From: Paramoeba atlantica
Taxonomy: Eukaryota > Protista > Discosea
Assembly (NCBI GenBank): GCA_977017575.1
Contig: CDRNVI010000143.1
Coordinates: 248,001-312,000, forward strand
Length of the DNA: 64,000 nucleotides
Reading direction: 5' to 3'
This document shows, one piece after another, positions 1 to 64,000 of this stretch (its first letter is position 1; each line of letters opens with the position of its first letter). Under the pieces are notes generated by a model. That model worked only from the letters and a program-made list of their open reading frames with translations, searched no databases and had not been told where the DNA came from. The position numbers and the translations under genes were made by a program.

Positions 1-1871
1 AGAGAACCTTGCCTCAGTTGGTTGTGATCATCCACACAATGCCTGGTTTGATAGTAAAAGTCAAGAGGCTGAGTATATCACAGGGAGAGTCTTTGGCCTT
101 CAAGCTTGCAATTTCGTGGGCAACCAGTGGGAAAAGAAGTTCCCCAGGTATTAATCATTATAGAAGAGTGATGAACATCTTGGAAAGCCTCCACATAGAA
201 TTTATAACCTCTCAGAGATCCTTTCTTCACTTTCACACATAACCAGGTTCCTTCTCCTTGAGGTGTGCAACAATCTCTTCCCCTGGAATTCCTTTGGGCC
301 AATATCGTTTTTTCTTCACAACTGAAGTACAATACAATCCCTTCTCAAAGAAGTTGAATACAACCTTCCAACACACAAAAACCACTATCCAAAGCAACTA
401 CTCGACCAGTTCCCCAAATTCCCTCAGTCATTCTAAGCATTAAACCAACAGTTTTCGCTCCAGAACCAGATGGAGGTTGAAACTTGGGCAGGCCCATTTC
501 AGAAGGATGGGACTTTCCTTCCACAATTTCAAGAAAGAATATCACTCTAGTCTCCCCACAACCAATTGTATGATATTCATTTCCAAAAGGATGAGGTTCC
601 TTCTGAACAAACATCCAACCAGGAGCCCATTTACAGAACCACACCACCATAGACTCATCCAGACAGACCTGCCAACTTGGAACAAAGATGGTCTTCATCT
701 TCTCGTTAAAAGCAGCAATCAGGGGTTGAATTTCCCACATACGGTCTGTGTAAGAGGGTTTTGCAGAGAGAGGAGCAAGTTTAAGAGAGGAGACAATCAT
801 ATCAAACTGATTTCTACTGATATATTTCCCAAGATAAGGCAGTGTACCACACAAGGAAGATCCAGCTGAATCCTTTGAAATTCGAAAAAAATCCCTTCTT
901 TTATGTCCTGGGTAGAAAGACATAATCTGGCACAAGGCAATAAAATCAAGCATTTCAGCTTCAGTGAAGTTCAAAGAATGGTTAAACTCATTTTTGTTGC
1001 TTTCAGCACATCAGTTTTTAGAAAGGTTAGAGGCAGAACTTGGAGAAAAATATCGAGGGGAGTGGGGACATAAACAGCATCAAAGCGAATTCTTGTACAG
1101 GCCTTGAAGTCTTGTGCTCCTATCACAGCACGAGCATCAGTTGTTGAGGAAGACGACTCAGAAACACAAAGGAAAGATCATTTTCAACGAGTTCTGCTGC
1201 ATTGTCTTCCCCTTCCTCCTCAATATCAGAGCAAGATTCAGTATCTTCATCATCAGTATCAGATGAGCCCAAAACAGGCACAGAGGTTGTTGATGCCTGG
1301 GATGAACCAGAACTTGATCCTCCTGAGCCAGAAGAGGATGATGAAGATGAAGATGGATGAGTTGAAGTCCCACAACCCTCTGAGACATCCGCTTCTCCAA
1401 CAAACTTCAAATTTTCAGGGAGAGCCAGAAGGTAATCATTCTGGAAGACAGGAGAATGAAGCAAAACTACCATCTGAGATTTCCTGTCATAGTTCTGAAG
1501 TTCCACCCTTTTCACCCTGAGTGAAGAGAGAGATGCTCCTTGATATTGGTCACCAAAATGTTTCCTTAGAAGATGAGAAGGGCAAAGGTTCACAGCTTTG
1601 CAGAACCAAATAGTATCCTCCTTCAATTCTTCAATTCTTGGAGAAGTTGATCCAGAACTCATTTTTCTCACCACTGTAACTTTTTTCATTCAGACTTTCT
1701 GAGAAAGGCATTGTGATGAAAATCAAGAAAAAACCTCAAAGAAACACAAAAGAAAGTCAAAAAAAAAAAAAGTTCAAAAATGTGCTTTATTTTGGCCAAC
1801 AAACAGGAGCCTAATTAGGCCCAAAAAGACTAATTAGGCCCCCCTGGAAGGAACCCGATATAATATTGTTA
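1..1871 (-). mobile_element. piggyBac-like DNA transposon, fragmented transposase; runs off the window start
   Basis: ORF 345-974 has DDE_Tnp_1_7-type motifs (VCLDESM, QKEPHPFG, VALDSGF). The upstream frame reads PLPLDIFLQVLP and there is an acidic N-terminal ORF at 1123-1689. The candidate end abuts TTAA at 1868-1871, with two subterminal CTAATTAGGCCC repeats at 1819-1841. Confidence 0.75.
345..974 (-). pseudogene. piggyBac-type DDD transposase core fragment
   Basis: DESM and DSGF catalytic motifs; frameshifted relative to the 78-332 and 1123-1689 pieces. Confidence 0.8.
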
Positions 1872-2178
1872 ACCAAAATAAACCTGATCAAATTGTGCAA
1901 TATCTTGATGTAATAAATGAGGAAATATATATATATTTGTTCTCATTCTCACTTCTAATCTAAGAGAAGGAAAGAAAAGATTGAAGAAGAGATAAAAAAA
2001 AATGAAAAAATTCACTATGTGAGAATTGAACCTGTTAGATGAATAGATGGTTCTTGCCCTTCTCCTTATTCTCCTGAGGTTTGAAAAAGAAGTTTTTCAA
2101 TCCCCCTCCTTTGAAACAAAAATAGAAGACATTATTTGAAAAATAACTTTCTTCAAAAGAACAATGAACCCCCAGAAT

Positions 2179-2229
2179 TTTCATACTCTCTGGATGCTAA
2201 TTTGAAAATTTGTACCCAGAGAGAGTATA
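2179..2229. repeat. ~50-bp stem-loop repeat, copy A
   Basis: TTCATACTCTCTGG...CCAGAGAGAGTATA; reverse orientation of the copies at 5347 and 28447. Confidence 0.7.
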
Positions 2230-4706
2230 AGTCTTCTTGCTTGAGGTCATTTGAGTTTTGCTTGTATTGCCACTGAACAAGGAAAGAACCAAAATAGTCA
2301 CTTCTTCAAAAAAGATCAAAAGAAATGAGTTCTCTGTTCAAAAAAAAAATGTGAAAAAGGAGGTGAAAAGAAAAGATAAAGAAGATAAAAACTAGTAAGA
2401 AAAAGAAAGAAAAAAGAACCTTGTGTCCTTACCTCTCACAGCTTAATAGATGGTCTCCCTGATCCAGTGTCCCCTCAAGGTAAAATGATTCCCATTTCTC
2501 TCAAAGTTCTTGTTTCTCAAAAGACAAAGGGAATGCCAAATCAAAGAAAGGTCCCAACATTGAACTGGGGTGAGTCATAAAATAATTAAAGAAATAATTG
2601 ATATTCTCAAGGATCCACCAGGTCTAATCCTCTTAAATAACATCAAAGAAATAATAGTGTTGTTTGAACAATATCAAAAGAACTATTTAACTTGTTCATA
2701 TAAAACTCCTTACAATCCATTCAATTTGTTTTGCCTTTCTCAATCTTGGGTGTTAATCACAAGCACAAAGTGGAGACATTATCATCACAACAAGACACTC
2801 CCTCAACAGGTATTCAACAAAACCAAATAACCCATAACCCAAATATCCAACCAAGAAACAACCACCTCTAAAAACCACCAACAAATAACAAACAACAAAA
2901 CAATAAAACAACAATCCCCCCACAAACAAGGCACAATACTCCAGGAACAACAAAACACAAAATAAAGAAGAGGGGAAAACCTGGTGTGATAATGAGGAGA
3001 AAACAATAGTGGTGACAACAACTTGCACAGCAGAAAGTGCTTTTGGTGAGAAGGTGGAAAATCAGAAAGGTGCCAAGTGTATTTTTTCTACCCCATCATG
3101 AATTCTCCATTATTGTTTGTGTTAAAAACCACCCACTTCCACTCCCTTCATTCAAAAGGAAAGTCAATCAAAAAATTCAAAATAAAAAACAAAAGGAAAG
3201 GGGAAGGAGGAAAGGGAAAAAAAGAAAAAGAAGGAAAAGAGGGGGAAAAACAAAAGAGATAAGAAAGGGAGAAAAAGGGGAAAGATAAGAAAGAAACAGG
3301 AAGAAAAGAAGAAAAAACCTCTGATTGAAAGCAGATCAATCAAAGAAAAGAACCCTTTTCAATGTAATTCCACTCTTTTCTGATAAGAATGGAAAATGTG
3401 GAACACTTTTGTCTCTGTTCTAAAATAAAAGATTAAACAAAAGAAAAGGAAGGAAGAAAAAAAAAGAAAGAAAAAAAAAAGAGAAAAAACAAAGAAAAAA
3501 GAGAAGAAAAAAAAGAAAGAAAAAAAACAAGAAAAAAAAAGAAAAAAAAAGAAAAAAAAGAACCTCATTTGGTGGGATCTCAAGTCTCCCTGACTCCCTA
3601 ACTCCTCAGCTCCTCTCTCTCTCTCTCTTTCTCTCTCTTACCAAGAATTGAATCATCTTCTGGGACATTCCAATTCTTTGAGGGTCCCAAATCGCTGAAA
3701 AATGTCAAAGAAGAAAAAAGAGTTGTTTGAACAAATCAAAAGGACTTTTTAATTTGTTCATAAAACTCCAAAACATCACCACAAAATCCCTTCAATTGTT
3801 CTGTCTTTCTTGTTTTTTGGTTATATTGTCATCTAACAGAAAAAGAAAAAAGAAAAGAAAGAAAAATTAGTTTTCCAATTAAAAAAAAACAAAGAAAAAC
3901 AAAGAAAAGAAAAAAAACACATCACAAAACACCCAACAAAATAAAGGTTTTTGATCTTAAGAAAAAGAGAACGAAAAAAGAAAGAAAAAGAAAAAGAAAA
4001 AAAGAAAAAAATACATTTGAACAAGATTCGTGAGTTGAGTGGTCATGTGAATGAATTCTTACTGAAATACCTACAAAGAGAAAAGAAAGAAAGAAGAAAG
4101 AAAGAAAAAAGAAAGAAAGAAGAGGGAAAGAAAGAAAAAAAGAAAGAAGAGGGAAAGAAAAGAAATAAAAAAAAAAAAATATTATGAAAGGGAGAGAGAA
4201 GAGAGAGAGAGAGAGAGAGGAGAGGAGAGGGAGAGAAGAAAAAGAGAAAGAGAGAGAAAAGTGAGAGAGAAAAGAGAGAGAGAAAGAAAGAAAAGAAAAA
4301 TAATCATCAGAACAGTATAATTTATCCAAAAAATAATCAGAAGAAAAAAAAGAAAAAAAAGAAAAGAAAAAGAAAAGAAAAACATTTGAAGAAGATCAGA
4401 GGGTCATGCAAAATTAATTCAACAGGCATTGCCCACTGAGATAGTTGTCCGCCAAAAGCCTTTTTTAACAAATAATAGAGAGAAGAGAGAAGAGAGAAGA
4501 GAGAGAGAAAGAAAAAGTGGAAGAGAAAGAGAAAGAGAAGAGGAGAAGAGAGAGAGAGGAGAGAAGGAGAGAAGGAGAGAAGGAGAGAAGGAGAGAAGGA
4601 GAGAAGGAGAGAAGGAGAAAGAGAGAGAAGAATTAAATATGATAAAATTATTAAAAGAATAATAAAAGAAAGAAAAAAAAAAAATAATAAAATAATAAAA
4701 TAATAA

Positions 4707-4737
<31 letters not shown>

Positions 4738-5346
4738 TGAAAATAAAAATAAAAATAAAATAAAAATAAAAATAAAACAAAATAAAAAATAAAAAATAAA
4801 AAAAAAAACATAATTTGGACATGAAGATTTTCAATTTCTAATGGAACAGCCCTCTCAAAGTATTGTCAGAAAGATCACTAGAAAGAGAAGAGAGAGAAGA
4901 GAGAGGGAGAGAAAAGGGGAGAGAGAAAGAGAGAGAAGAATGAAAAAGTTAAAAGAAAAAGAAAAGAAAAAAAAGAAAAAGAAAAAGAAAAAAGAAAAAA
5001 AAAAAAAGAAAAAGAAACAAATAAAACAAGAGAAGAAAGGAAATAGTTGTTTGCCAAAAGCCTTTTTTAACAAATAATAGAAAGAGAGAAGAGAAAGAGA
5101 GAAGAGAGAAGAGAAAGAGAGAAGAGAGAAGAGAGAGAGAAAGAAAAAGCAGAAGAAAAAGAGAAAGAGAAGAGGAGAGAAGGAGAGAAGGAGAAAGAGA
5201 GAGAAGAAGAAGAAGAGAAGCAAAAAAACAGAGGTTGTGTGTTGCTCACCCTCCTCTCCCATTCTCTCTCCCCCCCCCCAAGAACCCCCCCCTCTTGCTC
5301 TTCCATTTTTTGTTTTCCATTGTGATTGTGGGTATTTGTAATTTTG

Positions 5347-5398
5347 TTTCATACTCTCTGGGTTCAAATTTTCAGATTCACATCCAGAGAGTATGAAA
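5347..5398. repeat. ~50-bp stem-loop repeat, copy B
   Basis: Perfect 15-bp inverted repeat TTTCATACTCTCTGG / CCAGAGAGTATGAAA around a 22-nt loop. Confidence 0.8.
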
Positions 5399-6143
5399 AA
5401 TATAAATGAAAAAAATAGAAAAATATTGTCCTCCCAGATGAAATCTTCCGATCTCATGAACAAAAAGGAAAGAAAAGAGAGGAACCAAAAAAAGAATTAC
5501 CCTCAAGAGAGAAAAGACAAAGGGGGAAAACAGCAGTGAGAAAAAAAGAAAAAAAAAACAAGAAAAAAAAAAGGGAAAGACAAAAGAAAGAAAAGAAAAA
5601 AGGAGAAAAAGGAAACCCAAGAAAAGAAAGAAAAAAAAAGGAAAACTCAAAAACAAAAAACAATAAGGAAAACTCAAAAAAACAAAAAACAAAAAAAGGA
5701 GGCAAAGGAAAAGAAAAGGAGAAGGAGGAAAAAACCTCTCTTCTTGATCAGCCAGAACGCTACCACCATCCCTTTTAACCCTCCCCCCTCCCTCCCCCCT
5801 CCCTCCCCCCTCTCCCTTTGCATTCCCCCCTTTTACCCCCTCTCCCCCCATCACCACACCCCACCAATGTGTGAACAGAAAAAGGCAGTTGTTCAAGTCA
5901 GTTTGGAAGCTCCCTCAACTGAGGTCACATTGAGTGGAAAAGGGAATGAAAGAAAGGAAAAAAGAGAGGGAGGAGGAGCTGAAGAGGTCGGAAGAAGAAA
6001 ACTGAGGAGGGTGAAGAGGAGAGAAGAAGAGGAAGAAAAAACAAAAAAAAAAAACAACCAATTATCAAGCCAACAAAGAGCATCTTTTCGCCCTTTCTCT
6101 TTCCCGAAAAATTAAGGGATCTAAATCAGCGGCTCAATGCTTT

Positions 6144-6340
6144 TTTTATGTGTTGGTCATGTTCAATGACCCAAACATGAGAACAAGAATTACATATTAA
6201 GACTGTTTTATTTGGAAGATACCTTCAGTGTGACATTGATGGATTTAAGTATAAATATTGGCACTGAATCAAGTTCATAAAATCTCCAAATAAAACAGCG
6301 TGAAACCATTCAGTATCTTTTTCTCGTGTGTTTCTGAAAT
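6144..6340. repeat. DIRS right (3') ITR plus unique terminal extension
   Basis: 6181-6340 is the reverse complement of 10350-10509. The 6144-6180 extension contains a GGTCAT/ATGACC hairpin. Confidence 0.9.
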
Positions 6341-6374
6341 TTTGAAGTCGTTAGTGGAGAGGTGGGTGGGTGAG

Positions 6375-6457
6375 AATATGTAATTCTTGTTCTCATGTTT
6401 GGGTCATTGAACATGACCAACACATAAAAGAACAAGAATTGCCATATTAAGACTGTT
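6375..6457. repeat. DIRS internal complementary region (ICR)
   Basis: The first half is complementary to 6144-6198 and the second half to about 10481-10513, joined by AAAA. It reproduces the ITR-specific variants (AATTAC vs AATTGCC). Confidence 0.92.
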
Positions 6458-9400
6458 CCGATTCGCGAACATCCTCTGACTCTTCGTCTGAACTCTCATC
6501 ATTGCGTATCCTCTCGAAGACGTCGGCAAAAATATCCTGTTGTATGGACGACTTGTTGTAGTATTTGTTGATAAGAGGTATTGATTTGTGTCCAGTCCTC
6601 TCGATGACCGTGCCAATTGGGATGCCTAGATTCTGCCAAAAGGTGATGGTGGCATGTCTAATGGTTGCTGAGCCGAAGATTCGATCGATTCCAGCATCTC
6701 TCATCAAGTCGCGGGTACATTTCGCTAGCGTGCTAGGTTTGACCTCTTTCGTTCCATTATAATCCAACCAAATACCCTTGGAATTCATTCTTTGGTAGTC
6801 ATTATAATGCAGATTCACGTAAACCCTCAGAGCTCGGAAGGGACAAATGTTTGCAAACTCGTTGGGAAGTTTCTTGACAATCAATGGGCGTGAGAGCTTG
6901 ACTTTTTCTACATGTTTAGTTTTCCATTCGTAGAAACGAAATGATACCGTGTCTTCAGTCCATACAATGGAATCCCGGAAAATATGAGCCACATCCGAAT
7001 TTCGTCCAGCTATAGAAATCCGCAGCAGAACATTTGCCTTGGTGCGAGCAGATATATTGGGTTTGTCAGACCAGAAAACACCGTTCATGTGTTTCATAAG
7101 AATTGAGAGGTCCCACATATCATCGAATTTGGGGGATTTAGGCTTCAATACAGAGGCCCCTTTCGATTGTCTTGAAAAGTGGATTTCTTTCGATAAGTCA
7201 AAACCAGTGTTGAGGTAGATAGTAGTAGATAGGGCAGTTCGAGCAGAGCGAAATTGATCACCCGATCTGGTAAATTTTCGTGCCAAAAAATTGCCAATGT
7301 CCACTTCCGAAAAGGAGGATTTGTGAAGGTGATGCAGATAATCCTTGAATTGGGAACAAACTTTGGATCTATCCTTCCACGTGGTGAGCTTAACTGAACC
7401 AAAGATCATGGCGATGGCCTCCTCAGACCAACCCTCTTCAATCTTCAAGAGTTTTGGATCACTGATATCCTCCAGATTGAAGAGTCGATAGGAGCGTTTT
7501 GAGAGTCTGTGATTGCTCCCTGGGGGATTGTTGATGTGTCGGAAGCTAATTCTGGTATCCACTGGTGCCATCTTCTGGATTGGTCTCTGGGGTACACTAT
7601 GACTGCAAGTTTGCATTCGTCCAGAAATTTTGAGATTGTCCGGAAAAGGAGAATTGGTGGTGGAAACATGTATGGGATCTCGTTGTTCCAAGAATGAAGA
7701 AGGGCATTGGTCCCTAGGGACTGATTGTCTGGGATCTTGGTGTAGAACCTCATCGTCTTTGCTGAAAATCGGGATGCAAATAGATCTATCGATGGGTGAA
7801 TCTGACGCCGAGCCAGCCATTGATCGAGAAACTCCTTGGATAGGGTCAATTCGTCCTTCTCCTTGAGTCTGGAAAGAATGTTGCTTGATTTGATCTCCTC
7901 CTGGGACACAATCCTTGGGATCTGGATGATCTCGTGGATTTCCATGAATTTGACTGTTTCTGCTGCTGATCGAGAGAGTTCTGGAGTCTTTGCATAAACC
8001 TTTCTGATGTAACAAGCCGCAACTACCGAATCGGTTGAGTAGACTGATACTTTCTTTGCAAGATGGAGATGGTATTGGTAAATCTGTAGCGACCATGTGC
8101 GGATTTCCCTCCAATTTGGACTTCTCTGGGCTTCTTCCACTGTCCATAAGCCCGCAATCGCCTCGAACCCTTCGAAACCGTAGCCAATTGGACCCGCGTC
8201 TCCCATTGTTTCTACAAGTGGTCCATTGAAATTCATTGGCATTAAAAGGACGTGATCTCTTTTTCTCCAATGTCGGACTTCCTCTTTGGCTGCATCTGGA
8301 AGGACATAAACTGCACCTCGGCCGTTGGCATTTATTGCGTGATTGTTTGCAATTTGGAGTTCCACCAACCAGGCTACCAGGTGGGTGAATATCTGAGCTG
8401 AGTATCGAACTTTCCCGATCAGAGACGCTACATCGCTGGCCCTTGTCTGACTCAGGTTGATCGTCCTGGCGGCCGTTTGCCAATCTTTCTTTTTCTCTAG
8501 AGGAAGATCGATTTTCATGGTGACTGTGTTCCAAATGAATCCTCGAAACAGGACTGACTTTGTGAGAGAATGACTGCTCTTGTCTTGGTTTATAATAAAA
8601 CCAAGTGTAGCGAGAAGGTCCACCGCCTTTTGAGCCCGCTGGAAGGCAGTCTCCTTGTTGGGGCCCAATAGGAGTACAAAGTCGTCGACCCAATTCACAA
8701 CTCGAATACCGAAGGAGGCTAGTTTGTTCACAACTGGAGCCATTATCCTTGCCATGATCTGCATTGAGTTGACGAACCCGAATGGGAGAGCCCTCCATTG
8801 CCAGAGGACCCCGTCGATGCGAAAGCGGAAGAATTTCCTGTGAGAGCTTTTGATCAAAGTCGCCCAATAGAATTTGGAAAGATCCAGTTTTATCATCCAA
8901 TCGTTTTTCTGAAACTGAGCTCGGACATCCTTCAGGCTTGGCATTTTGAGATTCATCTTCTTGACTAACAGGTTGAGAGTCTTGACATTTGAGCATATCC
9001 TGCCCTTTTTCACTTCGCAAACAAGGTTGTGGATGACCTCGCCAGACTGACCTTGCTTTTCGAGCGGAACTCTTTCTATAGCGTCGTATGAGATGGCCAT
9101 TTCTAACCATTCGAAGTCTTTTTCGTCTGCACCGGCCCAATCCCATTCTCTTGGCTCGGGCTGCATAGTTGGCTGGGCATATAATTGGATTTTCACCCCC
9201 TGCTGGATGGTCTTCAGTATCCACTTGTCTCTTGTTATGCTCGTCCATGCCCCCAGGAAACGCTTCTTTTGAATCCTTCCTGCCTTCAAGAGAGGTGACG
9301 AGAATCTTAGTTGCGGGAGAGCATCCTGGAACCCCTCTGGCCTCGGCCCCTCCCCCGTTGGCCTCGGCCGGGGACCCCCCCCCGACTCTGGTTGTGATCG

Positions 9401-9506
9401 AAAGTAACCGTCTGCTGAAAAGGGGGACTCTGGGTATAGCCAGTTTCGTGGGAGTTGTGTCTTTGTCTGCCATAAGGCTTCCGGTTTCGGCCATTCCCCC
9501 GAGCAC
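6447..9506 (-). CDS. DIRS tyrosine recombinase ORF (YR domain in the C-terminal ~350 aa; long N-terminal part overlaps the RT frame)
   Basis: GRNSD (R), KTK (K), ATIRH (R), GHKS (H) and KYY (Y) motifs; 1019-codon open frame. The true start is uncertain. Confidence 0.85.
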   Translation of the reverse strand: MLGGMAETGSLMADKDTTPTKLAIPRVPLFSRRLLSITTRVGGGSPAEANGGGAEARGVPGCSPATKILVTSLEGRKDSKEAFPGGMDEHNKRQVDTEDHPAGGENPIICPANYAARAKRMGLGRCRRKRLRMVRNGHLIRRYRKSSARKARSVWRGHPQPCLRSEKGQDMLKCQDSQPVSQEDESQNAKPEGCPSSVSEKRLDDKTGSFQILLGDFDQKLSQEILPLSHRRGPLAMEGSPIRVRQLNADHGKDNGSSCEQTSLLRYSSCELGRRLCTPIGPQQGDCLPAGSKGGGPSRYTWFYYKPRQEQSFSHKVSPVSRIHLEHSHHENRSSSREKERLANGRQDDQPESDKGQRCSVSDRESSILSSDIHPPGSLVGGTPNCKQSRNKCQRPRCSLCPSRCSQRGSPTLEKKRSRPFNANEFQWTTCRNNGRRGSNWLRFRRVRGDCGLMDSGRSPEKSKLEGNPHMVATDLPIPSPSCKESISLLNRFGSCGLLHQKGLCKDSRTLSISSRNSQIHGNPRDHPDPKDCVPGGDQIKQHSFQTQGEGRIDPIQGVSRSMAGSASDSPIDRSICIPIFSKDDEVLHQDPRQSVPRDQCPSSFLEQRDPIHVSTTNSPFPDNLKISGRMQTCSHSVPQRPIQKMAPVDTRISFRHINNPPGSNHRLSKRSYRLFNLEDISDPKLLKIEEGWSEEAIAMIFGSVKLTTWKDRSKVCSQFKDYLHHLHKSSFSEVDIGNFLARKFTRSGDQFRSARTALSTTIYLNTGFDLSKEIHFSRQSKGASVLKPKSPKFDDMWDLSILMKHMNGVFWSDKPNISARTKANVLLRISIAGRNSDVAHIFRDSIVWTEDTVSFRFYEWKTKHVEKVKLSRPLIVKKLPNEFANICPFRALRVYVNLHYNDYQRMNSKGIWLDYNGTKEVKPSTLAKCTRDLMRDAGIDRIFGSATIRHATITFWQNLGIPIGTVIERTGHKSIPLINKYYNKSSIQQDIFADVFERIRNDESSDEESEDVRESEQS
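7445..9289 (-). CDS. pol: DIRS reverse transcriptase - RNase H - Dam-like methyltransferase domain
   Basis: RT motifs LDLSKFYW, ALPFG and NWVDD; RNase H motifs GDAG, NWREI and STDS; MT-like SIDLFASRFS and YMFPP. Confidence 0.92.
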   Translation of the reverse strand: MKAGRIQKKRFLGAWTSITRDKWILKTIQQGVKIQLYAQPTMQPEPREWDWAGADEKDFEWLEMAISYDAIERVPLEKQGQSGEVIHNLVCEVKKGRICSNVKTLNLLVKKMNLKMPSLKDVRAQFQKNDWMIKLDLSKFYWATLIKSSHRKFFRFRIDGVLWQWRALPFGFVNSMQIMARIMAPVVNKLASFGIRVVNWVDDFVLLLGPNKETAFQRAQKAVDLLATLGFIINQDKSSHSLTKSVLFRGFIWNTVTMKIDLPLEKKKDWQTAARTINLSQTRASDVASLIGKVRYSAQIFTHLVAWLVELQIANNHAINANGRGAVYVLPDAAKEEVRHWRKRDHVLLMPMNFNGPLVETMGDAGPIGYGFEGFEAIAGLWTVEEAQRSPNWREIRTWSLQIYQYHLHLAKKVSVYSTDSVVAACYIRKVYAKTPELSRSAAETVKFMEIHEIIQIPRIVSQEEIKSSNILSRLKEKDELTLSKEFLDQWLARRQIHPSIDLFASRFSAKTMRFYTKIPDNQSLGTNALLHSWNNEIPYMFPPPILLFRTISKFLDECKLAVIVYPRDQSRRWHQWIPELASDTSTIPQGAITDSQNAPIDSSIWRISVIQNS

Positions 9507-10314
9507 CTCTTTTCGAAAAGGCCGTAACGCCTGTAACTATCGCTTCAGCCAAGGATTTGTTATGATGAAATTCTTCAATCAGTCTTTCCCCTTCAGCATC
9601 AGCGTAAATCTTTTCCTGATGAGTTATCAAATTAGTCTTCATAGCTTTGCGCCCCTGGTTTACAAAAGCAGTATGATGTTTGGACATATTCATCAATAAC
9701 AGTGTAGAGAGACGATTCATCTGGGTTCTGAGCTTCGAAATATCCACTTCACTGCCAGAATCTTCTTCAAACAAAGGTTTGAGCTCGTCAATACAATGGA
9801 GCCAGGTGTTGAAGATTCCTTTGTCGGCCTGCATAGCCACTTTCGCAGCCTCAGCATTAGCCTTCAGTGAAGGGTCAGCTTTCACCAGGTCCCAAGTAGC
9901 CTCTCGCAATACTGGGACTTGGACCCTCGAGAGCGATTTCTTTTCGATAGTAGACTTTTCTGAGTCTGAATACATTACCTCCCAAGGGCCATGTGGGAGG
10001 TCACGTTCGCCACCACCGACCTCGTCAAGAAAAGTGTCGGGGTTAAGCGTCGAAATCGTCTTGCCCCATTTTCGTTCGAAATCAGGGTTGTCTCTCTTTT
10101 CAATAACTTGTATTATTTGAGGTTCTCTTTCCCTCTCTTCTCTCTGTTCGTCTTCTTTCGCTTCTCTCTCTTTTCTCGCGCGAGTTTCTGACTCTTGGGC
10201 GTTTTTCAACTCGGTGATTGTACGGGTAACTTCCAACAGAGAACTTTGTAACTGTTTCATCGATTCCATCTGATCTTGAGATGATTTTCCTCCCTTCTTT
10301 TTAGTTGCTGCCAT
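9307..10314 (-). CDS. gag: DIRS gag-like ORF1
   Basis: ATG at 10314 just inside the left ITR; coiled-coil N-terminus and RGG-rich basic C-terminus; first-ORF position. Confidence 0.8.
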   Translation of the reverse strand: MAATKKKGGKSSQDQMESMKQLQSSLLEVTRTITELKNAQESETRARKEREAKEDEQREEREREPQIIQVIEKRDNPDFERKWGKTISTLNPDTFLDEVGGGERDLPHGPWEVMYSDSEKSTIEKKSLSRVQVPVLREATWDLVKADPSLKANAEAAKVAMQADKGIFNTWLHCIDELKPLFEEDSGSEVDISKLRTQMNRLSTLLLMNMSKHHTAFVNQGRKAMKTNLITHQEKIYADAEGERLIEEFHHNKSLAEAIVTGVTAFSKRGARGNGRNRKPYGRQRHNSHETGYTQSPPFQQTVTFDHNQSRGGVPGRGQRGRGRGQRGSRMLSRN

Positions 10315-10349
10315 CCTGAGAAAAATGTGAGCGAACTCTTCTACAACTT

Positions 10350-10513
10350 TCAGAAACAAGAGAAAGAAAAAGATACTGAATGGTTTCACGCTGTTTTATT
10401 TGGAGATTTTATGAACTTGATTCAGTGCCAATATTTATACTTAAATCCATCAATGTCACACTGAAGGTATCTTCCAAATAAAACAGTCTTAATATGGCAA
10501 TTCTTGTTCTTTT
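10350..10513. repeat. DIRS left (5') ITR
   Basis: Near-perfect inverted copy of 6181-6340. Confidence 0.9.
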
Positions 10514-28149: not shown

Positions 28150-28271
28150 GTCTTCGGTCATACCCAGTTGAAAGCACCCGATCCCATCAGAACTCGTCGG
28201 AAGTTAAGCAGCTGTGGGCTCGGTTAGTAGAATGGTGGGTGACCACATTCGAATCCCGAGTGCTGAAGACC
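28150..28271 (+). rRNA. 5S: 5S rRNA
   Basis: GTCTTCGGTCATACC...GCACCCGATCCCATC...AGTTAAGCAG...GGTTAGTA...GTGCTGAAGAC; 5'/3' ends pair; followed by T runs. Confidence 0.93.
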
Positions 28272-28446
28272 TTCTCTTTTTTTCTTTTTTTCCTCTTTTC
28301 TTTGCCCTTTTTTTAATTTTCTTCCCCACCAACTTTCTTTTTCTCTCTGTCTTGATGGTATCTTGGATCTTTTTTTTCTTTTCTTTTTTCTTTTTACCCC
28401 CCCCCCCCCCCACACAAATAATATACTCCTTTTTTGATATCATATA

Positions 28447-28497
28447 TTCATTCTCTCTGGGTCCGAATTTTCAAATTAGCATCCAGAGGGTATGAAA
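28447..28497. repeat. ~50-bp stem-loop repeat, copy D
   Basis: TTCATTCTCTCTGG...CCAGAGGGTATGAA; loop similar to copies A and B. Confidence 0.7.
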
Positions 28498-28896
28498 AGT
28501 CAAAAAACAAAAACAACAACAACAACAACAACAATATGTGATCAATATTGAAACACCTTCGCAATCCCATCACCATCTTTTTTTTTTCTTCTCCCTTTTC
28601 CTTTTTCCTTTTCCTTTCCTTTTTTTTTTTCACTTCTGTTCTTTTTCTTTTTTTTTTCTTTTTCTTATTTCTTTTTTTTTTCCATTGTGAGAAGTCTTGG
28701 CTGAGGAGGGTGCCTCCCATCCTTTTGACATCCCTTCTTTTCTTGGGTTTTGAAAAGTTTTTTTCAAACCCAGATTTTTTTTCAAACCCCATACCATCCC
28801 AATCACAATCCAACAGCCACATGTGATTTTTTTTTGCAAAAAAATAAAAAAGGTTGACTCTTTGGCATGGAGGAGAAGGGCAGAAAAGAAAAAAAA

Positions 28897-29055
28897 TGGA
28901 CCGCGACAAAGCGCACGTCCACTCGACCACAAATTGCACAGCCAACAGCCTTTCAGCCTGCTGTGTACAAGGTCCCCTCCCAGATGTGCGAAGGAGAGGC
29001 CCAAGTACAGAACCAGCGCCTACTTGATCACGCCAATTCACTGCCAGGTAAGAAA
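28897..29055 (-). ncRNA. U1: U1 spliceosomal snRNA (5'-end variant)
   Basis: CTTACCTG, helix H (GCAG/CTGT), a 10-bp stem I with GATCAAGTAG loop (U1-70K-type), stem II with TTCGCAC loop, Sm site AATTTGTGG and terminal TGGAC/GTCCA stem; ~160 nt. Confidence 0.88.
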
Positions 29056-30149
29056 ACTTTCCAATACTTCCTTTTTCCTTTTGAAGGGCTTTTGTTCAAA
29101 ATATAAAACAGAAATGTGGGAGAAAAAAAAAACTTTTCACCAATTTTTCAATTTCTCTCTCTTTCGGCGTTCTTTTTTTTGGTGTGACCTTTTTTCCGCT
29201 TTTGTGGAAAAAAGAAACAAAGTTCCATCAAATGAAAGAAAGAAGAAGAGGGAAAGAAAAAAAGATGGGAAACAAACCTGGTTTACAATACCTTAATTTT
29301 TACCTTTTTTTTTACGAAAAATAGTTTTATTCAATGAGAATTTCTTTCATTTTTTTCTTCAAGTCAGAAAAAAATCGAACTGGATCATTGTCTGCCTGTA
29401 AAGGAAGTTTCCAAAAAGAATGGGAAATTCACCTTTTCACAAACCTCGACTTGGGAGAACCAACATACAACAACACGCAGGCGTCCCAACCACGTTCCAG
29501 CCCCATCTTTTTTTCTTCTTCTCCCTTTTTCTTTTCCTTTTCCTTTTCCTTTTTTCTTTTTTTTTCACTTCTTTTCTTTTTTCAATTCTCCTCCATTTTC
29601 TTTCTGATTTTTGTTTTGAAAAAAAACTAAAAAAAAGAAGAAAAAAAGTAGAAAAGGAATCAAGAGGAAAGAGAAAAAAGAGAAAAGAAAAGAAAAAACC
29701 ACCGCTGGGGCTTGGGGGGGGGGAGGCCAAAAAAAAGAAACAGGAAGGAAATGGGCACCCCTGCTCTCCCCTCTTCTTCTTTGAAACTCTAAATCCCCTT
29801 CTCTCTCCCCAAGAAGTTGATGTACCTCTCCAGCACTGCTGGGGACCTACCAACCAAATGGCAAAGAAAACTTTTGGTGCTCAAAACGTCACTTGATCCT
29901 GATGGAAAAAACAAGATCCAGACAAAGAGAAAGAAAAAAGAGGAGAAAAAAGAAAAAGAAGAGAGAGAAAAAGAGACAAGAAAGAAAGAGAAAAGGAAAG
30001 AAAAAGAAAAGAAAGAAGAGAAAAAGAAGAGAGAAAAGAAAAAAAAAGAAGGGAAAAAAGGGAGAAAAAAGAAAACCAAAAAGGAGGAAAAAGGAGGAGG
30101 AAAAAAGAAAAAGGAAGAAGAGACTCCTTGGAAAATAAAAGAAAAAAAA

Positions 30150-31302
30150 GAAAAGAAGTGAAGAAGACCTCTTCTCTCTCTTGTTTCGCTACGCTAACTC
30201 AGGGGGGTTGGACGGTCAGAAAAGAAAGAAGAAAAAGAAAGAAGGGGGTGGGGGAGGGGTAGAAAAGAAGAGAAAGGAGACATCATGATGAATGAAGTCA
30301 AGTTTTGTTGAACACAAAAAAAAAGAAAGAGAACAACAAAGCAAGAGAGAGGAGAGAGGAAAACAAACAAAAAAAACTGAGGCAGAAAAAGACGAAAAGA
30401 GGAGCTTTTCCACTTTTCCACACCCCGAAAAATTTAAGGTTCTAAATCACGAACCTCAAAAATCGCTTTTTTTTTGTTTTTCGGTTTTCGTTTTGGGGCA
30501 AGAGAAGAAGAGAAAGAGAGAGGGAAAGGAAAAGAGAAAGAGAGAAAGAGAGAAAGAGAAAGTGAGAAAGAGAGAAAGAGAGAAAAAGAAAGTGAGAAAG
30601 AGAGAAAAGGAAAAGAGAAAGAGAGAAAGAGAGAAAGAGAAAGTGAGAAAGAGAGAAAGAGAGAAGGAGAGAAAGAGAGAAAAGGAAAAGAGGGAAGAGG
30701 AAAGAAAGAGAGAAAGAGAAAGAAGAGAGAGAGAAAGAAGAGGGAAAGAGGGAAAGAGAGAGAAAAGAGAAAGAGGGAAAGAGGGAAAGAGAAAAGAGGG
30801 AAAGAGGAGAAAGAGAGAAGAGAAAGAGACTTTGTGGAACCACTTTGCGTTTTTTTGGTTGTGAGGTGTCTTTTTCTTTGGTTTTTTTTCCTTTTTCTGT
30901 CTTTTCTTTTCTTTTCTGTTCCTTTTCTTTTCTTGTTTTTCTTGTTTTTTTTCTTTTCTTTCTTGTTTTTTCTTGTTTTCTTTCTTGGTGGATTCCCTTT
31001 TTGTATTTGGCATTTATATATTATAATGTAATGTGTATCTCCTCTCAAATCAAGAGGATATTTTTGTAAAATTTCTTTTTAGTCCAAAAAATAAAACAGA
31101 CAAAAGTTTATCCTTTTTCTCGTCAGAGATTTTACCCAGAAGTTGGCAGGGAACATTGTATTGACTCGACTTGAGAGGGGGAGGGGAGAGACTCATGAAA
31201 GGCAAGATGAAGTTGATTTTAGTAAGCATTTTTTTTTTTTTCGAATTGGTCAGAAAAAATAAAATATTTTTTTTTCCTTGTTATTTTGCCTCTTTTCACA
31301 CC
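30150..31302 (+). repeat. Segmental duplication, copy 1 (continues at 33411-33470)
   Basis: Colinear similarity with about 52700-53745. Confidence 0.75.
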
Positions 31303-31480
31303 CGTTGAAGTCTTGAATGTTCCACAGAATATTCCCATGACAAACAATGAATCCGGAAATCACTTTTCTGGATCGCCGAACAACTTTCTGAGAAAATTTC
31401 CTTTCGCCGAAAACCCGATCAAAACTGAATAATAAATCATTCTCATTTTTCCCATTTCAATTGGTCTTGAGGAATTAACG
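31303..31480 (+). repeat. 5' LTR (CGTT...AACG)
   Basis: Direct repeat of 33233-33410. Confidence 0.95.
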
Positions 31481-31525
31481 GATTAGGAGTTAGCCTTCTT
31501 TATTTCATACAAAGTCTCACAAGTC

Positions 31526-32400
31526 ATGGGTAAAGATGAATTCCTTCCAAAGTTTCAACCTGACAACTGGCACGATTGGTCCTTCAAGATGATCGGACAT
31601 CTCCAAGCCAAAGGTGTTTTTGGTGCAATTGACCATCAATCGAACGATTGGGAGTCTCTAAACGATCAAAAACAACAAGATATGCGATTAAAAGCGTTTA
31701 ACGAACTGCTAAAGTCTCTTGGAAACCTCTACAGCAGCATAGCTCGAATCTTTCGACACCATCAAGCACAAGAACTCTGGCAACATCTACGAGACGAATT
31801 CCGTCACGACACACTCCCTAATCACTTGATCTAAACGAAGAATTTGTCAACTTTAAACACAAAGAAGGGGAAGATGTTGAGTCCTTTCTCGTTCGGTTCG
31901 ATGATGTTGTAAACCGCCTTGGTGCGGCTGGCTTAGCTCCTGCCCCCAACATTTGCTTCCTTCGCCTTATCAAGGCATTCCCCCCATCGCTCAATGATAT
32001 CCGACAAAATCTTATTGTCAGTGAAGAATACAACATCGCCAAAGCAAGAAGACTCGCCCGACGATACCCTTCCTCTTTCACTCAAACCTCCAACTCTGTT
32101 CTACGGATTGGTGGAAAAGAACGAGCCAAATTGGACAAACTCCATTGCCATTATTGTCGACAATCAGGTCATCCTCGAACAAAATGCGAATCTCGTCTTG
32201 CTGATGAAAACTTGGTCTTTTTTTGCCAAACTGCGACGCGCCATGGAGAACTTGAATGGAGGAAACAATCAACAAACGGATCGACGAAGCGTTTAAAAAG
32301 GGTCTTACAGAAGGCAAACAAGAAGAAGAATCGAAAGACGAACAAGTCCATGCGATCCAAGAAGCTTATGATGATATCGATGGGTTCTCGTTTGACTAAA
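31526..32400 (+). pseudogene. gag: Copia-type gag with one frameshift near 31830
   Basis: DNWHDWSFKMIGHL, AQELWQHL, then EEFVNFKHKEGEDVESFLVRFDDVVNRL, and zinc knuckle CHYCRQSGHPRTKC. Confidence 0.85.
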
Positions 32401-33232
32401 CACATAAACTTCTTTGATTTTTTTCTCTTCATTCTTTTCTTTCCAACCGCCTTCTCGCTCTTTGCTCTTTGGCGAAAAGCTGGTTCGACCCAAAAACGTC
32501 CAACAACTTCTTTTGAACAAATAAGGAAAATGGGGGAGAAAATTCTCTTTATTTGGATTTTACCTCACACAATGACTCGTTTTTCAAACTCGAAATGCCT
32601 CTCGACTCGAAACCACAAAAGAGCAGAGCAGGGGGAGAAACAACAACTACTTCTTCTTCAACTCTTCTCTTTTATTCTTCTCGATCTCATCTCAAACATT
32701 CATCACAACAAAGGTTCTTTCTTTCATTATTTTTGACTAACCAATCTGTTTCCAGACTCTCGAAACAGAAAATTCGAACAAACGAAAGAATTATCCCTTT
32801 TCGACCATCTCGAATATTTGAACAACTCCTTCTCACCTGAGGGTTTTTTGCGCCGTGCTTGTCCCGGTTTTCCCTCAAGCAAGGGCTTTCCACTTGTGTG
32901 GTTTTTCCCTTTTGCCATATTTTGTTTTTTTTGACTGAACCTTGACGACTCGAACTTCTCGCGATTCGAAAACTCCAAAGTCTAATGTGGAATTCAAATA
33001 ACCCTGACTCATTCAAACCAAAACCCAATCCTTGGCTGGAGGGATGATTTCGACCCAAAGCCACCTGTTGACATGGAGCACATAGAGGCATCGACCCAGT
33101 GTAGGAAACAAAGGCAGGAATATTGTAAGTCCATTCTGGCCAGGTGGCATTTCTAAGCTGGATAAAAACACGAAATTATCCTTCCGCACGTGTGACTCCG
33201 AACACATTGTTCAATCACAGGAATAGGGGGAG

Positions 33233-33410
33233 CGTTGAAGTCTTGAATGTTCCACAGAATATTCCCATGACAAACAATGAATCCGGAAATCACTTTTCTG
33301 GATCGCCGAACAACTTTCTGAGAAAATTTCCTTTCGCCGAAAACCCGATCAAAACCGAATAATAAATCATTCTCATTTTTCCCATTTCAATTGGTCTTGA
33401 GGAATTAACG
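33233..33410 (+). repeat. 3' LTR
   Basis: Preceded by the polypurine tract and followed by the TSD. Confidence 0.95.
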
Positions 33411-33509
33411 ACACCCTACTTTTTTTTTCAAACAACCAATTTCATTTTGGAGGAGATCATCAAACACCCCCCTACAGAACAGTTCTTTTTTGTCTTTTTT
33501 TTCACAAAT

Positions 33510-33581
33510 TCCCTTGTGGTGTAGTCGGTAACACGGTCGGCTTTCACCCGGCCACCCCGGGTTCGATTCCCGGCAAGGGAG
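33510..33581 (+). tRNA. tRNA-Glu-TTC: tRNA-Glu(TTC), copy 1
   Basis: TCCCTTG...CAAGGGAG with loop CTTTCAC and poly-T terminator. Confidence 0.93.
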
Positions 33582-34429
33582 CTTTTTTTTTTTTTTACCT
33601 TCAATATTTTGTGGAACCACTCCACCACACACACACCACACCATGTGTATGGAGGTGGTGGGGCAGAAATTGGTCTTATTTTTTGAGGTCATTGTTTGTT
33701 CTTTTGTTTTCTCCATGGTGTATCTGTTTGTGGGTCCAGAAAACCAAGAAAAATTTGAAACTTTTTTCAAAAACAATTTTGAAAGTGTCAAATCACACTA
33801 TCATCTTTTTTTGAAGGTTGATGGTGAGGGTGGTCCTCTTTCATCACCAATGTACCACCATTTTAGAAAGAATGGTATGGTTCTCAAAGATTTATTCTTT
33901 CAGTTTCTTTCATTCACATCATCACAGCCTTTTTTACCTGTTTCTTTGGACAATTTTGCAAGAGCTAAACTACAAAAAGCATTTTTCGATTGTCGCAATT
34001 TCCAACTTCAACCCCCCCCCCCCTCATAATTTGGTGCCTGGTTTCTCTCTCTTCCAGACACCCAAGCAAATGGTAGTGTTGACTTATGTTTCTGGGCAAT
34101 CACACCTTCCAACAATTTAATAGAGTAAGACCTTTAACTTCTCGAACAGATCTTTCGACTGCACCCAAGAAGCCATCCACACTTTCTTTGGCCAAACCTT
34201 TGCAAATGCATTGACACCTTGCAGTGTTTTTGGACAAAGGGTCATTGAAAAGAAACAAGGAACAACCGCTGACAGATTGCATGCAGGTGGGGATGCTGAG
34301 GATTAACAGGGCTTTTCCAAGCAGAACATCCATCAGATGAAGTTTGTCCTTGGCCGGTTTCCTGGGTCTGTTTCTGCCCCCCTCTGGTGGACACTCCGTG
34401 TTTTGTCAGTTTGAAGTGAAGCCAGGGCC

Positions 34430-37400
34430 AAAGTAATATAAGACTTTTATAATATATGTGCTCCCACCCTGAGCCAGTTTCCTTTTCCGGCCAAAGTGTC
34501 ATTCTTTCTTTTCATCCTTTTTTCTGTTTGTCCCTCGACCACTGTCAATTTTCGGTCTTCCACAGTGAAGCCAGGGCCGAATTATATCAAGGGCTTATAT
34601 GTGTATTGTGCTCTGCTGAGGGCATCTGGAATTACTAGTTTGTCTTTCCTGGTTTATGGAGAACTTGTCTCTCTCACCATTTGAGAGATGTTATAATTAG
34701 CCAATTGTTTATCATGCCACTTCTTGATTTCTTCATCGAATTGCTCAAGTCCTTCAAGCTGTGGTGGTCGGTGAATGCAACCACATCACATCCTTTGAAT
34801 GAACTCTTTGAACTTTTCCATCGCCCAGTGCAACCCATAACACTCTCTTTTTCTGAGTTAGTGTGTATCCAGTGTGTGAGTTGTTGGAGATCTTTTTCAA
34901 CCCCAAAAAAAGAAAAAAAAGCGAACAAAAAATCTAGGAGTTTTCATTTGAGAAGAGTTGGAGAAGAGTTTACGCGCAGAAAAGGAACGATTTTTGGCTC
35001 AGAGTAGTTCTTTTCTCTGGAAACCACAGGCCTGAAAATTTCTAGGAGAGGTTGGAAGTGCTTTAGATCCACGAGGTGGACTGAAGTTGTGGAAAACTCA
35101 TCCTAAAAAGTAAGGAGGATGGAAAGAAAGAGAAAAAAAAAAAGGCGGTGACTCAGATAAAAAAAAATAATTTATTTTCGCAAAAAAAGTCTATTTGTTG
35201 AGAGCTCTCTCCTCTTTCACAACAACAACTGGGGCGACTGGGAGTTTCCAGTTTTCAACCATCCCCCTTGCTGGCCTTCCATCTTGGTTTCAATGAAAAT
35301 AGCCACCAGAAATAGATAACAGTTTTTTTTCCTTGTGAAAATTTGATTTTCACAGGGCCAGTCACTGTCATGGTGGACCCATCTCGAAAAATTTTCTGAT
35401 ATGCAATGACCCCCAACTTCTTTCGTATTTGTGGAGATCAAGTTGTCCCCAAAATTCTTTTTCCCAGTTTTCCGATTCGTTTTGGTTTTGGTCACATTAT
35501 CATCTACCAAAAAGAAAAAGAGGGCCTCAGGGAAATGTTGAATGAAAACCCGGTGAGAGAACCAATTTTTTGGAGCTTTTCCCCTCCACTAAAAAAATTG
35601 TTGTGTGTGTGAGTGAAAAGAATCTTTTGAAAAAAAAAACTCATGAGAGTGATTTTTACCAATTTTTCAAGGGTCTTTGGGATTCTTTGCGCCAGAACAC
35701 AATGAACCATTTGTTCGTTCGTTCGTTCATCATCATCTCGTGTTCGTTTCCACCTGCTGTTTTTTTCGCTCTTTTTTTTCTGTTTGAAGTGTTTTACTCT
35801 TTTCTAATCAAACAGAGACATTCTTCGGTCTCCCAAGTATCTTTGCTCATTAATTTGTTTTCCATTTCGAGAAGTTGAAAAATAACACCTCCTCCTCTCC
35901 CACACCATCTTGATCCCCCCCAAAATTTTTGAGTGAAAAAGAACCCAATTATCATCCTTTTTGGCAATTGAGTTCATATCTTTTTGCCTTTCCGCGTTTT
36001 TTTTGGGGTCTTTTTTGCCTATCCACTTTGCCACATCACTTCCACAGTCGTGTTTCAGAGCCAAAAAATGCAGGTTGACTTCTGGCTGTGTTCTCTCCCA
36101 AGAATTTTTTTTGACCCAAAGTGGTCAATATTGCTCCGTATCCTTTCTTTGAGGCATGGACATGAATGGAAAAGGTTTTCCTCTGAAATCAAGATGTACC
36201 AACACGAGATATCTCTTTGATTCTTTTCTTCATTCCCTGAAATTCTTTGTCTGTCTGCCTCCTCCGTCCATTTTCAGAATTTCTTTTCTTTCAGGAGTTG
36301 TCTCATATTAAATGTTCTTTTGTGAGCATTTGTGTATGAATCTCCGGCACCAGCACTTACAATCCCGAGAAATGTCTGTAATTCCTTATGGTGTTGGCTG
36401 GTGTTGTGTAATTTCCAATAGCCTCCACTTTGACGTTGTTTGCTTCGATATACCTTCTTTGGATGCAGTGTATCCCAAAAGCATGAATTTTGGTTTGCAC
36501 AAAATGGACTTTGGAAATATTGATTCTCACTTTGTGTTTTTCTATTCTTGTCAATATTTCTTCCAGAGTCTTGTAATGTGTTTTGAAGTCTTTCGAGAAG
36601 ACAACAATCTAATGAAGAGATCTGCCATCTGAATCTTTTCTCCCATTGTGAGTCTCGGGTCATTATGAGTTTTCTGTTTATTCAGATTAGTGAGAGGAAT
36701 TTTTTTTCTCCTTCTTCTTTCTTATTCTTGATACCTTTTAAGATTCCACCAATTTGTTTGATGAGCTCAGCATTTCCTGTTGCATCTTCAGCATTGAGGT
36801 TTGCAATTACCTCTTGAAGCCCATGGAGAATCTTGGTCTTCTTTTGTTGTGGTGGTGGAGCATTTCCATTCAATGTTGGAAACATTTCTCAGTCTCTTGT
36901 AAACCAGGCCTGATCGTCCACCATATCATATTTTGGGTTCTCTCTGACCTCATTGAAGAACATTCTCACTGTTTCTTCCCGCGGTCGCCCATTTTCTGTT
37001 GATCTGGATGTATTTTCCGATCTGAAGCCATGGACACTTCATTATTGATCCATGGTCCACAATGACTCCCTGGAGTAGGCACTTACTTCTTCCTCGTCTA
37101 TGGGATCAAATGGGGTTTCTTCTTGAGCATGATGGTGAGGATCTCACATTCGTGGCCTCTGTGATTGGAGTTTCCACACACAAGAAGCAGAGTCGAAGGT
37201 TGGAATGGACTTTCAGTTCTCGCTTTCTCTCTTCTATATCCGTCAGTATCTTTGATTCCCATCCGTTGATTCCTCGAGGCCAAATAAACTGGGAAAACAG
37301 AAAATGGTTTATTATTGTGAAGATTGCTTTGCAATAACCCTCGCAATAAGATAACTGCATTGTAGGTTCAGTGTAAGTTCAGTGAAGATGCGAATGTCAA

Positions 37401-39750
37401 AAAGGAATGTATGCATTGTTCGTCATATGGAATATTCAGTGAATTGTCAGACTTCAACGCCATCTTAGAAAGATCCATCCCTTTGGTGTCTCTATTTTAA
37501 CAGGTGAGAGAGAGGCGTTCATGACTTCAACAAAGTCAGTCCATGTTTTTCTGCTTTTGTAAATTTGATACTGAGCCTCTGTTTGAGTGTCCATCTCCAT
37601 TTTGTGCTCAATCTCTGAGATGAGTTCCTGGTCTGAGACTTGGTATGGTTTCTTTCCTCTCTTTCTTGAGTAGAGATCGACAAACTTGAGAGCTTTCTTC
37701 TTAAAGGTCAGATCCCCGTAGCTGTCATCAATCCGAAATTGATTATACTGACTGATCGGGTTCTGTACTCTGGAATCCCCATAAGCCTCTTGAAGATGTG
37801 GGATTGTCTTTTGGAGGTCATCTTGTGGCACTGCTCCAATTGAGCCCCAGGAGAGACACTGTAAAGGAGATCCACCTCCCTTTCAGGATGTCCGCCATTG
37901 CAACTGTATTCTCCCACAGGTGGTACTGGCTATGCAATCCTGCACCCAGACACAAAAATTGGCTATTGGATCCAAAGTCTGTCTTTCCAACTGTAGTTCA
38001 AATTTTGTGTCTATTCTCCTTCAAATTATCTTTTACTCTTCCATCCCTTGTGGTTACTGCCTGGCTGATGGGTTGATTCCCATTCTTACTGAGGGGGGGT
38101 TCCTGGTGGGCTTTGTTGAGACCGCTGGGAATAGGTCCTTATCTAATTAGTGATCGAGGCCAAAAGCCTCCCTTCCATCTCTGAGAGCATCTCTTTGGCT
38201 TCATCCCTGGTGAAGGTGGGTTCCACTTGGGGTACCATCCTTTCTCCCTCTGGGGGTTCTTCCTGTTCCTCAAGTTCTTCCTGGTGGAACAGTTCTCTTT
38301 CTTGGGGGTTTTCAGGCTCTTGCCTTTCCTCGGGGCGGGCTCAACCTTCTTGATCACTGCCGTTTTCAAAAGGGGACTCTTGGCAGCGTCATGACCCTCA
38401 ACTGGGCCAAAGGGTCAGGAATGATCATCAGAAGAGGAAGAACTGGAGGAGGAAGCCCTGTTTCGTGACTTCCTACGCTTCTTACGATTCTTCTTCTTCA
38501 CCACAGCTGTATCAGATGACTGAGCAAGGGGGGGGAATCAGCACAGGTGATGCCACGACTGGAGGCATTTGATACGGACCAGGGAACTGAGGTGGGAAAG
38601 GTGGCCAAAAACCCATGGGGAAAGACAGGACTGCTGGACCAGGAACTTGACTCAAAGAACCACTAATCTGGTTCAAGGCTTGTTCAGCTGATTTTGGGAC
38701 AACTGGAGCAGGTGCCGCCGCAGTCTTGGCCTTATTAGGACAATTTCTAGATGGTGACCACTTTCACCACAGGAGAAACAACCTTTTTTGTTTGGTCTGG
38801 TGGTGGCGATACCACGCGCAGGAAGGGCAAGGTCCCACCCTCTCAGATCAGTGTCTCGAAGTAAGTCTGCAGAACCCAAATAAACTGGCTCAGGAACTTA
38901 GCATAATGAACAGGATTTCCACCCAATGAAGCTTCCTCGAGAACCTTTTCCACGTGGAGAGCATCACAAGTACAGAGGACCGACAACTCATTGTCATTCC
39001 TTGCCGCCTTCTTCGATGTGGCCCACGTTTCCAGGCCAGGTGAATGGATTATCCAAAATATATGACCGCGCAGGGTCATGTTTAAGCATGGATTGACCAC
39101 TAGTCGGTTTAATAAAACCAGGGGGAGGAATTTGCAAGGACAAGCCAGGAATTTTGTTCAACCCAGATGACATCAAAGACTGTGGCGAAGGGGAGGGCGA
39201 AGGAGCCAGAGCGTTCAATGTATTCTGGCCAAAGATGGGAGAAGACGAGAGAGCATCCGAGGGAGACCACATCGAGCATGTAGAAGACGAGGAGGAGGAG
39301 ATAACAGAACCTGGAGACAGGTTGCTTGAGGGTGGGGTTGACAATGAAACAAGTTGGGACCACCTGGATCCCTGTCCACAACAGCTTGGAGCAAACTAGT
39401 GAGAGCATCAAACCGCTTTTCCAGGGAAGCCAGACGATCAGCAGGTTGTGTGGCATCGCCCATTGCGACCTCATATTCAGTATCAGAATCGTGAGTGTTT
39501 GACATCGTGTACACAATACAGCCAAACAGAAAAACAAAGGGTAAAAAAGCCAACAGGCAACAAAAAACCCAATAAACAGAACACAAAAAACCAATAGTGT
39601 CAGGCTCACGAACAGAACACAAGAAAACAACATTCATGAGAACAAAAAGAAAAGTGAAAAAGAAAGAAAGAAGTGAGAGCAGTGACACTGGTTGAGATTC
39701 CAATCTCAGAGACCAACAGGGTCTGATGTCAGCCACCTTCCCAGAAAAAA
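34430..39750 (-). mobile_element. Degraded Ty3/gypsy LTR retrotransposon with internal insertions and deletions
   Basis: Gag zinc knuckle CFSCGESGH (~38770); RT end IVVFSKDFKTHYKTLEEIL...ISKVHF and KELQTFLG (36300-36630); RNase H FTDHHSL, HKPGKTN and PDALSR (34620-34860). Boundaries and LTRs were not resolved. Confidence 0.7.
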
Positions 39751-40255
39751 GGAGACCCTGGGTGACGGAAAAGTCACCCTCTACAGGTTACCCCGCTTTC
39801 CTAATTGGAAAGCGGCCACAATTACCCTTCAAGAGCACCTTTCTAAAGGGACCACACACACACACAGAGAGAGAAGACAATAAAAGACAGAAGTCCAAAG
39901 GGAAGGCCACAAAATAATAGTTATGGCTGCACCATAAGACACCATCAGAAGATCCATTGCAGGCATTATGTCATTGAAAACACATCTTTTCTCCCTCAAT
40001 GGTCTTGTTGCAGACCCAGAGCTGCACTGATCACACCACCAACCCTTCCAGTTCCTTCACATCACTTGAAGCAGAGCCATTTCCATATTGAGTGATGCAT
40101 AACACATAGATTGAGAAATCACATGGATTTCATTTCTAATCACAGCAATGGCACTCAGAGCAGCCACGCCCAAGCCATGAGGACACATCCACACTTTCTT
40201 TGGCCAAAACCTTGGCAGCGGCATTTTGTTGTGTAAAAAAAGAAAAGAAAAAAAA

Positions 40256-40328
40256 CTCCACCTGGAGGGTTCGAACCTCCGACCTTGTGGTTAACAGCCA
40301 CACGCTCTGCCAACTGAGCTAAGGAGGA
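40256..40328 (-). tRNA. tRNA-Asn-GTT: tRNA-Asn(GTT)
   Basis: TGTGG-CTGTTAA-CCACA arm; one T:T mismatch in the acceptor stem. Confidence 0.9.
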
Positions 40329-40563
40329 ATGTACGGAAAAGATGTCAATTTTTTAGATTCAAAACAAAGATTGATCACATTTTTCAAAGCCAATTACTCT
40401 CTCAAACATAAGCTGGAGGCAGTGTTGGGGGGGGGGCTCTTGCATTGGTGAGGTTACCTCACAAGAATGTTGTTGAAAGAATATTGTTGTTTCTGATTTT
40501 GGTCTGCCATCTTGGATGTATCATCGCCAAATTAAAAAAGGAAGGAATCCTCCCACCCAAAAC

Positions 40564-40745
40564 TTGAATCCACAAGCAGAAAAAAAGGAAGAAAAAAAAT
40601 GTTTGAATCCACAAACCGCTTGAATCCACAAGCCACCAGAGTCCACTGGCAAACTTGAATCCACAAGCCACCAGAATCCACCGGTACCGAAAACACTCGA
40701 ATCCACGAGCCGAAAAAAAAATACACCAAAGTTGAGTCCACAACA
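40564..40745 (+). repeat. Array of 8 GA(A/G)TCCAC motifs with a ~17-bp core period
   Basis: TTGAATCCACAAG-like copies at 40566, 40605, 40622, 40639, 40657, 40674, 40699 and 40734. Confidence 0.75.
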
Positions 40746-41407
40746 CTCGGCGGAGAATAAAACTGACAGTGCCAAAAAAAAGTCAAGGCTCTTACCTCAT
40801 CCCAGTAACTCAGGAACGAAGATACCAAATGGCTTCAAGGAATTTATTCACAAGTCTCTTTCACTCTCCAACTTCTTATTCTTGGAATTTGATTCATGGA
40901 ACACTCATTCTTGGAATGAGCTCTGGAACTCAGAAGCTCAGGTCAGGGGCTCAGGATAGCCCTTCCACAGATGGATATTGAAGGGAATTTTATTTGATGT
41001 TTTGGAACAGAAGGTTCAGGTGTGATTCTCAATTCTGTGATCCAAGAGGTGTTGATGTGGATGGGGGAAGGTAGAATTGTTGTTTGTGATTCAGAAAATG
41101 GGAGAATGAGCGTCTTTTTAGAAAGAAAGAACATCCCTTTTTTTGTTTAGTGATTTTCACATGAGCAAACCTCATTTTTGGGGTTGTTGTTGTTGATTCA
41201 TTTTGGATCAATTATGATTTCAGATTTTAAGAAAAATTTAAAATTGAATTGTGGAACTAATTTGGAAGAGAGGAAGGGATTTTTTATAATTCTTCTTCAT
41301 TTTCTCCCTTTTTATTTTCTCTTCTTCAAGAGGGTTTTTGTTTTTTTGATTTTTTTTGATTGATTTTTTTGGTAATCCTTCTTATTTTTTTTCACTCTTT
41401 CAACAAA

Positions 41408-41479
41408 TCCCCGATAGTATAGTTGGCAAAATCCCCGCCTGTCACGCGGGAGTCCCGGGTTCGATTCCCGGTCGGGGAG
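41408..41479 (+). tRNA. tRNA-Asp-GTC: tRNA-Asp(GTC)
   Basis: CCCGC-CTGTCAC-GCGGG arm; perfect acceptor stem; one D-stem mismatch. Confidence 0.9.
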
Positions 41480-42873
41480 GATTTTTTTTCTCTTTCTCTT
41501 TTTTTTTTTTTTTGATTCAATCCAAAAATACATGAAAAAAAGAGGAATTCTTCAAATTTTGTGTCTTCAAAAGATCAAGTGATATGGTTTTTTTCTTTTT
41601 TTCTTTTTTTTTTTCTCTCTTCTCTTTTTTCTCTTCTCTTTTTTTTCTATTTTTATTTTTTGATTCTCTCTCCTTTTTTCTGATTTCTTTTGAACTCACA
41701 CTAATAATAATAATCACAAGATATGAAAGGGTCTCTGTTTTGCAAACTCCAATGCCTGTGGTGACCCTATTTGTTGTGAAGGAAGTTGAAAGAAAAAAAC
41801 TGAATTCTTTTTTGGAAAAGCTTGAGAAAAGTTTTTTTTTTGATTCTTTTCTTTCTTTTCTCTCTCCTTTTTTCCTCTCAATTCTTTTCCCTCTCCTTTA
41901 GTCTGGTGGTGCACTCATCTGCTCAATCACTTTTTTTTGATGAATCTCCTCCTTTTCACTTTCACTTTCATCACAACAAAAATGATCTCTTCTTTCTCCT
42001 CTTTTGGGTTTCCTCTTTCTTTTCTTCTTCTCTTTCTATCTTCTTTTATCCATTTTTTGTTGTTTTTCTTTTTGTTTTGATTTTAGGGTTGGTTTTTTCC
42101 ATTCTTCATCCTTTTTTCCCAAAAATTTTTTTGTTGAAGAAGACTTATTTTTATAATTGAAGTCAAAAACAAGAAAATGTTGAAAAAATCAGAGGAGCAA
42201 CTCACCCAAAAATGAGAAAAAGAGAGAGAAGAGGATGCAAGATCTATTTTTCAAGAATAAAAAAAGATGAATCTTGAAACAAACTCAAAAACAAATTGGA
42301 TTAAAACAAAATAAAAAGAACCAAAAATATCAAACCCCAAATTATTTTTTGGAACAGTACTTTTTGTGAGATCATAAAACTTCAACAGCCACAAAGTTCA
42401 ACTTCAATTGGTTTCTTCTATTGCAAAGTGAACAATCACCATATATTCACCCTGAACAACAATCATTCTTTTGCTAACAAAAAATTGAAATCATCTCATG
42501 TGAAAAATTTTCGCTTCCACAGATTGTGTATGAAAATCTTTTGTTTTTTCTTATTCACCAGATCAAAAGCTGTTTGAAAATCTTCCTCTCAGTGAGTTGT
42601 TTCAAAAATTTTGGTCCATTCTCCAATTACTTTGTTGTGCAATGGAAGAGGGCCTTTCATTTTTTGGAAAGAAATTTTTTTTACCCCTTTTCTGTTTCTT
42701 TCCAAGCAATTTGTTACCATCACCCCAAAAAAAGAGAAAAACAGAGAAAACCAAATTTTTCCAAAATGAATTTTGAGTGTCACACAAACAAACTTCAATT
42801 GGAGCAAAAGAGGGTCAGTGGGGAAACTTTTTTTCTTTTTTTTTTTTGAAAATTTAAAAAAAAAAAAAAAAAA

Positions 42874-42937
42874 GCCACTAAAGGGGCTCGAACCCTTGAC
42901 CACTAGGTTAAAAGCCTAGCGCTCTACCGATAGTGGC
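42874..42937 (-). pseudogene. tRNA-Lys(TTT) with an 8-nt A-box/D-arm deletion
   Basis: GCCACTA joins directly to TCGGTAGAGCG (TAGCTCAG missing); the rest of the cloverleaf is intact. Confidence 0.85.
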
Positions 42938-43161
42938 ATTTGTTGAAAAAAGTCAAATTTTTAGTGTGATGGGGGGGCTGATTTTGATGGAAGAAGGAAA
43001 AAGAAGAAAAGGACACTCAAAATAAAAAAAAAAAAGAGGTTTTTAATTCCTTCTTGAGCAAAACAACAAAGACAAAAGAAAACCCCATTCAATTACCAAA
43101 CAACCACAACAAGGAAAAGGAGGAGATTTATTTTTTTTTCAATTTTTTTTCAAAAAAAAAT

Positions 43162-43234
43162 TGCTCATTACAGGGATCGAACCTGTGACCTCCGCGTTAT
43201 TAGCACGGCGCTCTACCGACTAAGCTAAACGAGC
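43162..43234 (-). tRNA. tRNA-Ile-AAT: tRNA-Ile(AAT)
   Basis: CCGTG-CTAATAA-CGCGG arm; 73 nt. Confidence 0.93.
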
Positions 43235-43597
43235 ATTTCTGAAAAAGACCCAATTTTTTGGCTTTCCAGTGGGAAAAATTTCTGGAGAAACAGAAAAACA
43301 AAATGAAAAACAAAGAAAAAGAGCAGAAAAAGGAAAAATACAAAAATGAAAAAAGTGATTGGAGACAATGAAGGAAAATCACTTTTTATTGTTAATTCAC
43401 AAAAAAAGGAGGAAAAAAACATCTATTATTTTTCATGATTTCCCAAAGACTATTTTTTTTCTTTTTCAAAGGGAAGGGAAAACCTTTTCAAAATTGAATG
43501 ATTTTTTTTTCATTCATTCATTCAAAAAAAGGAAAAGAAAAATGTTTTCAGTCCAAAAAAAAGAAAAAATTCAAAAACAAAAAAAAAAGAAAAAATT

Positions 43598-43681
43598 CGT
43601 CGGAAGCAGGATTTGAACCTACGCCCCGTTTCCAGGATGTGATTTCTAGTCACACGTCTTAGACCACTCGACCATCCCGAC
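43598..43681 (-). tRNA. tRNA-Ser-AGA: tRNA-Ser(AGA)
   Basis: TGTGA-CTAGAAA-TCACA arm; long variable arm; 84 nt. Confidence 0.93.
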
Positions 43682-44095
43682 ATTTCATAAAAAATGAGTG
43701 AAAAAAAGCAGAGAATAAGGAAAAAGAGCAGGAGAGAAAGAAAAGGGGCAAACCAAAAACAAGGGGGAAAGTGTCTGTAAAAGTTTGAAAAAAGTTTTAA
43801 ATTTCTTGAAAAGAGGAAGAACAGGAAGAAGAGACAGATGATAAAGAGAAAGATGGAGAAAAGCAGAAGGACAAAAGAAAGAAAGACAAAAGACTCAAAA
43901 TTTGACGGTCGAAATTTTGATTGACTTTTTTCTTTCAATGGTCGAAATTTTTGATGTTTTTTTCGACCATTGAAGTTATTTTTTCGACGGTTGGTGTTTT
44001 TCTTGGTTTTTTTTCGATGGTCGAAAGTTTGGACAATGGAGAGCTGAGGTGGGCAATGACATCAGCTAACTTTCAGGGTGTTGAAACCTCTCCAG

Positions 44096-46811
44096 CGACC
44101 AGGCTGAAGTTGCACCTGACATCAGATGTGACGTCAGATGTGACACCTTATTCCAAATAAAGGAAAGTGACACGTGTCGATTTTTTGTGGACTGTTTCAA
44201 AATCTGAAAATTGTATTTGCGTGAACTGTTTCGTGTTTTTTCTTTTTTTGTTTTTCGATTTTCTTTTTTCTTTTTGTTTGAGTTCTTTTTGATTTCTGAT
44301 CGTTCGATTTCATTACCTCTACCGAGAAGGTTGTTTTTTCTCACGCCTGGAAGGCAAAAAATGGCAGAAACCCAACAAAAGAAAAAGAGACAGCGTGATT
44401 TGGGATATTCTGAGAAGATTGATGAAAATCTTTTGAATCTTCGAAATGAAATTCTAAAACTTGAATCGAATATTAAACATAAGGAAACACTTGAAATGAA
44501 TCAAGTTGTTATCTTTCACAAATATGTTCTTGATATTTTTCGCTCTGATAAAACTGCAAAAGGGGTGACTTATTATTCTTGTCAAAAAACAGAAAGGAAT
44601 AAAAAACAAAACCTTCAAAGACAAGATAAAAAGTCTTCTTTTTCAAATCGGGACACAAAAGATGTGAAAATGACCTGTTCTGGGAAATTACACATCAATT
44701 CAACAAATGGGACAATTCAAGTGACTGGGCATTCTTGTAACAAAGAGTTCTCTTCTTCCCCTCCTATTGTCAAAGATTTTGTACAAAATTCTCTTTTGAA
44801 ACTTGATCAAAGTCAAGCCCCAAATGATGTTCTTCAAACAATGGTTGAAAAACATTTTGAAGGGACTGGTTTGATCACCCATCCATTGAAGTTGAGAAAA
44901 CTGATTTCCAATCAGTTTACTTCATTTAAGAAACAATGGTGGGCTTCAGGGGGTTTTGATGGTGCTGAAATAAAATTGAAAACAATGGAGGAAGAGATTT
45001 CAAATGTTGGTGTCTTGTGTCATCCAAATCAGAGTAAATATTCTGGGCGAAAATTATTAGTCTGGATTTATCACTCTGGATTGAATTTTTTAAAACTGTT
45101 ACTTGAAAAAGAATACCCCATTTTAATGAGTTTGGATACAACTCATGATGCAGTCAACAAAAAAGAATCCAAACAAACTTATTTGGCAACTCTGATGTTC
45201 TGAATGCCTGACACTCTTCAATATGTCATTTTAGGACAAGCACTCATTGAGGGTGAAGATTTGGTTTCCATCCAATTATTTTTAAGTTGGGTGTCAAATA
45301 TTGTGTCCTCTTCTTTTGAACCATTAATGATCGGCATTGATGACTCAAAAGCAGAGAAAGGGGCAATCAAGAAAGTGTGGCCAAATGCAAAAATTGCGAT
45401 TTGTGTTTGGCACCTCATGAGGACTGTTTCAAAGCATCTTGATTATAAGGTGCATCCAATGAATATTCCTTTCATTCAAAAAAGATTTGAGGAAACCCCT
45501 GACACTCTTGTTCTCTTTGACAAGCTCTCTGCTCTTGCTCAAAAAGCAATTCTAACCACCAATCCTGTAATTTGTCAACAATCAATCGATCAAGTTACAG
45601 AAATTCTAAATCAACAAATCAAAAAATGGTGGAATACAAAAGAGAACTTGAAAGCTGTCCAGAATTGGTGGGATGGCTTTGTTGCAAAAAAGGATAAATG
45701 GGCTCTTTCTTCTCGGATTCAAACAGAAGATAAAGTCCTTATTCATGCCTGTCTCCAAGAAAAATCAACAGGAAGGAGTGAATCTTTCCATTCCACTTTA
45801 AAAAAAGAACCTCATCTTTTAAAACAGAGTGATATGGTCCAATCTGTCATTCACATTGTGAATGCCACTCTGAAGTGGAACTTGAAATATTGTGAGAAGG
45901 TGAAATCTCTTTTTTTTGTGAGTGAGGGTCGATGTCGAAAATTTGACCAAAACTTTTCATTTTTTTTTGAAACTACACCGAAAATCCTCCAAGAGAAGAT
46001 TCGAGAAGAAATGCAGCATTTTTTGAAAATTGTCGAAAATGCTGAGAAAAAAGATTCTTCTTCAAAAGAGGTTGAAAAGGCAAAAAAAACACTCAAAAAA
46101 TGGAAATCAATATACCCTGATTTTGATGTCTTTAGCCACAGCTGTACAGTTGTAGAGGCTTTTGGAATACCATGCCACCACATGTTGGGTTGGGCACATC
46201 ATTCACAAAATGGTTGGAGACATTTGAATGATCCAAACTTTTGGAAGGGGAAACCTTTAATACTAAAGAAGATCTCCCTTGAAAATTCATTTTGTATCTT
46301 CTCTTCATGAGAAACCCCCAAATGCGACCCCACGCCACTTCTCTTGTTCTGGGGAAGTAAGGAAGAAGAATCAGAAAGAAAAAAGAGTGAAGGAGGTTGA
46401 TGTGGAGGAAAAGAAGGAGGAAGAAACTGAAAGAGAAGGAGAAAATAGAGGGAAGGAAGAAGAAGGAGGAAAAGAAGAAATTGAACCAGATTTAGACGGA
46501 CAAACAGGGAAATGAAAACGTTCATGCTTTCACAACCGAAACACAAATCTTCTTGTTGAGGGAACGCGAACACGAAAAAAACCAAGGCATCTTGAAGACT
46601 TTGGAATGTGAACTTTTTTTGAATAAATTTTCTTTTTTCTTTTCTTCTTTTTTCTTCTCTTTCTTCTTTTTTCTTCTCTTTCTTCTCCTTTCTTCTCTTT
46701 TTTTTTTCTCTGGTCCACCTTTTTTTTTCTCTTTTTCAAAACAAAAAAAACAAAAAAACGCGTCATAATTTGTCGACACCAGGGGGGAATGGTGCAACTT
46801 CAGCCTGGTCG
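44096..46811 (+). mobile_element. Mutator-like (MULE) DNA transposon, 2716 bp, 21-bp TIRs, flanked by an 18-bp direct repeat
   Basis: CGACCAGGCTGAAGTTGCACC at 44096-44116 and its reverse complement at 46791-46811; GTGTTGAAACCTCTCCAG at 44078-44095 and 46812-46829. Confidence 0.92.
44361..46310 (+). pseudogene. MULE transposase with SWIM finger; one in-frame TGA at 45201-45203
   Basis: SLDTTH (D1), GIDDSKAE...ICVWHL (D2, CxxH), SESFHSTLK (E), and SWIM-like HSCTVVEAFGIPCHHM. Confidence 0.88.
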
Positions 46812-46906
46812 GTGTTGAAACCTCTCCAGTGATCCGATTCAAACCCACAAATCGCCCCAACTGCAAGTGCAGCTTGAGCCCACCCCCATGTGTGGAGAAC
46901 TGTCAC

Positions 46907-46912
<6 letters not shown>

Positions 46913-46958
<46 letters not shown>
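46913..46958. repeat. (AG)n microsatellite
   Basis: Pure dinucleotide run. Confidence 0.9.
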
Positions 46959-46961
<3 letters not shown>

Positions 46962-47022
46962 CTCAACAAAATGAAACAACCCACCACAACACAACAGTTC
47001 TTTTTTGGTTTTTTCAACAAAT

Positions 47023-47094
47023 TCCCTTGTGGTGTAGTCGGTAACACGGTCGGCTTTCACCCGGTCACCCCGGGTTCGATTCCCGGCAAGGGAG
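47023..47094 (+). tRNA. tRNA-Glu-TTC: tRNA-Glu(TTC), copy 2
   Basis: Differs from the 33510 copy at one anticodon-stem position. Confidence 0.92.
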
Positions 47095-47358
47095 CTTTTT
47101 TTTTTCAATTCCTTTTTTTTTTCTGATGTGTTGTGTTGTTTCTTTTTCTAAATGTGTTCTTTGTTCCTTTTCTTTCTTTTTTTTTTGATAATCTTTCCCA
47201 AAGAATCAAGAACAATTTTTGAATCAAAAGAAGGTGAACCCCAAAGAGTTGATTTGAAAAAAAAAAAAGATATCTTTGAGTTTTGAACATCAAAAACACA
47301 AAACTGATTCAATTTCAAAAAAAAAAAGAAAAAAAAAGAAAAAAAAAAGAAAAAAAAA

Positions 47359-47383
47359 TGCCGAAAACGTGGATCGAACACGT

Positions 47384-47416
<33 letters not shown>
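47359..47416 (-). pseudogene. 5'-truncated tRNA-Phe(GAA)
   Basis: Positions 16-73 are intact (TCAGA-CTGAAGA-TCTGA); nt 1-15 are absent and replaced by an inverted copy of the D-arm sequence. Confidence 0.88.
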
Positions 47417-47798
47417 TGGGAGAGCGTCATCAAATATTTCCCACTCGGAACTTGGAGCAACACTTCAGAGAGTTCATTTAGGGTGACATTGGCCAGTGTC
47501 TCCCTGATTGCATTCAGTATCCCTTCTTGTTGAACTCTTTTTCTCAAAACCGATTTTTCCTTTTGTTATTTTTTTCAATCCACACAGATTTGTTCTTGAT
47601 TTTCCAAATAATAATTACAGAAATACTCTTTTTGATTTTTGGACTGTTGGAGTTCTTCTGGGTTTGGAAGGATGGAGTGGGGCAATTCAGGATGAAGAGA
47701 AAGAAGACCTTGGATTCATCCCTCAGCCAACAAAAAAAAGCGTCCACAAACTTCCCAAAAAAGGAGATTGTGATATGTTCTTCATTGTTTTTCGTTAA

Positions 47799-47985
47799 AG
47801 TCTCATAGCCAAAGGTAAGAGATCAAATTGGATTTGGAAAATGTTTTAATGAATGAAATCAAAATAAAAAGTGTTTTGTAATTCTCGGAAAATGAAATTT
47901 CCATTTTCCGGAAAATAAATTGTTTTCGCTGAATGGATCATTTTGCGCGATCAATCCAGGAAGAAGAAATCGATCGGCAGATTTC
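47799..47985 (+). repeat. TTAA-flanked ~190-bp transposon terminus, copy 1
   Basis: TTAA|AGTCTCATAGCC...CGGCAGATTTC; direct copies at 52128 and 55960. Confidence 0.8.
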
Positions 47986-48854
47986 GGGAAACAAAAGATT
48001 GAAAAGGACAGTCAATTCCAGGGTGACCTTCCCAGGTGACTTTTTGAAGCTTGAATAACTTTGGAAAAGAATGGAATTTGAAAAAACTTAAACATGAAGT
48101 GAATTAACAATATTTTTAAAGATTTTTGAGTTCCATTTGCTCATGGAAGAGTGCTCATTCAATACCTTAAAATTGAGCTAACATCAAAAAGACCCCTAAT
48201 TTTTTTTTAAAAAAAAATTCTAAAAAATCAAAAAAAAATATTGAGCCTCATGAGAATCAAGTTTAAGAAAGAAAATAACTTTTTTTTCAATCCTACCAAA
48301 AAAAAATAAAAAAAAATTAATTTTGAAGTTCATAAACATCAAAAAACAATTTTTTATGAGCCATCAAAAGTGCACAACACATCATAAAAAAAATTCCGGA
48401 TTTTTTTTTTTTTGGATATTGGCAAAATTGGGTGGGAATTTTTTTTTGTTTGAGAGTGTGTCAAGGCCTTTGTAGGAGAGAACAATTTTTTTTTAATTTT
48501 TTTTTCTTTTCTTATTGGAATAAGGTTCTTATAACCCCCTTCTTGTGAGTTTAGTTTTCTCTTCTGTGACTCTGAGAATTTTTTTTTTGGAAGGTCGTAC
48601 CCAAGGTAGTACCAAAAAATCAATTTTTCTCTTTTGGATTGAGACATTTCACAGATGTTTGGGGGGGGAAAAATTGAGAAAAATATTGTGGTTGATGTGA
48701 TAAAAAAAGATTTCAAATTAAGGCAAACCTCATGTTTGGCTTGCACTACCTTGGACATTGCAAAAGTTCCAGACGAAAAGACAAAAAGATCCCACTCCCT
48801 GCCCAGTCGGACCTCGACGGCAGCAAAAAGTGGATAAAAAAGAAGAAAAAAAAA

Positions 48855-48927
48855 TGGAGATGCCGGGTTTCGATCCCGGTACCTTCCGCATGCTAAGCGG
48901 ACGCGATACCAACTTCGCCACACCCCC
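48855..48927 (-). tRNA. tRNA-Ala-AGC: tRNA-Ala(AGC)
   Basis: TCCGC-TTAGCAT-GCGGA arm; G3:U70 identity pair. Confidence 0.94.
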
Positions 48928-48974
48928 TTTTCTTGAAAAGTTGAAGCAAAGATTGAATGTCTTTTCATTTTCAG

Positions 48975-49075
48975 ATCCCCTTGACCAGAAAAGAGGTTTT
49001 CCATTTTGAGGCTGTGAAGAGAGCCTCCAGCAAGAAATGAGAAGAATGTCCATCGAGAAGAAGGATGACTGGTTC
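48975..49075 (-). pseudogene. pogo/DDE_1-type transposase fragment
   Basis: Frame reads EPVILLLDGHSSHFLLEA. Confidence 0.55.
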
Positions 49076-51300
49076 CAGGGTTGCAGTGGGTGAAGTCGAA
49101 GTGAGATCAAATATCCTGATTCACTCCACAAAGATTCAATCTTTGTTGACGCACCAGGGGTACAACAAAACTTTCGAAAAAGAGAGAAGATCTTTTCGAA
49201 TCTTGAAAGGAAAAGTGAGAAACTGATTGACGAAAACAACAAAAAAAGTCAAACCCGTGGCTCTTGAACCAATCACCAGGTGCCTCTTTTGGACAACAAG
49301 GAGGAGCAATGAGATACCTCTCATATTCCGTGCAGGTATCTCTTTGTTCATTCGTTCAGAGGACATGAGTTCCATGTTCCATGAGACCTGGTGGTTCTTG
49401 CGGTGCCACCTCCATTAACTGTGGGTTAACTTTCTCAAATTCTCTCTAAGAAAAAAAGTGAATTAACTTTTAAAAAAAATAGAGAAAACAATCAAGCCTT
49501 TCCCAAAAAAGAAGTCTCATCCCAAAACTCGCCTCCCTTGAGAGAATCTTTTGTTCGGGGATCAAAAAGAGCACTCATCCAGTGGGGTCCCTTCTTGACT
49601 GCAGAAATGAGTCGGTTGTTGAGTCCCTCCACAATTGATTTCCGGACCACCTCTGCATTCACCAGTCTCCAACTCATCCAGCTCAGCATACACCTTTTTC
49701 AAATGGAGAAGAGATGGAATTGCCAGTGCGAGGGTTGGCTTTGTTTTTTGGTCAAATAGTTTTGTCACAAGGCGGAGAGGAAGAAGAACTTTCTGGAGAT
49801 CAAACAATAAGTCCCATTGGTTTTGAAACAGTTGTTTTTTTCTCTTTTTCAGCTCTGCCTCTGTAGAAGCAACACCACCATTTTCTTCAAGAACTGGGAA
49901 AATATGGAGTATGGCTCATTCAAAAAATGTTTCAAAGAAATAAATAATAAAAAACTTGATTTTCGAGCACTCTCTCAATCATCGTCAATGTTGAATTTCA
50001 ACAAGTCGGAACATCCTTTTTTAGTTTTCTCCCCTTCAAACCCTCCAGTTCCTGAAAATTCTTGAGCGCTTTGAGACTCTTCGGTGACTTCTTGAAAAAC
50101 GAACAGATTTTCCTTGTTGTCTTCAAGGTGGCAATAGTGAGCAAAGACCTATCAAGTGCATCCTGTTCAGGACATGTTCAATGCATGGGATCCATTGGAG
50201 ACCAAGTTGGGCGACCATTTTGGGCATGACTGCGGTGGTGTCTGTTGTGAATGTTTGAATTTGACGTTCCTTGATTGGGTGATTCAACTCGTCACCAAAA
50301 CCCCATATTCTTCAAGAGATTGTCGGACTGAAATTTCGAGGTCGTCCGCGGTTTGTTCATCTTTGGGAAGGCACTTCAGGAGCGAAGCATGCCAGATCCC
50401 TTGTTGGTCGAGAAAATGGAGGATGATTCCAAAATATGAATCCCCAGCAGCAGAGGTCCAACCATCCGCAGAAAGACCACCTGAAAGAAGATAACAATGG
50501 AGTTACAGTTTCAAAGCCCTTGTGAGGAGTTCAACTTGTGCCGTCAAAATGCCTTTCATCGTTTCAACACTTGGAGGATCATATCCAGGATGAAGGGCTC
50601 TCACAAACTCCTTGAACTTTTCGCTGTTAACAAAGGAAAAAGGCAAATGTCTCTCAGTCACCCAACGGAAGAGTTTTTTGTTTACTTCTTGTCGATGATC
50701 AGCAGAGATCAAATATTCATTGAGTTTTCGAATTTTCGGTGGTCACTCAACAACTGCCCAAGGGACGAGAACACCATGTTTTTTCTCCAGGTTGCCTTTT
50801 GAGAGATTCAGTTCCTGTGTTGATGGAACGCACTGTTGGTTGTATTTGTGAAAGAGGAATTTCTTTCACATCAACTGACCAACATGGCAAGCAGATGATT
50901 GAGTTTGGATCCGCAGGGTGTCGCCGAAAATAGTCCCACACAGCTGAAGTTCTTTTTTCCAGTCTTTTGAGTTTCGCTCGTACAATGATTTGATGAGGGT
51001 CCATTGTAAATGTAATTTAAAAAGTCTTTTTCTCAAAACAGAAAAGTAAAAACAGTTATTTTTGAAACCAGTTTTTGAAGAATGTCACAAAGACAGAGAG
51101 ACCAATACTTTATTTCCACCTCATCTGTGGAGGCATTGTCCATAGATGATGTGGACCAATCACTGGCTTCCACATCATTTTTCATCCACGGATGACAAAG
51201 GAGTGCTTGACTGGTCGACCCAGGCCGGCCCTTGGTCGGCTAGCCGACCCAACAAAAAAATCGCCAACCCGCTCAACCCGCCTTAGCCGCTTCAACCCTG
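49076..51300 (-). mobile_element. Degraded hAT transposon
   Basis: BED finger (SAVWDYF...IICLPC), LPFSFVNSEKFKEFV...PGYDPPS, SADGWTS, and hATC-like PGASTKIESLWSESG. The Ac-like terminus CAGGGTTGAAG at 51300 has subterminal AACCCG repeats. The other end is uncertain. Confidence 0.8.
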
Positions 51301-52127
51301 ATTTTATCCACTTTTTGATGCTGTCAAAGGAAGTCCCAAAAAGAAAGTGGACCTGAAAATTCTGCATAGATTAAAATATGAGATCAAAAAATTTGGAGTC
51401 ATGTTTTTCATTTTTTCATTTCTCTTTTTGTTTGGAAAATGGCTCAAACTGTGTCTGGGAGAGCGTTGTCATGTCGAAAATGGGATCCCTGATGTTGCCA
51501 AACCAATCTTGTTAGCGGAAGCAAACCTTGATGAAACTTGAAAGGCTGTGCAACAGTTCTTGGCTGAGGTCGCAACTTTGACACATGAGAATGTGATTTT
51601 CCACAAAAAAGAGGGTTCAGTGGAGGGTGGTCATTCAAAGATGTGTGTGAAATCAAGAAATTTGAGAACAACCCGAGTTGTTGTCCCTGCAGTCGGTCTC
51701 TTTAACACAGCAGTCCAACTTGAGAAGCACTTGACCCTGGTGCTGAATCAACCTCGCCTCTGGTGTGGACTTTGCGGAATGGTCATTTTGTGGCCCAGCA
51801 CCTTGGAAAGAACCAAATCAGTACAATTGCCAAAAAAATTGCTGTGTTTCTTGATTGCGATCCATCCGACTATGCCTCACACTCCTTTTGAAGGAGCGGT
51901 GCCACAGCCATTGTTGAGAATGGGGGGACAACTGACCAGTTGATGGTGTCAGGTGCGTGGAGTAGCCATCATGTTGCACAGGGTTATATACAAGACTCCA
52001 GCTGGCAGCACAAGAGAGGTCAAACCTGATTGCTGGAAGCTCAAGTTCCTCATCTTCAAGTTCCTCACGTCTTTCAAATGGGTATCAATGTCACAATTAA
52101 CATGCCCCCATTTCCCCAAGGCATTAA

Positions 52128-52330
52128 AGTCTCATAGCCAGAGGTAAGAGAATAAAGAACAAATCAAATTGGATTAGGAAAATGTTTTAATGAATGAAAT
52201 CAAAATGAAAAGTGTTTTGTAATTCTCGGAAAATGAAATTTCCATTCTCTGGAAAATAAATTGTTTTCGCTGAACCGATCCTTTTGTCGCGATCAATTCA
52301 GGAACAAGAAATCGGCCGGCAGATTTCAAC
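52128..52330 (+). repeat. TTAA-flanked transposon terminus, copy 2
   Basis: Same start and about 200 bp of similarity to 55960-56165. Confidence 0.8.
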
Positions 52331-52331
52331 A

Positions 52332-64000: not shown

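Follow-up and report, generated by a model that had tools for sequence, protein, structure and literature searches.

An insertion between two tRNA genes

The window, meaning the whole 64-kb stretch of DNA analysed here (C143:248001-312000), lies on a 439-kb contig of a 45.7-Mb eukaryotic assembly and carries an rDNA unit, 5S rRNA, U1 snRNA and about 16 tRNA genes; no stretch of it resembles human sequence. Between tRNA-Ser(AGA) (43597-43682) and tRNA-Glu (47023-47095), two genes whose arrangement recurs in L011 and L012, both empty paralogues, it contains an insertion bounded by perfect 21-bp terminal inverted repeats (TIRs). The left TIR, CGACCAGGCTGAAGTTGCACC, occupies 44096-44116 on the + strand, and its exact reverse complement, 100% complementary as read from the sequence, lies at 46791-46811 on the - strand. 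Both are adjoined externally by a perfect 18-bp direct repeat, GTGTTGAAACCTCTCCAG, at 44078-44095 and 46812-46829, the right copy being placed both by reading the sequence and by base-level alignment. A first-pass annotation of this DNA had described perfect 21-bp TIRs flanked directly by an identical 18-bp repeat, and both features proved exact when their coordinates were re-read. When up to three mismatches were allowed, each motif (TIR and 18-mer) occurred only twice in the 64-kb window, a two-match outcome seen for either in 0 of 100 dinucleotide-preserving shuffles. Among the 28 non-simple inverted-repeat pairs found within 12 kb of each other in the window, this pair alone has a flanking direct repeat of at least 5 bp.

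A G precedes each 18-mer (44077 and 46811), and the one at 46811 doubles as the final TIR base. Because this G is shared, the structure can be read in two ways: a symmetric 21-bp TIR next to a target-site duplication (TSD) of 18 bp, or an asymmetric 20/21-bp TIR next to one of 19 bp, counting G 44077 in the left copy. The element itself (44096-46811) is 2,716 bp long and contains a single long frame (44361-46310) with one TGA interruption. At its left end only, a subterminal tandem direct repeat, TCAGATGTGAC, is present twice on the + strand (44122-44144, as 44122-44132 and 44134-44144, with a 12-bp period); these repeats are possible transposase-binding sites. As judged from sequence, the insertion appears to be recent, since both the TIRs and the TSD are perfect.

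A further TIR-bounded element is found on the same contig, 80 kb downstream (L076:2101-6925); its TIRs measure 34 bp and its apparent flanking repeat 5 bp. Neither of the two ORFs in it that reach 150 aa gave a Pfam match, leaving a MULE identity unsupported for this element. Going by this apparent 5-bp flank, the host is not generally prone to long duplications.

Empty copies of the target repeat

Both flanks of the insertion consist of dispersed repeat sequence, of which the genome has at least 40 copies, and searches with the left (43700-44095) and right (46812-47250) flanks gave 63 and 41 genome matches, respectively. The left part of this host repeat, which is SINE-like and non-coding, spans 43901-44095, and the right part spans 46830-46895, after which come a (GA)n tract and tRNA-Glu. 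The copy in the window is without 25 bp after 44040 that are present in other copies aligned across that point. When the host repeat was searched for known RNAs in an empty paralogue, cmscan (E ≤ 1) and ARAGORN returned nothing at the site; on its minus strand, putative A/B-box-like motifs were seen by eye.

The target site was resolved through unoccupied copies of this repeat. At five long paralogous loci that are about 92% identical (C144:162265-163090, C170:168432-169245, C143:196881-197657, C149:409649-410471 and C143:402993-403776), the matches to the left and right flanks have exactly 18 bp in common, and the exact 18-bp overlap was also found at the short copies matched by both flank searches. 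The five long loci align over the full length of a synthetic empty site built from the two flanks and a single 18-mer. In a base-level alignment, at least 14 copies are continuous through the junction (...TTTCAGG GTGTTGAAACCTCTCCAG TGATCC...), and 12 of 14 hold exactly one intact 18-mer; the two exceptions are copy L018, with a 9-bp deletion inside the 18-mer, and copy L017, which is without 17 bases through the first G of the 18-mer. Genome-wide, the exact 18-mer occurs 22 times: two copies flank the MULE, and 20 stand singly at unoccupied sites. The empty sites are paralogous rather than allelic (about 92% and about 80% identical), and both junctions are defined to the base.

The 18-mer is thus target DNA and the direct repeat a true TSD, because the empty paralogues carry it once. 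The 18 bp (19 with the ambiguous G) are duplicated target DNA, not element sequence and not an att-type core. This agrees with the first-pass reading of the repeat as a TSD, for which a comparison with empty sites had been proposed, while the concern raised alongside it, that the 18-mer might belong to the element, is answered by the 20 single 18-mers in host-repeat copies without the element. The same annotation had pointed to a continuous open frame after removal of the element. As arithmetic this is true, but the frame is not a gene, the flank being non-coding dispersed repeat. A coding function of the flank was ruled out from the repeat copies themselves, which differ by indels of 25, 17, 14, 9, 3 and 1 bp, not all of them multiples of three.

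A transposase of the Mutator superfamily

The long frame encodes a transposase of roughly 649 aa with the MULE domain PF10551, split by the TGA into an N-terminal ORF of 280 aa (44361-45200, + strand) and a C-terminal ORF of 368 aa plus stop (45204-46310, + strand). The N-terminal part is 33% identical to residues 2-275 of an intact relative, P0055 (E 7e-36), and includes a zinc-finger-like C...C...HxC module (HSC in the alignment) at about residues 73-129, as well as the first predicted catalytic Asp, D259, in the motif SLDTTHD. The C-terminal part bears the PF10551 match and the rest of the DDE core, namely, in full-length numbering, D327 (IDDS), a C348-W-H motif and E474 (SESFHS), with a SWIM-like HxC...CxH motif (HxC-x9-PC-x-H) near the C-terminus.

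The earlier identification of the element as a MULE is upheld by the PF10551 profile, which scored 34.9 bits against the 368-aa C-terminal piece (gathering cut-off 27.6, E 2.1e-8) and was matched by 14 of 15 aligned family members. A PF10551 search of the genome, read across the stop, gave 41.3 bits over profile positions 6-98. The nearest neighbours by protein language model (Atlas) are MULE/SWIM clusters. Accessory zinc fingers of Mutator transposases are of the WRKY/FLYWCH type at the N-terminus and of the SWIM type at the C-terminus. Although Pfam zinc-finger families gave zero matches at E ≤ 0.1, the C...C...HSC and HxC-x9-PC-x-H motifs are nonetheless conserved among relatives. Neither transposase piece matched PF00872 (IS256 / Transposase_mut) at E ≤ 0.1, and the host is eukaryotic.

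The relatives also bear on the predicted active site. D259 is conserved among them, D327, S329, E332 and C348 are nearly invariant, and E474 is invariant in alignment A2, so that alignments of relatives show the conserved D, D and E of Mutator transposases together with the C-x-H that follows the second D. D259, D327 and E474 are accordingly the candidate catalytic DDE residues. On protein homology, the element is a divergent yet genuine Mutator-superfamily transposon belonging to a rare lineage. It is filed here as a variant within the superfamily rather than as a typical member, with homology as the criterion and TSD length as a descriptive hallmark; where that hallmark is 8-11 bp, 18 (18-19) bp was observed. 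A site-specific element (a Crypton, or a tyrosine or serine recombinase with an att core) was also considered and ruled out: the sole long gene encodes a DDE transposase, and the 18-mer is present in 20 element-free copies of the host repeat.

Copies and relatives

No second copy with ends was found in the 45.7-Mb genome in searches with the TIR (up to three mismatches, at which the left TIR is genome-unique), with both protein pieces, with PF10551 and with the DNA of the whole element. The genome does contain three end-less relics: one at C174:25044-25475, 86% identical and heavily G:C>A:T mutated, and a 126-bp fragment present twice on C156 (96%). The remaining whole-genome matches were T/C-rich low-complexity sequence.

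Outside this genome, a word-based protein search returned the element's own protein only. When 1.84 billion representative proteins were searched exhaustively, with relatives drawn from ENA, Logan, SRC and JGI, 34 scored E ≤ 1e-3, own protein included; about 11 of the 34 are clear relatives (E < 1e-10), the best being 40% identical. They include a multi-copy cluster (P0035, P0038, P0039 and P0046; 634 aa) encoded by no fewer than 14 ENA contigs, which reach lengths of 673 kb. Also among the relatives are P0055 and P0010 (47% and 67% identical) and P0008, a fragment that is 94% identical. No related loci were found in metagenome, viral or prokaryotic genome contig collections, and searching the metagenome contigs for the exact TIR gave zero matches. 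An unusual TSD is plausible in this setting, because the lineage is both rare and divergent.

Comparison with known elements

The first-pass annotation had regarded the short TIR as atypical for MULEs, a view that does not survive comparison with the literature: perfect 21-bp TIRs fall inside the 14-500 bp published for the Mutator superfamily, and TvMULE TIRs measure 20-38 bp (PMC6446971). TSD length is another matter, as published MULE groups with a recorded TSD have 8-11 bp (PMC6446971), and Muta1 and Muta5 show 8-9 bp TSDs over hundreds of copies (PMC5225508). TvMULE (Trichomonas), Phantom, EMULE and the Mucorales MULEs resemble the window element in having a single-ORF PF10551 DDE transposase, TIRs of 20-40 bp, zinc-finger or, here, zinc-finger-like modules and the TIR and TSD of cut-and-paste transposition (PMC6446971, PMC2725143), but they differ from it in their TSDs, which are 9-11 bp as against 18 (18-19) bp here. 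To these short-TIR MULEs the window protein is only distantly akin (Pfam E 2e-8), and among the 1.84 billion representatives no relative exceeded 40% identity over most of the query length. Muta1 of Aedes aegypti offers a parallel of another kind, with 12-bp subterminal tandem repeats by the terminal motif and TSDs that directly flank the TIRs (PMC5225508). Muta1 and maize MuDR, the functionally characterised members of the same superfamily, nevertheless differ from the window element in having TIRs longer than 100 bp and TSDs that are strictly 8-9 or 9 bp across hundreds of copies, compared with one copy here, bearing a 21-bp TIR and an 18-bp TSD.

In the literature searched, TSDs of 18 bp turned up for LINE and SINE cases only. 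We know of no eukaryotic cut-and-paste superfamily with a TSD longer than 11 bp. Among prokaryotic systems, TSDs measure 15-29 bp for IS1202 and 14-15 bp for casposons, and IS1634-type elements and some IS30-family elements also have long TSDs. IS1202-type insertion sequences and casposons show that a DDE or Cas1 integrase can be organised for long staggered joins; they differ from the window element in being prokaryotic, with enzymes that are unrelated or remotely related. The IS1202 family of prokaryotic insertion sequences is reportedly treated in PMC10132070.

Origin of the 18-bp duplication

The mechanism of DDE transposases constrains how the duplication can have formed. During DDE transposition, the duplicated segment is the DNA between the two strand-transfer points, and gap repair only copies it. 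By this mechanism, an 18-bp TSD places the joining points of the two ends 18 bp from each other. The first-pass suggestion of a repair-generated long duplication is hence mechanistically weak, since stagger rather than repair would set the length of a TSD; repair is an independent explanation only if the element was end-joined into a pre-existing staggered break. The idea offered with it, that 18 is 2 × 9, has arithmetic as its one support, and the 18-mer is not built as an internal repeat. Both ends of the element are intact and symmetric, as concerted transposase chemistry, rather than end-joining, would leave them.

We favour the reading in which an 18-bp stagger, about twice that of other MULEs, would be the normal geometry of the transpososome in this divergent lineage, and give it a probability of roughly 0.5. 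The element would be an autonomous cut-and-paste MULE, whose transposase binds the 21-bp TIRs and excises it. The 3' ends would then join target phosphates 18 (18-19) bp apart on opposite strands of the SINE-like repeat, and filling of the two 18-nt gaps would yield the target duplication, so that the transposase itself would have set the 18-bp stagger. This copy would later have been disabled by a single nonsense change at Arg281. Tentatively, we picture a divergent protist branch of Mutator in which the two active sites could well attack the target 18-19 bp apart, that is, nearly two helical turns. Against the lineage reading speak the single insertion in the genome, the 8-11-bp TSDs of all published MULE groups with a recorded TSD and the paralogous rather than allelic nature of the empty sites; a rare non-concerted integration would leave an identical product.

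That last point leads to a possible, if doubtful, alternative, a one-off aberrant event in which an enzyme otherwise making about 9-bp staggers carried out non-concerted strand transfers, or mis-registered its target, and left the ends 18 bp apart. The range of 8-11 bp in all characterised MULE groups (PMC6446971, PMC5225508) argues for such an event, although the family is very divergent from these groups and a stagger extrapolated from them is uncertain. The observation is a single one (n = 1), and choosing oddities for study enriches for rare events. Other DDE-type integrases reportedly produce rare long TSDs as well, HERV-K HML-2 being an example. Aberrant events are nonetheless expected to be rare, yet it is the sole surviving full copy that shows 18 bp, and both of its ends are precise and symmetric.

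Capture of the element by a process independent of the transposase appears improbable. Here an excised linear copy would have been end-joined into a break with 18-nt 5' overhangs, produced by nicks 18 bp apart and then filled in, which would explain a length outside the superfamily range with no change of the enzyme and would suit a site in a tRNA-dense, repeat-rich region. End-joining, however, usually trims or adds bases, whereas both TIRs are complete and symmetric and the junctions are clean when compared with the empty site; the pair of nicks that is needed would itself go unexplained. Still more remote, and very unlikely in our estimate, is an artefact, whether a mis-assembly or an 18-mer that is element sequence or an att-like core shared with the target. 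The recurrence of the 18-mer at 20 other genomic places could be taken to point that way, but 20 of 20 lie in host-repeat copies without MULE sequence or TIR, and the element encodes a DDE transposase, with no recombinase ORF noted. Nor would mis-assembly create so precise a TIR and TSD architecture inside a 439-kb contig.

Implications for classification and mechanism

Each transposon superfamily is credited with a fixed TSD length, which serves as a signature for classification and mirrors how far apart the two active sites lie on target DNA. Should the lineage indeed make an 18-bp stagger, the 8-11-bp rule of annotation pipelines would be broken, and elements of this kind would be missed or misclassified. 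A different oligomeric or target-bending geometry would be indicated, and the TSD would be the longest regular one among eukaryotic cut-and-paste transposons, providing a natural experiment on how architecture determines stagger length. A long TSD would also help microhomology to bring about precise excision, an effect demonstrated with the 8-9-bp TSDs of Muta1 (PMC5225508). If the insertion was instead a one-off, it would still cleanly document that a eukaryotic DDE transposase can integrate aberrantly with a wide stagger.

The interrupted transposase frame

The in-frame TGA at codon 281 (45201-45203, + strand) falls at an Arg position by alignment to relatives. In alignments with P0055, the two transposase pieces cover its residues 2-275 and 277-560, leaving out residue 276, which is R, and every relative with an aligned residue there has Arg, within the motif LM[FVI]R[MCSA]P[DN], except the divergent P0005. 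Because relatives carry Arg at the stop position, the transposase was disabled after insertion by a single nonsense change at Arg281, most likely CGA>TGA.

TGA as a sense codon was considered as well. Canonical Arg positions account for three of three TGAs in an HSP70 pseudogene on C181. Intact HSP70 genes of this genome are without internal TGA, in keeping with TGA as an ordinary stop codon. Since the TGAs of the pseudogene and the transposase are all at Arg positions while intact HSP70 has none, reassignment of TGA was ruled out. In the MULE relic on C174, the differences from the window copy are almost all G:C>A:T. The change at Arg281 fits a C>T type of mutation that probably erodes repeats in this genome, a pattern checked on three examples, namely the transposase, the HSP70 pseudogene and the C174 relic.

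The repeat that hosts the MULE and its other genomic copies

The Mutator-superfamily transposon (MULE) interrupts a dispersed, non-coding repeat of ~285 bp, whose window copy is split between positions 43901-44095 and 46830-46895 and whose paralogues include loci L011-L026. At least 40 dispersed copies of this repeat were found, often beside tRNA genes, and they share a highly conserved block of ~55 bp (GAGCTGAGG...CTCTCCAG), within which lies the 18-mer duplicated on either side of the MULE. Its minus strand carries A-box- and B-box-like motifs, which hint at a SINE, but neither cmscan nor ARAGORN found a tRNA in the repeat.

In two copies of the host repeat, bases are missing at the MULE target. 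L017 (contig C149 of assembly G000, ~582463-582508) lacks 17 bp, a deletion that extends past the left edge of the 18-mer by one base, and L018 (C144, ~178100) lacks 9 bp from within the 18-mer. These deletions could be old excision scars or could have arisen by chance; by a rough estimate, the probability of a chance coincidence is about one in ten.

A relic MULE fragment and an adjoining host-repeat copy on contig C174 (23836-25836; L005:300-2300) are strongly AT-enriched. Their differences from the window copies are almost exclusively G>A and C>T, a pattern of RIP-like or deamination-like erosion across the whole region.

A second element bounded by TIRs

The contig that holds the window, C143, also carries a 4.8-kb element (392600-397424; L076:2101-6925) with 34-bp TIRs that are 97% complementary, flanked by TTTCT as an apparent 5-bp repeat. 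It has two ORFs that reach 150 aa or more, neither with a Pfam match.

HSP70 genes and RNA genes

A cytosolic-type HSP70 gene on contig C181 (7025-8842; L054) contains three in-frame TGAs and is otherwise well conserved (832 bits). All three fall at canonical Arg positions (DAK-R-LIGR, FDN-R-MV and TRA-R-FEE), consistent with CGA>TGA decay in a duplicated gene. Elsewhere, identical intron-less HSP70 genes form tandem arrays with a spacing of ~2.37 kb (C71:298874-314893 and C46:59382-65940). The contig pairs C19/C43 and C46/C71, each sharing the same HSP70 genes, may represent haplotigs; alternatively, the assembly may combine sequence from two types of genome compartment or from two organisms.

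In a single 13-kb stretch inside the window, and among tRNA genes, lie one complete rDNA unit (15990-22812; 2.1-kb SSU, 5.8S and LSU), a 5S rRNA gene (28150-28271) and a U1 snRNA gene (28895-29055), an unusual clustering of rDNA, 5S, U1 and tRNA genes. A tRNA called by ARAGORN at 54666-54751 on the minus strand has a four-base anticodon (tagc) and no assigned identity; it scores 57.6 bits with the Rfam tRNA model.
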